Source of the DNA: Cyanobacteriota bacterium | GTDB lineage: Bacteria > Cyanobacteriota > Cyanobacteriia > Cyanobacteriales > Nostocaceae | Length of the DNA stretch: 64,000 nucleotides | NCBI GenBank assembly: GCA_046045965.1 | Contig: JBJOKS010000013.1 | Coordinates: forward strand, 1 to 64,000 | Direction: 5' to 3' | In this document: piece by piece, positions 1-64,000 of the stretch | Layout: each line of letters opens with the position of its first letter | Numbering within the stretch: the first letter of the stretch is position 1 | The notes under the pieces: generated by a model | Seen by the model: only the letters and a program-made list of their open reading frames with translations | What the model was told of the DNA's origin: nothing | Database searches by the model: none | Made by a program: the position numbers and the translations under genes

Positions 1-373
1 TAACCCTAGTTGATATTGAAGGCACATAACCACCACGCCGAGACTGATTTTGCCAGTTGCGTCACTTGTTGCAGTACAAACATATTATAATATAGCGATC
101 GCCTGTGCCAGTTGCGTAAGTCCTGAAAAGTTACGCGCACCTAATTGGGTGCTATACAAACAGATGTGCTTTTGATCAGCTACTACTGTCTGGGGTTAAT
201 TTAACCGACAAAGTTGAGGAACTTGTGAGATTGGCAACAATTGGTACGATCGTGCAAAATTAACTTCCTACGTGGAGAGAGGGAACAGGGAACAGGAAAA
301 GAATATGTGTAATTTATTCTGCCTAATTACTTATTTGTGGTATTTCTGAGGAGAATCAACTACTGGTTTTGTA

Positions 374-915
374 ATTCTGTCAATCCTGATTCTGATCTTT
401 ATATCTGACATTCTGCAAGTCTAGACGTGAGAGAAGATACCCCCTTCATAGCAAAATAAAGCCTCCAAACTTCGTATTCCATCCACAAAACTTCGACAGG
501 GAGGTGTCCTTTTGGTGCTGTTATGTCAAAAGTAATATCAGCGTAGTATAACCAATTTCCCTCTTTCTTCCATCCTACCTTTTCCCCGAAGCCTTCCATT
601 ATTGTTAAGTGATAATCCATGATTCTACCCCTTCCACCCAAACCTTCATAAATCTTTTTCTGAACTGAAAACCCAAACCTTTCATTGCTATATTTTAGCC
701 ACAAATTGTCAATAGTACGGAGGTCTTCACAAGGGAAATTATCAATAATTCCAGTATCTAACCAACCATCTTCTTCTCGTTTTCCGACACACAACATTAC
801 CCGTTTTGTTTCTTGATCTGCTTCTTTCCATTTCCCTGCTATGAGTAAGTCACGCAGTATACTGTAGTCCATTCCTACTACTGATTTTAATTGCATCCTG
901 TAAATCCTGATTCTG
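374..915. repeat. 21-bp imperfect direct repeats flanking the GUN4-domain gene (374-394 and 895-915)
   Basis: attctgtcaatcctgattctg vs atcctgtaaatcctgattctg, 19/21 identical. Confidence 0.7.
399..896 (-). CDS. Stand-alone GUN4-like domain protein (possibly an N-terminally truncated remnant of a multidomain protein)
   Basis: DYSxLRDLLxAGKWKEADQET, FPCEDLRTIDNLWLKYSNERFGFSVQKKIY and APKGHLP are GUN4-domain motifs; the ATG is contributed by the adjacent repeat. Confidence 0.85.
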   Translation of the reverse strand: MQLKSVVGMDYSILRDLLIAGKWKEADQETKRVMLCVGKREEDGWLDTGIIDNFPCEDLRTIDNLWLKYSNERFGFSVQKKIYEGLGGRGRIMDYHLTIMEGFGEKVGWKKEGNWLYYADITFDITAPKGHLPVEVLWMEYEVWRLYFAMKGVSSLTSRLAECQI

Positions 916-1008
916 TCTAATAATGCCTTGATGGTACAAGCTCCCGGATTTGTCTATGGGGGAAATCCAAAATCTAAAATCTAAAATCGAATGTTCGGAA
1001 AATAATCA

Positions 1009-1341
1009 TTAATTTGAGTGATAATCTTTACAACTAATTGCTTCTTCTGTATTCGCAATGTATGGATTTACAGTACATTTAAGACGATAATTATTGGTAA
1101 AAAACTGGCAATTATGACAGGGTATTTTGTGCATTTCTTGAGCAGTTTTCACAGTCTCTCGTGCTGCTGTCCATAAACTCACAAACACCAGAATCATCAT
1201 AGTCCAAGCGATGAGAAAGCAAATCGGAATCAAAAATGGCTGTATACCATGAATGAGTAAAGATATAAAGTTTAACACGGTCTTTACTAGTACAAGTGAG
1301 GAGTTAGAAACTAATATAACTCCTAACTCCTCATTGATCAC
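1009..1341 (-). CDS. Conserved cyanobacterial small membrane protein with Cys-rich C-terminus (start uncertain)
   Basis: One hydrophobic segment followed by HKIPCxNCQFFTNNYRLKCTVNP...EEAIxCxD. Confidence 0.7.
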   Translation of the reverse strand: MINEELGVILVSNSSLVLVKTVLNFISLLIHGIQPFLIPICFLIAWTMMILVFVSLWTAARETVKTAQEMHKIPCHNCQFFTNNYRLKCTVNPYIANTEEAISCKDYHSN

Positions 1342-1370
1342 TTCTAGCTAAAGATATATTACAGATCAAG

Positions 1371-1455
1371 GAGTCAGAAGTCAGAAGTCAGAAGTCAGAA
1401 GTCAGGAGAAAGATAAAATACTACCTGTTACCTGTTCCCTGTTAACTGTTAACAG
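1371..1455. repeat. STRR-type heptamer tandem repeats
   Basis: (agtcaga)n followed by (acctgtt)n-like units. Confidence 0.85.
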
Positions 1456-2490
1456 TTAAACTCCAGCATGACCTAATGCAATACCTGTTATCAGCATTCC
1501 CAAAACCAAGAAGGGTTGGGCGCTGGCTTGATATTTAACATCATTAGCTATAGGGTCACGCAGAAAATACATATCCTGGAAAGTGATTTGGGGGATGATT
1601 AATAATACCAAAATGGCGGCGTACAAGTTCTCATGAATACTAACGAGATAACCTGCAACTAAACCTTGGAATAAGTCAATCATGACGACACAAATTAAAG
1701 CCGCAGTTTGTACACCAAACATAACTGGTAATGATTTTAAACCTAATTGGCGATCGCCCTCTACACTCTTGAAATCATTAACAATGGCAATACCTAAACC
1801 TGCCAAGCTATAAAATAAGGTGAGAACCACAATTTTCCAATTTAACTCACCAAACAAAGCATGACCAGCCCACCAAGGTAACGCAATGTAACTTGCACCT
1901 AAAGCATAATTTCCTAACCAACCATTTTGTTTTAATTTTAATGGTGGTGCAGAATAAATGTAGGCGATAAAAGATCCAAAAACAGACAACATCAAAACAT
2001 TAGGAAATGAATGACCAGCCCATAAATCTAAGGTGTAGGCTACCCCATATCCTAATAATAGTAAAAGCACAAATTGGCTAATTACTTGTTTTTCAGAAAT
2101 TGCGCCGGAAGGAATAGGACGGTAAGGTTCATTAATAGCGTCAATTTCCCGGTCATAATAATCATTGATAGTTTGAGTGTAACCAGTCAATAATGGACCA
2201 GAAAGCAACATACAAAGGGCGGACTTCAAAACATTTTCTAGAGTCCAAGTGTAGTTACCAGAAGAAGCCGCACCACAGACTACACCCCATATTAAAGGAA
2301 TCCAGGTAATCGGTTTCATCAACTGCAAGCGAATTTTCCAGATTGATGTTTCTCCTGCTGCTGCACCTTTCATTCCCAGAAGTTGGCGAGTTTTCGCATT
2401 GCGGTCTTCTGTATTTGTTACTTCCTGATTTGCAGTTTCTACAGCATCAGTATTTTGAGGATTTTGATTTATGGGAGTTGATTCAGACAT
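1456..2490 (-). CDS. chlG: Chlorophyll synthase (UbiA prenyltransferase family)
   Basis: KIRLQLMKPITWIPLIWG, NDYYDREIDAINEPYRPIPSG, NDFKSVEGDR; start moved to MSEST at 2490 because the upstream extension is translated repeat DNA. Confidence 0.97.
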   Translation of the reverse strand: MSESTPINQNPQNTDAVETANQEVTNTEDRNAKTRQLLGMKGAAAGETSIWKIRLQLMKPITWIPLIWGVVCGAASSGNYTWTLENVLKSALCMLLSGPLLTGYTQTINDYYDREIDAINEPYRPIPSGAISEKQVISQFVLLLLLGYGVAYTLDLWAGHSFPNVLMLSVFGSFIAYIYSAPPLKLKQNGWLGNYALGASYIALPWWAGHALFGELNWKIVVLTLFYSLAGLGIAIVNDFKSVEGDRQLGLKSLPVMFGVQTAALICVVMIDLFQGLVAGYLVSIHENLYAAILVLLIIPQITFQDMYFLRDPIANDVKYQASAQPFLVLGMLITGIALGHAGV

Positions 2491-2500
2491 AAGATGTAAT

Positions 2501-2617
2501 GGGTGATTGGTGATTGGTGATTGGTAAACAAGGGAACAGGGAACAGGGAACAGGGAACAGCTTTTTTTCACTATTTCCCTATTTCCTACTGTCACCTGTC
2601 ACCTGTCACCTGTCACC
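2501..2617. repeat. STRR-type heptamer tandem repeats
   Basis: (ggtgatt)n, (gggaaca)n, (ctgtcac)n. Confidence 0.85.
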
Positions 2618-2625
2618 TTTCAAAA

Positions 2626-3726
2626 CTAAAAAGAAATTATCAAATAACTATTTTGAAACTTAGCTCCGGTGACAGGTCTACCACTGAGAGCAGGGGGTAA
2701 GAAGATATTACGACGATGATCTCCGGCTTCTACCGTCACCTCTGGACCCTGTTGAGTGAGTTTGACTTGTTTTTTGTCAAAACCAGGTAAGAATAAGCGT
2801 ACTTGGCGATTATGTACGTCTATTTCAATTGGTTTGGGAGCCTGTGATGCTTGTTCCACAAAGTTGGGTAAAGCATCTATCAAGGGTTGCCATTCACCGT
2901 TAGACACATCGGGAACAATGCTGATCGGTAGGGGTGTGAATTCTGCTGATAGGTTGGTGCTTGTTTCAGCAGACACTAAAATAGCGCCACCAATAGTTAA
3001 ACCCACTTGTTGAGCAGTACCCCAAAGATAACGGGAATTTGCCACATCAATGGGATCTGAGGTTGTCACCAAAAAGGCAGCAACGCGATTAGGGTCAGCT
3101 AAAGCAGCCCTACCTTGATCGAGAAAATTATTAACTTGGTTGGTAGGTTGGGAGAAGTTATCAGCCGTCCAGTTAATATTAAAAAAGCTAGTAATCAGCG
3201 GTTGAATTAAGGGAGATTCAGAAATTGCCTTACCTAAATCGGAGTTAACAAACAATTGCCGAAACCGCCGCACGTACCAACTGAGAGATTCTGGCATTCC
3301 CAACATTCGCAAGGTGGAAGCGTCCCCTGTGCCATCATAGATAATCGCGTCATATTTGCCACTAGCATCATATTCACGAATAGCATTGAGAGCGAGGGCG
3401 TTGTCCATGCCTGGTAATACTACCAGTTCTTGACCATAAACCTCTTTAAAAATAGGTGTACGGAGGTATTGAGCCTCAAGTTTTTTTACTTCTTCCCAGT
3501 TACGTTCTAGCAGTACAGATGCTTGAAACTGTACTGCTTGTAAGTTGGGAGCGATTTCCTGGGGGTCAGGAGACAGAGTAGTTTCCAGTAAAATTGGCAA
3601 CGTTGGTTCTGCTAATCCTGCTAGGAGTACCCGTTTGCCTTGGGTTGCCAATAGCTTGGCTGCGGCGATCGCTATTTTGCTTCGAGCGATACCGTTTTTG
3701 CCTAAAAATGTCAATATCAAGGCCAT
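2626..3726 (-). CDS. ArsA/Get3-family ATPase-like protein with C-terminal HSP20-like domain (All4481-like)
   Basis: N-terminal LTFLGK...; LPGMD and YDAIIYDG motifs; C-terminal VRLFLPGFDKKQVKLTQxGPEVTVEAGDxRRNIFLP; located next to chlG. Confidence 0.88.
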   Translation of the reverse strand: MALILTFLGKNGIARSKIAIAAAKLLATQGKRVLLAGLAEPTLPILLETTLSPDPQEIAPNLQAVQFQASVLLERNWEEVKKLEAQYLRTPIFKEVYGQELVVLPGMDNALALNAIREYDASGKYDAIIYDGTGDASTLRMLGMPESLSWYVRRFRQLFVNSDLGKAISESPLIQPLITSFFNINWTADNFSQPTNQVNNFLDQGRAALADPNRVAAFLVTTSDPIDVANSRYLWGTAQQVGLTIGGAILVSAETSTNLSAEFTPLPISIVPDVSNGEWQPLIDALPNFVEQASQAPKPIEIDVHNRQVRLFLPGFDKKQVKLTQQGPEVTVEAGDHRRNIFLPPALSGRPVTGAKFQNSYLIISF

Positions 3727-3811
3727 TAGTGATTTCCAATTACCGCCTGTCTGGTCAACTCCAACTTAGCATTACCTAGATACTCTGTGCCTGTGCTTTG
3801 AGGTGTGTATA

Positions 3812-4003
3812 TTACACTGGTTTGATTTCATCTTCAAAAAACCAAGTAGAAAATTTGTCATCAAACCTGACTACAACACCTATTCCACCGCCATCGGTGA
3901 CTTTATAACCTTCGATAATGCCAACTTGTCCGAGTTTTTTGGCGATATTGGCAGATACGCGATCGCGCATACGATAAACCTTAACCTTTTGTCCAATTTC
4001 CAT
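3812..4003 (-). CDS. petP: Cytochrome b6f-associated subunit PetP (DUF2862)
   Basis: 63 aa, MEIGQKVKVxRxRDRV...GYKVTDGxGIGVVVxFDDxxxTWFFEDEI. Confidence 0.85.
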   Translation of the reverse strand: MEIGQKVKVYRMRDRVSANIAKKLGQVGIIEGYKVTDGGGIGVVVRFDDKFSTWFFEDEIKPV

Positions 4004-4189
4004 ATTTAGTTACAATCCAATAATCCAAATCTCAGTGTAGCTGAATCTGGCACTTTGTTAGAAGTTAGGCACTCAGAAATGTTACTTCCCTAGTTATGTT
4101 AGCTGATAATGATACATTTTTTAGACAAAGTGTGCGTATTTTATAAACTTAAGCATATTATAAAAAGTATAATAAATGAATAAACCACC

Positions 4190-4999
4190 GTGAAAACAGA
4201 TACCATTTTCTATAGCTTATTTCAAGAATTTCCTAGCATTTTCTTTGAATTAATTAACCAGTCTCCCACAGAAGCAGTTGCTTATGAATTTACATCCCGT
4301 GAAGTTAAACAACTAGCTTTTCGCTTGGATGGTTTATTTTTGCCGACTACCAAAGATGCCAAAAAACCATTTTACTTAGTGGAAGTGCAATTTCAACCAG
4401 ACGATGATTTATATTATCGGCTATTTGCAGAACTTTGCCTCTACTTGAAACAATACAAACCGCCCCAGCCTTGGCAGGTTGTGATTATCTATCCTAGTCG
4501 TAACATAGAAAGAGAACAGCCTGTACAATTTGGCGAAATCTTGCTATTGGATCGAGTTAAACGCATTTATTTAGATGAGTTAGGAGAGAGTTCTTTAGGG
4601 GTAGGAGTTGTTAAACTGGTAATAGAAACAGAAGAGACAGCACCAAAATTAGCAAAACAGTTAATTGCCCAAGCGAACCAACAAATTAATGATACAACCA
4701 CCAAACGGGATCTGATCAACCTAATTGAAACAATTATCGTCTATAAATTACCCAAAAAAAGCCGCGAGGAGATTGAAGCCATGTTAGGGTTAAGTGAGTT
4801 AAAACAAACCAGAGTTTATCAAGAAGCTTTAGCAGAAGGTAAACAGGAAGGGAGACAGGAAGGGAGACAGGAAGGGATAGCGGAAGCAACCAGAAAATTA
4901 GCTTTAAACTTATTAAGAATTGGTATGAGTTTAGAGCAAATTTCGGAAATAACGGAATTATCTTGGGAACAAGTTCAAGATTTACAAAGGGAAATTTAA
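4190..4999 (+). CDS. Rpn-family/DUF2887 PD-(D/E)XK nuclease-like protein
   Basis: MKTDTIFYxLFQ, FRLDGLFLP, YLVEVQFQ; C-terminal GRQE repeats and helix-turn-helix-like tail. Confidence 0.88.
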   Translation: MKTDTIFYSLFQEFPSIFFELINQSPTEAVAYEFTSREVKQLAFRLDGLFLPTTKDAKKPFYLVEVQFQPDDDLYYRLFAELCLYLKQYKPPQPWQVVIIYPSRNIEREQPVQFGEILLLDRVKRIYLDELGESSLGVGVVKLVIETEETAPKLAKQLIAQANQQINDTTTKRDLINLIETIIVYKLPKKSREEIEAMLGLSELKQTRVYQEALAEGKQEGRQEGRQEGIAEATRKLALNLLRIGMSLEQISEITELSWEQVQDLQREI

Positions 5000-5058
5000 G
5001 AGTTTTAATTATTACTAATTAATCATTTTCTTAGGGTGTATTCGATTAATACACCCTC

Positions 5059-5199
5059 ATGAGTTTATGGTTACGTTGGTATAACGCTGATAGTTGGTTG
5101 CCAACATTAGCAGAAAAAGCAGAAAATGAACACCAACGGGCTGATAAATTAGCAGAAAAATTGCGTTCTCTCGGCATAGATCCTGATAGTTTAAGTTAA
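5059..5199 (+). pseudogene. Isolated C-terminal fragment of a Uma2-family gene (46-aa mini ORF)
   Basis: MSLWLRWYNADSWLPTLAEKAENEHQRADKLAEKLRSLGIDPDSLS* closely matches the C-terminus of the next gene (GLWLRWYNADGWLPT...ENERQRADKLAEKLRDLGIDPDSL). Confidence 0.8.
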
Positions 5200-5209
5200 A
5201 CAAAAAAAG

Positions 5210-5962
5210 ATGTATCAACATAACCCACCTCTATCACCAAAAGAAACCATGCCGACAATGTATGATTTACCTAGCGAATTAATAGGAGAATCAGGGTTGC
5301 CGGACGAATTTCATTGTATACAAGCGGATTTACTCACAGAAACCTGTCAACCTGCCAATTATACATCCGCAGAAATTTTACTTGCTAGTGATTTAAACCT
5401 TTATTATGACCCTCGTCATCCAAATTGGTATAAACGCCCTGATTGGTATATGGTATTAGGAGTTCCTAATACTAACCAACAGGAAGATTTACGTTTAAGT
5501 TACGTGGTTTGGCAAGAAGGAATTGCCCCTTTTTTAGTAGTTGAATTACTTTCACCAGGAACGGAACAAGAAGACTTAGGACAAACCTTGCGAGAAGTTA
5601 ATAAACCCCCGACAAAGTGGGAAGTATATCAACAGATTTTGCGTATTCCCTACTATGTTGTTTATGATCGGTATGAGAATAATTTCCGTGGTTTTAAACT
5701 CAATGGAACTCGCTATGAATCTATAAATTTATCAGATAATCGTTTTTGGTTAGAAGAAATAGAAATGGGTTTAGGTTTATGGCAGGGAACTTATCAAAAT
5801 ACAGAAGGTTTATGGTTACGTTGGTATAATGCTGATGGTTGGTTGCCAACATTTACCGAACGGGTTGAAAGTGAAAGTCAACGTGCAGAAAATGAACGTC
5901 AACGGGCTGATAAACTCGCAGAAAAACTGCGTGATTTAGGAATAGATCCTGATAGTTTGTAA
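5210..5962 (+). CDS. Uma2 (DUF820) family putative endonuclease
   Basis: RPDWYMVLG, VVELLSPGT, YYVVYDR; coiled-coil tail ending LGIDPDSL. Confidence 0.9.
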   Translation: MYQHNPPLSPKETMPTMYDLPSELIGESGLPDEFHCIQADLLTETCQPANYTSAEILLASDLNLYYDPRHPNWYKRPDWYMVLGVPNTNQQEDLRLSYVVWQEGIAPFLVVELLSPGTEQEDLGQTLREVNKPPTKWEVYQQILRIPYYVVYDRYENNFRGFKLNGTRYESINLSDNRFWLEEIEMGLGLWQGTYQNTEGLWLRWYNADGWLPTFTERVESESQRAENERQRADKLAEKLRDLGIDPDSL

Positions 5963-5986
5963 TGAAAGTAATCTTTCTCAGTAAAT

Positions 5987-6019
5987 ATATCCCTGACTTC
6001 TTCAAGGAGTTGGGGATAT
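5987..6019 (+). terminator. Hairpin (dispersed Nostocales palindromic repeat / probable terminator) after Uma2 gene
   Basis: atatccctgacttc...gagttggggatat inverted repeat with G:U pairs. Confidence 0.55.
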
Positions 6020-6142
6020 TTGGTATAAATGCTATTCCCGTAGTTTAGGACAGGCAAATTCTGACAAATTGGCTAAAATTAATGCTGACAATCCGATAAA
6101 ATGCCCGAATATCTTGGCTGTGGTGTGTAGTGGTATTTGAGG

Positions 6143-6949
6143 ATGACCCTATCTATCAAAGACAATTTCACGAAATTGCAAGTACAGCGTTATTGGGAAC
6201 TGCTGCAAGTTTTAGTAGCGCGGACGTTGAAAGTTCGTTATCGGGGTTCATTCCTTGGTGTTTATTGGTCACTATTAAACCCATTAATAATGACAGGTTT
6301 ATACACGGCAATTTTTGGAGTTACCTTCGCATCATATTATGGTGACTCAATACTCAATTATGTCTTAGCAGCATTTACAGGTTTGGTAGTAATTAATTTT
6401 TTCTCAGCTTCCACATCCCAAGCCTTGCTAAGTGTAGTAGGTAATGGCGCATTATTGAATAAAATTCAGCTTCCAGTTAGTGTTTTTCCTGTATCAATGA
6501 TTGTCTCTAATATATTTCAGTTTTGCGTCGGTGCATTTCCGTTACTAGCATTGATGACTTTACTTAATTCCCAAAGTCTAATAAATGTCCTAGCCTTGGT
6601 ATTTCCATTTCTGGCATTAATTTTAGTATCTACAGGAATTGGATTTTTAGTAAGTGCTTTATACGTATTTTTTAGAGACTTACCTTACTTTTATGAATTG
6701 ATTGTATTTGTTATGTGGATAAGTAGCCCTATATTTTATCCAGCAGCTATTGTACCAAAACAGGTACAACCATTTTTAAACTTAAATCCCTTATCACCGA
6801 TAATTGAAAGTTTGCGTCAAATTACATTATCAGAAACATTACCAGATTTAGGTTTAATTTGGGGAGCTTTACTAAGTGGCATCATTATTTTATCTTTGGG
6901 ATGGACTTGTTTTCATATTTGGCGACATCAATTTATGGATTTATTGTAA
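6143..6949 (+). CDS. wzm: Polysaccharide ABC exporter permease (Wzm)
   Basis: LKVRYRGSFLGVYWSLLNPL, multiple TM helices, SALYVFFRD, NPLSPIIESLR. Confidence 0.92.
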   Translation: MTLSIKDNFTKLQVQRYWELLQVLVARTLKVRYRGSFLGVYWSLLNPLIMTGLYTAIFGVTFASYYGDSILNYVLAAFTGLVVINFFSASTSQALLSVVGNGALLNKIQLPVSVFPVSMIVSNIFQFCVGAFPLLALMTLLNSQSLINVLALVFPFLALILVSTGIGFLVSALYVFFRDLPYFYELIVFVMWISSPIFYPAAIVPKQVQPFLNLNPLSPIIESLRQITLSETLPDLGLIWGALLSGIIILSLGWTCFHIWRHQFMDLL

Positions 6950-7692
6950 TGGAAGTAATTCGCCTGGATCAAGTTTCACTGTGGAGACGAACACAAGAAG
7001 AGTTTTCTTACGACTTGAAAAAAACTTTGCTTTCTATCGTGGAAGGTAAATATCGTCAACCTGCCAAAAAGTTAGTTTTGAATAATCTTAATTTAGTAGT
7101 TAATAAAGGAGAAAAAATAGGAATTATTGGTGCGAATGGTTCTGGAAAATCCACACTTTTAAAGATAATTTCTGGTATTCTTAAACCCACTCAGGGAACA
7201 GTAAGAGTAAAGGGAAAAATTGCTCCTTTAATTGAACTAGGAGCAGGTTTTGATCCAGAAATATCAGTGATGGATAATATTGTACTTTATGGTGTTTTAC
7301 TAGGATTTTCGAGAATAGAAATGCGAGCAAGAGCGCATTCGATTTTGGAGTTTTCAGAATTACAAGATTATGCTTTAGTTCCAGTTAAGGGTTTATCTTC
7401 TGGTATGGTAGCAAGATTAGGTTTTTCTATTGCTACAGATGTGCAACCTGATATTTTAATTTTAGATGAAGTTTTATCAGTAGGAGATGAGAGTTTTAAG
7501 AATAAATGCAAACAAAGAATCGAAAGATTTTGGGATGCAGAAGCAACAGTTTTGGTAGTATCCCATGATTTGGGTTTTATGAAACAGTCTTGTCAAAGAA
7601 TAATTTGGTTAGACAAAGGAAAAATCAATTTTATAGGTACTGCGGAACGTGCAGTAGAGTCTTATCTCGCTGGTCAAGTCATCCCTGTATAA
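6949..7692 (+). CDS. wzt: Polysaccharide ABC exporter ATPase (Wzt), without C-terminal carbohydrate-binding domain
   Basis: Walker A GANGSGKST, LSSGMVARLGFS signature, ILILDEVLSVGD; TAATG overlap with wzm puts the start at 6949. Confidence 0.92.
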   Translation: MEVIRLDQVSLWRRTQEEFSYDLKKTLLSIVEGKYRQPAKKLVLNNLNLVVNKGEKIGIIGANGSGKSTLLKIISGILKPTQGTVRVKGKIAPLIELGAGFDPEISVMDNIVLYGVLLGFSRIEMRARAHSILEFSELQDYALVPVKGLSSGMVARLGFSIATDVQPDILILDEVLSVGDESFKNKCKQRIERFWDAEATVLVVSHDLGFMKQSCQRIIWLDKGKINFIGTAERAVESYLAGQVIPV

Positions 7693-8620
7693 ATTTAATT
7701 CGTGATCACAGAGTGGGTAGTTATGTAAAGTTTTGTTAAAGATTCACTATTTATGCTGACATAGCAGAAATGTTGCAGGATTTATAGTCACAGGGTGTAA
7801 CTGGAATAGGTGGAGTTAATACAACTCAGTTGTAAGTTCCTTCATCACCTCCTATTTCTTTGATATCCCTATGTTTGCATTAATAAAACTGACCATTGAT
7901 ATTCTCCAAACTGCTTAAAAACTAGACTTCAGATATCTTCTACGTTGTTCAACCAATAGGGATAATCTAGATTTTAAGAGTTAGTAAGTCAATTCTCATT
8001 CAATCATAAACTGCATCCCTGTTTAAGTTTCAGGTGCTACAGGGAAGAGTTGCAATCTAGTTGTAAAAGCTTTTTATAAAGCTAAAAATGTGCTGTTCTC
8101 TAAAGGTATTTTTATGAAAAATTAGCCATGTGAATACACATGAAACATCAAGTTTTATGCAGTCTCATTTATTGCTCATAAACTCAATTTTCAGGATCGC
8201 TACAAGTAAAATTACATCATCACCAAGAATGTCAATGTATAACTTTACATCTGGAAGCTAAATGAAATCAAAAACCAAAGATAACAAGAGATTTATAGAT
8301 TATTACTGTTAAATATTTAGCCAGTATAGCTAGACATAAATCGAGAGTTATTTAGGTGTAAAAAATATCATTCTTTATTTAAACAAAGTCATTTTTCTAA
8401 GAAAATAGTCACTTTGGAAAAATCAGACAAACCCAATTATACATATATTTTGAATAAATTTGGGTCGAGAATGTATCAGTTAAAAGTAATCTCATTACAG
8501 AATAAATGGTTTTTAATTAAGTGTTTATTCTGTTGGCATTTCAACTGATGGTTTGGCATAACAGTTACTGAAGAAGATTTTTATTAGGCAATATAAAATA
8601 TAAAGTTGAGTAAAAAAACG

Positions 8621-10480
8621 ATGGTTAACCAACTAGAATTACCAACTATCTGTCACCTTATTGAAAAGGAGAGATTTAATCATCTGCAAAATATTATTTT
8701 TCCTAAAACCGATATTTGTAGTGTTGAAGAACTATTTTTTAGAAGTAATGAACAAGTTTTATTTAACTATGAAAATCAGACCTTAGAACTAAATCAAGGT
8801 GGAGTTGTTAGTTTTGACACCTATTTTAATGCTTTTTATGTGGATAGTTGGAAAGAATACACCAGAGTTAGAACGATAGGTGCTAGTCTCACATTAAAAG
8901 GAAATTTTAAAATTACTATTTACAATATAGACAGATTGGGTGAAACTAAAACCGTATTAGCACAGAAGATCATCAACAATAACAAAATCGAGAAAATCAC
9001 AGTTTTAGAAAACTTCGATATATCCACATATACAGGAATGATATACCTGGAAATCGAAGCATTAGAAAGTATGTGTCAAATTAGCACAGGGTATTTTTGT
9101 ACTTTTACAGAAGCGGATACAAAGATCAAAATTGCAGTTGTTATTTGTACTTACAAAAGGGAAACCTATGTTTATAAAAACATGAAATTATTAGAAGAAT
9201 CTTGCTTAAAACAAAGAGACTATGAAAATATAATCGAAGTATTTATTATTGATAATGGTAATACCTTAGAGCAATTTGATAGTCCTATAATTCATGTAAT
9301 ACCTAATAAAAATGCCGGAGGAAGTGGTGGTTTTGCTAGAGGTATGCTGGAAGTTTTACAGCAGCAACATGAATTTTCACATACTATTCTGATGGATGAT
9401 GATATTCTATTTGATCCAGAAATACTGCAAAGAATCTGGAATTTTTTGAGTTTATCAAATCAAAAAGATATCTGTCTTGGTAGTAGTATGTTGAGATTAG
9501 ATAAAAAATACATACAGCATGAAAAAGGAGCTTATTGGAATAAAAATCAAGGTTTTGTTCCTGTCAAACCCAATATGGATTTGAGAGAATTAAAAGAAAC
9601 TTTATTCAATGAAGTAGATGAATATATTGATTACAGTGGCTGGTGGTTTTTTTGCTTTCCAGTTAATACTATCAAAGATTATGGCTTACCATATCCTTTC
9701 TTTATCAAGATAGATGATGTTGAATTTTGCCGAAGAATAGATAAGAAAATTATAATTCTCAACGGGATCTGTGTTTGGCACGAACCCTTTGAAAATAAAA
9801 AAAATCCATCAATAGAATACTATTTTTTCAGAAATAGTATGATTTATCATAGCCTGTATTTTCAAAAGAAATTTAGTAGCATTAAGGCGATTAAATGGTT
9901 TTTAAAACCATTATTAAAAGAACTATTTTGTTATAGATATGAAACTGCTGAGAACATTATCAAAGCAACTTTTGACTTTCTCCAAGGACCTGATGCTCTA
10001 GTTGCTAAAAATCCAGAAGAAAATCATAAAGATGTTTGTAAATCTCAAGAAAAAACAACTAAAAATTCAGATTTACCATTTGTGTACAAAAAATATATAG
10101 AAAGTCTAGAGAAAAGTGAAAACAAATTACATCGTTTTTTCAGACTTCTAACTCTTAATGGTCATCTTTTACCAAGTTGCTTTTTCTTTGCAGATGACAC
10201 ATTGAGCGATAAGGGATATAGTATTGTTCCATTTGGTAATAGTAGACCTTTAAATGCTTTTCGAGCTAAAAAAGTCTTGTATTACAATTTACAAACCCAA
10301 GAAGGATTTATAGTTAAATTTTCCCGAATTCGGTTTTTTAAAGTGCTAATAAATGCCTTATGGTTAACCTTGGTAATGCTCTTCAAATTACCAAAATTGA
10401 AAACGCTATATATCAACTCATTTTCTGAATTTACCAGTCAAGCTTTTTGGGAAAAGTATCTAGAAATAGAACCAAAATAA
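8621..10480 (+). CDS. GT2 glycosyltransferase, GlfT2-like galactofuranosyltransferase
   Basis: VSFDTYFNAF N-terminal domain, VICTYKR, NAGGSGGFARG, LMDDD, GWWFFCFP, FFIKIDDVEF; adjacent to glf. Confidence 0.82.
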   Translation: MVNQLELPTICHLIEKERFNHLQNIIFPKTDICSVEELFFRSNEQVLFNYENQTLELNQGGVVSFDTYFNAFYVDSWKEYTRVRTIGASLTLKGNFKITIYNIDRLGETKTVLAQKIINNNKIEKITVLENFDISTYTGMIYLEIEALESMCQISTGYFCTFTEADTKIKIAVVICTYKRETYVYKNMKLLEESCLKQRDYENIIEVFIIDNGNTLEQFDSPIIHVIPNKNAGGSGGFARGMLEVLQQQHEFSHTILMDDDILFDPEILQRIWNFLSLSNQKDICLGSSMLRLDKKYIQHEKGAYWNKNQGFVPVKPNMDLRELKETLFNEVDEYIDYSGWWFFCFPVNTIKDYGLPYPFFIKIDDVEFCRRIDKKIIILNGICVWHEPFENKKNPSIEYYFFRNSMIYHSLYFQKKFSSIKAIKWFLKPLLKELFCYRYETAENIIKATFDFLQGPDALVAKNPEENHKDVCKSQEKTTKNSDLPFVYKKYIESLEKSENKLHRFFRLLTLNGHLLPSCFFFADDTLSDKGYSIVPFGNSRPLNAFRAKKVLYYNLQTQEGFIVKFSRIRFFKVLINALWLTLVMLFKLPKLKTLYINSFSEFTSQAFWEKYLEIEPK

Positions 10481-10502
10481 TTAAAATTACCGGAATAAAA
10501 CT

Positions 10503-11612
10503 ATGTATCCTAGAATGTTTGATTTTTTGATTGTTGGTGCTGGGTTTGCAGGTTGTACCCTAGCAAATTGTATAGCTACGCACCTAGATCGCAAAGTTTT
10601 AGTGATTGATACCCGCAATCATATTGGTGGTAATGCTTTCGATTTTTATGACAATGCGGGAGTATTGATTCATAAATATGGAGCGCACATTTTCCATACA
10701 AATAGCAAAAAAATAATTGATTACCTTTCTCATTTTACCCAATGGAGAGTTTATCAACATGAAGTCTTAGCAAAAGTTGATGGTGATTTGTATCCAATTC
10801 CCATTAACCTTAATACTATCAACAAACTATATGGACTAAATCTAAATAGCCAAGAAATTAAAGATTTTTATGAGCAAGTTAGAGAAAAATATGAAAGAAT
10901 TGAAAACTCAGAACAAGCTGTAGTTGGCAAAGTAGGAACTGATTTATACGAGAAATTTTTTAAAAACTACACTTATAAACAGTGGAATTTGTGGCCTCAT
11001 GAATTAGATGCTTCTGTTTGCGCTCGTATTCCTGTAAGAAGCAATAAAGATAACCGTTATTTTGGTGATAAGTATCAACTTATGCCACTAAATGGTTATA
11101 CAAAAATGTTTGAAAAAATGTTGGCAAATCCCAACATTAAAGTTATGCTAAATACTAACTTTCAAGACGTGGAAAAATGGCTGAAGTTTGACCACCTAAT
11201 TTATACTGGACCCATCGATCAATTTTTTGATTATAAATTTGGTAAACTTCCCTATCGCTCATTGCGTTTTGAGTTTGAAACTCATGATGTTGAATATTTC
11301 CAACCAGTTGCTGTTGTCAACTATCCCAACGATTATGATTTTACCAGGATAGTCGAATCTAAACATATTACTGGTCAAAAACATCCAAAAACCACTATTT
11401 ATTATGAATATCCACAAGCAGAAGGAGACCCATATTACCCTGTTCCGCGTCCCGAAAATCGTGAGCTATTTCAACAGTATAAAACTGAAGCAGATAAGCT
11501 GGAAACAGTAACATTTGTTGGCAGATTAGCACAATATCAATATTACAACATGGATCAGGTTATTGCTGCTGCTCTCACGGTATTTGAAAACAGAATTAGT
11601 CAACTTTATTAG
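10503..11612 (+). CDS. glf: UDP-galactopyranose mutase
   Basis: IVGAGFAG, HIGGNAFD, HKYGAHIFHTN, LPYRSL, GRLAQYQYYNMDQ. Confidence 0.96.
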   Translation: MYPRMFDFLIVGAGFAGCTLANCIATHLDRKVLVIDTRNHIGGNAFDFYDNAGVLIHKYGAHIFHTNSKKIIDYLSHFTQWRVYQHEVLAKVDGDLYPIPINLNTINKLYGLNLNSQEIKDFYEQVREKYERIENSEQAVVGKVGTDLYEKFFKNYTYKQWNLWPHELDASVCARIPVRSNKDNRYFGDKYQLMPLNGYTKMFEKMLANPNIKVMLNTNFQDVEKWLKFDHLIYTGPIDQFFDYKFGKLPYRSLRFEFETHDVEYFQPVAVVNYPNDYDFTRIVESKHITGQKHPKTTIYYEYPQAEGDPYYPVPRPENRELFQQYKTEADKLETVTFVGRLAQYQYYNMDQVIAAALTVFENRISQLY

Positions 11613-11646
11613 ATTTTATCAACCATAATTAGACAGGAATATTACC

Positions 11647-12561
11647 ATGTTTTATACATCATTTGCACAAAAATTACCCAAGTCTCTTATTGCTTTGATT
11701 CGTGAGCGAGATACAGCATTCAAAAAATTAATGAGTTCCTATGAAAAGCTAAAAATTGAATCAAAAAGAATTAAAAAGCTTTATAAACTTTTAAAATCAC
11801 AAGCTCAAGATTTACCAGCAGAACTTCCAAACAAAAAGCTTCCAGATAGCCTAGATTTAATTAATAAAAAAGCACTAGAATATGATTTAGAAAAGGGTAG
11901 AATTGTTATTGGATCAATCTTATCTGCTTCCCAAGAAGAATTAGCAAACAGAGATTTTTTATTAGATAAAATCAAAACCTATGGTTGTGCATATCAAGGA
12001 TGGGAACTTTATTCTCCTTATCAGGAATATCTCAATGCTTCTGATTATGGGCCGCTACAAATTCCCACAGAATTAGCAGATTTTTTAATTTATGTTATTC
12101 AGAAAAAACCCGCATCATTTCTAGAAATTGGTGTGATGTATGGAGGATTTTCAGTGTTATGCTGTGCGGTTTTATCTAAATTCAACACAAATTTTAAATA
12201 TACCTGTCTTGATATAGAAGATAACTTTAGAGACTGGGAGTATTTTTCATCTATTTTACCTTTAGAAAAAGCTATTCCTGCTACATCTGCTGATTTCATT
12301 GGTAAAAAATTCGATGTTGTTTATATTGATGCAGATCATTCATATCATGGCATGAAAAGAGATTTCTTGAATGTAGGTCGTTATGCAAAAGTTTGTGCTT
12401 TTCATGATATTAATGCTTCTGAATATGATCACTTAGATGGTGGAACTAGAAGATGTTGGAATGAACTCAAATTATCATACTGTCAGTCAGCTTCAATTTT
12501 GGAAATTAGTCATATTGCTGAGGAGTGGATGGGTATTGGTATTATCGATTTTAATAAATGA
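11647..12561 (+). CDS. Class I SAM-dependent methyltransferase (Methyltransf_24-like) with N-terminal coiled-coil-like segment
   Basis: FLEIGVMYGG, FDVVYIDADHSY and AFHDI motifs. Confidence 0.8.
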   Translation: MFYTSFAQKLPKSLIALIRERDTAFKKLMSSYEKLKIESKRIKKLYKLLKSQAQDLPAELPNKKLPDSLDLINKKALEYDLEKGRIVIGSILSASQEELANRDFLLDKIKTYGCAYQGWELYSPYQEYLNASDYGPLQIPTELADFLIYVIQKKPASFLEIGVMYGGFSVLCCAVLSKFNTNFKYTCLDIEDNFRDWEYFSSILPLEKAIPATSADFIGKKFDVVYIDADHSYHGMKRDFLNVGRYAKVCAFHDINASEYDHLDGGTRRCWNELKLSYCQSASILEISHIAEEWMGIGIIDFNK

Positions 12562-12564
12562 TTT

Positions 12565-13866
12565 ATGCAAGTTATTAAAGTCGCAGCTATCATTGTCACT
12601 TGGAACAAAATTAAAGATGTTTGTTCGCTAATTGAAGACACTAATAAACTTGATTTAAATGGGATATATCTGGATATTTTTGTTGTTGATAATGCTTCAT
12701 CTGATGGTACACAAGCTTATCTAGAAGAACATTATCCCCAAATTCAAGTTTTACAAACAGGTGAAAATATTGGTGGTTCAGGAGGTTTTTCTCATGGAAT
12801 GAAGTTTCTAAGTAACCTGAATTATGATTACATCTGGTTACTAGATAATGATGTGAGATTAGATTATCAAGCTTTACTTCCTTTAGTAGAAACCTTAGAA
12901 AAGTACGCGGGAGTTGGTTTGGTAGGTTCTCAAATTAGAAAATTAGAACAACCGGAGATTATTCAAGAAATAGGTAGTTATGTTAATGAAGAAAAAGCAC
13001 ATTTAAAAACTTACTTGGGTAATTCACCCATTAAATCTACAGCAGAAATTTTAGCAGGAAAACCCTATCTAGTTGTAGATGTTTGTGCAGCAGCTTCATT
13101 ATTATTTAGACGGGAAATAATTAACCAAATTGGAGTATTTGAAAATTACTTTCTCCACTTTGATGATGTGGAATGGTGTTCAAGAGCAAAACAAGCTGGT
13201 TGGGTGGTTGCTGCTCATCCTGCTTCTATAGTTTGGCATTCTTCACCTGATTTTAAACAGCGTCCTTGGATTAGTTATTATGATGAACGTAATCTCTGTT
13301 ATTGTTGGCAAAAATACAAACCAGAACTGTTGTTAAAACGTCTGCAATTATTATTTCCAAAATTAATTTACTACTCATTAACTGGGCGTTATTTTTGGGC
13401 AGAAATTTACTTACAAGGATTGACAGATTTCCTTCAAGGAATTAACGGTAAAATGACTGCTATATTGCCATATCAAGAAGATGATTTAGCGGCAATTATT
13501 CAGACTGATAGCAAAATCTTAGTGCAATCTTCCATATATCAAGATATCTGTCAATTTAAAGATTTACATATAGAGCAAAAATTTATTCTTTGGTATCCAC
13601 CCAAAAGGTTATTATTGAGGGTTTACATTTGGTTAGTATCTTGGTTTTTTAAACCTGTAGATTTGGTAATAGTTAGCTGCTATCAACCAGAACTTTTTTA
13701 TTTTAATCTAGCCAAAAAAGTTTATTTCTTTAGTGGTGCTGGTTACGTACAGGTAAATTTGAATTTAATGAATGTGCTGTTTAAAAGTCTGCAAGTATTT
13801 TATCGGTTGTTGAAAATATATTTGCAGATGAGCATTGTGGTAAATAAATCAGTAGCTGCAAAATAA
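12565..13866 (+). CDS. GT2 glycosyltransferase
   Basis: IIVTWN, VVDNASSDGT, NIGGSGGF, WLLDND, FLHFDDVEWCxRA. Confidence 0.9.
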   Translation: MQVIKVAAIIVTWNKIKDVCSLIEDTNKLDLNGIYLDIFVVDNASSDGTQAYLEEHYPQIQVLQTGENIGGSGGFSHGMKFLSNLNYDYIWLLDNDVRLDYQALLPLVETLEKYAGVGLVGSQIRKLEQPEIIQEIGSYVNEEKAHLKTYLGNSPIKSTAEILAGKPYLVVDVCAAASLLFRREIINQIGVFENYFLHFDDVEWCSRAKQAGWVVAAHPASIVWHSSPDFKQRPWISYYDERNLCYCWQKYKPELLLKRLQLLFPKLIYYSLTGRYFWAEIYLQGLTDFLQGINGKMTAILPYQEDDLAAIIQTDSKILVQSSIYQDICQFKDLHIEQKFILWYPPKRLLLRVYIWLVSWFFKPVDLVIVSCYQPELFYFNLAKKVYFFSGAGYVQVNLNLMNVLFKSLQVFYRLLKIYLQMSIVVNKSVAAK

Positions 13867-13901
13867 CATCTCTCTTCACAATATTGGAAATAATTGCAAC
13901 T

Positions 13902-14891
13902 ATGTCAAACACAACTGTCTTGATATCTATAGTTATTTGTACCGCAGATCGTTCTGCTTCTTTGCAAAAAACCCTGAAATCTTTAAATCACCTCAATTAT
14001 AATTATTTTGAAGTTATTGTTGTAGATTCTTCTGATGATGGAAGTACATTAAAAATAATAAATTCTATCCAAAATAATTTAACTTTTAGCATCAAAATAT
14101 TGACATCAAAACCTAAAAACATTAGTATTTCTAGAAATATAGGAATCCAAAAATCATCAGGAAAGATTATTGCTTTTATAGATGATGATGCGATTCCGCC
14201 CACTGATTGGTTAGATCAATTAATATCAACCTATACTTTATATGGTGATAAATGCGCTGGGGTTGGTGGTACAGTCAGAGATATGACAAAAGCTGGTTAT
14301 CCTTTACAATATCATCAAGGTATTACCAATCTTATTAGTAATACAATTTCTATTCGTTCAGAAAATGTAATTAACTATAATCACAAACAGGGTTTTTGGT
14401 ATAATGGATTAATGGGTACAAACTCATCTTACCGTAAAGAATTACTGAAAAAAATTAATGGTTATGATGAATTTTTTGAATATTTTTTAGATGAAACAGA
14501 TGTTTGTTTGCGATTAATTCAAGCTGGATATGAAATTCACTATTGTGATACTGTTGTAGATCATTATCCTCAACCTAGTCATAACCGTTATGATCAAAAA
14601 CATCTAACTTGTTGGTATTCTTTAGCAAAAAATTCTACTTATTTTGCTTTAAAACACGCTTATAAAAAAATTCCTGTTCCCATTTTGATTATACGTCTAA
14701 CTCTACTTTTAATTTATCGTTGTTTACTGCGGATTATTAGGCTTAAATTTACCCATCGTCTCAGTAATGGGATTTTATGGCAATATATCCAAGAAGCTTT
14801 TAAAGGTGTGCGTGTAGGTTGGAGTGCTGGTATTGCTTTGCATTACGGAAATAATGAGAAAATTATTAACAAGAATCGTATTAGTTTATAA
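13902..14891 (+). CDS. GT2 glycosyltransferase
   Basis: ISIVICTADR, IAFIDDDA, GYDEFFEYFLDETDVCLRL. Confidence 0.9.
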   Translation: MSNTTVLISIVICTADRSASLQKTLKSLNHLNYNYFEVIVVDSSDDGSTLKIINSIQNNLTFSIKILTSKPKNISISRNIGIQKSSGKIIAFIDDDAIPPTDWLDQLISTYTLYGDKCAGVGGTVRDMTKAGYPLQYHQGITNLISNTISIRSENVINYNHKQGFWYNGLMGTNSSYRKELLKKINGYDEFFEYFLDETDVCLRLIQAGYEIHYCDTVVDHYPQPSHNRYDQKHLTCWYSLAKNSTYFALKHAYKKIPVPILIIRLTLLLIYRCLLRIIRLKFTHRLSNGILWQYIQEAFKGVRVGWSAGIALHYGNNEKIINKNRISL

Positions 14892-14926
14892 TGGATCAAA
14901 GATTGTAACTGATCCAAGTAAAATCT

Positions 14927-15652
14927 ATGGCTTTAACCGCACACGAAATAGAAGCATTAATGCCAGATTGCAGCGAACTACTTAGCGATGAGCCAGAAAT
15001 GGAAAGCTCCTTACATTATACACAACTATTAATATTAGTAACTTGTTTAGAATGGTTGTGGAGAGATAGAGAAGATTTCTTTATCGGAGCAAATCTTAGC
15101 ATCTACTATAGCCGTCAACAGTTAAAAAATCGAGACTTTAGAGGACCCGACTTTTTTCTAGTCAAAGACACGGAAAAACGCCCTCGTGCTTCTTGGGTAA
15201 TATGGGAAGAAGACGGTAGATATCCCAATTTAATTATTGAATTACTGTCTGATTCTACGGCTAAAGTGGATAGGGGATTAAAAAAAGAGTTGTACCAAAA
15301 CCGATTTAGAACACCTGAGTATTTTTGGTTTTCACCTAATACTTTAGAATTGGTAGGGTGGCGACTAGTAGGCAATGAATATGAAAGTATTACTCCTTCC
15401 GAAAATGGCAGGTATTGGAGTCAAGAATTAGGATTGTATTTAGGAGTGTTTGAAAGTAGATTAAGGTATTTTAGCGTTGAGGGGCGATTAATACCTACAC
15501 CCGAAGAAGCAAATTTAGAAGAAATCAGAAAAGCTGAAATTGCTTACAGAAAAGCCGAAGCCGAAAAACAAAGGGCTGAAGAGGCAGAAGCTAAAGCAGC
15601 TATTTTAGCTCAGAGGTTAAGAGATTTAGGTATTGATCCTGAGAGTTTGTAA
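14927..15652 (+). CDS. Uma2 (DUF820) family putative endonuclease
   Basis: SDEPEMESSLH, FRGPDFF, PNLIIELLSDST, PEYFWFSP; tail LRDLGIDPESL. Confidence 0.9.
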   Translation: MALTAHEIEALMPDCSELLSDEPEMESSLHYTQLLILVTCLEWLWRDREDFFIGANLSIYYSRQQLKNRDFRGPDFFLVKDTEKRPRASWVIWEEDGRYPNLIIELLSDSTAKVDRGLKKELYQNRFRTPEYFWFSPNTLELVGWRLVGNEYESITPSENGRYWSQELGLYLGVFESRLRYFSVEGRLIPTPEEANLEEIRKAEIAYRKAEAEKQRAEEAEAKAAILAQRLRDLGIDPESL

Positions 15653-15658
15653 GTAACC

Positions 15659-15688
15659 AGATCCCTAATGATCAAAAATTAGGGATCT
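15659..15688. terminator. Hairpin between convergent genes
   Basis: agatccctaat-N8-attagggatct perfect 11-bp stem. Confidence 0.6.
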
Positions 15689-15746
15689 ATTTCCTGAGTA
15701 GTTTAGGTCTGAGGATTCATCAAGATACCCAAATCAAAGAAAGTTA

Positions 15747-16862
15747 TCAAACTGCATTTTTGTTGATTACTTTTAGGAGTTGGTAAACTAATTCATCCCA
15801 AGAGTAGATTTGCTCAGTGTGAATTTTAGAATGTTCATAAGTTTTCGCAGAAAGTAAAGCATTGCGAATACTATTAACATCTCCTGGGTGATAATAAAAA
15901 ACATGAGGTTTTGAAGATGATAAATATTCTGGAGCAATAATAGGTAATTGACAGTAAGTATATTGAATCATTTTCAGGCTATCAGTAAAAGACTCACTGC
16001 CATTACTATAGACCAGTGTCTGAAGAGCGATATCTGCATATTTTAAATAAGGTATAGTAGCTATAAACGGTAATTCTCCATAGGAAATAATATTTTTCCT
16101 TGCAGGTAAGTTTTTAATTGGTCCAATAATATGAAATTGCCAATGAGGGAATAATTGACTGGCTTGATCTAAAAAATCTAGATCAAAATAAGAATTACCT
16201 ACAAATATGATATTTGGATGATTTACAGTGGGATAAGGATTAGCATATTCTTGAGCAAATAAATCTTTACGAATACCATGAAAATGCAATTCCAAATTCG
16301 TTAAGTGATCAAAATTACGATAAATATATTGACTAGGAACACTAACTAAATCAAATTGAGGTGTTATTCGCTGTTCAGTTTCTAAGACAACAGGATGATT
16401 ATTTAATAATCGCAGATCATCAGAAACACGATAGATAAACTTAGCACTGGGATTGATGCGTTTAAAGCTTTCAAATAACAGAATTGCCGGGGTACTTTCA
16501 AAGATAAAAAGGTCAGCATCCTTAATCATGGATGCTACTGGTCCTAGAGGCAACTGACCATAAAGACGGAACAAACCATGACTTAAGGAGTTAAGTACAT
16601 TCAAACGCAGATTAGCTGGATGCCACATAGTAAACCAAATATAGCTCCATAAATTGCTTTCTACCTGTTGAAGTTTGTTAGCCTCTTGGAATATAGGATA
16701 GTCTAGCCTGTAGTCTTGACGAATTACAGATAGCCAACTTAGGGGTGCGGTGAAAAATACCACTTCCCAACCTTGACGCAAAAAAGCATCAGCTAACCAG
16801 TGAAAGCCAGCCTTGCGTTTAGAGTTCCAGTAGTGGCCAGTAATCAAAACTACACGCTTCAT
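15747..16862 (-). CDS. GumK-like (GT-B) glucuronosyltransferase-family glycosyltransferase
   Basis: HYWNSKRKAGFHWLADA, IFEST, IYRVSDDL, SLKMIQYTYCQLPIIAP resemble GumK/GT70. Confidence 0.72.
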   Translation of the reverse strand: MKRVVLITGHYWNSKRKAGFHWLADAFLRQGWEVVFFTAPLSWLSVIRQDYRLDYPIFQEANKLQQVESNLWSYIWFTMWHPANLRLNVLNSLSHGLFRLYGQLPLGPVASMIKDADLFIFESTPAILLFESFKRINPSAKFIYRVSDDLRLLNNHPVVLETEQRITPQFDLVSVPSQYIYRNFDHLTNLELHFHGIRKDLFAQEYANPYPTVNHPNIIFVGNSYFDLDFLDQASQLFPHWQFHIIGPIKNLPARKNIISYGELPFIATIPYLKYADIALQTLVYSNGSESFTDSLKMIQYTYCQLPIIAPEYLSSSKPHVFYYHPGDVNSIRNALLSAKTYEHSKIHTEQIYSWDELVYQLLKVINKNAV

Positions 16863-17011
16863 AAATTAATGAGATGTCACAAAACTGCTAAACTATATAA
16901 CCTAGTCAATTAAATAATTACTGGTATAGAGTTTGCACTGCTCGAAACCTGTCAAAATTATCTAAAGCTTGAGTATATCTTGAGTTTAGATTTATAGATA
17001 CATTGTTCTTA

Positions 17012-17128
17012 GAGGTTGTTTGAAAACTTTTTCGTGTGGGATTTGACACCCGCAGATCCCCCTAAATCCCCCTTTGTAAGGGGCGTTGGGGGTATCTCGA
17101 TTAATTCTGATACTTTTCAAACACCCTC
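17012..17128. mobile_element. MITE (non-autonomous, IS5-like ends) with TTA target duplication
   Basis: TIRs gaggttgtttgaaaa / ttttcaaacaccctc (14/15), flanked by TTA on both sides (17009-11, 17129-31); internal GC-rich palindrome. Confidence 0.8.
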
Positions 17129-17198
17129 TTAGAAATACTTTTTATCTAGCGTAGTCACTATGACACCTGCTCTATACAAGATTATGTAGACTGAAAAT

Positions 17199-18527
17199 AT
17201 GACTGATCACCCTGAAACTTTAGTTAAATTAAAACAAAAAATTAGCGACCATACAGCCATTGTTGGGGTTGTCGGTCTGGGATATGTAGGTTTACCATTT
17301 GCGGTGGAAAAAGCCAAAGTTGGCTATCATGTCCTGGGAATTGAGCAAAACCCGCGCAGAGTTGAACGAGTCAACATAGCAGACAATTACATCACAGATG
17401 TTCAAGATGAAGACTTAAAAAGAGTTGTCAGCAGTGGCAAACTACAAGCAATTGCCGATTTTGAAAGGGTTGCGGAGAGTGATGTCATTGTCATTTGTGT
17501 TCCCACTCCCCTAACTAAAAATTTGACTCCAAATTTGAGCTACGTTGAAAATGTGACTCATGCTATTGCTAAACGTTTGCGACCTGGACAGTTGGTAACT
17601 TTAGAATCAACCACTTACCCTGGAACTACGGATGAGGTAATGCGCCCTGTTCTAGAGCAAATTAGTGGTTTAAAGCAAGGAAAAGATTTCTTTTTAGCCC
17701 ATTCTCCAGAACGGGTAGATCCAGGCAATAAGCGTTACACTACCAAAAATACTAATAAGGTAGTAGGAGCATCAGATCCATATTCCCTGGAAGTTTCCCA
17801 ATTATTTTATGAGCAGACTATTGATCATGTAGTACCTGTCAGTAGTGCTAAAGCAGCTGAACTGGTGAAGGTGTTTGAGAATACCTTTCGCGCTGTAAAT
17901 ATTGCTTTAGTGAATGAGTTAGCTTTATTATGCGATCGTCTCAATCTCAACGTCTGGGAAGTGCTAGATGCTGCCAACACCAAACCTTTTGGCATTATGC
18001 CTTTCTATCCAGGACCAGGGGTAGGTGGTCACTGTATCCCCATTGACCCTCATTACTTGGAATGGAAAGCTAAGGAAGTTAACTTTAATACCCATTTCAT
18101 TGCTTTAGCAGGGGAAATTAATCGCTCCATGCCTCTATTTGTTAGGGAAAAAACCCGCAGAGCATTAAATAATTTAGGTATTGCTCCCGCTAAATCAAAG
18201 GTGCTGCTCATTGGTGTGGCGTATAAAAAAGATTTAGGTGATTGGCGGGAATCTCCAGCTTTGATGGTAATTAATTACCTCTTAGAAGATAAAATCACAA
18301 TTAGCTATCATGACCCCTATGTGCCAAAAATTGAGGTACAAGGCAAAACTTACTCTAGTGTAGAGCTAACAGATGAAAAAATTAGCTCGGCTGACTTGGT
18401 AATTATTACTACTGACCACAGTCAGATAGATTACATGAATTTGGTAGCTAAGTCCAAATCGGTTCTAGATACTAGGGGTGTAACTCGTCATCTTGATTGC
18501 GCCCATGATAAAGTAACTCTGTTGTAG
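17199..18527 (+). CDS. wbpA: UDP-N-acetylglucosamine 6-dehydrogenase (WbpA/WlbA-pathway nucleotide-sugar dehydrogenase)
   Basis: GLGYVGLP, ICVPTP, ESTTYPGTT, SPERVDPGN, GVGGHCIPIDP; first gene of a wbpABDE-like run. Confidence 0.85.
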   Translation: MTDHPETLVKLKQKISDHTAIVGVVGLGYVGLPFAVEKAKVGYHVLGIEQNPRRVERVNIADNYITDVQDEDLKRVVSSGKLQAIADFERVAESDVIVICVPTPLTKNLTPNLSYVENVTHAIAKRLRPGQLVTLESTTYPGTTDEVMRPVLEQISGLKQGKDFFLAHSPERVDPGNKRYTTKNTNKVVGASDPYSLEVSQLFYEQTIDHVVPVSSAKAAELVKVFENTFRAVNIALVNELALLCDRLNLNVWEVLDAANTKPFGIMPFYPGPGVGGHCIPIDPHYLEWKAKEVNFNTHFIALAGEINRSMPLFVREKTRRALNNLGIAPAKSKVLLIGVAYKKDLGDWRESPALMVINYLLEDKITISYHDPYVPKIEVQGKTYSSVELTDEKISSADLVIITTDHSQIDYMNLVAKSKSVLDTRGVTRHLDCAHDKVTLL

Positions 18528-18537
18528 GAATGGGTAA

Positions 18538-19500
18538 GTGGTGACAGATTTGAGCGAAAAATCAGTAATTGTTGTTGGTGCTGGGAACTGGGGTAAAAAC
18601 TTAGTGCGGAATTTTCACGCATTAGGAGCATTACAGGGTGTAGCAGAAACTCATCCTGGACTGAGAGAAACAATAGCTACAACTTATCCAGATATTAGTA
18701 TTTATGCTGATTTTCAAGCTGCATTAGCAACAGATATACCAGCTGTTGTTATAGGAACTCCTGCACCTACTCATTATCAACTAGCAATGGCGGCTTTGGC
18801 TGCTGGTAAGGATGTATTTGTAGAAAAGCCGATGACCCTGCGAACCGATGAAGCTAGAAAACTGGCTGAATATGCAGATCAGCAGGGTAGGATTTTGATG
18901 GTTGGACATTTGTTATTGTATCAAAGTGCGATCGCTTGGATACGTGATTATTTAGCCACTGGTAAAGCGGGTAAAGTGCTGCACGTAGCTACTCAAAGAA
19001 TGAAATTAGGCAAGGTACGCACAGAAGAAAATGTGTGGTGGTCTTTTGCACCCCATGATGTTTCAGTGGTTTTAGACCTATTGGGAAACCCCAAACTAGA
19101 AAAAGTTCAAGCCCAAGGTAAAGCGATTTTACAGCCAGAAATAGCTGATTTTGTCCAAGCTGATTTAAGTTTTCAAACAGGTCAATCTGCTCAAATTAGT
19201 TGTTCTTGGTATTGGCCATTAACTCAGCGCAGCACTGTAGTTATTGCCCAAAAACAAATGCTAGTTTACGATGAGGTACAACAAACTGTTACTATTCATC
19301 ATAAATATATTGATAAAAATTTACAACATTATGACCAAGGCAGCGAAGTTGTGGAAGTGGCAGCTTCAGAACCATTAAAAATTGAATGTCAACATTTTTT
19401 AGAATGTGTAAAAACTCGACAAAAACCCCGTTCTAATGGTTGGAATGGTGTAGCAGTTGTAGAAATTTTAGAGGAGGTAGAGAAATTCCTGCATGACTAA
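18538..19500 (+). CDS. wbpB: Gfo/Idh/MocA oxidoreductase, WbpB-like UDP-GlcNAcA 3-dehydrogenase
   Basis: [25 protein letters not shown]; gene context. Confidence 0.75.
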
Positions 19501-20074
19501 CTACTTTGTACATGAATCCAGCTATGTTGATGAAGGTGCAGAAATTGGTAAAGGTACGAAAATTTGGCACTTTTGTCATATTTTCGCCAAAGCAAAAATC
19601 GGTGAAAACTGCATCTTTGGACAAAATGTTTTAGTTGCTAATAACGTCGTTATTGGTAATAACTGCAAAATCCAAAATAACGTCTCTTTGTATGAAGGGG
19701 TGATTTTAGAAGACTACGTTTTTTGTGGGCCAAGTATGGTATTTACAAATGTGAAAACACCAAGATGTGAGTTTCCCCGTAATACCAGCAATGATTACCA
19801 AAAAACCTTAGTGAAAAGAGGTAGCAGTATTGGTGCTAATGCTACAATCGTTTGCGGTGTCACATTGAATGAATCTGCCTTTGTTGCTGCTGGTGCAGTG
19901 GTAACAAAAGATGTACCATCCTATGCTATGGTAGCGGGAGTGCCAGCAAAAATAATTGGTTGGATGAGTGCCTATGGTGATGTGTTAAAGTTTGATGCTG
20001 ATGGCTACGCTGTAGATTCTACAGGAACTAAATATCAAAAAATTTCAGAAACAGAAGTGATCAAAGTTGCATGA
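19493..20074 (+). CDS. wbpD: Hexapeptide-repeat N-acetyltransferase, WbpD/WlbB-like
   Basis: [19 protein letters not shown], [15 protein letters not shown] are characteristic of WbpD/WlbB. Confidence 0.85.
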
Positions 20075-21207
20075 ACCAAACTAATATTCCTGTTCTTGAT
20101 CTTAAACCCCAATATGAATCTTTAAAAACAGAGATTCAAGCCGCTATTAATCGCGTTTTAGAATCTGGTCAGTTTATTATGGGACCAGATGTGAAACTAT
20201 TTGAACAGGAAGTAGCGACTTATTTAGGAGTACGTCATGCGATCGCTGTTAACTCTGGTACTGATGCTTTAGTCATCGGGTTAAGGGCTTTGGGTATTGG
20301 TACAGGTGATGAAGTAATTACCACACCATTTAGCTTTTTTGCTACTGCGGAATCAATTAGTAATGTCGGTGCTACACCCATATTTGTTGACATTAACCCT
20401 GATACATTTAACATCAACCCAGCCGCAATAGTTGAGAAAATTACACCTCAAACTAAAGCTATCATGCCTGTTCACCTTTATGGTAATCCGGCAGCTATGT
20501 TTGAAATTTTGGATATTGCCCAAAAGTATAATTTAAAAGTTATTGAAGACTGCGCTCAGTCATTTGGTGCTAGATATTATACTAATAATCATAAAGATAT
20601 TAACGATAAACATACTGGTACAATTGGTGATGTAGGTGCTTATTCCTTTTTCCCTTCCAAAAATTTGGGTGCTTACGGTGACGGTGGCTTAATTGTTACC
20701 GATGATGACCAAGTGGCAGAAACAGCTAGGATGTTGCGGGTACATGGAGCGAAGAAGAAATATCACAATGAAGTATTGGGTTATAATTCACGTTTGGATA
20801 CTATACAAGCAGCAATTTTGCGTGTAAAATTACCTCACATTGATCAATGGAATCAAGGTAGGCGTGTAGTAGCTAAAACCTATAATCAACTATTAGCAGA
20901 AGTTGCTGGTGTGGTGACACCAGAAATAACTGATGGTCATGTATTTCATCAGTATACAATTAGGGTTTTAGATGGTAAGCGTGATGCTGTGCAGAAGCAT
21001 TTAACTGCACAGGGTATTGGCTCAATGATTTATTATCCTGTGCCGCAAGATCAGTTACCAGTTTATAAAGGTCAGTATCCTGCGAATCCAGTGAGTGATT
21101 TGTTTGCTGAGGAGGTTTTGAGTTTACCAATTTGGCCGGAGATGGAGGAAAAAAGTATTGAAAGGGTGGTGGAAGCTATTAAACAAACTTTGAAGAATGA
21201 GGTTTGA
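20071..21207 (+). CDS. wbpE: DegT/DnrJ/EryC1/StrS aminotransferase, WbpE-like
   Basis: [38 protein letters not shown]. Confidence 0.8.
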
Positions 21208-21210
21208 GAA

Positions 21211-22227
21211 ATGGATCTCAAAGGAAAACGGTTTCTTGTCATTGGTGGTGCGGGTTTAATAGGTTCGCACACAGTTGATCGCCTGTTGCAAGAAGATGTG
21301 GCTGAAATTCGGATTTATGATAATTTTACGCGAGGCAGTCAAGAGAATATTGCTAATCCGTTAACAGACAACCGTGTCAATATATTTCCTCTAGGTGGGG
21401 AACTGCTGCATCGCGATATTTTGAATGAGGCAATGAAAGATATTGATGGGGTATTTCATTTCGCTGCTTTGTGGCTACTACACTGCTGGGATTTTCCTCG
21501 TTCTGCATTTGAAGTCAATATTGCTGGAACTTTTAATGTCTTGGAAGCTTGTATTAATAATGGTGTAAAAAGACTGGTTTACTCATCCTCTGCTTCTGTT
21601 TATGGAGATGCAGTAGCAGAACCAATGACAGAAGATCATCCCTATAACAATACAAATTTTTACGGTGCAACTAAAGTCGCAGGTGAACAAATGTGCCGCG
21701 CTCTTTATCATCGTTATCAGGGGACGGAAAAGCATTTTGATTATGTTGGCTTGCGCTATATGAATGTCTACGGTCCCAGACAAGATTATCGGGGCGCTTA
21801 TATCGCTGTGATTATGAAAATTTTGGATCGCTTGGATAAGGGATTACCACCAATTGTCTATGGTGATGGCTCTCAATCCTATGATTTTGTCTATGTGGGA
21901 GATTGCGCCAAAGCTAATGTATGTGCGATGAAAGCTGACTCGACGGATAGGTTTTATAATGTCGGCAAGGGTGTAAAAACGACCATTAAGGAATTAGCCG
22001 AACTAATTTTGGAGATTACTGGTTCAGATTTAAAAATTCAGTATGAACCAGGCGGTCAAACTTTTGTCAAAAATCGGGTTGGCTGTCCAAAAAAAGCAGC
22101 AGCAGAAATTGGTTTTAAAGCTGATGTCGAACTCAGAGATGGCATCGAAAAACTAATTGAGTGGCGCAATAACCACAAAGAAGAAGTGGCAAGAAGGCGT
22201 GATCAAGCGGGAATATCAAATGATTGA
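21211..22227 (+). CDS. NAD-dependent nucleotide-sugar epimerase/dehydratase (extended SDR)
   Basis: GGAGLIGS, SSSASVYG, YGATK, LRYMNVYGPRQ. Confidence 0.9.
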   Translation: MDLKGKRFLVIGGAGLIGSHTVDRLLQEDVAEIRIYDNFTRGSQENIANPLTDNRVNIFPLGGELLHRDILNEAMKDIDGVFHFAALWLLHCWDFPRSAFEVNIAGTFNVLEACINNGVKRLVYSSSASVYGDAVAEPMTEDHPYNNTNFYGATKVAGEQMCRALYHRYQGTEKHFDYVGLRYMNVYGPRQDYRGAYIAVIMKILDRLDKGLPPIVYGDGSQSYDFVYVGDCAKANVCAMKADSTDRFYNVGKGVKTTIKELAELILEITGSDLKIQYEPGGQTFVKNRVGCPKKAAAEIGFKADVELRDGIEKLIEWRNNHKEEVARRRDQAGISND

Positions 22228-23365
22228 ACAACGCAACATACCAATTTCTATACCTTCTGCTGGTGAGGACGAATGGCAGGCTCTGCGAGAACCTTTAATG
22301 ACGGGATGGCTAACTCAAGGTCCGAAAGTAGCAGCTTTTGAAAAGGCTTTTGCTGAACGTCATCAAGTAAAACACGCGATAGCTGTAACTAGCTGCACCA
22401 CTGCACTGCATTTGATTTTGGTAGCTTTAGGTATAGGCTGCGGTGATGAAGTAATTGTGCCTGCTTTTACTTGGATTGCTACTGCTAACGTGATACTTTA
22501 TTGTGGTGCAACTCCAGTTTTTGTGGATGTAGATCCCAAAAATTTCAACATAGATGTAAGCCAAGTAACAGCTAAATTAACTGAGCGAACCAAAGCAATT
22601 ATACCAGTACATTTGTTTGGTTTGTGTGCTGACATTGATGCCTTAAGTACCGCAGCACCCGGTATTCCCTTGATTGAAGATGCTGCTTGTGCGGCTGGTA
22701 GTGCTTACAAAGGTCAGCCAGCAGGTTCATTAGGATTAGCAGCAGCTTTTTCATTTCATCCCCGCAAGTCAATTACTACTGGCGAGGGGGGTATGATAAC
22801 CACAAATGATGACGAACTGGCAGAGAAAATGAGGGTTTTACGCAATCACGGTGCGAGTATTTCGGAAGAACAAAGGCATTTAGGATCGCGCCCTTATATT
22901 TTGCCTGATTTTAATTTATTGGGCTTCAACTATCGCATGACCGATTTACAAGGTGCAGTCGGTTTAGTGCAGCTAGGTAAATTAGATAAGTTTATTAATG
23001 AGCGTCAGCATTGGGCCGAATTTTACAGCCGAGAATTAGCTAGTGTTGACTGGTTACGAACTCCTATGGTATCTGAAGGTTATTCTCATGCTTGGCAGGC
23101 TTATGTTTGTTATGTCAATGAAAGCAAAGCACCAATACCTCGAAATGCAATAATGGAAGTTTTACAGCAACGGGGTATCAGCACTCGTCCGGGAACTCAT
23201 GCAGTTCATTTGTTGGGTGTTTATAAAGATAAATTTGGATTAAGGAGCGATGATTATCCAGGGGCAAGAGATTGCGATCGCTATTCAATGGCTATTCCTT
23301 TGCATAACCAGATGACAGATGCAGATTATCATTATGTGGTGCAAACTATCAAATCAATTTCCTGA
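22220..23365 (+). CDS. Second DegT-family sugar aminotransferase
   Basis: TSCTTALH, EDAACA, SFHPRKSITTGEGGM; ATG at 22220 overlaps the end of the upstream gene. Confidence 0.9.
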   Translation: MIEQRNIPISIPSAGEDEWQALREPLMTGWLTQGPKVAAFEKAFAERHQVKHAIAVTSCTTALHLILVALGIGCGDEVIVPAFTWIATANVILYCGATPVFVDVDPKNFNIDVSQVTAKLTERTKAIIPVHLFGLCADIDALSTAAPGIPLIEDAACAAGSAYKGQPAGSLGLAAAFSFHPRKSITTGEGGMITTNDDELAEKMRVLRNHGASISEEQRHLGSRPYILPDFNLLGFNYRMTDLQGAVGLVQLGKLDKFINERQHWAEFYSRELASVDWLRTPMVSEGYSHAWQAYVCYVNESKAPIPRNAIMEVLQQRGISTRPGTHAVHLLGVYKDKFGLRSDDYPGARDCDRYSMAIPLHNQMTDADYHYVVQTIKSIS

Positions 23366-23491
23366 AAGTAATTAAGATTTTGGTGTTTTCAAGGTTAAGT
23401 AATGAAAAAGCAGAAGTTATTGATGATTCTGAAAATGCGTGCCTTTGTATCGGATAAGAATCAGGAATTACCCTCTTAAGGAAATTTTCAA

Positions 23492-25363
23492 ATGTGCGGT
23501 ATTGCAGGGATTTTTAACTACAATGGTGAACCTATATCGCCTGTATTACTTAGTAAAATGACTGATGCGATCGCTCACAGAGGTCCCGATGGTGAAGGTT
23601 TTTACATTGATAGCTATATAGGTCTAGGCCATCGCAGATTGGCGATTATTGATTTGTCTGATGCTGGTCATCAACCAATGATCACAAAAGATGGGCGCTA
23701 TATTCTTAGTTACAATGGCGAAATCTATAATTTTCAAGAATTGAAGGTAGAACTAGAAGCTTTGGGCTACCAGTTCCACTCGCGTACTGATACTGAAGTA
23801 TTACTGTATGCGTATGCTGAGTGGGGAATCAAGGCTCTAGACCGCTTGAACGGGATGTTTGCTTTTGCCATTTGGGATCAGCAGCAAAGCGAGTTGTTTC
23901 TTGCACGCGATCGCTACGGCATCAAACCTCTCTACTATACTCTCCAGAGTAACTGTCTTCTGTTTGGCTCAGAAGTCAAAGCAATTTTAGCTCACCCATC
24001 ATACAAAGTAGCAATAGATAAAGAAGCCCTGCTAGAATATTTCACATTTCAAAATTTCTTTACTGATCGAACCCTGTTCAATAATGTGAAACTTTTGCCC
24101 GCAGGTACTTATATACGAATGTCGTTGGATAATACTCAGCAAGTTGAACCCCAGCGTTACTGGGATTATGACTTTGTTGAACCAGAAAAACTAAAAGATG
24201 AGAGAGAATACATAGAGGAACTGGATAGGTTGTTTCGTCAGGCAGTAAAAAGACAGCTAGTAAGTGATGTTGACGTTGGAGCCTATCTGAGTGGGGGTAT
24301 GGATTCGGGGTCAATTACCGCGATCGCCGCAACCGAGTTACCATATTTGAAGACGTTCACCTGTGGTTTTGATCTGCATTCAGCATCAGGTTTAGAATTA
24401 GGGTTTGACGAACGAAATAAAGCAGAATATATGTCTTACCTATTCAAGACAGAACATTATGAAATGGTCTTGAAAGCCGGTGACATGGAGCGAGTTTTTC
24501 CCAAATTAACTTGGCATTTAGAAGAACCACGAGTAGGACAGAGTTATCCCAACTTTTATGTAGCTCAACTAGCTAGTAAATTTGTCAAAGTCGTCTTAGC
24601 TGGTACAGGTGGCGATGAATTGTTTGGGGGTTATCCTTGGCGCTATTATAGAGCAGTAGTAAATGATGATTTTGAGCATTATATTGACAAATATTATAAT
24701 TTTTGGCAACGTCTTATTCCTAATAAATTAATCCATCAGGTATTTAAACCTATCTGGAATGAAGTAAGTCACGTCTGGACGCGAAATATTTTTCGTAATG
24801 TCTTTGCAGAAGCAACATCTACACTCACTCGCCCAGAAGATTATATTAACCATTCCCTCTACTTTGAAGCAAAAACGTTTTTACACGGTTTATTGCTAGT
24901 AGAGGATAAGCTCAGTATGGCGCATGGATTGGAGTCGCGAGTACCCTTTTTGGACAACGATTTGGTAGATTTTGCGATGAAAGTACCTGTGCATTTAAAG
25001 CTGGGCAATTTGGGTGAAGTGGTACGACTGAATGAGAATGAACCAGGTCCAAAAACTGCTATGTATTTTCAAAAAACTAAGGATGGAAAGTTATTATTAC
25101 GCAAGGTAATGGAACGCTACATTACTGAACAAGTAACTGATGCTGTTAAGCAAGGCTTTTCTGCACCAGATGCTACCTGGTTTAAAGGAGAGAGTATTGA
25201 TTATGTACGTCGGCAGTTATTTTCCGAAGCAAAAATTTATGAGTTTTTAGATCGAGAAACAGTCCAAAAATTGGTGAATGAGCATTTAGATGGAAAGCAA
25301 AATCGACGTTTATTGATTTGGTCGCTACTCAGTGTAGAAAATTGGTGTCAGCAGGTTCTGTAA
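23492..25363 (+). CDS. AsnB-type glutamine amidotransferase (probable sugar uronamide synthase)
   Basis: N-terminal MCGIAG, HRGPD, NGEIYN, LSGGMDS, ESRVPFLD; located in a polysaccharide cluster. Confidence 0.9.
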   Translation: MCGIAGIFNYNGEPISPVLLSKMTDAIAHRGPDGEGFYIDSYIGLGHRRLAIIDLSDAGHQPMITKDGRYILSYNGEIYNFQELKVELEALGYQFHSRTDTEVLLYAYAEWGIKALDRLNGMFAFAIWDQQQSELFLARDRYGIKPLYYTLQSNCLLFGSEVKAILAHPSYKVAIDKEALLEYFTFQNFFTDRTLFNNVKLLPAGTYIRMSLDNTQQVEPQRYWDYDFVEPEKLKDEREYIEELDRLFRQAVKRQLVSDVDVGAYLSGGMDSGSITAIAATELPYLKTFTCGFDLHSASGLELGFDERNKAEYMSYLFKTEHYEMVLKAGDMERVFPKLTWHLEEPRVGQSYPNFYVAQLASKFVKVVLAGTGGDELFGGYPWRYYRAVVNDDFEHYIDKYYNFWQRLIPNKLIHQVFKPIWNEVSHVWTRNIFRNVFAEATSTLTRPEDYINHSLYFEAKTFLHGLLLVEDKLSMAHGLESRVPFLDNDLVDFAMKVPVHLKLGNLGEVVRLNENEPGPKTAMYFQKTKDGKLLLRKVMERYITEQVTDAVKQGFSAPDATWFKGESIDYVRRQLFSEAKIYEFLDRETVQKLVNEHLDGKQNRRLLIWSLLSVENWCQQVL

Positions 25364-25951
25364 ATGTTTGAAGGATTTACCAAAATGATAGGAGATAAAC
25401 AGCCAAGGCAATCAAAAATATTCAGACATTTGGTTGCGTTATGGAGCCTTTTGCAAGCAGATGTAAATCAGAAGTGGCAGCGTACGCTTCCCTGGGCAGA
25501 TTATATAGTAGATCGATGGGAAAAGGCCCGTATTTTAGGATTTGGTGAGGGAAGCAGCATTTACGATAGCTCTTTAGTTTTGGGTGATGTTAAGGTGGGA
25601 GCAAATACCTGGATTGGGCCTTTTACTGTTCTTGATGGTTCAGGAGGATTAGAGATAGGATCTTTTTGTTCTATTTCAGCAGGAGTACAGATATATACTC
25701 ATGACACTGTAAAATGGGCTGTGTCTGGTGGAAAGGCTTCTCCTGAACGCGCTCCTACAAAAATTGGCGATCGCTGTTACATTGGACCTAATACAATCAT
25801 TGCTAAAGGGATCACAATTGGTCACGGCTGTATTATCGGTGCCAACAGTTTAGTTTTGCATGATGTTCCATCCCAAAGCAAAGCATATGGAACCCCTTGC
25901 AAAATGATAGGCAAAGTAGTAATTGAGGAAAATTTGATTAATTTAGAATGA
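25364..25951 (+). CDS. Hexapeptide-repeat (LbH) acyltransferase
   Basis: [41 protein letters not shown]. Confidence 0.85.
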
Positions 25952-25990
25952 TTTATGCTTTGGAAAATTGAAGATGAGGAGAACTATTAA

Positions 25991-27370
25991 ATGAATACTA
26001 GATTTGTGTTTATAAACAAATTTATAAACATATTTAAAACTATTAAATTCATTGGAGAAATTATAATTTCTCCTTTAATAATTATATTTATTTTTATAGT
26101 TGCTATTTCATCAAAAAAAAGTAATAATCCTAAATTATTTTGGGGGCCAGTGCCAATTATGAATAATAAATATTGGTCTCTAGCACTTGCTCAGAAAGGA
26201 TTTATATCCAAAACCGTCATGTTAGAATACTTTTCATCTATTAATAGACGAGAAGATTTTGATATTATCGTAACCGAAATAATTACAAATTTTTGGCTAC
26301 CTATTCGATTAATTTTGCGTTTTCTGCTGCCTTTTATATGCTTTATTTATGCCCTATGGAACTTTGACATATTTCACCACCCATTTAGCGGAGGATTTTT
26401 AGGAAATACTTGTCTATGGCGTTGGGAAGCTTTTTTCCTTAAGGTAGCGAGAAAGAAAGTAGTTATTATACCTTATGGAGCAGATGCTTATCTATATTCT
26501 CAAGTTATTGATCCGTTACTGAGACACGCTCTTCTACTTTCTTACCCAAATGCTGCAAAGGAAGAAACAAAAATTCAAAAGCGTGTGAATTACTGGACAA
26601 AAAATGCAGACGCTATTATTGCCGGAATCATGATTGACGGTATATCTAGGTGGGATGTTCTTTGTTTTAGCGTTCTTAGTATAGATACTAAATTATGGCA
26701 ACAGAGAGCAAAATACTCTCAAAATAATGGCATCAACGGTGTAGTTAAAGTTATCCATACTCCCAATCATCGAGGATTCAAAGGAACTGAATTTTTAATT
26801 CAAGCAATTAAAGAGCTTCAGGAGGAAGGATTAAAGGTTGAATTAATATTGATAGAAAAAAAGCAAAATGAAGAAGTACGTCTGCTAATGGCAGAGGAAG
26901 CGGATATTTTGGCCGAACAGTTTATTGCTACTGCTTATGCTTTAAGTGCTATCGAAGGCATGGCTTCAGGATTACCTGTGTTATCAAACTTAGAACACGA
27001 AGCTTACACAAGGATGTTTCGGCGCTACTCTTATTTAAATGAGTGTCCTATTCTGTCTACAACACCTGAAACTATTAAAAATAATTTACGTATTCTCATC
27101 ACAAATCCCAAATTGCGTGAAGAATTGGGAATTGCCGGCAGGCTTTATGTAGAAAAGTATCATTCTGAAGTGACAACTCAATATATGTTTGAGTCCATAT
27201 ACCAAAAAATATGGTTTAACAAAGAAGTAGACTTAATGAATCTTTTTCATCCACTTAAGTCTGAATATAACAAAACCAAACCTTTCGTTAAACATCCTTT
27301 AGTCGAAAACTGTCTTCCACTACATTATCTTCATGAAATAATCAATCTAGATGAGAGCAACAGAAATTGA
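25991..27370 (+). CDS. GT-B fold glycosyltransferase with N-terminal membrane anchor
   Basis: HTPNHRGFKGT, AIEGMASGLPV, GRLYVEKYHS. Confidence 0.8.
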   Translation: MNTRFVFINKFINIFKTIKFIGEIIISPLIIIFIFIVAISSKKSNNPKLFWGPVPIMNNKYWSLALAQKGFISKTVMLEYFSSINRREDFDIIVTEIITNFWLPIRLILRFLLPFICFIYALWNFDIFHHPFSGGFLGNTCLWRWEAFFLKVARKKVVIIPYGADAYLYSQVIDPLLRHALLLSYPNAAKEETKIQKRVNYWTKNADAIIAGIMIDGISRWDVLCFSVLSIDTKLWQQRAKYSQNNGINGVVKVIHTPNHRGFKGTEFLIQAIKELQEEGLKVELILIEKKQNEEVRLLMAEEADILAEQFIATAYALSAIEGMASGLPVLSNLEHEAYTRMFRRYSYLNECPILSTTPETIKNNLRILITNPKLREELGIAGRLYVEKYHSEVTTQYMFESIYQKIWFNKEVDLMNLFHPLKSEYNKTKPFVKHPLVENCLPLHYLHEIINLDESNRN

Positions 27371-27383
27371 CCAAGAGAAAAAT

Positions 27384-28277
27384 ATGAAGAAATGTCTGAT
27401 TACAGGTGTTTCCGGATTAATCGGTTCTCACCTAGTGAGCGAATTGTCTCAGAACTGGCATATCACTGGTTTGTCACGCAGTAAAAGAATCTGTGACTTA
27501 CAATCTACAGAATTTGAGCATCTAGCTCTCGATCTGTCTAAAAAATTGGATACTAGTCTACTGCCAGAAAAAATTGATGCAGTGATTCATCTGGCACAAT
27601 CGGAAAATTTTCGCGAGTTTCCTAAGCTAGCAGACGATATTTTTCAAGTCAACACAGTCAGTACCCTAGTTTTACTCGATTATGCTCGACGTGCAGGTGC
27701 GCGTACATTCATCTTAGCCTCATCTGGAGGTATATATGGATATGGAGAGCAAGATTTTTCTGAAGATGTAGAAATTTCTGCAAATGGAGATTTGGGATTT
27801 TATTTAGGAACCAAACTTTGTTCTGAGGTACTTGCCAATAGTTATATTCCCTTTTTCAATATTATTGTCCTGAGATTCTTTTTTGTCTATGGGCATTCTC
27901 AAAGACGAAGTATGTTAATTCCTCGCTTAGTAGAGTCAGTTTTAGAAAGAAAGCCTATCACCTTACAAGGAGAAAACGGCATTAGAATTAATCCTACCTA
28001 TGTTTCTGATGCAGTCGCTGCTATCAGTCGCTCTCTAGAGCTAGATGGCAGTCATAAAATTAATGTAGCAGGTGCAAATGTATTGAGTCTACGCGAGATA
28101 GGTGAAATTATTGGCAAAGTAGTAGAAAGAAAACCTAAATTTGATCTACAACTGGATGCAAATCCTCGACACCTCGTAGGAGATATTAGCAGAATGTCCA
28201 AAATACTTGGCTCTCCCAAGGTAAATTTTGCAGATGGCATTAAGATTTACATCAATAAGACTTATGGTATTGTTTAA
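27384..28277 (+). CDS. NAD-dependent epimerase/dehydratase
   Basis: LITGVSGLIG, HLAQS, ASSGGIYG, YLGTK, LRFFFVYG. Confidence 0.88.
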   Translation: MKKCLITGVSGLIGSHLVSELSQNWHITGLSRSKRICDLQSTEFEHLALDLSKKLDTSLLPEKIDAVIHLAQSENFREFPKLADDIFQVNTVSTLVLLDYARRAGARTFILASSGGIYGYGEQDFSEDVEISANGDLGFYLGTKLCSEVLANSYIPFFNIIVLRFFFVYGHSQRRSMLIPRLVESVLERKPITLQGENGIRINPTYVSDAVAAISRSLELDGSHKINVAGANVLSLREIGEIIGKVVERKPKFDLQLDANPRHLVGDISRMSKILGSPKVNFADGIKIYINKTYGIV

Positions 28278-28428
28278 GCTAGTCTTGAATATTTCAAATA
28301 CTATCAATTGAATAATTTTTGGTTGTTTGATAACATCATCAAAATTGAAAAATCAGATTATGTTCAGCTAGTTCACTCTAAATTAATGTTTATTGTCAAT
28401 TTTTTTCATTATAATTTGTAAGTGATTA

Positions 28429-29892
28429 ATGGGTAAAATACTCAAAGATATTTTGATATATGGTGGCAGTGAAATTTTGCTTAAAGGCATAACAGCATTC
28501 ATGGCCTTGCCAATATATACTCGAATTTTCGCACCAGAAGATTATGGAGTTTGGAGTTTTATCAACACATCTGTAGGCTTATTAAGTGGTATTTTAATTT
28601 TGGGTGGTGATTCAGCCTATGCTCGGTTCTTTTTTGAGGCAAGGACTGAGCAAGAAAAGCAACTAGTAACTTCAACATTATTGCTTTTTTCATTTTTGTG
28701 GAGTGGAAGTATTATCTTGTTTTGCTTGCCTTTTACAAGTTTTTTCTCTCAATGGTCTTTGGGAACCCCTCAATATGGGAATATATTTTTCCTTGCCTTG
28801 CTTTGTGTTCCATTCACCCTGATCAATTCTTTATGCGGTCAGGCATTACGCAACCAGTTTCGTGCTAGTTTATTCACTGCGTTGAATGCAATTACCACCT
28901 TCTTAACAATTGCTTTTAGTCTTTGCGGTGTCCTAGTTTTGAAGATGGGATTGATGGGGGTAATGGGGGGTACACTGCTGGCAACTTTTATGTTGTTGCC
29001 AATTCGCCTGTGGACAGTTCGCACTCTGTTACATCCCGCTTTTTCTATCCAAGTACTTAGGAAACTACTGGGGTATGGAGTGCCATTAGTACCATCTTCC
29101 TTAGCTTATTGGGTGTTTGGTAGTTCAGACCGAATAGTGTTGGGAAAGCTATCAACTGTCGAACAAGTTGGACTTTACGCAGTGGCAAACAATGCAACGA
29201 ACCTACTGGGCTTTGTTAACAGTGCCATAGGTCAAGCTTGGACACCTCATGCATTACAAATCTATGAAGAACAGCCGAACCAGGCATCTGCATTCTTTGG
29301 TCAAGTAATGACTTATATTCTAGCTGGCTTTGGGTTGTTGTGTGTTGGCATCACAATCTTTGCCCGTGAGATATTAATGGTTCTTTCCACTCCAGCATTC
29401 TATTCAGCATCTCTAGCCATAGGCCCTTTAGCTATCGGATTTATGGCTTATGCTTCCACACAGGTTACATCAATTGGGATTTCACTGACTAAGCAGACGC
29501 AGTACTTTGCCATATTTTCTTGGTTATCAGCACTGCTAAACCTGGGTTTAAATATCATATTTGTTCCCCAAGGAGGTATGATAGCAGCCAGTTGGTCTAC
29601 AGCCGTATCTTATATATTCCTGACAGTTGCTTATTTGTGTATATCGCAGAAATTACAGCCAGTGGTTTATGAAAAAAGAAAAGCAGTTATAGTCATTAGC
29701 CTGACCTTCGGGTTTACTATAGTAGCCCCCTTTGTACCTAACATTAATTTAATAATTAATCTTCTTCAGAAAACTGCTTTCTGTTTAACTTATATTGCCT
29801 TATTATTTGAATTTAAAGTATTAGAGCAGAGTCAATTTAATGAACTGGTTGCCTCTTTACAAAAAAGAATCAAGAAAAATGATACTCAATAA
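28429..29892 (+). CDS. wzx: Wzx-type oligosaccharide flippase
   Basis: 487 aa, about 12 hydrophobic segments, LPIYTRIFAPEDYG, SDRIVLG, VGLYAVA. Confidence 0.85.
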   Translation: MGKILKDILIYGGSEILLKGITAFMALPIYTRIFAPEDYGVWSFINTSVGLLSGILILGGDSAYARFFFEARTEQEKQLVTSTLLLFSFLWSGSIILFCLPFTSFFSQWSLGTPQYGNIFFLALLCVPFTLINSLCGQALRNQFRASLFTALNAITTFLTIAFSLCGVLVLKMGLMGVMGGTLLATFMLLPIRLWTVRTLLHPAFSIQVLRKLLGYGVPLVPSSLAYWVFGSSDRIVLGKLSTVEQVGLYAVANNATNLLGFVNSAIGQAWTPHALQIYEEQPNQASAFFGQVMTYILAGFGLLCVGITIFAREILMVLSTPAFYSASLAIGPLAIGFMAYASTQVTSIGISLTKQTQYFAIFSWLSALLNLGLNIIFVPQGGMIAASWSTAVSYIFLTVAYLCISQKLQPVVYEKRKAVIVISLTFGFTIVAPFVPNINLIINLLQKTAFCLTYIALLFEFKVLEQSQFNELVASLQKRIKKNDTQ

Positions 29893-29952
29893 GCATCTTA
29901 ATAAGAAGACACAAATATATTTTTTTATTTAACAATAAATACAAAAATTAAA

Positions 29953-31128
29953 ATGAGTAACATTCGTGTTTTACACTGCCCTACTACCACTGGTGGAAAT
30001 CCCCAAGGAATTGCTCGTGCAGAGCGAGAAATCGGTCTTAAAAGCTGGTCTATTGCTTTTCGGCAAAATTATTTCCAGTATAAAACTGATGAAGTTTTTG
30101 TGGGTGAGAAAGGTGGGATTTTCAACCAATTGACATTGGAGCGCAAACGGTGGCAGTTACTCTGGCGGGCAGTTAAAGACTTTGATATTGTACATTTCAA
30201 TTTTGGTATGTCGATTATGCCATCTAGAGTCATAGAAAATACTGCTAATCAAAGTCAATATTCTGGAATTTTACAGTTTGGATATCAATTTTATGCCCAA
30301 TTATTTGAGTTGAAAGACCTACCTTTATTAAAGAGAGCAGGTAAGGGAATAGTAGTTACTTACCAAGGAGATGATGCACGTCAAGGTGATTTCTGTCAAG
30401 CTAATTTTGAAATTAATTTTGCCAATGAAGTTGAGCCAGGTTACTATTCAGCCGCATCGGATGAGCATAAGCGTTATAGGATAGCAAAATTTAGCGATTA
30501 TGCTGACAGAATTTTTGCACTAAATCCTGACTTACTACACGTTTTACCTTCTCATGCTCAGTTTTTACCATATTCTCATATTGATTTGAGAGATTGGCAG
30601 GTTAAAGAAAAATATCAGGTGAATAACGAAGTCCCTGTTATTATCCATGCTCCAAGTCATAGAGGAGTAAAAGGTACTCGTTTTGTAATTGATGCTGTTT
30701 CTCGATTACAAAAAGAAGGAGTTCCTTTAGAATTTATCTTGGTAGAAAATCTCGCTCATAGTGAAGCAAGACAGCTTTATGAAAGAGCAGATTTGCTTAT
30801 AGATCAATTATTGGCTGGATGGTATGGCGGTTTAACTGTTGAACTTATGGCTTTAGGTAAACCAGCCATCTGCTATATACGACAAGATGACCTGAAGTTC
30901 ATTCCCCAAGAAATGCAAAGGGAATTACCAATCATTAATGCTACACCTGCTACGATCTATGAAGTTCTCAAACAATGGCTAACTATACGCAAACACGAAC
31001 TTCCGGAAATAGGGAAACGTAGTAGAGCTTATGTAGAAAAATGGCACGATCCTTTAAAGATTGGTAATCAGATGAAACGTGAGTACGACTTGATCTTGCA
31101 GTCAAAAAAGAGTCGATATATGCAATAA
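29953..31128 (+). CDS. GT-B fold glycosyltransferase (paralogous C-terminal domain to 25991..27370)
   Basis: HAPSHRGVKGT, DQLLAGWYGGLTVELMALGKP, SRAYVEKWHD. Confidence 0.82.
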   Translation: MSNIRVLHCPTTTGGNPQGIARAEREIGLKSWSIAFRQNYFQYKTDEVFVGEKGGIFNQLTLERKRWQLLWRAVKDFDIVHFNFGMSIMPSRVIENTANQSQYSGILQFGYQFYAQLFELKDLPLLKRAGKGIVVTYQGDDARQGDFCQANFEINFANEVEPGYYSAASDEHKRYRIAKFSDYADRIFALNPDLLHVLPSHAQFLPYSHIDLRDWQVKEKYQVNNEVPVIIHAPSHRGVKGTRFVIDAVSRLQKEGVPLEFILVENLAHSEARQLYERADLLIDQLLAGWYGGLTVELMALGKPAICYIRQDDLKFIPQEMQRELPIINATPATIYEVLKQWLTIRKHELPEIGKRSRAYVEKWHDPLKIGNQMKREYDLILQSKKSRYMQ

Positions 31129-31185
31129 CTTTCTGTTAAGTAAGCCGAATTGTCAATATTTATAAAAATAAATAAACTTATCTAT

Positions 31186-33114
31186 ATGTGTGGAATTGCT
31201 GGCATATTAAAATTTGACCGATCGCCCATAGAACCACAACTATTAAAAAACCTGAGCAATTCCCTGCACCTTCGCGGACCTGATGATTTTGGCTTCTTAG
31301 CTTGGTCAGGAACATCCTCAGTTAAGATTTCCCACGATCCTGATAAACTACAAGATTGCTGGCTGAGTTTAGTCCATCGTCGCCTCTCAATTCTGGATTT
31401 GAGCGCAGCTGGTTCGCAACCAATGGTAACACCAGACGGGCGTTATGCAATTGTTTTCAACGGAGAAATATATAACTATTTAGAACTGAAAACGGAATTA
31501 AAATCATTAGGTTACACCTTCAATTCCCACTCAGACACAGAAGTATTACTGACTGCTTATAGCCACTGGGGTATGCAAACACTAAATCGCCTAGTGGGAA
31601 TGTTCGCTTTTGCTGCACTGGATACTCATACTCGCAAACTTTTCCTAGCCAGAGATTTTTTTGGCATCAAACCTTTATACTATGCCTATTTTGGAAATAA
31701 CTTTGCTTTTGCATCAGAAATTAAAACGCTTTTAGAAATACCGGGTATAAGTCCTCAAGCAAATCCTCAAAGGATTTATGATTATCTACGTTTTGGACTG
31801 ACAGATTTTGGAGGAGAAACCTTATTTGCTGATATTTATCAGCTTCCTGCTGCTCATTATTTAGAAGTTGCTTTAGACTCACCCGAAGAAGTAAAGCCAG
31901 TGCGTTATTGGCAAGTAAATCTAAGCGATCGCTTGGAAATTTCCTTTGCAAAAGCAGCGGAACAACTGCGAGATTTATTCTTAGATAATGTGCGTCTCCA
32001 CCTCCGCAGTGATGTACCAGTAGGAGCTGCACTTTCAGGAGGAATTGATTCATCTAGCATTGTTATGGCAATGCGGTACTTAGAACCTGACCTAGATCTA
32101 CATACTTTTACTTACATAGCAGACGATTCTAGACTGAATGAGGAAAAGTGGGCAGATATAGTGGGAAAAGCAGCCAACTGTATCATGCATAAAATCCAAC
32201 CTAACGCCACTGATTTGGTAACAGATTTAAATCACCTCATTCACGTTCAAGATCAACCTTTTGGTAGCACCAGTATTTACGCGCAGCATCGAGTATTTCA
32301 ACTAGCGCAATCAGCCGGAATTAAAGTAATGTTAGATGGGCAAGGTGCGGACGAATTACTAGGTGGTTATCGTCCTTATCTAGCCGCACGACTAGCCAGT
32401 ATGATTCGTCAGGGAAAGTTTGTCAAAGCATCTGAATTTCTGCAAAAAGCATCCAGTTTTCCTGATATGAATAAGCTAAGATTATTGATAGCTGGAGGAG
32501 GATTTTTGCTGCCAGATTATCTTAAAGCCCCTGCTAGACTTTTAGTAGGAAAAGAATTTACTCCACCTTGGTTAAATATTGCTTGGTTTGCAGAACGGGA
32601 CGTAAAATTTTATTCTCCCATACAACATCATCAAAGTGATATTTTGCGCCAGCAACTTCATCAGAGCCTGGAGAATAGTTTACTTCCACTATTACGTTAT
32701 GAAGACCGCAACTCAATGGCTTATTCAATTGAAAGTCGCGTTCCTTTCCTCACTCCTGCTTTAGCTAACTTTATTTTCTCTTTACCAGAAGAATTTATTA
32801 TTGCTAGAGATGGTACATCAAAGGCAATATTCCGCCAAGCAATGCGCGGTATTGTTCCAGATTTTATCTTAGACCGCAAAGACAAAATCGGCTTTGCTAC
32901 ACCCGAACAAAATTGGCTCACAACTTTACGACCTTGGGTAGAAAATGTCCTTAACAGTGAAACAGCAACCCAGATTCCTGCCTTAAATTTGCCACAAGTA
33001 AAAGCTGAATGGCAAGCAGTAATTGATGGTAAATCTACCTTCGATTTTCGCATCTGGCGTTGGGTAAATTTAATTCGCTGGGTGGAACGTTGTCATGTTA
33101 CTTTTGAGGATTAA
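31186..33114 (+). CDS. Second AsnB-type glutamine amidotransferase
   Basis: Start set at MCGIAG (catalytic N-terminal Cys); RGPD, NGEIYN, LSGGIDSS, GQGADE, EDRNSMAYSIESRVPFL. Confidence 0.9.
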   Translation: MCGIAGILKFDRSPIEPQLLKNLSNSLHLRGPDDFGFLAWSGTSSVKISHDPDKLQDCWLSLVHRRLSILDLSAAGSQPMVTPDGRYAIVFNGEIYNYLELKTELKSLGYTFNSHSDTEVLLTAYSHWGMQTLNRLVGMFAFAALDTHTRKLFLARDFFGIKPLYYAYFGNNFAFASEIKTLLEIPGISPQANPQRIYDYLRFGLTDFGGETLFADIYQLPAAHYLEVALDSPEEVKPVRYWQVNLSDRLEISFAKAAEQLRDLFLDNVRLHLRSDVPVGAALSGGIDSSSIVMAMRYLEPDLDLHTFTYIADDSRLNEEKWADIVGKAANCIMHKIQPNATDLVTDLNHLIHVQDQPFGSTSIYAQHRVFQLAQSAGIKVMLDGQGADELLGGYRPYLAARLASMIRQGKFVKASEFLQKASSFPDMNKLRLLIAGGGFLLPDYLKAPARLLVGKEFTPPWLNIAWFAERDVKFYSPIQHHQSDILRQQLHQSLENSLLPLLRYEDRNSMAYSIESRVPFLTPALANFIFSLPEEFIIARDGTSKAIFRQAMRGIVPDFILDRKDKIGFATPEQNWLTTLRPWVENVLNSETATQIPALNLPQVKAEWQAVIDGKSTFDFRIWRWVNLIRWVERCHVTFED

Positions 33115-33119
33115 AAATC

Positions 33120-33272
33120 ATGAAAATTATCACAATTGTCGGCGCTCGTCCTCAGTTTATCAAAGCAGCAGCTGTTTCTCGCAAATTGCAGTCTCATTCA
33201 CAAATACAAGCAGTGTTAGTTCATACAGACCAGCACTATGATGAAAATATGTCTGATGTGTTTTTTGAATAG
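33120..33272 (+). pseudogene. wbpI: Truncated UDP-N-acetylglucosamine 2-epimerase (WecB/WbpI family), first 50 codons only
   Basis: MKIITIVGARPQFIKAAAVSRKLQSHSQIQAVLVHTDQHYDENMSDVFFE*; canonical GARPQFIK and HTGQHYD (here HTDQHYD) motifs, then a stop with no room for the rest of the gene. Confidence 0.88.
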
Positions 33273-33334
33273 TTACTCCAAATATTCTTAAAATTATAAC
33301 TGAATCCTGACTTCTGAATTATTACCCTTATTTA

Positions 33335-34429
33335 ATGAACACAATAAATAATCCATCATCTCATCAGTTAATCCTAAATCTATCCATTATTTTCTCCCAA
33401 CCAACCGGGATCAGCAACTATGCTTTAAATGTTTTTCCCTATTTAAAATCTCTCCAACCTACCCTATTAACAGCAAATAAATATCCTGAATTCAACTGCT
33501 ACCCCATCCCCAATAATCTTACACCTGCTGAGGGAATTAAAGGACATTTACGCCGTCTGTTGTGGACACAATTTCAAATACCAAAAATATATCAAAACCT
33601 TAAATCTCATCTTTTATTCTCCCCCATCCCAGAAGCACCCCTCTATACCAACTGTCGCTTTATCGTTATGTCTCACGACATGATACCATTACGCTTTCCC
33701 CAAGCTTTTTCACCACTAACACCATACCATCGTTACTACACTCCCCAAGTCCTTAACCAAGCACAACACATTATTTGTAATTCTCAAGCAACAGCTAAAG
33801 ATATCACCGAATTTTACCAAATTCCTGCTCATAAAATCACACCCATTCCCCTAGCTTATGATGCGTCACATTTCCAATTCCTCAACCTCCCCACTCGCAA
33901 CTACTTCCTCTACATCGGCCGTCAACATCCTTACAAAAACCTCCAACGTCTTATCACTGCATTTTCCGCAATACCTAATAGAAATGACTATGAACTATGG
34001 TTAGTTGGACCCACGGATAAACGTTACACTCCATTATTAGAAATGCAAGTTGAAACATTAGGAATAAATCATTTAGTAAAATTCCTCAACTATGTATCTG
34101 ACAGTGAATTACCAACAATTATAAATCAAGCACTTGCTTTAGTTTATCCCAGTTTGTGGGAAGGGTTTGGTTTACCAGTTTTAGAAGCAATGGCCTGTGG
34201 TACTCCAGTTATCACTTCTAATCTTTCTTCACTTCCAGAAGTTACAGGAGATGCTGCTATTTTAATTAATCCCTATAATACAGAGGAAATGACATCAGCA
34301 ATGGAAACTATTATTAATGATTCGGAAATGAGAAAAAAACTTTCACAACAAGGTATAAATAGAGCAAATCAATTTGGTTGGGAAAAAACCGGACTTGCTA
34401 CAGTTGAAATCTTAAAGAACTATATTTAA
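33335..34429 (+). CDS. GT4 glycosyltransferase (mannosyltransferase-like)
   Basis: HDMIPL, YIGRxx[31 protein letters not shown]. Confidence 0.92.
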
Positions 34430-34582
34430 CAACATAAAATTATACAATATATCAAATATAAATTTACAACAAAAAACCACCTACATCTATGAGAATTGAC
34501 ATCACTAAAAGCAGGTGGCTTGAGATTTTCAAATAGCCATTAAAAATCATCAGATACCCTGATATAAGAATCAACTGTCTAG

Positions 34583-35407
34583 TTAATCTTTTGCTTCTGT
34601 AATATCTATTGAGTGATTATTCTCGGATATCTTAGACTTGATCAATTCTATATCAAAATTCAATTCAGATGCGATCGCCTCCACACTTAAACCCAAACGT
34701 AATAGCAAGGGTATCATCTCTAACTTACCCTCTGCTTTACCCTCTGCTTTACCCTGTTCCTTCACATCTTGAAAATACCGTGTTTGCTTCAATTCATCTA
34801 GTCCAAACATCGCTTCTAACTCCTGACTACTTAAATAAGGAAACTTGTACACTAGTATCTTATCTACCAATTCTAAAACTTTTTCTTGAACTGTTGGTTC
34901 TGTCAAAGATACCCGTACTTGTTCTTTAAGTCGAACTACTTTCTCCCTAGTTTTTTCTTGTTGTGCTACTATCAATTCTAGCATTCCCAAACCGACAGAC
35001 TCTCCTGTTTTTTCCCCTAATTCATCTAAGTATATTCGCGAAATTCTCCCCGGATGGAATAGTTCTTGATACTGAATTGGTTCTGCGGTATCAGTGCTAC
35101 GGTTCGGAAATATCGTGACTGCGTACCAATTTTGTTGAGGACGATATAACTTTAAGTACAGAAATATCTCTCCAAACAAGTCCCAGTAAAAATTGTCACG
35201 TTGCTGAAATTGTACCTCTACAAAATAAATCAGTTTATCTTCATCAGCAGATGGGAGAAATATCCCATCAAAACGGAATGCTAACTCCTTAATTTCCACT
35301 GAATCAAACTTGTATCCATTTGCCTTTGCTGGAGATTCTCCCAATAATTCAAATAGAACAGTTGGTAAAGTTTGAAATATTTGATAAAAAATTGAGTCTG
35401 TTTTCAT
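34583..35407 (-). CDS. Rpn-family/DUF2887 PD-(D/E)XK nuclease-like protein
   Basis: MKTDSIFYQIFQ, FRFDGIFLP, YFVEVQFQ; GKAE repeats in the C-terminus. Confidence 0.88.
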   Translation of the reverse strand: MKTDSIFYQIFQTLPTVLFELLGESPAKANGYKFDSVEIKELAFRFDGIFLPSADEDKLIYFVEVQFQQRDNFYWDLFGEIFLYLKLYRPQQNWYAVTIFPNRSTDTAEPIQYQELFHPGRISRIYLDELGEKTGESVGLGMLELIVAQQEKTREKVVRLKEQVRVSLTEPTVQEKVLELVDKILVYKFPYLSSQELEAMFGLDELKQTRYFQDVKEQGKAEGKAEGKLEMIPLLLRLGLSVEAIASELNFDIELIKSKISENNHSIDITEAKD

Positions 35408-35669
35408 TAATTGTGAATAATTTCTGCATAAAAATCAACATCATAAATCTTATCATCTATCATGGAGATTTTTTTAGATTAAAATTTACTAATTGCTTAT
35501 GAAGTGAATCTGACGATGAAAATGGAATTTTCAACTTAGTTAAACTGAGTTTCTGCTAACTGTCAAATTCCCTATCGTCAGATTTATGAACAGGTTACAT
35601 TTGAAAAACAACCAGTTTAGAAAGTGATGTAGGCATTAAAAATTAAAAACCAACAATTATTATTTGTTT

Positions 35670-35704
35670 TAATCTTTAATTTTTAATTTTTAATTTTTAA
35701 TTTT
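35670..35704. repeat. (ttttaat)n heptamer repeat downstream of pyk
   Basis: tttaatttttaatttttaatttttaatttt. Confidence 0.7.
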
Positions 35705-37474
35705 TCATGGAGTTCCCACCGCACCAGAATAAACCAAACCCCGCTGCATATCCAAAGTCAAAATTGCCCCATCTTTAATTACCTGTGTCGCTTCCTTCAC
35801 ACCCACAATTACAGGTACACCAAGACGTAAACCAATCACCGCTGCGTGACTGGTAAGACTTTCATCTTCAGTAATAATACCGCCAGCTTTGCGAATCGCT
35901 TCAACAAAATCAACTCCTGTACTGGATGCCACCAAAATATCACCATGATTAAAATTACTCGCATCCATACCAGTACGCGCTACCCGTGCGCGACCACTAA
36001 CAGAACCTTGTCCTAAACCAATTCCTTGACCTAGTACCGCAGTCACCACTTCCACTTTAATCAAATCTGTTGACCCAGAAACACCTTGAAGTGTACCAGC
36101 AGTCATCACCACCAAATCACCCTCAGTCAAGAGGTTTTTTTCCTGAGCTACATTGATAGCGGCTTGGAATGTCTGACCCGTAGAAGGTAATTCTAGCACC
36201 AACAGCGGTTTTACTCCCCAGACCATCTGCAACTGTCGCGCCACATTTACATGAGGTGTGATCGCTAAAATTGGCGTTTTGGGACGAAATTTAGAAACAT
36301 TGCGAGCAGTTGCGCCAGTTTGTGTCAAAGTCATAATTGCTGCTGCGCCCAAATTCTCAGCAATTTGACCAACCGCTTGACTAATAGCATTAGGAATAGA
36401 ACGTCTGTTGTCTCGCGTCTGACGGTAAGAATGTTCTGCTTCTTCCTGTTCAATACGTTCAGCAATTCTCGCCATTGTTGCTACTGCTTCCACCGGGTAG
36501 CTACCAACTGCGGTTTCATTGGAAAGCATCACCGCATCCGTACCATCTAAAATAGCGTTGGCAACATCGGATACTTCCGCACGGGTAGGACGGGGGTTGC
36601 TCACCATGCTATCTAACATTTGGGTAGCGGTGATGATGGGAATACCCATACGGTTAGCTGTAGCAATTAACCGCTTTTGCAGTACAGGTACATCTTCTGC
36701 TGGCAATTCTACTCCTAAATCACCTCTAGCCACCATTACCCCGTCACACAAAGATAGAACCGCTTCCATTTGTTCAATGGCTTCATGCTTTTCTATTTTG
36801 GCAACTACAGGAACGTTTTTACCCGTGCTGGAAATTAGCTCTTTAATTTCAATAATATCCTGGGGGTTGCGGACAAAGGAAAGTGCTACCCAGTCTACAC
36901 CTTGGTCAAGACCAAACATCAGATCCTCACGGTCTTTGTCAGTCATGGCTTTGATTGATAAGTAAACTCCCGGAAAATTGACCCCTTTGTTGTTAGAAAG
37001 TTTACCTGCCACTGTCACCCGACAATGTAAATCTCCTTTATCGCGGTTAATCTCCTCAACAACCATTTCTACACGTCCATCATCGAGGAGGATTTTGGAA
37101 GCGACGGGGACTTCTTGGGCTAAATAATCGTAGGTAACACAGCTAATTTCCTCAGTTCCTACCACTGGGCGGTTTGTTAAAGTGAAGCGATCGCCTTTAG
37201 ACAACATGATAAAACCATTTTCAAATTGTCCCAGGCGAATTTTTGGACCTTGCAAATCTTGGAGAATTGCTACTGGTCTATTAAGCTCAAAAGCGGTTTG
37301 TCGTATTAACCGGATACTGCGCTGATGGTCAGCATGAGTTCCGTGGGAAAAATTTAAGCGCAGGGTCGTTGCACCCGCTTCAATAATTGCTTTCAGCATT
37401 TCTGGACTGCTGGTAGCAGGTCCAATAGTAGCAACAATTTTTGTTCGGCGCAGAGAATCTCTTAATTGCGTCAT
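35705..37474 (-). CDS. pyk: Pyruvate kinase with C-terminal PEP-utilising (swivel) domain
   Basis: RTKIVATIGPA, RLNFSHG, DLQGPKIR, MVARGDLGVE, ATQMLDSM; C-terminal TSHAAVIG. Confidence 0.97.
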   Translation of the reverse strand: MTQLRDSLRRTKIVATIGPATSSPEMLKAIIEAGATTLRLNFSHGTHADHQRSIRLIRQTAFELNRPVAILQDLQGPKIRLGQFENGFIMLSKGDRFTLTNRPVVGTEEISCVTYDYLAQEVPVASKILLDDGRVEMVVEEINRDKGDLHCRVTVAGKLSNNKGVNFPGVYLSIKAMTDKDREDLMFGLDQGVDWVALSFVRNPQDIIEIKELISSTGKNVPVVAKIEKHEAIEQMEAVLSLCDGVMVARGDLGVELPAEDVPVLQKRLIATANRMGIPIITATQMLDSMVSNPRPTRAEVSDVANAILDGTDAVMLSNETAVGSYPVEAVATMARIAERIEQEEAEHSYRQTRDNRRSIPNAISQAVGQIAENLGAAAIMTLTQTGATARNVSKFRPKTPILAITPHVNVARQLQMVWGVKPLLVLELPSTGQTFQAAINVAQEKNLLTEGDLVVMTAGTLQGVSGSTDLIKVEVVTAVLGQGIGLGQGSVSGRARVARTGMDASNFNHGDILVASSTGVDFVEAIRKAGGIITEDESLTSHAAVIGLRLGVPVIVGVKEATQVIKDGAILTLDMQRGLVYSGAVGTP

Positions 37475-37871
37475 GGGCGGATTTCAGGATTTTTTGGATC
37501 TATCTGGGAAATAATGGTAAATTAAGCAGCCTCTAATTTTCAGTCACTGCTATATCAATGTCACTAGCAGTTTAAAGAGATGGCTGCGGTATAGATTTGA
37601 TATCGTACAGTTCGTAACTTTATAGACACATATCCTCTAGCTACTTTTCTCGGTGTTAACCGGAATGGTAAACTGTAGTACCTCCTTCTGGGAGAGCTTT
37701 TTTATCAAAGCACTCGTCTAGTTTGAAATCATAACCGTTAATCAACCTATTCATCCCCTCATCAGCAACACTGCGGTTAAATCTTGCTATACAAAAATTT
37801 ACATAACTTTACTTTTTACTAAGATTTATCTTATATTCGTAATGTTTCACAAATAAGGAGTTAATTAAATA

Positions 37872-38762
37872 ATGCTCACGTCGGAGGCAAAAAAGCCACT
37901 GACAATCCCACCCAAAGAACTTTTAGCACCTCCTGGTGATTTTAATCCCACAATGTTGCTGTTTTTTGCAGTAGTGACAATGTTGGTATTATCTAACTTT
38001 GGTTATTGGGTTTGGGAATGGCCGCATTGGCTATGTTTTAGCATTAACACTTTGTCCTTGCACTGTTCTGGGACAATTATTCATGATGCTTGTCATCAGT
38101 CCGCCCATCGTAACCGGGTGATTAATGCTATGTTAGGGCATGGTAGCGCCTTAATTTTAGCTTTTGCTTTTCCAGTATTTACACGAGTACATCTTCAGCA
38201 TCATGGTAATGTCAATGACCCTAAAGACGACCCAGATCATTACGTCTCTACAGGTGGTCCATTGTGGTTGATAGCGGTGAGGTTTTTGTACCATGAAGTA
38301 TTTTTCTTTCAACGGCAATTGTGGCGCAAATATGAGCTACTGGAATGGTTTATTAGCCGTTTAATTGTAGTTTCTATTTTTTACATTTCCATCCAATATC
38401 ACTTTTTGGGCTATATTCTCAATTTTTGGTTTATTCCAGCGTTCTTAGTGGGAATTGCACTAGGGTTATTTTTTGATTATTTACCCCATCGTCCTTTTGT
38501 AGAGCGCGATCGCTGGAAAAATGCCCGCGTATATCCTGGTAAAATTCTCAACATCCTGATTTTAGGGCAGAATTACCACCTAATTCATCATTTGTGGCCT
38601 TCAATTCCTTGGTATAATTACCAACCTGCTTACTATTTGATGAAGCCGTTATTGGATGAAAAGGGTAGTCCTCAAACTTCCGGGTTATTGCAGAAAAAGG
38701 ACTTCTTTGAGTTTGTCTATGATATTTTCATAGGTATTCGATTTCATCAGCACAAAGAATAG
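37872..38762 (+). CDS. crtR: Beta-carotene hydroxylase (fatty-acid desaturase superfamily)
   Basis: His boxes HDACH, HLQHH, HLIHH; FFDYLPHRPF. Confidence 0.93.
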   Translation: MLTSEAKKPLTIPPKELLAPPGDFNPTMLLFFAVVTMLVLSNFGYWVWEWPHWLCFSINTLSLHCSGTIIHDACHQSAHRNRVINAMLGHGSALILAFAFPVFTRVHLQHHGNVNDPKDDPDHYVSTGGPLWLIAVRFLYHEVFFFQRQLWRKYELLEWFISRLIVVSIFYISIQYHFLGYILNFWFIPAFLVGIALGLFFDYLPHRPFVERDRWKNARVYPGKILNILILGQNYHLIHHLWPSIPWYNYQPAYYLMKPLLDEKGSPQTSGLLQKKDFFEFVYDIFIGIRFHQHKE

Positions 38763-38849
38763 GTACATTTCTAGGGTGGGTTAACGACTGTGTAACCCGC
38801 TCATACCAATTATTTCTATTAATTTAAAAATATAATTTAAAAATATAAT

Positions 38850-39293
38850 TTAAAAATAATTTTCATCTAAAATTTGCTCTAAACTATAAGGACAAAATTC
38901 GGGAAAGTCTATTTTAAATCTAGTCTTTTGTTTCACATATTTTAAAGCACTTCTATATATCTTCTCTAACTCACTGTTGAGATAATTTTGCAAGTTATTG
39001 GTTAATAATCTTTCCAGTTGGTTACGAAAACCAATAATTTCTGTTTGCCAATGATTCCCATTCATATCATATTCTTCAATCCAATATTGTAATAATAATA
39101 GATGTCTAATAATTTGTTCTAATAAACTAGCAACAGCGTTTTTATCTCTTTTACCCAATGCTTCTAATTCCTCAATTAAATTATTTAAATCCAAGTCTTG
39201 AAAACGCTTTTCTTTGAGCAAAATAATTGTTTCTTCCAACCATAAACTTTCATCTATTTCATATAAAGATTGTAAATCTGTGTTTACGGTCAT
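38850..39293 (-). CDS. DUF29 family protein
   Basis: LYEIDxxLWLEETIxLLK, LDLxNLIEELEALG, FPEFCPYSLEQILD. Confidence 0.88.
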   Translation of the reverse strand: MTVNTDLQSLYEIDESLWLEETIILLKEKRFQDLDLNNLIEELEALGKRDKNAVASLLEQIIRHLLLLQYWIEEYDMNGNHWQTEIIGFRNQLERLLTNNLQNYLNSELEKIYRSALKYVKQKTRFKIDFPEFCPYSLEQILDENYF

Positions 39294-39379
39294 AATTTTA
39301 GCTCTCCTTTGGGAAATCTTTCATGTTATTTGTGGAAAATAATCGCTATCTGCACTTAATAAGTCCCGTTATTTACATT

Positions 39380-40060
39380 TTATGCCGTTTGTTCAGATTC
39401 CGTCTCTACCTTCTGTCCAATTTTTGGTTCCGTCCCCGCAAGCAACCTTTCAATATTACTGCGATGACGAATAATTACATATAAACCACCAGCAATAGTA
39501 AACAGAATATAGACTAAAGGTTGCTGGAAAACCACCATGAAAATAGAAACAGCAACAGCACCAGAAATTGAACTTAAAGAAACAATTCTCGATATAGCGA
39601 AAACCACAGCAAAAACACCAAAAGTAGCCAAACCAACCTGCCAACACATGGCCAATAAAATACCCAAACTGGTAGCCACAGACTTACCACCAGTAAAACC
39701 TAAAAAGATTGATTTACTATGTCCTAAAATTGCCCCTAAACCAACCAAAGTTACTAACCAAGGTTGCCATATTTGTACATCTAAATTTGCAGGTATGACA
39801 TTATAACCAGGAGCAAAATTGAATAAAACATAAACTAGATTGATTGCGAAAACTCCCTTCAAACAATCAACCAATAACACAAAAGCCCCTGGTCCCTTAC
39901 CTAAAGTTCTCAGGACATTTGTTGCACCAGTTGAACCAGAACCAACTTCTCGAATATCAATTCCTTTTAATAACTTACCGACAATATACCCAGTGGGAAA
40001 AGAACCCAATAGGTAAGCTAATAAAACCACTACCCCACACAAAGTCAACCACATAGCCAT
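39380..40060 (-). CDS. plsY: Glycerol-3-phosphate acyltransferase PlsY
   Basis: AYLLGSFPTG, GSGSTGATNVLR, GGKSVATSLG, RHRSNIERLLAGTEPKIG. Confidence 0.95.
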   Translation of the reverse strand: MAMWLTLCGVVVLLAYLLGSFPTGYIVGKLLKGIDIREVGSGSTGATNVLRTLGKGPGAFVLLVDCLKGVFAINLVYVLFNFAPGYNVIPANLDVQIWQPWLVTLVGLGAILGHSKSIFLGFTGGKSVATSLGILLAMCWQVGLATFGVFAVVFAISRIVSLSSISGAVAVSIFMVVFQQPLVYILFTIAGGLYVIIRHRSNIERLLAGTEPKIGQKVETESEQTA

Positions 40061-40071
40061 AATTTTATTAG

Positions 40072-40196
<125 letters not shown>

Positions 40197-40197
<1 letters not shown>

Positions 40198-41501
40198 TAA
40201 AAATCATCATCAAAATCTCTATCGCGCATCATTTTTGGATCTGGTGCAAAAGCTAACCACAAAGGAAATTGTAATAAGCCTAAACTAATTTGCTCCTCAG
40301 AATCATCAATGATAATTAAAGGCATTTGATTAGATTTAACCAATCTGTCAGCTTTTTGGGCTAAAGCGTTAGGTGCTTCAAATAATACCACACCTCTATC
40401 GGGTCCAAAATCAGGACGACCGATACCTAAACAATCTTGTAAACCCCGTCGCCATTCGCCCAAACGTTCGGGACTATTAGCTAAAATCAGAGTACGTAGG
40501 CGATTGCCTCCGGCACTACGCTCCGCGTAATCGCCATATAATTTATGTAAAATCGAAATCGCCGCCGAAGCAATCAAAATATTTTGCAAACGACTACCCA
40601 TCGTCCGCAACGCACCCCGTCCCCCCAAGGTAAAAAACCAATTAGAGACTCTTTCAGCGTGAACAGGTTCAAAAGTGCGTCGCAACTGCCATGCAGGACC
40701 ATAATAATCAGGTTGGTTGCGATATTGATCAATTAAACGGCGAATTTGTTTTGTTGTATCTTGAAACTGTTGTTGGGCAAGTTGCAAAGTCTGAGACTGT
40801 TCTTCAACAGGTTTGGCTTCTTTTTTCGCTTCTTTTACGGCTGGTTTTTCTCTTTCTCGTTCCCTCACAGCCGGCACAAGTTGCAATTGTTCCGCTGCGG
40901 CTGCCAAATCCTGTAAACTACCTGTGAGATAATCTTTAAAACCCTGTACTCGAATTGCCAAATCTTGAGACGTACCTGCAAAAGTCGTTCGCATTTCATT
41001 TCTAATGCGTTCTTGTCTTCGCTCCAGTTGTTCTACAGAAATTTGCAATGCCTGTTTACGTTGTTCTAACAATGAAAGGGACTCTTGCACCATTTTCGAG
41101 AGTGCGGTTTGAGTTTCGGTCACTTGTCCCTGAAGGGTTTTGTAAGTAATTTGCAGTTGAGATATTTCTGCTTTCAGTGCGGCTTCAGTTTCCTGTAACT
41201 CGGCTACTCGTTGAGCTGCTACTGTATATAGTGAATTAATTTCTGATTCTGACTCTACCTCCTCAGTTTCCGCTTTTTGCTCTGTTGCTTCTATTTGAGG
41301 TTCTTCGACTTCTGTATTCATTACAGGAGACTCAAAATCAACATCATCTGTTGGTGGTTCATCCGATGGATTAAGCTTTTCTGTCTCTAATACTGAATCA
41401 TTAGATAGATTTGCCGATGTTTCACCTTTAGGACTTTGTTCGGGTGTTTCTTCCCACCATTCATCAATCGGTTTTGGAGTTTGAGATTCCTCTGGGTTCA
41501 T
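40197..41501 (-). CDS. DUF3086 family protein (acidic N-terminus, coiled coil), carrying a 9-aa repeat-derived insertion
   Basis: FAGTSQDLAIRVQGFKDYLTGSLQDLA, PDYYGPAWQLRR, LGEWRRGLQDCLGI; lies between the DUF3119 gene and plsY. Confidence 0.85.
40505..40531. mobile_element. 27-nt small dispersed repeat inserted in-frame into a HIP1 site
   Basis: ggcgAT-tgcctccggcactacgctccgcgta-ATcgcc; removing 27 nt restores GGCGATCGCC and the peptide YGDRLRTL. Confidence 0.7.
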
Positions 41502-41650
41502 AAAAAATAGTTTAATTCTATAACGCGACTAAATCAAAAGCACTTTCAGGAAGCAGGAGGCAGGAGGCAGAATGTCTGATGAATCAATACACTATCAAAT
41601 AGTGAGTTTAGTCGTAAACTTAAAAAAGCTGACAGATGACAGATGTATAG

Positions 41651-42037
41651 CTAAATTCTGGGACACCGCTGTTCTAAGCAAGATTTTAAGGTCTTGGGGT
41701 CAAATAAGATCGGTAAAAAGTGAATGCTGTTGATTTCTTTAAAGTAAAGCAAGATGGGAACTCTGTTCCAGAAAATCCGCCAGTTTTGCCATTCTTGGTA
41801 AGGAAAACGGCGAATTAACTTTTCTCCTCGGTAAAGATCAAAGTCGGTGGCGGTAAATTGAAACCGCAAGGTTACAGCTTGCAACATCAAAAATAATCCC
41901 AGCAGTGTCAACACTCCTCCTATCCAAAATTTCATCAGCAGTAGGGGAATGGAAGCAAGCACCAACACAATAGGGATATTGTAACTTGGCTTGAGTTCAA
42001 CTGTAGATATGGTATTAGGCGCGGATGAAGTAGTCAT
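41651..42037 (-). CDS. DUF3119 family membrane protein
   Basis: TVELKPSYNIP, LIRRFPYQEWQNWRIFW, YFKEINSIHFLPILFD; start moved to MTTSS because the upstream extension is translated STRR. Confidence 0.85.
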   Translation of the reverse strand: MTTSSAPNTISTVELKPSYNIPIVLVLASIPLLLMKFWIGGVLTLLGLFLMLQAVTLRFQFTATDFDLYRGEKLIRRFPYQEWQNWRIFWNRVPILLYFKEINSIHFLPILFDPKTLKSCLEQRCPRI

Positions 42038-42044
42038 AATTTTA

Positions 42045-42216
<172 letters not shown>

Positions 42217-42227
42217 TACCTCCACCA

Positions 42228-43025
42228 TCACAGTCCTGGAGATAATCCACCACCTGTTCCCTGAAACATTAACCATGATAGAAAGAAATTGCTAATAAAG
42301 ATAATTAGCAAGGCGGTAACAACAGCAGTTGTGGTTGATTGTCCCACACCTTTGGCTCCTCCTGTGGTGGTTAAACCCCAGCTGCAACCAATGATGGCGA
42401 TTAAAACGCCAAAGCAACTGGCTTTAATCATGGCGCTAAATATATCCCAGATTTCCAGAAAGTTCCGCGCTGAGTCTAAAAATACTGAGTCTGAGAGATT
42501 GTAGATGTTGGTAGCAATTATCAATCCTCCAAACATTCCAGTAACTAAGGATAGCAGTGTTAAGATGGGCAACATTAATAAACAAGCCAGGATGCGGGGA
42601 ATAACTAAATAATCAATGGGGTCTGTTTTTAACATCAACAGAGCATCAATCTGTTCTGTGACTCGCATTGTGCCGATTTCAGCCGCAAATGCAGAACCAA
42701 CCCTTCCCGCTAAAATTACTGCTGTCAGCACAGGTGTTAGTTCTCTGGTTAAGGCTACTGCTAACACTCCCCCAACTAAGTTTCCTGCACCAAAGTTGAT
42801 AAACTCCCTCGCTACCTGAATTGTAAATACTGCACCCACAAAAACAGCCGTCAATAAGGCGATAAACAGGGAGTCTGGACCGACTGCGGCTAATTGTTCT
42901 AATGTGTTGCGGCGATGGATTTTGCCTTTCATGAGGTGAACTATTACTTGTCCACCTAAAAAAAATGCCGCCAGCAATCGCTGACTCCAAGCGCCTAAAC
43001 TGGATTTGGATATAGTCTTGCTCAA
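42228..43025 (-). CDS. mlaE: MlaE/TGD1-family lipid ABC transporter permease
   Basis: RELTPVLTAVILAGRVGSAFAAEIGTMRVTEQIDAL, GGAKGVGQSTTTAVV. Confidence 0.92.
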   Translation of the reverse strand: MSKTISKSSLGAWSQRLLAAFFLGGQVIVHLMKGKIHRRNTLEQLAAVGPDSLFIALLTAVFVGAVFTIQVAREFINFGAGNLVGGVLAVALTRELTPVLTAVILAGRVGSAFAAEIGTMRVTEQIDALLMLKTDPIDYLVIPRILACLLMLPILTLLSLVTGMFGGLIIATNIYNLSDSVFLDSARNFLEIWDIFSAMIKASCFGVLIAIIGCSWGLTTTGGAKGVGQSTTTAVVTALLIIFISNFFLSWLMFQGTGGGLSPGL

Positions 43026-43453
43026 TGTTTTCCAGTTAACTCGGTAACTACTTTCAGAATAGCGAAAGTCATTGCTTTTTTATCAATTATTCAATGGGAA
43101 AAGGCAAAAGGCAAAAGTTGATTAATTTTTCTCTGCTCCCTGCTACCTGCTGTACTTTTCTGTCCAAACGTTAACTTAAGTTAAAGACTCTCTCAGAAAA
43201 TTAAGCTAATGATTAAACTTGACACAACACATTTAACCCTATTTTTAATAGATGAAATATGGATATCTCAAGGGTTTTGCGGCTTGATAGCCTGAAAATA
43301 GCCCCATAATTTGATGGTTCTATTAACTTTATCTTTTAATGAAAACTTAAGATTTTTGACAAATTGACCTTTCAGGAGCGATCGCACGTATTGTAGAAAT
43401 TGACGTGCTGCTTTTTAGTGAACGTTCACCTTAGTCTTGGAGATTGCCCGATC

Positions 43454-43750
43454 ATGAGCATTTTTACCAACTTTCTCCGCTCCCTGGTACTCACTACCGT
43501 TTTCAGTTTTATTGCTCCTATGTTCTTAGTCGGCGGTATGCTGGTCTGTTTATGCCTTTCTGGCTTCGTTCCTGGTTTACAAGGGCTAACTGAGAACATC
43601 CCCTCTCAGATTCTGCATTTTCTCGCTACTTTTGGTACTGGTAGTCCCATCAATGGGTTATTGGTTATCAGTCTGACTTGTGGTTTTGTCGGTGGGCTGT
43701 TTGATATCTATGCTTATTACAGGTATCAAATTCTTCGCATTGATTCCTAA
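43454..43750 (+). CDS. Small conserved membrane protein, function unknown
   Basis: MSIFTNFLRSL..., two hydrophobic segments, FLATFGTGSP, VGGLFDIY. Confidence 0.65.
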   Translation: MSIFTNFLRSLVLTTVFSFIAPMFLVGGMLVCLCLSGFVPGLQGLTENIPSQILHFLATFGTGSPINGLLVISLTCGFVGGLFDIYAYYRYQILRIDS

Positions 43751-44228
43751 ACAAGTCATAAATCTTTATAACGCCTTCATCTCAAATAATGACAAGTTAC
43801 AGCTAAATTAATCGTCTCCAAGGTAAACTTGCTGCTATCCCTAACTCAATTTGCAGTTGGTATGGCTAAAGATTGGTGTGAATTTTTGTGGATATAAATT
43901 TTTTAGTCATTAGTCACAATCTACTAAAGACTATGTTTTGTGTTTTAAATTGTCGTTTCTTGAACTAGCCAAATCCAAATTCCATTTCGGAAATTATGGT
44001 TTTTTACAATCACTACACAATCATTAACGACCCTGGTTTAGAGTTAGACATTTAAATACATACTGCTTCATGAAGAAATATAGCAAATAAATCTACACAC
44101 TAAATCTAAAAATTTCCTTAAGATTATAAACAGCATCATACTTGCTTATTTTTCTTAACAGAGTCGAGAAGGTCGTCTAACCTCTGGACAATCTATATTA
44201 AATTTATTAATAACTGATTAGATTACTC

Positions 44229-45050
44229 ATGGTTTGGCCGTTTAGACCCAAGTTTCGTAAACAAATTGCTCGGATTGAAATAACTGGTGCGATCGCCAGT
44301 GCTACCCGCAAACGGGTATTAGAAGCCCTGAAAACTGTAGAAGAGAAGAAGTTTCCAGCTTTACTGCTACGCATCGATAGCCCCGGCGGTACAGTGGGAG
44401 ATTCCCAAGAAATCTACAGCGCCCTGAAGCGGTTGCGTAAAAAAACCAAAATCGTCGCTAGTTTTGGCAATATATCCGCTTCTGGTGGCGTTTATATTGG
44501 CATGGGAGCCGAAAAAATTATGGCTAACCCTGGCACAATCACAGGTAGTATCGGCGTGATTTTGCGGGGAAATAACTTGGAACGACTACTAGAAAAAGTT
44601 GGCGTTTCCTTTAAAGTGATTAAGTCTGGTCCCTACAAAGATATTTTGTCTTTTGATAGGGAACTGACAGAACCAGAAGAAAACATCCTCCAAGAGTTGA
44701 TAGATGTCAGCTATCAGCAGTTTGTACAAACAGTAGCTGAGGGTCGTTCCTTGGAGGTAGACAAGGTGAAAAGCTTCGCTGATGGGCGCATTTTCACCGG
44801 AGAACAAGCCGTAGAATTGGGAGTTGTAGACCGTTTGGGAACAGAAGAAGATGCACGACGCTGGACTGCGGAATTAGTCGGACTTGATCCAGAAAAAACT
44901 CCTTGCTATACGCTAGAAGAACGTAAACCATTATTGAATCGGGTTCTACCAGGAAGTCGTCAGACCAAATCAGGAATTAGGTCTGGAATTGATTGGCTGG
45001 AATTTGAAATGTCTACAAGTGGTTTACCCCTGTGGTTATATAGACCTTAG
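44229..45050 (+). CDS. sppA: Signal peptide peptidase SppA (short, S49 family)
   Basis: LRIDSPGG, SASGGVY, TITGSIGV, KSGPYKD, ADGRIFTG. Confidence 0.93.
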   Translation: MVWPFRPKFRKQIARIEITGAIASATRKRVLEALKTVEEKKFPALLLRIDSPGGTVGDSQEIYSALKRLRKKTKIVASFGNISASGGVYIGMGAEKIMANPGTITGSIGVILRGNNLERLLEKVGVSFKVIKSGPYKDILSFDRELTEPEENILQELIDVSYQQFVQTVAEGRSLEVDKVKSFADGRIFTGEQAVELGVVDRLGTEEDARRWTAELVGLDPEKTPCYTLEERKPLLNRVLPGSRQTKSGIRSGIDWLEFEMSTSGLPLWLYRP

Positions 45051-45144
45051 ATTAATTGTCAATAGTCACTAGTTAGCAGTCTTTGTACTGATGACTAATG
45101 ACTAAAGACTAATGACTAATGAGTAATTAAGGAGGACTTTGGGA

Positions 45145-45558
45145 GTGGAATGGCAAATGCGGGCGATTCGTGGTGCAACAACCGTTGCAGAAAATAGTGT
45201 GGAAGCAATTCGAGAAGCAGTGACAGAATTAATTGATGAACTAGAAGAACGAAATCAGCTGCAACCAACAGAAATTTTGAGTGTTACTTTTTCTGTTACA
45301 CGCGACTTAGATGCTATTTTCCCAGCAGCGATCGCTCGCAGTCGTCCTTTATGGGATAGTGTGGCTATGTTGGATGTTCAACAGATGTACGTTGAGGGCA
45401 GTTTACAGCGTTGCATCCGCTTTTTGATTCATGCCTATTTGCCAACTTCCGCCCCCGTTCACCACATTTATTTGCGTCAAGCGGCTAAATTGCGGCCTGA
45501 CTGGGGTTTACCGCAAACGTTACAAACCTCACAGCAGGTTGTAGAAACAAAAGTCTAA
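45145..45558 (+). CDS. aroH: AroH-type chorismate mutase
   Basis: RAIRGATT, FSVTxDLDAIFPAAIAR, RCIRFL, LRPD; AGGAGG upstream, GTG start likely. Confidence 0.93.
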   Translation: MEWQMRAIRGATTVAENSVEAIREAVTELIDELEERNQLQPTEILSVTFSVTRDLDAIFPAAIARSRPLWDSVAMLDVQQMYVEGSLQRCIRFLIHAYLPTSAPVHHIYLRQAAKLRPDWGLPQTLQTSQQVVETKV

Positions 45559-45596
45559 AATCAGCAGGTCAATAACATAAGTAAAAATAGCGCCCA

Positions 45597-45884
45597 ATGA
45601 CTTATTACAGTGGTGACGCGACTGCTCAACCTGCTGCTATTGCTGGAAAAATTTTCACTCATCGGGGAACAGGTGTTTGTGTAAAATTAGATGATTTTTT
45701 GGCGATTCTTTCCAAGAGTGAAGAACCGCTGGTCATCGTCACCAGTGAAGGTTTTTTTACGAAAATATATAAATATGTAACGGCTTATAAGGGTTTTGTG
45801 TTTTTCACAGAATCCTTAGATAAATTGGAATTTGCCAGCAATATTGAGATAATTTACGCACAAAGCATAGGAACTGATATTTGA
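45597..45884 (+). CDS. Hypothetical protein
   Basis: 95-aa ORF with ATG and plausible composition (YKYVTAYKGFVFFT). Confidence 0.6.
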   Translation: MTYYSGDATAQPAAIAGKIFTHRGTGVCVKLDDFLAILSKSEEPLVIVTSEGFFTKIYKYVTAYKGFVFFTESLDKLEFASNIEIIYAQSIGTDI

Positions 45885-45889
45885 ACCTA

Positions 45890-46055
45890 ATACCATTTCT
45901 TTATGAGGCTGCGCCGAATTTCCTAACCTTGTCTTTCCTTCTCTGTGTCGCGCCAGTTGCTACAAGTCGGGGAACCCGCCCATCGCACTGGCTTCTCTGC
46001 GTCTCTGCGGTTAGTTTATTTTTAAATTGAGCGCATCTTTATACAGAATTGGTAT
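45890..46055. mobile_element. Degenerate MITE-like element with nested smaller repeats
   Basis: TIRs ataccatttctttatgaggctgcgc vs reverse complement ataccaattctgtataaagatgcgc (20/25); internal gccagt...actggc hairpin. Confidence 0.65.
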
Positions 46056-46248
46056 CAGAATTCAGGAGTCAGAATGCTTTGCCAAAATTTCCATAACTTT
46101 AGATATCAGGGTAATCACAATTAAAAGAATAAAGAATTTAGAATGTAGAATTACGTTTTGCAACGGGGATTTTACCCCGACGCAAAACCCGCTGCTTGTA
46201 GAAGCATAGGACTTTCACCCCCAAAGGTAAGTTAAAAATTGGCAAGGT

Positions 46249-46755
46249 ATGATAATTAAGATTGAAAAGTTATTAGATACTGATTTTGAGGAACTGAGAA
46301 AAGTTAGTCAAGAAATTTGGTATGCTCACTATTCCCAAATTATCAGTATTGAACAAATAGAATATATGTTGGATAAAATGTATGGAATAGGAGTAATTGA
46401 AAAGGAAATTTATCAGTTAGGAATATTTTACGATAAAGTCGTTAAAGATAATCAAATGGTTGGTTATTTATCTTATGGAGCAGAAATAAAAGATAATATT
46501 AATTGTTTGAAATTACATAAATGTTATTTATTACCTGCACTGCATGGTTTTGGTTATGGACAAATAATGTTATCTCATGTTTGTCAAAAAGCTAAAGAGA
46601 TGAATTTGCAGAAAATCATTCTCAATGTCAATAAAAGAAATGAAAAAGGAATTAAAGCTTATACTCGGTTTGGGTTTGAGATTATTGAGAGTAAGGTAAT
46701 AGATTTTGGTGGTGGTTTTGTGATGGATGATTATATTATGGGTTATGAAATTTAA
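46249..46755 (+). CDS. GNAT family N-acetyltransferase
   Basis: LHKCYLLPALHGFGYG (acetyl-CoA binding motif A), LNVNKRN, YTRFGF, MDDYIM. Confidence 0.88.
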   Translation: MIIKIEKLLDTDFEELRKVSQEIWYAHYSQIISIEQIEYMLDKMYGIGVIEKEIYQLGIFYDKVVKDNQMVGYLSYGAEIKDNINCLKLHKCYLLPALHGFGYGQIMLSHVCQKAKEMNLQKIILNVNKRNEKGIKAYTRFGFEIIESKVIDFGGGFVMDDYIMGYEI

Positions 46756-46777
46756 AAGATAGGAAATAACCCAGAAT

Positions 46778-47188
46778 TTAGGTAGATATCAAATTAAGAA
46801 AATCTGCTGCTGTAACAATAGCAATACCTTGATAATTACCTAAAGGTAACAAATGTTTTTTATCACCTGTAACAATATGAGTTGCATTTACCAACACTGC
46901 ACATTCTAAAACCATATTATCGTCAGGATCATTAGTGATGACATTTAAAGTATTGCTGATTGTTACTAATCTTAGAAAGCTGAGTAAATCAGCTATTGTA
47001 TCAATTACTTGATTATCTGTAAATTTCAACTTTTGTTGTAATTTTTCCGTGAGTTCTTCCAGTATCTCTGGACATATTACGCCTTCTATTATGCCACTAC
47101 GTGCCAATTCAAGACAGCGAAAAGGTTTGCTTCTCCAACCAATTCCAGATAACAAAACATTTGTATCAAATACAACTATTGGGCGCAT
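46778..47188 (-). CDS. PIN-domain putative toxin
   Basis: VVFDTNVLLS, DPDDNMVLECA, IVTGDKKHLL. Confidence 0.9.
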   Translation of the reverse strand: MRPIVVFDTNVLLSGIGWRSKPFRCLELARSGIIEGVICPEILEELTEKLQQKLKFTDNQVIDTIADLLSFLRLVTISNTLNVITNDPDDNMVLECAVLVNATHIVTGDKKHLLPLGNYQGIAIVTAADFLNLIST

Positions 47189-47430
47189 TGTCTATCCTCA
47201 TGCACCAGATCATCTATAAATGATTCACGTTCATCTTCTGACATAGTATCCCAATTTAAACCTCGTTCAGTACACAAGTTGCGAAGTTGGTTTTCAGCAT
47301 ACTCCATCCGAGACTCACGCTCATTTTTACTTTCCTTAGCGAGTTCTAACAATACTACCCGTTTACTTTCTGGGGGTAGCTGTTTAACTAATTCAATTAC
47401 CTGTTGATCGCTTAATGTCAGATTTGGCAT
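47176..47430 (-). CDS. Putative antitoxin paired with the PIN toxin
   Basis: Small protein with acidic C-terminus whose end overlaps the PIN gene start; GAGGAGG about 8 nt upstream of ATG at 47430. Confidence 0.7.
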   Translation of the reverse strand: MPNLTLSDQQVIELVKQLPPESKRVVLLELAKESKNERESRMEYAENQLRNLCTERGLNWDTMSEDERESFIDDLVHEDRQCAQ

Positions 47431-47472
47431 AATCATTACCTCCTCTTATATTGTATAACAATAAAAACTTTA

Positions 47473-47503
47473 GTAGGGTGTGTTAGGGATAGCGTAACGC
47501 ACC
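47473..47503. repeat. GTAG-type REP-like palindrome
   Basis: gtagggtgtgtta-gggatagcg-taacgcacc; a related degenerate copy lies at about 38772-38800. Confidence 0.55.
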
Positions 47504-47522
47504 GAAAATAAATGATGCGTAA

Positions 47523-47655
47523 TTATGGAGATGGTTTTTCAATAACCACAGTACCAGATAAGATATCATGTAAAGAGCGATGCTTTTTATGCAAGAGGAC
47601 AAAAATTAAATCTAGTAAACCACAGCAGAGTATGAGTATCAAGTAATTGCTGCAT
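47523..47655 (-). pseudogene. Chimeric scar: 5' end of a vapC PIN toxin joined to the 3' end of an RDD-like gene
   Basis: From 47655: MQQLLDTHTLLWFT (VapC-type LDTH motif). In another frame, 47612-47523: DLIFVLLHKKHRSLHDILSGTVVIEKPSP* (RDD-like RxLHDxxxGTxVV). Confidence 0.7.
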
Positions 47656-47879
47656 TACATATAATCCTTCAATTCTTCTAAAGGTTCATCAAAATCATCA
47701 GACATTTTGATCATTCCTTTTGCACTACCAAATTTAGGACGAATTTTCACAGGTAATACAGGAATTAACTTAACAACAGGTTGATTATCTTTCATGATGA
47801 TAATTTCATCACCACCAAGTGCGGCTTCAATTAAATCAGATAAGTGTTGAGATGCTTCATTAACAGTAATTTGTTGCAT
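47655..47879 (-). CDS. Phd/YefM-family antitoxin (now orphan)
   Basis: MQQITVNEASQHLSDLIEAALGGDEIIIxKDNQPVVKL...FGSAKGMIKMSDDFDEPL; TAATG overlap with the vapC remnant. Confidence 0.85.
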   Translation of the reverse strand: MQQITVNEASQHLSDLIEAALGGDEIIIMKDNQPVVKLIPVLPVKIRPKFGSAKGMIKMSDDFDEPLEELKDYM

Positions 47880-47941
47880 AATTACCACCTTTAGCTTTGT
47901 GTGTGCTATTCCACCAACAATTCTATTCTCCATCAAAAACT

Positions 47942-47976
47942 AAAAAAAGAGAGAGATAGAAAATTCTACCTCCCCC
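47942..47976 (-). terminator. Probable intrinsic terminator of rbcLXS
   Basis: Minus strand gggggaggtaga-attt-tctatctctctc followed by a T run. Confidence 0.65.
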
Positions 47977-48010
47977 AAAAAGAAATAAATTATTCAAACC
48001 AAATCAGATA

Positions 48011-48340
48011 TTAGTATCTGCTGGGTTTGTGAACGATAAAGCTGAGGACTTGGCATTGTTTGATGTTGTCAAAACCTACAACACGAACATAGCAGTTACC
48101 GTACTGAGAACGGCAAGATTGAACTTCACCTAATACTTCTTGAGTGGTTTTAGCATTAAACAAAGGTAGCTTCCACATTGTCCAGAACAATTCAGTAGGC
48201 TCAGAAGTTTCGTTAAACTCAACCGCTGGGATGTAACCTTGGTTCAAAATGTACTGAACTTGCTTGGCAATTTGCGCGTCAGACAGAGGGGGAAGATAAG
48301 AGAGGGTTTCGTAACGACGCTCTTTTGGTAAAGTTTGCAT
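48011..48340 (-). CDS. rbcS: RuBisCO small subunit
   Basis: [37 protein letters not shown]. Confidence 0.98.
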
Positions 48341-48396
48341 GGCTGTTTAGTAAGTGGCTATTTTTTACTACTTGGTTTTTGGCGCTTGCGCCTATC

Positions 48397-48804
48397 CTAA
48401 CCGGATAAATTATCTAAATCAGGCTCTGAGATAGTCTGCTGTTCAGTTTTTGGGGTGGGACTTGATAAATTTAGTTGCGTGATGCGTTCGAGATGCTGGC
48501 GACGTTGTTCCATGTTGGCTTGCTGAATGCCAGAGCGAACCATTTCTGGCAAGAAGTCTGTCACTTCCGCCGCGATGTGTTCCCTGACAGTCATAATTCG
48601 CAAAGCCAAATCTGACTTTGCTAGAAACAGTTCCTCAATATATGCTTCTCCGTCTTGGATTTTCCCAGCGGAAAAGTTTTGCAACCAATGTGCTAAAGGA
48701 GGATTTGTTTCGCCTAGCTGTGCCAAAACAGTCATAAGTGCCTGATAAGTCAGATAACTTTGGAGAGTTTTGGCTGTGTCTTTCGCAATTTGCTTTAGAT
48801 TCAT
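48397..48804 (-). CDS. rbcX: RuBisCO assembly chaperone RbcX
   Basis: MNLKQIAKDTAKTLQSYLTYQA, LALRIMTVREHIA; lies between rbcL and rbcS. Confidence 0.97.
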   Translation of the reverse strand: MNLKQIAKDTAKTLQSYLTYQALMTVLAQLGETNPPLAHWLQNFSAGKIQDGEAYIEELFLAKSDLALRIMTVREHIAAEVTDFLPEMVRSGIQQANMEQRRQHLERITQLNLSSPTPKTEQQTISEPDLDNLSG

Positions 48805-48888
48805 GCTTGACCCCAGCCCCATAGATTTTGGATTTTAGATTTTGGATTGAAAATTCATCCAAAGTCCAAAATCCCAAATCCTAAATCA

Positions 48889-50319
48889 TCAGACGGTATC
48901 CATTGCTTCAAACTCGAACTTGATTTCTTTCCACAGTTCGCAAGCAACAGCCAATTCAGGAGACCACTTAGCCGCTTCACGGATAATGTCGTTACCTTCA
49001 CGAGCCAAGTTGCGGCCTTCGTTACGAGCTTGGATACAAGCTTCTAGAGCTACGCGGTTAGCGGTTGCACCAGGAGCGTTACCCCAGGGGTGACCAAGTG
49101 TACCACCACCAAACTGTAGTACGGAGTCATCACCGAAGATTTCAACGAGTGCGGGCATATGCCATACGTGGATACCACCGGAAGCAACAGCCATTACACC
49201 AGGCATAGAAGCCCAATCTTGGGTAAAGTAGATACCGCGAGACTTGTCTTGCTCAACGTAGTTTTCACGGAGGAGGTCAACGAAGCCCATTGTGATACCG
49301 CGTTCGCCTTCCAATTTACCCACAACTGTACCGGTGTGAATGTGGTCACCACCAGACATCCGTAAGGTTTTAGCCAATACACGGAAGTGGATACCGTGGT
49401 TCTTTTGACGGTCAATTACAGCGTGCATAGCGCGGTGGATGTGCAACAACAGACCGTTATCACGACACCAACGAGCCAAGGTTGTGTTAGCGGTGAAACC
49501 TGCGGTCAAGTAGTCGTGCATGATGATGGGCATTTCGAGTTCTTTAGCGAACTCAGCACGCTTGAGCATTTCTTCGCAGGTAGGCGCGGTTACGTTTAAG
49601 TAGTGACCTTTGATTTCGCCGGTTTCTGCTTGTGCTTTTTTGATAGCTTCTGCTACGAACAAGAAGCGATCGCGCCATCTTTGGAATGGTGCAGAGTTGA
49701 TGTTTTCGTCGTCTTTTGTAAAGTCCAAACCACCGCGCAAACATTCGTATACAGCGCGTCCGTAGTTCTTAGCGGACAAACCTAATTTGGGCTTAATGGT
49801 ACAACCCAACAAAGGACGACCATATTTGTTCAATTTGTCGCGTTCAACTTGAATACCGTGAGGAGGACCTTGGAAGGTCTTCAGGTAAGCAACAGGAATC
49901 CGCAAGTCTTCCAAACGCAGTGCGCGTAATGCTTTGAAACCGAATACGTTACCTACGATAGAGGTCAACATATTGGTTACGGAACCTTCCTCAAACAAGT
50001 CCAGAGGATAAGCAACGTAAGCAATGTATTGGTTATCTTCACCAGCAACTGGTTCGATGTCGTAGCAACGACCTTTGTAACGGTCTAGGTCGGTGAGCAA
50101 GTCTGTCCATACAGTTGTCCAAGTACCTGTAGAAGACTCAGCCGCTACCGCAGCACCAGCTTCTTCGGGTGGAACTCCAGGCTGAGGAGTCATCCGGAAT
50201 GCTGCAAGAATATCTGTATCTTTAGGTGTGTAATCAGGAGTGTAATAAGTTAGTCTGTAATCTTTAACCCCAGCTTGATACCCAGATTTAGCCTGAGTCT
50301 TCGTTTGCGCGTAAGACAT
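48889..50319 (-). CDS. rbcL: RuBisCO large subunit, form IB
   Basis: 476 aa from [19 protein letters not shown] carbamylation motif, [10 protein letters not shown]. Confidence 0.99.
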
Positions 50320-50826
50320 ATTTTCCTTCCAAGAAGTCAATCTTTTTACTATCAAATCACGTTATGTGCAACTTTTTATCACCCTTTATTTTTCTCATTT
50401 TCTCATTACATATATAAGAAAAACTTATAATTTAGGGTCGGCTGTAGTTTAGGGTAGCGTTGTTTGTGCGTCAAACATCCGGTAGCAGTAGCAATTTACC
50501 GCACCTTTTTATCTCTATATAGTAGAGGCGCACATCCAGGCGTTTTGGTTTTTTCCCCCGTTCCACGAACACAAAGTCTTTTCTATCTTTTTTGCTTACC
50601 TTACTAAACCTGCTTAATTTCAGAGAAACTTCGGCGCTTTACAGGCATTATGGAATTGATGCCTTAAAACTAGGAGAAATTAGGGTTTTAAACTGTCTAG
50701 CTTATGCTCCCGGTTTTTTCTCCTGATATCTTGCCCTGATTGGGTAAAAAGATATAGAGGAAACTTCACTAACTGCGGTTTAGCTCCAGAGTGAGCCAAA
50801 GATAAAAAACTGCACAGGACGGAATT

Positions 50827-50847
50827 TGTAACTTGTCTCACAATATA
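50827..50847 (-). promoter_or_regulatory. Putative rbcL -10 box (TATATT) abutting an NtcA-like site
   Basis: Minus strand tgaTATATTGTGAGACAAGTTACA: TGT-N10-ACA / GTG-N8-TAC, about 510 nt upstream of rbcL. Confidence 0.5.
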
Positions 50848-50871
50848 TCAATAATTGAATAAGTTATCCTT

Positions 50872-50927
50872 TGAAAGTTTTTAACTTTTATATTTGAATT
50901 TCTTATCAATGAAAGTTTTTAACTTTT
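50872..50927. promoter_or_regulatory. Two identical 18-bp boxes upstream of the putative rbcL promoter
   Basis: tgaaagtttttaactttt at 50872 and 50910; each contains the AAAGTT-N3-AACTTT dyad. Confidence 0.55.
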
Positions 50928-51019
50928 TGTTAAGAGTGCTTTACAAATGGTGATAGTTAGTTGTAAATGCTACATTCCCTACTTCTAACCATCACATTTG
51001 CAAATATGACTCCAAAAAT

Positions 51020-52084
51020 TCAAGTAGATGAATTATTTTCTCTGTCAAGTTGTTCTTCTTGAACCGATGAGGTTTTTGGAATTTCCGGGTTTGATGAGTC
51101 GGACTGGGTTGGAGTTTCCGTTGAAGACTGACTTTCAGGGTTAGAGTCAGGTTGAATTTCCGGTTCAGAACTGGTTGTGGGAGTTGGACTCGGTTTAATT
51201 TCCGGTTCAGGACTGGTTGTAGAAGTTGGACTCGGTTTAATTATCGTCGGTTGACTCGTTGGTTCAGGTGTCGGGTTTTTTGGGTGCTGACTTACTATTG
51301 CTAGTATTATTAGACCAAGGCCAATTATCAAAAAAACCAGAATTATTAGAATTTTCAGGTCTTTTTTTTTCCGTTTGCTACTGCTTCCAGACTGCACACG
51401 ATCTGATATACCCCACCACTTAACATCTTGAAGAATATTCTCACTTACATTTTCTGCAACAACTACCAATGCTCCGTTACCTTTTGGTAATTGTTTTGTT
51501 TTCAATTCTTCAGCAAGTTTTTTTATCCACTTTTGCTTAGTTTCTTGAAATATTTTCTGTTTTTGGGGGGATTTTGAATCGACATTTAGTACATCTTGAT
51601 TTAATTTTTTGGTTTTGTCTGATTCTTCTAGTGTTTGAGAACGTGCTTCATTTTTAACCAAATCTATGTACTTAGAAAAATGTTGTTTTTCTACTTGAAA
51701 ACCATGCTCATTATCACCCCATTGAACAAAACCATCAAGTCTTTGAGAAAATAATTTCCAGTCTTGTAAAGCTTCACTAGCTAACATTTGCAAAAGTAAA
51801 TCATCCTCGTGTTTTTGACTGACTAATACTATAGAATTGTAGACAGGACGACCATACTGTGCCGAACGTTCTTTTGTTTTTATCCAGTAAAGCAGCAGGA
51901 TTAATTCTTGATTATTTCTGAACAGAATAACAGCAGGAGTATCTGCTTCATAAAACTGAGAAAGTTTTAATATAGGTGGTTCTTGTCGTTCCAGATTATT
52001 CAACCATGTACTATTTACATAAACTTTTACCCAGCGATAATCCTGTGTCTCTTCTTTTCCGCAACTCTGAATATAAATATCCAT
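51020..52084 (-). CDS. Single-pass membrane protein: N-terminal globular domain, KRKKK, TM helix, Pro/Thr/Ser-rich tail
   Basis: GAGGA SD before MDIYIQSCG at 52084; TM helix LKILIILVFLIIGLGLIILAIV; 42-bp internal duplication. Confidence 0.8.
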   Translation of the reverse strand: MDIYIQSCGKEETQDYRWVKVYVNSTWLNNLERQEPPILKLSQFYEADTPAVILFRNNQELILLLYWIKTKERSAQYGRPVYNSIVLVSQKHEDDLLLQMLASEALQDWKLFSQRLDGFVQWGDNEHGFQVEKQHFSKYIDLVKNEARSQTLEESDKTKKLNQDVLNVDSKSPQKQKIFQETKQKWIKKLAEELKTKQLPKGNGALVVVAENVSENILQDVKWWGISDRVQSGSSSKRKKKDLKILIILVFLIIGLGLIILAIVSQHPKNPTPEPTSQPTIIKPSPTSTTSPEPEIKPSPTPTTSSEPEIQPDSNPESQSSTETPTQSDSSNPEIPKTSSVQEEQLDRENNSST

Positions 52085-52100
52085 TGTTAATTCCTCATTG

Positions 52101-53069
52101 TTAGTCCATGTAAAATAAATTTTTTCCTTGTATGATTTCAAAACCACTGTTAGTTTTGCAGTCTTTAGCTAATTGACGAACAGCTTCATATAAAAACTCA
52201 TCTTTACCAAACAAATCAGCTATCACACCAAACCTACGTTTTTGCAGATAATTCTTTAATAAGAAACGCAAGAGATACTTGAGAGGTTGTTCGTTATCTT
52301 TGGGTGAATAACCGGCATCAATCTCAGGCTTTTTGAAAACAAATTTTGATTGACCATTATCGACCTGAATTGAGGAAAAAAATACATTACCAACAGTCTG
52401 CACAGAAGTAACAACCACAGCAACTTTTTGTCTCAGACTTTCTGAATTAAATAACTGAAGTAAACCCTTGTATTCATCTTTAATACGAGCTAAAAGTTTC
52501 CTTTTAGATTGTTCATCTTTCATGTAACTTTCGCATTTAATTGGGGCAATAATTAACAAGCGATTTGAATTAAGACTGCCATAAATTTGCTCAAACCAAG
52601 CTTTTACTTCTATAGGACGATTTCTCTGAAAATGCCATTTACCGTTAGCTTCCATTAGTGCTGGTGCATCTACAGCAATGAGAACAGCTATAGATTTACT
52701 CAAATGTTCTTTAATAAATTCTTGCCCTTTTTTTTCTCCTTTATCAACGAGATAGCCTCCAGGACAGTCCCACAATGTTAGCTTTAGTTTAGGTGGTTTT
52801 CCTTTACGACCAATATTAAATACAAAAGCCCTTGGTTGTGCAGTAGCTGGAATACCACCTTCTCTTAATTCTTCCTCTAGTTTAAACTCATCATTTAAGG
52901 CTTTGAGTTCACCTAATCTTTCTCCTAAAGTGCTTGCGGTATCAAAGTCAGGGGTGAGTTGGATGCTAGTTTGATTAATTTCCCGATCATATTCATAGTA
53001 CATTGATGTTAATAAACTTGTCTTACCCACATATCTGGGACCAAACATCAAAACTTCAAATTCGAGCAT
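52101..53069 (-). CDS. TRAFAC-like P-loop GTPase domain protein
   Basis: G1 GPRYVGKTS, putative G2 PAT, G3 WDCPGG, G4-like IKCE; AGGAG SD. Confidence 0.78.
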   Translation of the reverse strand: MLEFEVLMFGPRYVGKTSLLTSMYYEYDREINQTSIQLTPDFDTASTLGERLGELKALNDEFKLEEELREGGIPATAQPRAFVFNIGRKGKPPKLKLTLWDCPGGYLVDKGEKKGQEFIKEHLSKSIAVLIAVDAPALMEANGKWHFQRNRPIEVKAWFEQIYGSLNSNRLLIIAPIKCESYMKDEQSKRKLLARIKDEYKGLLQLFNSESLRQKVAVVVTSVQTVGNVFFSSIQVDNGQSKFVFKKPEIDAGYSPKDNEQPLKYLLRFLLKNYLQKRRFGVIADLFGKDEFLYEAVRQLAKDCKTNSGFEIIQGKNLFYMD

Positions 53070-53081
53070 ATCTAAAATCTC

Positions 53082-55283
53082 CTATTTGTTATAATTTAAA
53101 ATTTGCAATTTTTCTGATTCATTGGCATTTTCTACCAATTTAACTAAATCAAGCCATTCTTTTTTTCTAGTTTCCTCAATCAGCTTTCCTTGAAATTCAG
53201 ATTCCCAAATTTTTTCACGAGATTGTAACAGAAATATTTCCCATTCTGTTTTTACATCTTCTGCACGAAGAATTCTATCTAAAAATTCCTCTACTATGGC
53301 AAAAGCAGCTTGATTTGGTTCTTTGAAAAAGTCCATGAGGGATTCTTCACATTTATATACAGCCTCTTGATGAGCGGTTTTAAGGTTATTTAAAACTTGT
53401 TGAGCAGTAGGAGTTTTACTCAGTTGTAATACTTCACTTTCATTTGGTGTCAAAATATCTAAATGTTGCCGGATGCGGTGTTGAACAAAGCCACGATAGG
53501 AAAGCTCAAAATCAGCTAAAACCTGAAAACCAAATTTTAGTTTACAGGGTTTACCACCGATAATTTCATCTGGCAATATTTCCGCCATTGTTCTGAGAAA
53601 TTCTGTTCCTTGTTTTTCTGTTAATGCTCCTAATTTTCCTTGTTGAATTAGTACATTTGCAACTTGATTTTTTAATTCTTCTACCGATTTTTTCAACCCA
53701 TCATCTATAGATAAAAATTTCTGTGATAGATGAGCGCGAACTTCATTCATATACTGTTCATAGGTAGTTCCATAACCTTTGACTTCTTTATTTCTGTCTT
53801 CAATTTGCGTAATTGATGGAATTCCCGTATCCTGTTGACAGGATTGAATTACTGTTTCTACTTGTGCTTTAAAAAATTGATCTTCATTTTCACGATTCTT
53901 TCTGAGATTTTCTAGCAAGTCTTCTAAACTATTGGTGATACTGTTTATCAGTTTTTTGACTTGTGGTAAAAATGTTTCAGCCCCAGTTTCAATTCTAATG
54001 GTTTTACCAAAGACTTTTCTCGCTTTTTCTAATTCCGTCTCTATGGAAGTTTGAATTTCTGTTAATACCTTTTGACAGGATTCTGCATATTGCCTATCTA
54101 AGTTATTAATATTCTTAGCTAGATAATCAATAACTGTTGCTAAAAGCTGATTAGCTTGTTCAGGATTCTTACAATTAGCAATTACACAACCACCTACACG
54201 AATAGGCTGGTTAGCAAGGGTATTTTTTAAATCTTGACACCGATTCCAGTTAGTCTCATCGTGGTTTAATACCATAAAAGACCACAAATTTAGCGGTAAC
54301 TTTTCTTTCAAAGCTTTATAAGCATCATCATATAAATCTATATCATCTTTTTTCCAAAAGTCTCCACTAGGTACTGGTTTCCGCACAAATAAAATAAAAT
54401 CAACATCTTCTCCCAAAGCTTCAATCATCCGTTCTGCATCACCTAATCTAGTATCACCCAAACCAGGCATATCAACTAAACCAATTTTTTCTACACCTGG
54501 CGCTCCAAAGTGACAAAATATTTCTACTTTCTTAACAACTAAATGATTAAATATTAGCGGGTTTCCTTGCGTATCATATTTTTGAGAAACAAATTCTTGA
54601 ATGTGTTCTTTTTTGATTATCTCTTGTCTTTGTTCTGGTTTGAGGAGAAAAGCATATTGATCTAAACATTGATAATAATCATCTCGCAGATGTTTATAAA
54701 TAGATTCTGCTTTAGCTGGGTTTTCATGATTCTTTGGGGGTTCAGGAAACTTTTGATGACGAAAATCATCAAGGGTTTGAGGGATGGGACTAAAATTTAA
54801 TTGTTTGTAATATGGCGCAATAACTTCTTTGAGAAAAGAACTTTCTGAGTGAAAATAAACTTTAGCGTAGGTATTGCCTTCCGTTTGATGATAGATGTTA
54901 CTTTGCACACTGGTACAAGGCATTCTGTCACTACTAGGTATTTCTGTATCCGTGAGTCCACTGAGAATTTGCAAGAGGGTACTTTTACCTTGACGTGCTA
55001 AACCAACAACTCCAATATTGAGAGTTTTACGAGCAAAGCGAAGTCCGAGCTTATCTAATACCTTTAATTCCTCGTCAATTCTCTTTAAAATCTCGGAAAA
55101 ATCAATATTTTGTAGTTTTTTCAAGGTTTCCGGTTCGTTAACACATTCTGCTAGTTGTTTTTGACGATTGACTTCTAAGGTTCTAATTGTTTGATATAGC
55201 TTTTGTAGATTAGGTGTAATTTCTTGTTCAAGTTTATTAGCTAAGGGAATACGCTGAATAATAATATCTTCGATTTGAGGCAT
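53082..55283 (-). CDS. Dynamin-like GTPase
   Basis: N-terminal helical segment; G1 IGVVGLARQGKST, G2 PCTSV, G3 LVDMPGLGD, G4-like VLNHD; long helical C-terminus; start set at MPQIED. Confidence 0.82.
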   Translation of the reverse strand: MPQIEDIIIQRIPLANKLEQEITPNLQKLYQTIRTLEVNRQKQLAECVNEPETLKKLQNIDFSEILKRIDEELKVLDKLGLRFARKTLNIGVVGLARQGKSTLLQILSGLTDTEIPSSDRMPCTSVQSNIYHQTEGNTYAKVYFHSESSFLKEVIAPYYKQLNFSPIPQTLDDFRHQKFPEPPKNHENPAKAESIYKHLRDDYYQCLDQYAFLLKPEQRQEIIKKEHIQEFVSQKYDTQGNPLIFNHLVVKKVEIFCHFGAPGVEKIGLVDMPGLGDTRLGDAERMIEALGEDVDFILFVRKPVPSGDFWKKDDIDLYDDAYKALKEKLPLNLWSFMVLNHDETNWNRCQDLKNTLANQPIRVGGCVIANCKNPEQANQLLATVIDYLAKNINNLDRQYAESCQKVLTEIQTSIETELEKARKVFGKTIRIETGAETFLPQVKKLINSITNSLEDLLENLRKNRENEDQFFKAQVETVIQSCQQDTGIPSITQIEDRNKEVKGYGTTYEQYMNEVRAHLSQKFLSIDDGLKKSVEELKNQVANVLIQQGKLGALTEKQGTEFLRTMAEILPDEIIGGKPCKLKFGFQVLADFELSYRGFVQHRIRQHLDILTPNESEVLQLSKTPTAQQVLNNLKTAHQEAVYKCEESLMDFFKEPNQAAFAIVEEFLDRILRAEDVKTEWEIFLLQSREKIWESEFQGKLIEETRKKEWLDLVKLVENANESEKLQILNYNK

Positions 55284-55572
55284 GGTATAATCTGCCAAAA
55301 CAATTTTCAATTGTATAATTTATCAGCAAAGTGCTAGATTTAGGGAAAAATTACTGTTAATTAATTTAACGCATTTGTAACAGTTGGCAATGATGTAATC
55401 ACACAGATAAGATGCACAGAAACTGAACAGTAGAAAATGCGATGACGCAGGTTTAAAATCCTTGCTTTTTCATCGGTTTTGCATAATTTGGCGCAGATAG
55501 AGTTTGATGATGTAGTAGCGAATTCTATTGGCTTCCAAACATTCTCTTAAATACTCAAAAGGATATACAGCC

Positions 55573-56652
55573 GTGGTATTATTTAACATAAATACTCGAT
55601 TATTGATGATTTCGATGCTATTGGGGTTAATGGCTATACCCAGCATGGAAATTACCGCAACAGGACAAAGCAACCTTGACCCAAAACCAAACAGTTCTAC
55701 TACATACCCAGTCGCACCACCTCCAAAACGAGTAGACCCTTTACCCGATGACCGAGATGTGCTGGAGAGAGAAGTAGAAACTGATTACCGTATTAGTAAT
55801 TTACTAGGAGATTTGGCTGGTAATCTGTGGGTAGGTTCTTGGCGGGGTTTATCACGAATTGACCCCAATACAGGTAATATTATTGCTCGTGTCAGTTTGC
55901 CGAATGTTACCATTACTGCCTTAGCACAAGATAAAGTCGGTCGTTTGTGGGTGGGAAATTATGAGGGTTTAACCAGAGTAGACCCCCGTACTAATGAAAT
56001 TACGGCACAGAATTTATTACTACCTTCTAAACGGGTCTTATCCCTGTTAGTTGATAAACGGGGTTATTTGTGGACGGGTACTGATAGCGGTTTAGCTTTA
56101 ATTAGTCCCGACCAAGGTTTAATTATGACAACCTTGAAAAATCTACCTGGTGTTAGTGCTAATGCTATGACCTTAGATGCAGATGGTCAGCTGTGGGTAG
56201 GGACTTTAGATGGACTGGTAAGGGTGAATACTGCCAGTGCTTTGATAATGAAGAGGATAAATAGTTTACCAGGGGCGACTGTACAAGCTTTGGCTATCAG
56301 TCCTGAAGGGTTAATTTGGGCAGGAATGCCAAATCAATTGTTAGTAGTTAACCCAAAAAATGGGATTGTGTTAAGGTCTGTGACTCCTCTGCGGGGCAGA
56401 AATGTCACTTCAGTACGTTTTGCTCAAGATGGTAGTGTTTGGGTGGGAACTAACAACGGGTTGTTAAGATTAAATCCAGATACAGGAGCTTTGTTGGATC
56501 AAGTAGCCGGCTTACCTTCTAGTCGGGTACTAACTCTTGCACCTGATCTTGGTAATAAGTTATGGGTGGGAACCAGCGAGGGGTTAGCTTGGTTAATGCC
56601 TACAATGGATAAAGCACAGCCTCATTTCGGTTTTGGCCGGGCTGTGAAGTAG
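55573..56652 (+). CDS. Secreted beta-propeller protein (two-component regulator propeller-type repeats)
   Basis: Signal-like N-terminus; repeated D-x-x-G-x-LWVG(T/S)-x-x-GL units; GTG start at 55573 assumed. Confidence 0.82.
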   Translation: MVLFNINTRLLMISMLLGLMAIPSMEITATGQSNLDPKPNSSTTYPVAPPPKRVDPLPDDRDVLEREVETDYRISNLLGDLAGNLWVGSWRGLSRIDPNTGNIIARVSLPNVTITALAQDKVGRLWVGNYEGLTRVDPRTNEITAQNLLLPSKRVLSLLVDKRGYLWTGTDSGLALISPDQGLIMTTLKNLPGVSANAMTLDADGQLWVGTLDGLVRVNTASALIMKRINSLPGATVQALAISPEGLIWAGMPNQLLVVNPKNGIVLRSVTPLRGRNVTSVRFAQDGSVWVGTNNGLLRLNPDTGALLDQVAGLPSSRVLTLAPDLGNKLWVGTSEGLAWLMPTMDKAQPHFGFGRAVK

Positions 56653-56915
56653 GGACTGGGACTGGGGACTGGGGACTGGGGACTGGGGACTGGGAAAAAA
56701 GCAGGGGAGCAGGGGGCAGGGAGCAGGGGGAAATTTTCCTTTTTCTTCTTTCTTCTGAACTCCTGATAGCGTTCGCGTAGCGTGCCGAAGGCATAGCGTG
56801 GCGTTAGCCATACTCCTGAACTCCTGATAGCGCAGCTTGGCGTTAGCCATACTCCTTCTTTCTGTCACCTGTCACCTGTCACCTGTCACCTCTTCCTCCT
56901 TAACTCCTGAACTCC
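56652..56915. repeat. Mixed repeat field: STRRs plus small dispersed GC-rich repeats
   Basis: (gggactg)n, (gcaggg)n, gatagcg...ggcgttagccatactcc twice, (ctgtcac)n. Confidence 0.85.
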
Positions 56916-56926
56916 TTCTATTCTTT

Positions 56927-57706
56927 ATGCCAATTACTACCCAGCAATTAATACAATGGAAACAGCAGGGACGGGCAATTGTCGCTTTGACTGCTTGGGA
57001 TTATGCGATCGCTCAACTGTTAGATACAGCTGGTGTAGACTTAATTCTGGTAGGTGATTCTCTGGCAGTTGTGCTGGGATATGAAACCACACTGCCAATT
57101 ACTTTAGAGGAAATGATCCACCATGCTAAAGCTGTGCGTCGTGGTGTGAAACGCGCTCTAGTTGTTGTTGATTTACCATTTTTAACCTATCAAGAAAGTA
57201 TTTCTCAAGCTATGCACTCAGCCGGCAGAGTGCTGAAAGAAACTGGCGCACAAGCGGTAAAATTAGAGGGTGGACATCCGGCAATGATCGAGACCGTGGC
57301 CAGGTTGGTACAAGCGGGTATTCCGGTAATGGGTCATGTAGGTTTAACACCACAATCAATACATCAAATTGGTTTGCGACAACAGGGAAAAACTCAGTCC
57401 GCAGGAGAGAGAATTTTAAATGAAGCGATCGCTCTCGAACAAGCTGGTGTATTCTCCATAGTATTAGAACATATCCCCGCAAATTTAGCATTAGAAATTA
57501 CCCAAAAATTACGTATCCCCACTATTGGTATTGGTGCTGGTTCAGAATGTGACGGACAGATTTTAGTTACTTCTGATGTCTTGGGACTTTCAGAAAAACA
57601 ACCCCCCTTTGCGAAAGTTTATACAAATTTGCGGGAAGAGATAACCAAGGCTGTACAGAATTATGCTTTGGAAGTACGTGATGGGCAGTCCTTTAGAAAC
57701 ATATAA
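56927..57706 (+). CDS. panB: 3-methyl-2-oxobutanoate hydroxymethyltransferase
   Basis: [39 protein letters not shown]. Confidence 0.96.
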
Positions 57707-57963
57707 TTTTTGCTGAATTGTTGCAGATAAGGACTAAACTTAAAAGTCTTGTACAGCAAATTCGTAAGAATATGGCCTACGCCACGCTACGCTATCAGGA
57801 GTCAGGAAGGTTGAACGGCCGTTCACCCGTACAGGAGTCAGAATGTTTTATCAAACAGTAGATTATCAAATATATGATTTTGGATTTAACTGTTAAAAAC
57901 CTGACTGCTGAGAGCTAATAGCTGAATGCTTGCGGAAAACCTAGAATTATAAATGAAGTAATC

Positions 57964-59544
57964 ATGTCCAAGGTTCTTGTCTCCGATCCCATTGACCAAG
58001 CTGGTATTGACATTCTTTCCCAAGTTGCAACCGTTGATGTCAAAACAGGTCTAAAACCAGCAGAATTGATAGAAATTATTGGTGAGTATGACGCGCTGAT
58101 GATCCGTTCGGGAACTCGCGTGACTCAAGAAATTATTGAAGCCGGTACACAATTAAAAATTATTGGTCGTGCTGGTGTGGGTGTGGATAATGTAGATGTT
58201 CCCGCTGCTACTCGCAAAGGTATTGTAGTCGTTAATTCCCCAGAAGGAAATACCATTGCAGCAGCAGAACACGCCCTAGCAATGATGTTATCTTTATCCC
58301 GTCATATCCCCGATGCTAATGCTTCCGTAAAAAGAGGAGAGTGGGATCGGAAAACTTTTGTGGGTGCAGAAGTATATAAGAAAACCCTGGGCGTTGTGGG
58401 CTTGGGGAAAATTGGCTCTCATGTTGCGACTGTAGCAAAAGCTATGGGGATGAAATTATTAGCTTATGATCCCTTTATTTCTACAGAAAGAGCAGAACAA
58501 CTCGGTTGTCAGTTGGTAGATTTAGATTTGTTATTCCAACAGGCAGACTATATCACTTTACACATCCCCAAAACCCCAGAAACTGCCAATTTAATCAACG
58601 CTAAAACTTTGGCGAAGATGAAACCCACTACCAGAATTATCAACTGTGCTAGGGGTGGAATTATTGATGAAGCGGCTTTGGCAGCGGCGATTAAAGATGG
58701 TAAAATTGGTGGAGCAGCCTTGGATGTGTTCGAGTCAGAACCCTTGGGAGAATCTGATTTGCGATCGCTGGGTAAAGATGTAATTCTCACACCCCACTTA
58801 GGTGCATCTACCACCGAAGCCCAAGTAAACGTAGCCATAGACGTAGCTGAACAGATCCGTGATGTGATTTTAGGACTACCTGCCCGTTCTGCTGTTAACA
58901 TCCCCGGACTTGGACCAGATATCTTGGAAGAACTCAAACCTTATATGCAGTTGGCGGAAACCTTGGGTAACTTGGTTGGACAACTAGCAGGTGGAAGAGT
59001 GGAAACACTGACTGTTAAGTTACAAGGAGAACTGGCAACAAATAAAAGTCAGCCTTTAGTAATAGCGGCATTAAAAGGGCTACTTTACCAAGCCTTGCGG
59101 GAACGGGTAAATTATGTCAATGCCAGCATAGAAGCCAAAGAAAGGGGTATTCGGGTGATTGAAACACGAGATGCCTCAGCGCGAGACTATGCAGGATCTC
59201 TGCATCTGGAAGCGACGGGTACTTTAGGTACTCATTCAGTGACAGGTGCTTTGTTAGGGGACAAGGAAATTCACTTAACAGATGTTGATGGTTTCCCCAT
59301 TAATGTTCCACCTAGCAAATATATGCTGTTCACTCTGCACCGAGATATGCCGGGAATTATCGGTAAACTCGGTTCCCTACTTGGCAGTTTTAATGTCAAT
59401 ATTGCCAGTATGCAGGTAGGAAGAAAAATCGTCCGTGGTGATGCGGTAATGGCTCTAAGCATTGATGATCCTTTACCAGATGGCATCTTGGATGAAATTA
59501 AACAAGTGTCCGGTATTCGGGATGCGTATACAGTAACACTTTAA
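57964..59544 (+). CDS. serA: D-3-phosphoglycerate dehydrogenase
   Basis: GRAGVGVDNVD, GLGKIG, INCARGGI, TPHLGAST; C-terminal ACT domain. Confidence 0.97.
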   Translation: MSKVLVSDPIDQAGIDILSQVATVDVKTGLKPAELIEIIGEYDALMIRSGTRVTQEIIEAGTQLKIIGRAGVGVDNVDVPAATRKGIVVVNSPEGNTIAAAEHALAMMLSLSRHIPDANASVKRGEWDRKTFVGAEVYKKTLGVVGLGKIGSHVATVAKAMGMKLLAYDPFISTERAEQLGCQLVDLDLLFQQADYITLHIPKTPETANLINAKTLAKMKPTTRIINCARGGIIDEAALAAAIKDGKIGGAALDVFESEPLGESDLRSLGKDVILTPHLGASTTEAQVNVAIDVAEQIRDVILGLPARSAVNIPGLGPDILEELKPYMQLAETLGNLVGQLAGGRVETLTVKLQGELATNKSQPLVIAALKGLLYQALRERVNYVNASIEAKERGIRVIETRDASARDYAGSLHLEATGTLGTHSVTGALLGDKEIHLTDVDGFPINVPPSKYMLFTLHRDMPGIIGKLGSLLGSFNVNIASMQVGRKIVRGDAVMALSIDDPLPDGILDEIKQVSGIRDAYTVTL

Positions 59545-59778
59545 GTCAGGAGTCAGGAGTCAGGAGTTAGGAGTCAGGAGGCAGGAGGCAGGAGGCAGAA
59601 GGCAGAAGGCAGGAGGCAGAAGGCAGAAGGCAGGAGGCAGGAGGCAGGAGGCAGGAGGAACCTATTTTCCTCTTTCTTACTCCCTGCTTCCCCTGCTTCC
59701 CCTGCTTCCCCTGCTTCCCCTGCTTCCCCTGCTTCCCCTGCTCCCCCTGCTCTCTTCACTGTTCCCTGTTCCCTGTTC
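59545..59778. repeat. STRR-type tandem arrays
   Basis: (agtcagg)n, (aggcagg/aggcaga)n, (cccctgctt)n, (ctgttcc)n. Confidence 0.9.
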
Positions 59779-59795
59779 TAGTAATTTAAAATTTT

Positions 59796-60716
59796 ATGGC
59801 AAATACTTGGTGGGAACTGAAAATTTTATGTGAACCAGACCTGGAAGATTCTATCTTTTGGCGACTGGAAACTTTTGGCTGTCGTGGTACAGCCAGTGAA
59901 AGTAAAGGCAATTCATCGCTATTAAAGGCTTATTTACCTAGCTTTCAAGCACAATTACTAGATTTGTCGGCGCTTTCATTATGGTTGCGTCAAGATGCTT
60001 TGTGTATCGGTTTGCCTTCTCCGCTGTTACACTGGAATTTGATTGATGAGGAAGACTGGGCTAGTAGCTGGAAACAGTATTGGCAACCTCAAGAAATAGG
60101 CGATCGCTTTTTGATCAACCCTGCATGGCTACCATTACCTGCATCAGCAGAACGTTTAGTGATTCGCCTTGATCCAGGTGTAGCATTTGGTACAGGAAAT
60201 CATGCCACAACGCAACTGTGTCTAGAATCTCTGGAAATGCGTCTTAGTGAACTTCCTGATTCTTTCATAGGTACAGAACATAAAAAAGAATCCCTAGTAA
60301 TTGCTGATATAGGCTGCGGTTCTGGTATCCTTTCTATAGGTGCAATACTCTTGGGAGCTAAGAAAGTTTATGCAGTAGATAATGATCCTTTAGCGGTAAA
60401 ATCAAGTTTAAGCAATCGCGCCTTGAATGATATTAATTCAGAAAGATTAATTCCAGCCTTGGGTAGTGTAGACATTTTGACAAAATTAATTGATCAACCA
60501 GTAGATGGTATTGTCTGTAATATTTTGGCTGATGTAATTATTGAGTTAATTCCAGAAATAGGAGCTATTACTAAACCCAGTACCTGGGGTATATTTAGCG
60601 GTATTTTATTAGAACAATCCAAAGCTGTTGCTGATGTTTTAGAACAAAATGGTTGGGTTGTGGCTACTTTGTGGAAAAGAAAAGAATGGTGTTGTTTAAA
60701 TGCAAGACGTTCTTAA
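59796..60716 (+). CDS. prmA: Ribosomal protein L11 methyltransferase
   Basis: [45 protein letters not shown]. Confidence 0.95.
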
Positions 60717-60719
60717 ATG

Positions 60720-60806
60720 AGGGAATAGGGAATAGGGAATAGGGAATAGGTAAAAAATTTTCTTCCCAGTCCCCAGTCCCCAGTCCCCAGTCCCCAGTCC
60801 CCAGTC
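60720..60806. repeat. STRR-type arrays between convergent prmA and thioredoxin genes
   Basis: (gggaata)n then (cccagtc)n. Confidence 0.88.
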
Positions 60807-60809
60807 TCT

Positions 60810-61127
60810 TTAAACCAGTTGTTGCAAATGTTGAACTAACTGTGGTGCTTGAAGTACACCTTCAATCCTATCTACTGGTTGACCATTCTTAAATAATACC
60901 AAAGTTGGTAAAGCTGCAATTCCATACTGACTTGCTAATTGAGTGTATTTTTCGGTGTCAATTTTAACGATTCGTAACCGGTCTTTCAATTGCAGATTGA
61001 CTTGTTCTAAAATTGGAACCATCATCTGACAAGGACCACACCAGTCAGCATAAAAATCTACTAATACTGGGACATCAGAACCTGATAGCATTTCTTCAAA
61101 GCTGTTAAATTGCTTTTTAGTTGTCAT
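60810..61127 (-). CDS. Thioredoxin (probably y-type)
   Basis: PVLVDFYADWCGPC; N-terminal KKQFNSFEEML. Confidence 0.92.
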   Translation of the reverse strand: MTTKKQFNSFEEMLSGSDVPVLVDFYADWCGPCQMMVPILEQVNLQLKDRLRIVKIDTEKYTQLASQYGIAALPTLVLFKNGQPVDRIEGVLQAPQLVQHLQQLV

Positions 61128-61496
61128 GATGGCACACACCTATTTTTATTGTTTGTTTTTTAATGGTAATTCTTAGAAAATAGAATGGGTGTAATTTTAT
61201 GTTTTCTTGAGAAATGGTGCTGTCGGTTAATATTAGTTGATTTTCTAGATAAAATTATTAAGTATTTTTGCTAAAGTTAGAAATTTTTCTTAATTTGTGG
61301 TATTGGATAAATTCAATAAAAAAAACCTAAGTAAGCATCAATTGAGAAATATAGAATACAGACACAAATACTGATAAACAAGATAAGTTAAGTTTTTATT
61401 AATAACAATGTAATGATCACCAACATATTGTGATTTAGCACACTGGTCTTTCACCTGTGTTACATCAAAATTTACTTGAAAGTAAAAATTTTGACT

Positions 61497-64000
61497 ATGA
61501 GCATCATTCAGGTTGGTTCATTAGTGCATTCTCAGATTAATAGGTACGGTATCGGTAAGGTAGAAGAAATATATGCTACCGAAGCGAAAATAGAATATTT
61601 CCATTCTGTGAGTCAGCGTATATCCGAAATTTTACCTTTAGATACCCTATCTCACATCACGCTACAAAATCAAACTCGCTGTTATGTTTACCAAGAAACC
61701 CAATCTAGATGGATCACAGGTAGAATCTTCAATTGGGATCAAGAAAAACAAAAATATGAAGTTCACTTACCTGATAAAAAAGTTATTTTTGTAAGCGAAG
61801 AGGAAGTATCTGTACGTTGCAATCTTCCCTCAGTAAATCCGGTGGAAACTTTGGCTATAAAATGCCAAGAGACTCCGTATTTTCATGAAAGAAGATTAAA
61901 TTTTATGGAATCTTTAATTTCCCAACGTGCTGCTTGTCGGGGAATGACAGGATTAATTTCTGCTAATATCACACTTTATCCGCATCAAGTTGAAGTTATT
62001 CGTCGAGTTTTGGAAGATCCCATACAACGCTATTTATTAGCAGATGAGGTTGGATTAGGAAAAACCATAGAAGCTGGGGTAATTTTACGTCAATATCTTT
62101 TAGATGAAAAAAAAGGTCATGCAGTAGTTATTGTACCATCTTATTTATTAGGACAATGGCAGCAGGAATTAGAGCAAAAATTTTATATAGCTGATTTTTC
62201 TAAGCGAGTTGCAGTAATTACTATTGATGATCTCAAAAAAATTAATCCCAAAGTTAAGCTTGGTTTAGTAATTATCGATGAAGCTCATCATATTGCAGGT
62301 TTGGCAAATTCGCGAGATCCTATCCAAATGCAAAAATTTGAGCTTTGTCAACAAATTTGTCATCAGAGCGATCGCTTACTTTTATTATCAGCAACTCCCG
62401 TATTACATCATGAGCATGATTTCTTATCTATGCTGCATTTACTCGATCCGATGAATTATAAACTCAGTGATTTAGATGATTTTCGGAGCAAGATAGAAAA
62501 TCGTCAACAAATCGGCAGAATTTTACTTTGTTTCCGGGAAGGTGCAAAATCTTTTGTAATTAAATCTAATTTAAAACAACTGCGTAATTTATTCACCGAA
62601 GATGAATATTTGCTGAGTTTAGTTGATAATTTAGAAACTTGTTTGCAAGAAAATTCCTCTAATACAGATGAGATTATTCGCGCTATTCGTACTCACATTA
62701 GCGAAACATATCGGTTACACAGACGAATGTTGAGAAATCGTCGTGATGTAGTGGAAGATGTAGTTTTTCAACGGGATATTGTACCTAAAGAAGAATATGA
62801 TTTAGATGAGCGATCGCTAGATATTCATGAACTAATTGAACAATGGCGCGAACTAGCACCACAAACGGTAGAATATCAACGGATATTTGTATTATTAGTT
62901 CTAGCTTCTGGGACTTGGTTAGGTATTTTAGAACAAGTAATTAATGCTAGATTAAATGGTGAAAAATCAAATACACTGATTCAGGAATTTGGAGCAAAAG
63001 ATACCAAAATCTTAACAGAAACTCCCAAGTTTACTGAGGAATTAGAAATATTGCCATCCTTAGTGAAGATAATTAAGCAAAGTTCAGAGGAAGGAGAACG
63101 GATCAACCATTTACAAACATTGATTTTAAATCACTTAGGAATTTATTGTAAATTACCTGCAAGTGTTTTGAAAAATAAGCGAGAATTATTAACAAGGATA
63201 CAGCAGAGAATCCATAGACCAGTTGATTGTTTATTTCCAAAAATTGTCATATTTACATCTTTTTATCAAAGCTGTAAAGAAATAGTTAAATATTTAACCA
63301 ACAGCTTGGGAGAAAATGCAGTAGTTAGTCATCAATTGGAACATTCTCAACAACAAATAGAGCAGAATTTAAGTAAATTCAAAAATGATCCTAACTGCTT
63401 TATTTTGGTGTGTGATCGCACAGGAGAAGAAGGACATAACCTACAATTTGCAGACTGGTTAATTCATTTTGATTTACCTTTTTCTCCCAACCAACTAGAA
63501 CAAAGAATTGGTAGATTTGATCGCATCGGTGGTAAAATCAAATATCAATCCTTTGTATTTTTGGGGATCTTTTCCCAAGATAGTCCTCATAATGCTTGGT
63601 TTCAACTTTTGAAAACTGGTTTTTGTATTTTCCAACAATCAATTGCCAGTTTACAATTTTATGTAGATGGTAAAATATCAGAACTAGAAAAACTCTTATT
63701 TCAAAATGGTGCTACAGGCATATTAGAAATAATTGCACCAATTCAGACAGAAATTCAAGAAGAATTAATCAAAATTAGTGAACAACAAGCACTCGATGAA
63801 ATAGACTCTGTAGATGATAATTCTACGACATATTTTGAAGAATTAGATAACTATGATGCTAACCACAAACAAATACAAGCAACAGCAGAAGATTGGATTT
63901 GTCAAACATTAAATTTTCGTCGTAGTCAAGACATAGACAAAGAAGGAGTATTTAACTATTATCCCGGTAAAAATACCATCATTTCTGTTGATGAACTGCA
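61497..64000 (+). CDS. dpdE: DpdE-like SNF2/RapA-type helicase, partial (runs off the window end; absent from the ORF track)
   Basis: Translated by hand from ATG 61497: ETPYFHERR, QRAACRGMTGLISANITLYPHQVEVIRRVLEDPIQRYLLADEVGLGKTIEAG (motif I), IIDEAHH (II), LLLSATP (III), GEEGHNLQF (V), LEQRIGRFDRIG (VI). Confidence 0.75.
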   Translation, partial: MSIIQVGSLVHSQINRYGIGKVEEIYATEAKIEYFHSVSQRISEILPLDTLSHITLQNQTRCYVYQETQSRWITGRIFNWDQEKQKYEVHLPDKKVIFVSEEEVSVRCNLPSVNPVETLAIKCQETPYFHERRLNFMESLISQRAACRGMTGLISANITLYPHQVEVIRRVLEDPIQRYLLADEVGLGKTIEAGVILRQYLLDEKKGHAVVIVPSYLLGQWQQELEQKFYIADFSKRVAVITIDDLKKINPKVKLGLVIIDEAHHIAGLANSRDPIQMQKFELCQQICHQSDRLLLLSATPVLHHEHDFLSMLHLLDPMNYKLSDLDDFRSKIENRQQIGRILLCFREGAKSFVIKSNLKQLRNLFTEDEYLLSLVDNLETCLQENSSNTDEIIRAIRTHISETYRLHRRMLRNRRDVVEDVVFQRDIVPKEEYDLDERSLDIHELIEQWRELAPQTVEYQRIFVLLVLASGTWLGILEQVINARLNGEKSNTLIQEFGAKDTKILTETPKFTEELEILPSLVKIIKQSSEEGERINHLQTLILNHLGIYCKLPASVLKNKRELLTRIQQRIHRPVDCLFPKIVIFTSFYQSCKEIVKYLTNSLGENAVVSHQLEHSQQQIEQNLSKFKNDPNCFILVCDRTGEEGHNLQFADWLIHFDLPFSPNQLEQRIGRFDRIGGKIKYQSFVFLGIFSQDSPHNAWFQLLKTGFCIFQQSIASLQFYVDGKISELEKLLFQNGATGILEIIAPIQTEIQEELIKISEQQALDEIDSVDDNSTTYFEELDNYDANHKQIQATAEDWICQTLNFRRSQDIDKEGVFNYYPGKNTIISVDEL

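Follow-up and report, generated by a model that had tools for sequence, protein, structure and literature searches.

Three adjacent genes in the window, the 64,000-nucleotide stretch of cyanobacterial DNA analyzed here, constitute a conserved and mobile cassette of 4.3 kb that is distributed patchily in cyanobacteria and in some filamentous actinobacteria (Table 1). We consider it an even call that this cassette is a switch-controlled defense system at the cell membrane, with gene 3 as the sensor and regulator, gene 2 as the switch and the dynamin encoded by gene 1 as the effector.

Table 1. Positions of the cassette and its parts in the window
Feature	Position	Strand	Description
Gene 1	53082..55283	-	733-aa dynamin-like GTPase without a transmembrane segment; likely effector
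Gene 2	52101..53069	-	Small TRAFAC GTPase (322 aa) of DO-GTPase2 type; probable switch
Gene 3, whole	51020-52084	-	354 aa
Gene 3, residues 1-240	51365..52084	-	Predicted longin-like domain (1-150) and small alpha/beta lobe
Gene 3, single transmembrane helix (residues 245-263)	51296..51352	-	Hydropathy 3.5; KRKKK just before it
Gene 3, Pro/Thr-rich outer tail	51020..51295	-	Unconserved (sequence, alignment, tail lengths)
Insert of ~4.6 kb with the cassette, approximate extent	50966..55552	.	From flank alignments with G001, G002, G018 and G025

As the earlier note had described, the three genes are co-oriented and separated by gaps of 12 and 16 nt, all on the minus strand; SD-like sequences lie upstream of gene 2 (AGGAGA) and gene 3 (GAGGA), and the insert is flanked by a beta-propeller gene (Pfam Reg_prop) on one side and the rbcL upstream region on the other. 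The low GC content (34.5% versus 38.1% for the genome) and the absence of HIP1 sites also stand, but among 5000 windows of the same size drawn at random, 9.7% have a GC content at least this low and 13.8% have no HIP1 site; since both features are within chance, we rejected them as a sign of foreign origin. A scan for promoters and terminators stayed at chance level (23 versus 17.8), and one metatranscriptome contained contigs on all three genes at a depth of 3–7 versus >1000 on rbcL, where DNA carry-over is possible. The genome that carries the cassette yielded no paralogue.

Of 301 cyanobacterial genomes, 28 contain gene 1 and 21 contain gene 2, with gene 3 present in exactly those 21, and the order 1-2-3 is kept in all 21 loci fetched outside the cassette's own genome. 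The genes co-occur in fixed order in a patchy, mobile unit rather than as housekeeping genes of all Nostocales, the outcome against which the earlier note had set its proposal; the cassette is present in 5 of 37 same-family genomes. Among the best 80 GTDB loci, 65 hold the full triad and 8 of the 15 incomplete ones lie at contig edges; flanking genes vary between these loci (725 clusters in all), with no conserved fourth gene among the flank clusters. The triad is also found in Nonomuraea, on a Streptomyces plasmid (whose gene 3 was recognized by position and transmembrane helix only) and on cyanobacterial plasmids, including a conjugative Aulosira plasmid. Four relatives have an empty site: in G001, G002 and G018 the flanks are joined across 77–88 nt, and in G025 ~220 nt are unaligned. 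G001 is empty here, but carries another copy of the cassette elsewhere in its genome. No integrase, transposase or terminal repeat was seen at the window insert, no gene 1 match was found in 50,697 phage records, and viral contigs yielded no relatives of gene 1 or gene 2. The enrichment near defense genes raised in the earlier note came down to a weak defense-island association; Uma2 (PDC-S03/S17) and kinase (PD-T4-6) matches in the flanks were not scored as defense, such families being widespread in cyanobacteria.

By its sequence, gene 1 belongs to the dynamin superfamily, with long helical regions after its G domain: firstly, it carries the previously noted motifs GLARQGKS, PCT, DMPG and NHD and no transmembrane segment (best 19-residue hydropathy 1.07); secondly, it matches Dynamin_N (Pfam) at E 3.6e-5, under the cut-off, and 36 of 36 homologues match this family at E<=0.01 (best 1.3e-10); thirdly, it resembles dynamin clusters in the Atlas at 0.99; fourthly, an alignment of its G domain with a cyanobacterial dynamin of the KGK clade reached E 1.2e-5. 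In L119, L123 and L159, relatives of gene 1 have other DO-GTPase modules as neighbors. A PDB sequence search with gene 1 returned ABC P-loop noise only, an NCBIfam search gave nothing specific, and PADLOC matches to ZorA and PD-T4-6, which lay on coiled-coil or Pro-rich stretches, were rejected.

Comparison of gene 2 with DO-GTPase profiles was positive, its homologues being DO-GTPase2: 33 of 38 aligned homologues match PF19993 at E<=0.01 (best 1.9e-12), and the Nonomuraea orthologue scores 44 bits against a cut-off of 27; window gene 2 itself gave no PF19993 match. Its Walker B reads DCPGG, and Glu occupies that position in 35 of 213 homologues and Gly in 96. A small-GTPase fold is predicted from the model, for which the top rows of the structural comparison were small GTPases and the longest match was YcjX. 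The basic amphipathic segment that had been placed at the C-terminus exists, but at residues 263–281 of 322 (helix 261–279 in the model). Most of this helix is covered by the alignment with G domains of small GTPases, and it is therefore probably core structure; a low-confidence aromatic stretch at 282–287 may be the better candidate for membrane contact.

Gene 3 is predicted to present a longin-like N-terminal domain in the cytoplasm, anchored by one transmembrane helix. Both the helix and KRKKK are present as first described, and KRKKK before the helix fits a positive-inside topology, which would leave the N-terminal domain in the cytoplasm. Gene 3 has a transmembrane helix in 69 of 75 complete triads, where tails range from 0 to 455 aa and some carry WD40 or Ig repeats; many homologues stop right after the helix (~residue 245 in the window), and the Pro/Thr tail, though real in the window, is not conserved among them. 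In the structural comparison, the top rows were longin/DENN-type proteins that regulate Rag and Rab GTPases, with weak scores that reflect at most a shared fold. Residues 1–240 are likely the regulator and specificity module. The suspected kinship to GAP1 finds a likeness by predicted structure and language-model features but none by profile comparison. The Atlas rows for GAP1-N2, GAP1-N1 and GAP1-M were all under the bar (features 0.76–0.81, structure TM 0.41–0.53); in profile comparisons gene 3 did not match a single GAP1 protein better than reversed or unrelated controls, nor a 120-sequence GAP1-N2/M alignment of one subfamily better than controls (hhalign probability 0.6%). Pfam GAP1 gave no match in window gene 3 and none among the matches listed (25 of 111 families) for 43 homologues, and PF20013 had no match in any of 21 triad genomes. 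A complex prediction for gene 2 with gene 3 (residues 1–232) scored 0.02, which speaks neither for nor against an interaction.

Gene 3 is the fastest-diverging of the three genes. Median pairwise identity is 51%, 51% and 36% for gene 1, gene 2 and the N-terminal domain of gene 3, and against the same-site allele L001 dN/dS is 0.17, 0.20 and 0.59 for the three genes. In the same comparison dS is 0.12 for gene 1, below the 0.40 of rbcL, which suggests allele exchange. Trees of genes 2 and 3 share 24 strongly supported splits and conflict in 1, as compared to 20 shared and 7 conflicting for genes 1 and 2 and 19 and 5 for genes 1 and 3. Genes 2 and 3 act as a tight pair, with gene 1 as a looser partner.

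In the defense system that we favor, gene 3 would sense an invader or an envelope disturbance and, as longin domains do with small GTPases, would control which nucleotide gene 2 carries, either as exchange factor or as activator. Once switched, gene 2 would allow the dynamin, a soluble protein lacking an anchor, to assemble at the membrane, and the assembled dynamin would seal or constrict the infected cell or disable it. More tentatively, the operon may wire together three classes known from eukaryotic membrane traffic: a dynamin, a small GTPase resembling Rag/Rab, and an anchored regulator of longin/DENN-like type. The gene 2–gene 3 pair would then serve as an exchangeable sensor with allele specificity, setting off assembly of the dynamin on the membrane against infection.

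The same anatomy could instead form an accessory repair module for membrane stress. It would then counter damage by heat, osmotic stress or antibiotics, much like YcjX and its membrane partner or the surveillance by DynA, and would have no specific role against phage. We think this unlikely: the patchiness (21/301), many unrelated insertion sites and plasmid carriage fit an arms race better, and so do the fast evolution of gene 3 and its tandem arrays (1-2-3-2-3 in L140, 1-2-3-3-3 in L148), which sit less well with a general stress role.

The arrays might also be collected immunity alleles, were gene 1 growth-inhibitory and the gene 2–gene 3 pair, or gene 3 alone, to neutralize it or mark kin. 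Such toxin-immunity or self-recognition would suit the divergence of the tandem gene 3 copies in L148 (42–71% identity), the duplicated pair in L140, the 593 clusters of gene 3 at 50% identity, the nine close gene 2 alleles at no more than 70–88% identity, and a stand-alone gene 1 in L155 directly behind genes for tube, baseplate hub and PAAR in a contractile injection cluster. Yet gene 1 is solitary in 6 loci, with no evident immunity partner, and it is gene 2, not gene 1, that gene 3 follows, whereas immunity normally co-varies with its toxin; we judge this explanation improbable.

We assign the same low standing to the idea that gene 1 has DNA or protein complexes, not lipid, as its target, or traps viral structures as Mx does, the anchor merely positioning the switch. 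SLIP-GC and CrfC are dynamin-like proteins with DNA or protein-complex roles, and an Atlas look-alike of gene 1 is a SLIP-GC-like cluster (0.95); gene 1 has neither a transmembrane segment nor a conserved hydrophobic paddle (best mean hydropathy of the C-terminal half 0.87), and in L108 an AAA domain and a HEPN domain of Swt1-like type are fused to it. Against this, its partner gene 3 is membrane-anchored in most triads, and many dynamins bind membranes without a transmembrane segment. The cassette could also be a neutral or selfish cargo, addiction-like and of no host benefit. Frequent loss would accord with this, as would the insertions by which the operon is split in L110, L118 and Okeania/Dapis loci, but the reading is highly improbable given the purifying selection on genes 1 and 2, the order kept between cyanobacteria and actinobacteria, and a window insert at which no integrase, transposase or terminal repeat was seen.

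If the more tentative reading, with its eukaryote-like wiring, is true, the cassette would be a prokaryotic, testable instance of a dynamin under small-GTPase control, containing infection in filamentous bacteria. The cassette bears on how bacterial dynamins are switched on, offers a concrete case of DO-GTPase systems, which are predictions in the papers considered here, and extends them into cyanobacteria, where they were reported as nearly absent. Because it is small and complete, occurs in cultured strains that have names, and offers allele pairs and arrays of natural origin, it is directly open to tests of a longin-like protein regulating a DO-GTPase, of a small GTPase controlling a bacterial dynamin, and of phage defense.

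As had been anticipated, the architecture matches none of the systems compared here exactly: no PADLOC system matched, and our literature searches found no description of the triad, though the source data of PMC7159879 may list such neighborhoods. Longin and roadblock domains regulate small GTPases, according to the part of PMC3521125 drawn on here. As in MglA-MglB, FLCN-FNIP, TRAPP and DENND10/11, the small GTPase is encoded beside a longin/roadblock-like partner, a likeness that is predicted for gene 3; unlike MglB and the eukaryotic longin/DENN regulators, gene 3 is membrane-anchored and has no full DENN module. YcjX-YcjF is an E. coli stress operon in which YcjX, the longest structural match to gene 2, has a membrane partner that is to our knowledge unrelated to gene 3. 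This operon has no dynamin, and window gene 2 has no DUF463 match.

Cyanobacterial dynamin-like proteins fall into KGK, HSR1, chaperone and tandem A/B clades (Jilly et al., 2018; PMC5827413). Gene 1 shares with them the Dynamin_N G domain, alignable to the KGK-clade protein, and in the "HSR1" clade, too, a GTP-binding gene lies downstream of the dynamin (PMC5827413). It differs in having no L/INALL/I extension (GKSTLLQIL) and no KGK, DnaK or second-dynamin neighbor. Some gene 1 homologues may be among the unclassified entries of that study, whose table includes Lyngbya aestuarii BL J, the source of L028 here.

Leo-like dynamins and DynA protect against phage, as stated in the part of 10.1101/2022.05.11.491447 used here, from which we also take the composition of Eleos. 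The cassette resembles Eleos/LeoABC in combining a dynamin-like GTPase and a second GTPase in a mobile operon; Eleos, however, consists of two dynamin-like proteins, whereas here a small second GTPase is followed by a transmembrane protein with a predicted longin-like domain. PADLOC LeoBC gave only a weak coiled-coil match to gene 1 (E 0.0027, residues 381–550), the Leo models gave none to gene 2, and the defense-island association of the cassette is much weaker.

The part of Kaur et al. (2020; PMC7159879) considered here predicts DO-GTPases to be conflict switches and describes DO-GTPase/GAP1 systems as "nearly completely absent" from cyanobacteria; the word "dynamin" is absent from that paper. 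In both cases a DO-GTPase2-type GTPase is followed at once by an often membrane-anchored partner, which in the cassette may resemble GAP1-N/M in predicted structure, the systems are mobile and occur in filamentous bacteria, and vWA genes lie near 15 cassette loci. Unlike those systems, the cassette has an extra dynamin upstream, a single DO-type GTPase without a zinc ribbon, mostly no Walker B Glu in gene 2, a partner of 240–350 aa without GAP1-C (the canonical GAP1 in L127 has 850 aa), and no GASH or FNIII gene (Pfam showed none of these families in 83 proteins, flanking or fused, from 21 loci). It is also centered on cyanobacteria, where GAP1-N2 is found in 1 of 301 genomes. By this analogy, the cassette would be a dynamin-bearing, cyanobacteria-centered variant of the DO-GTPase/GAP1 conflict systems.

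The three co-oriented genes proposed as an operon in the earlier note were confirmed in the window sequence: gaps of 12 and 16 nt separate them, SD-like sites precede gene 2 and gene 3, every motif previously quoted was found, and the cassette has a beta-propeller gene on one side and the upstream region of rbcL-rbcX-rbcS on the other. Each gene is single copy in the 5.29-Mb genome. The note's compositional arguments proved weak, with 9.7% of 5000 random equal-sized windows equally AT-rich and 13.8% of 5000 free of HIP1. Shortly downstream of rbcS (window 46778-47936), inspection by eye picks out a toxin-antitoxin pair of PIN-like type and an antitoxin gene resembling Phd.

Positions of the three cassette genes in the window
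Gene	Coordinates	Strand	Length
gene 1	53082-55283	minus	733 aa
gene 2	52101-53069	minus	322 aa
gene 3	51020-52084	minus	354 aa

From its sequence, gene 1 is a dynamin-like GTPase. The window copy matches Pfam Dynamin_N below the cut-off (E 3.6e-5), but 36 of 36 aligned homologues hit this family; Atlas matches were dynamin clusters (0.99) and a SLIP-GC-like cluster (0.95), and the family profile aligned with a KGK-clade cyanobacterial dynamin over 258 columns (E 1.2e-5). No TM segment was found in gene 1, the Asn alone is invariant in its G4 motif, and it lacks the L/INALL/I extension that the available part of PMC5827413 reports in nearly all cyanobacterial dynamins. Models predict a small-GTPase fold for gene 2, a GTPase of the DO-GTPase2 kind, and a longin-like cytoplasmic domain with a TM anchor for gene 3.

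The three-gene cassette is real and conserved. Of 301 evenly sampled cyanobacterial genomes, 21 have gene 2, the identical 21 have gene 3 and 28 have gene 1; none of the three was found in ten families (166 genomes), and genes 2 and 3 occur in 5 of 37 same-family genomes. All 21 loci retrieved (20 genomes) keep the order 1-2-3, with gene 3 split at L110 and gene 1 at L109, bearing out the expected co-occurrence in other genomes. Eight extra gene 1 copies comprise one divergent full triad (L162), one copy upstream of another kind of DO-GTPase module (L159) and six that stand alone. Among the best 80 of 164 GTDB loci, which include close kin, 65 carry the full triad; gene 1 is absent in six and gene 3 in two at contig edges, six lack gene 1 despite at least 6.8 kb of upstream room, and one further locus lacks gene 3. 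Nonomuraea shows the same order, as does a Streptomyces plasmid, where gene 3 was assigned by position, motif and TM, without a profile match. Of 27 metagenome loci, 20 have this order by profile match, among them contigs with a GC content of 63-68%. Named non-cyanobacterial gene 2 homologues are mostly from filamentous actinomycetes; since unicellular groups are also represented among the cyanobacterial carriers, the cassette is linked to multicellularity only as a tendency.

The flanks are joined directly, without the cassette, in two congeners and two same-family genomes, and therefore about 4.6 kb was either inserted or lost; the window insert showed neither an integrase nor a terminal repeat. 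One genome with an empty site (G001) has a copy of its own at another place. Gene 1 is present in ten plasmid-collection records, of which one is chromosome-sized and one is a conjugative plasmid with all three genes. Comparison with L001, a cassette allele at the same site, revealed 96% identity in gene 1 (dS 0.12; rbcL 0.40, propeller 1.1), 79% in gene 2 and 63% in gene 3, whose dN/dS is 0.59 overall and about 1 in residues 141-240; in this one pair, judged by sequence divergence, the cassette is a mosaic. In the trees of 75 triads, the gene pair whose strongly supported splits match best is 2 and 3. Tandem arrays read 1-2-3-2-3 at L140 (1860-8249), with divergent copies of the gene 2-3 pair, and 1-2-3-3-3 at L148 (3720-10189), with three divergent gene 3 copies. 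Given the mosaic, the split agreement and the arrays, genes 2 and 3 appear to form a matched specificity module, with gene 1 as an output that can be exchanged. Separately, one protein (P0123) holds two gene 3 domains in a single chain, and large insertions separate the triad genes at four Okeania/Dapis loci (L064, L070, L071, L077); at L064, a kinase-NTPase ORF of 1834 aa comes between gene 1 and gene 2.

Flanking genes are mostly housekeeping and differ from genome to genome. When 140 proteins flanking 21 loci were screened with PADLOC, the raw counts were 2 loci with full defence-type neighbours and another 2 with methyltransferases, a weak signal that speaks against a defence-island system; of the neighbourhood features that the note proposed to survey, triad order was conserved and proximity to defence genes was weak. 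Conflict-type links recur as an AAA-HEPN fusion, vWA neighbours and stand-alone gene 1 contexts. At L108 (4951-14038; G272:C24), gene 1 is fused behind AAA_35 and a Swt1-like HEPN domain (1300 aa), another AAA_35 gene lies upstream in the operon, the downstream gene encodes an AAA protein whose tail is vWA-like, and gene 3 is without a TM; a gene similar to this downstream one is also present at L109. vWA genes lie near 15 loci (L060, 12703-13566, and 14 others); apart from two, these are Coleofasciculus or Okeania/Dapis loci. Stand-alone gene 1 copies sit co-oriented inside a vWA, FHA, PP2C and kinase-TPR cluster (L156:2803-11315), near a pair formed by ParA and RiboL-PSP-HEPN genes with a KGK-clade dynamin as head-to-head neighbour (L158:2867-12857), and 350 nt behind the tube, baseplate-hub and PAAR genes of a contractile injection cluster (L155:2802-8453). 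No copy of gene 1 was found in phage records, and none of gene 1 or gene 2 in viral contigs. A second architecture, at L119:8977-16883 (Stanieria plasmid) and L159:7067-15417, joins a gene 1 relative to a DO-GTPase1/2-like gene, a ~1000-aa protein without a Pfam match whose start looks GAP1-like by eye, and a TM protein. On Nostoc plasmid pNsp_h (L123:958-11631), a gene 1 relative diverges from three tandem DO-GTPase-like genes, accompanied by vWA genes and two TM proteins, one of them 812 aa long.

By analogy, we give an even chance to a pathway in which gene 3 would set the nucleotide state of gene 2, longin and roadblock domains being described as regulators of small GTPases in the available text of PMC3521125. 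Once switched, gene 2 would then permit membrane assembly of the dynamin, which has no anchor, and this assembly would contain infection. A role for the cassette in stress repair is unlikely. Toxin-immunity or kin recognition is more doubtful still, as, to the same degree, is action of gene 1 on a non-lipid target, and we discount the notion that the cassette is selfish cargo as very improbable.

The cassette is apparently undescribed: full-text search, mostly outside the subscription literature and of PMC7159879 without its source data, found no description of the triad. Specialists may already know it, because a 2026 preprint, in the part available, mentions unpublished longin-like GTPase partners in anti-selfish-element systems (10.64898/2026.10.19.760177), and because literature coverage was limited. 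Relative to the accessible portion of PMC5827413, gene 1 falls outside the KGK, chaperone and tandem clades in a direct comparison covering these three; the entries unclassified there may include some gene 1 homologues. Eleos was rejected as the identity of the cassette on a PADLOC comparison and the accessible part of the Eleos description (10.1101/2022.05.11.491447). DynA, another bacterial dynamin, is reported to protect against phage in that source; PMC8844932 also concerns it. A canonical GAP1-N2 system occurs in 1 of 301 cyanobacterial genomes (L127:3117-13573, G322:C447), as a DO-GTPase2, an 850-aa GAP1, a TM protein and a GrpE-like gene. As far as the available text goes, the cassette would resemble DO-GTPase/GAP1 systems in its way of working (Kaur et al., 2020; PMC7159879), but differs in lacking a conserved Walker B Glu, GAP1-C and GASH/FNIII, in adding a dynamin, and in having cyanobacteria as its centre.
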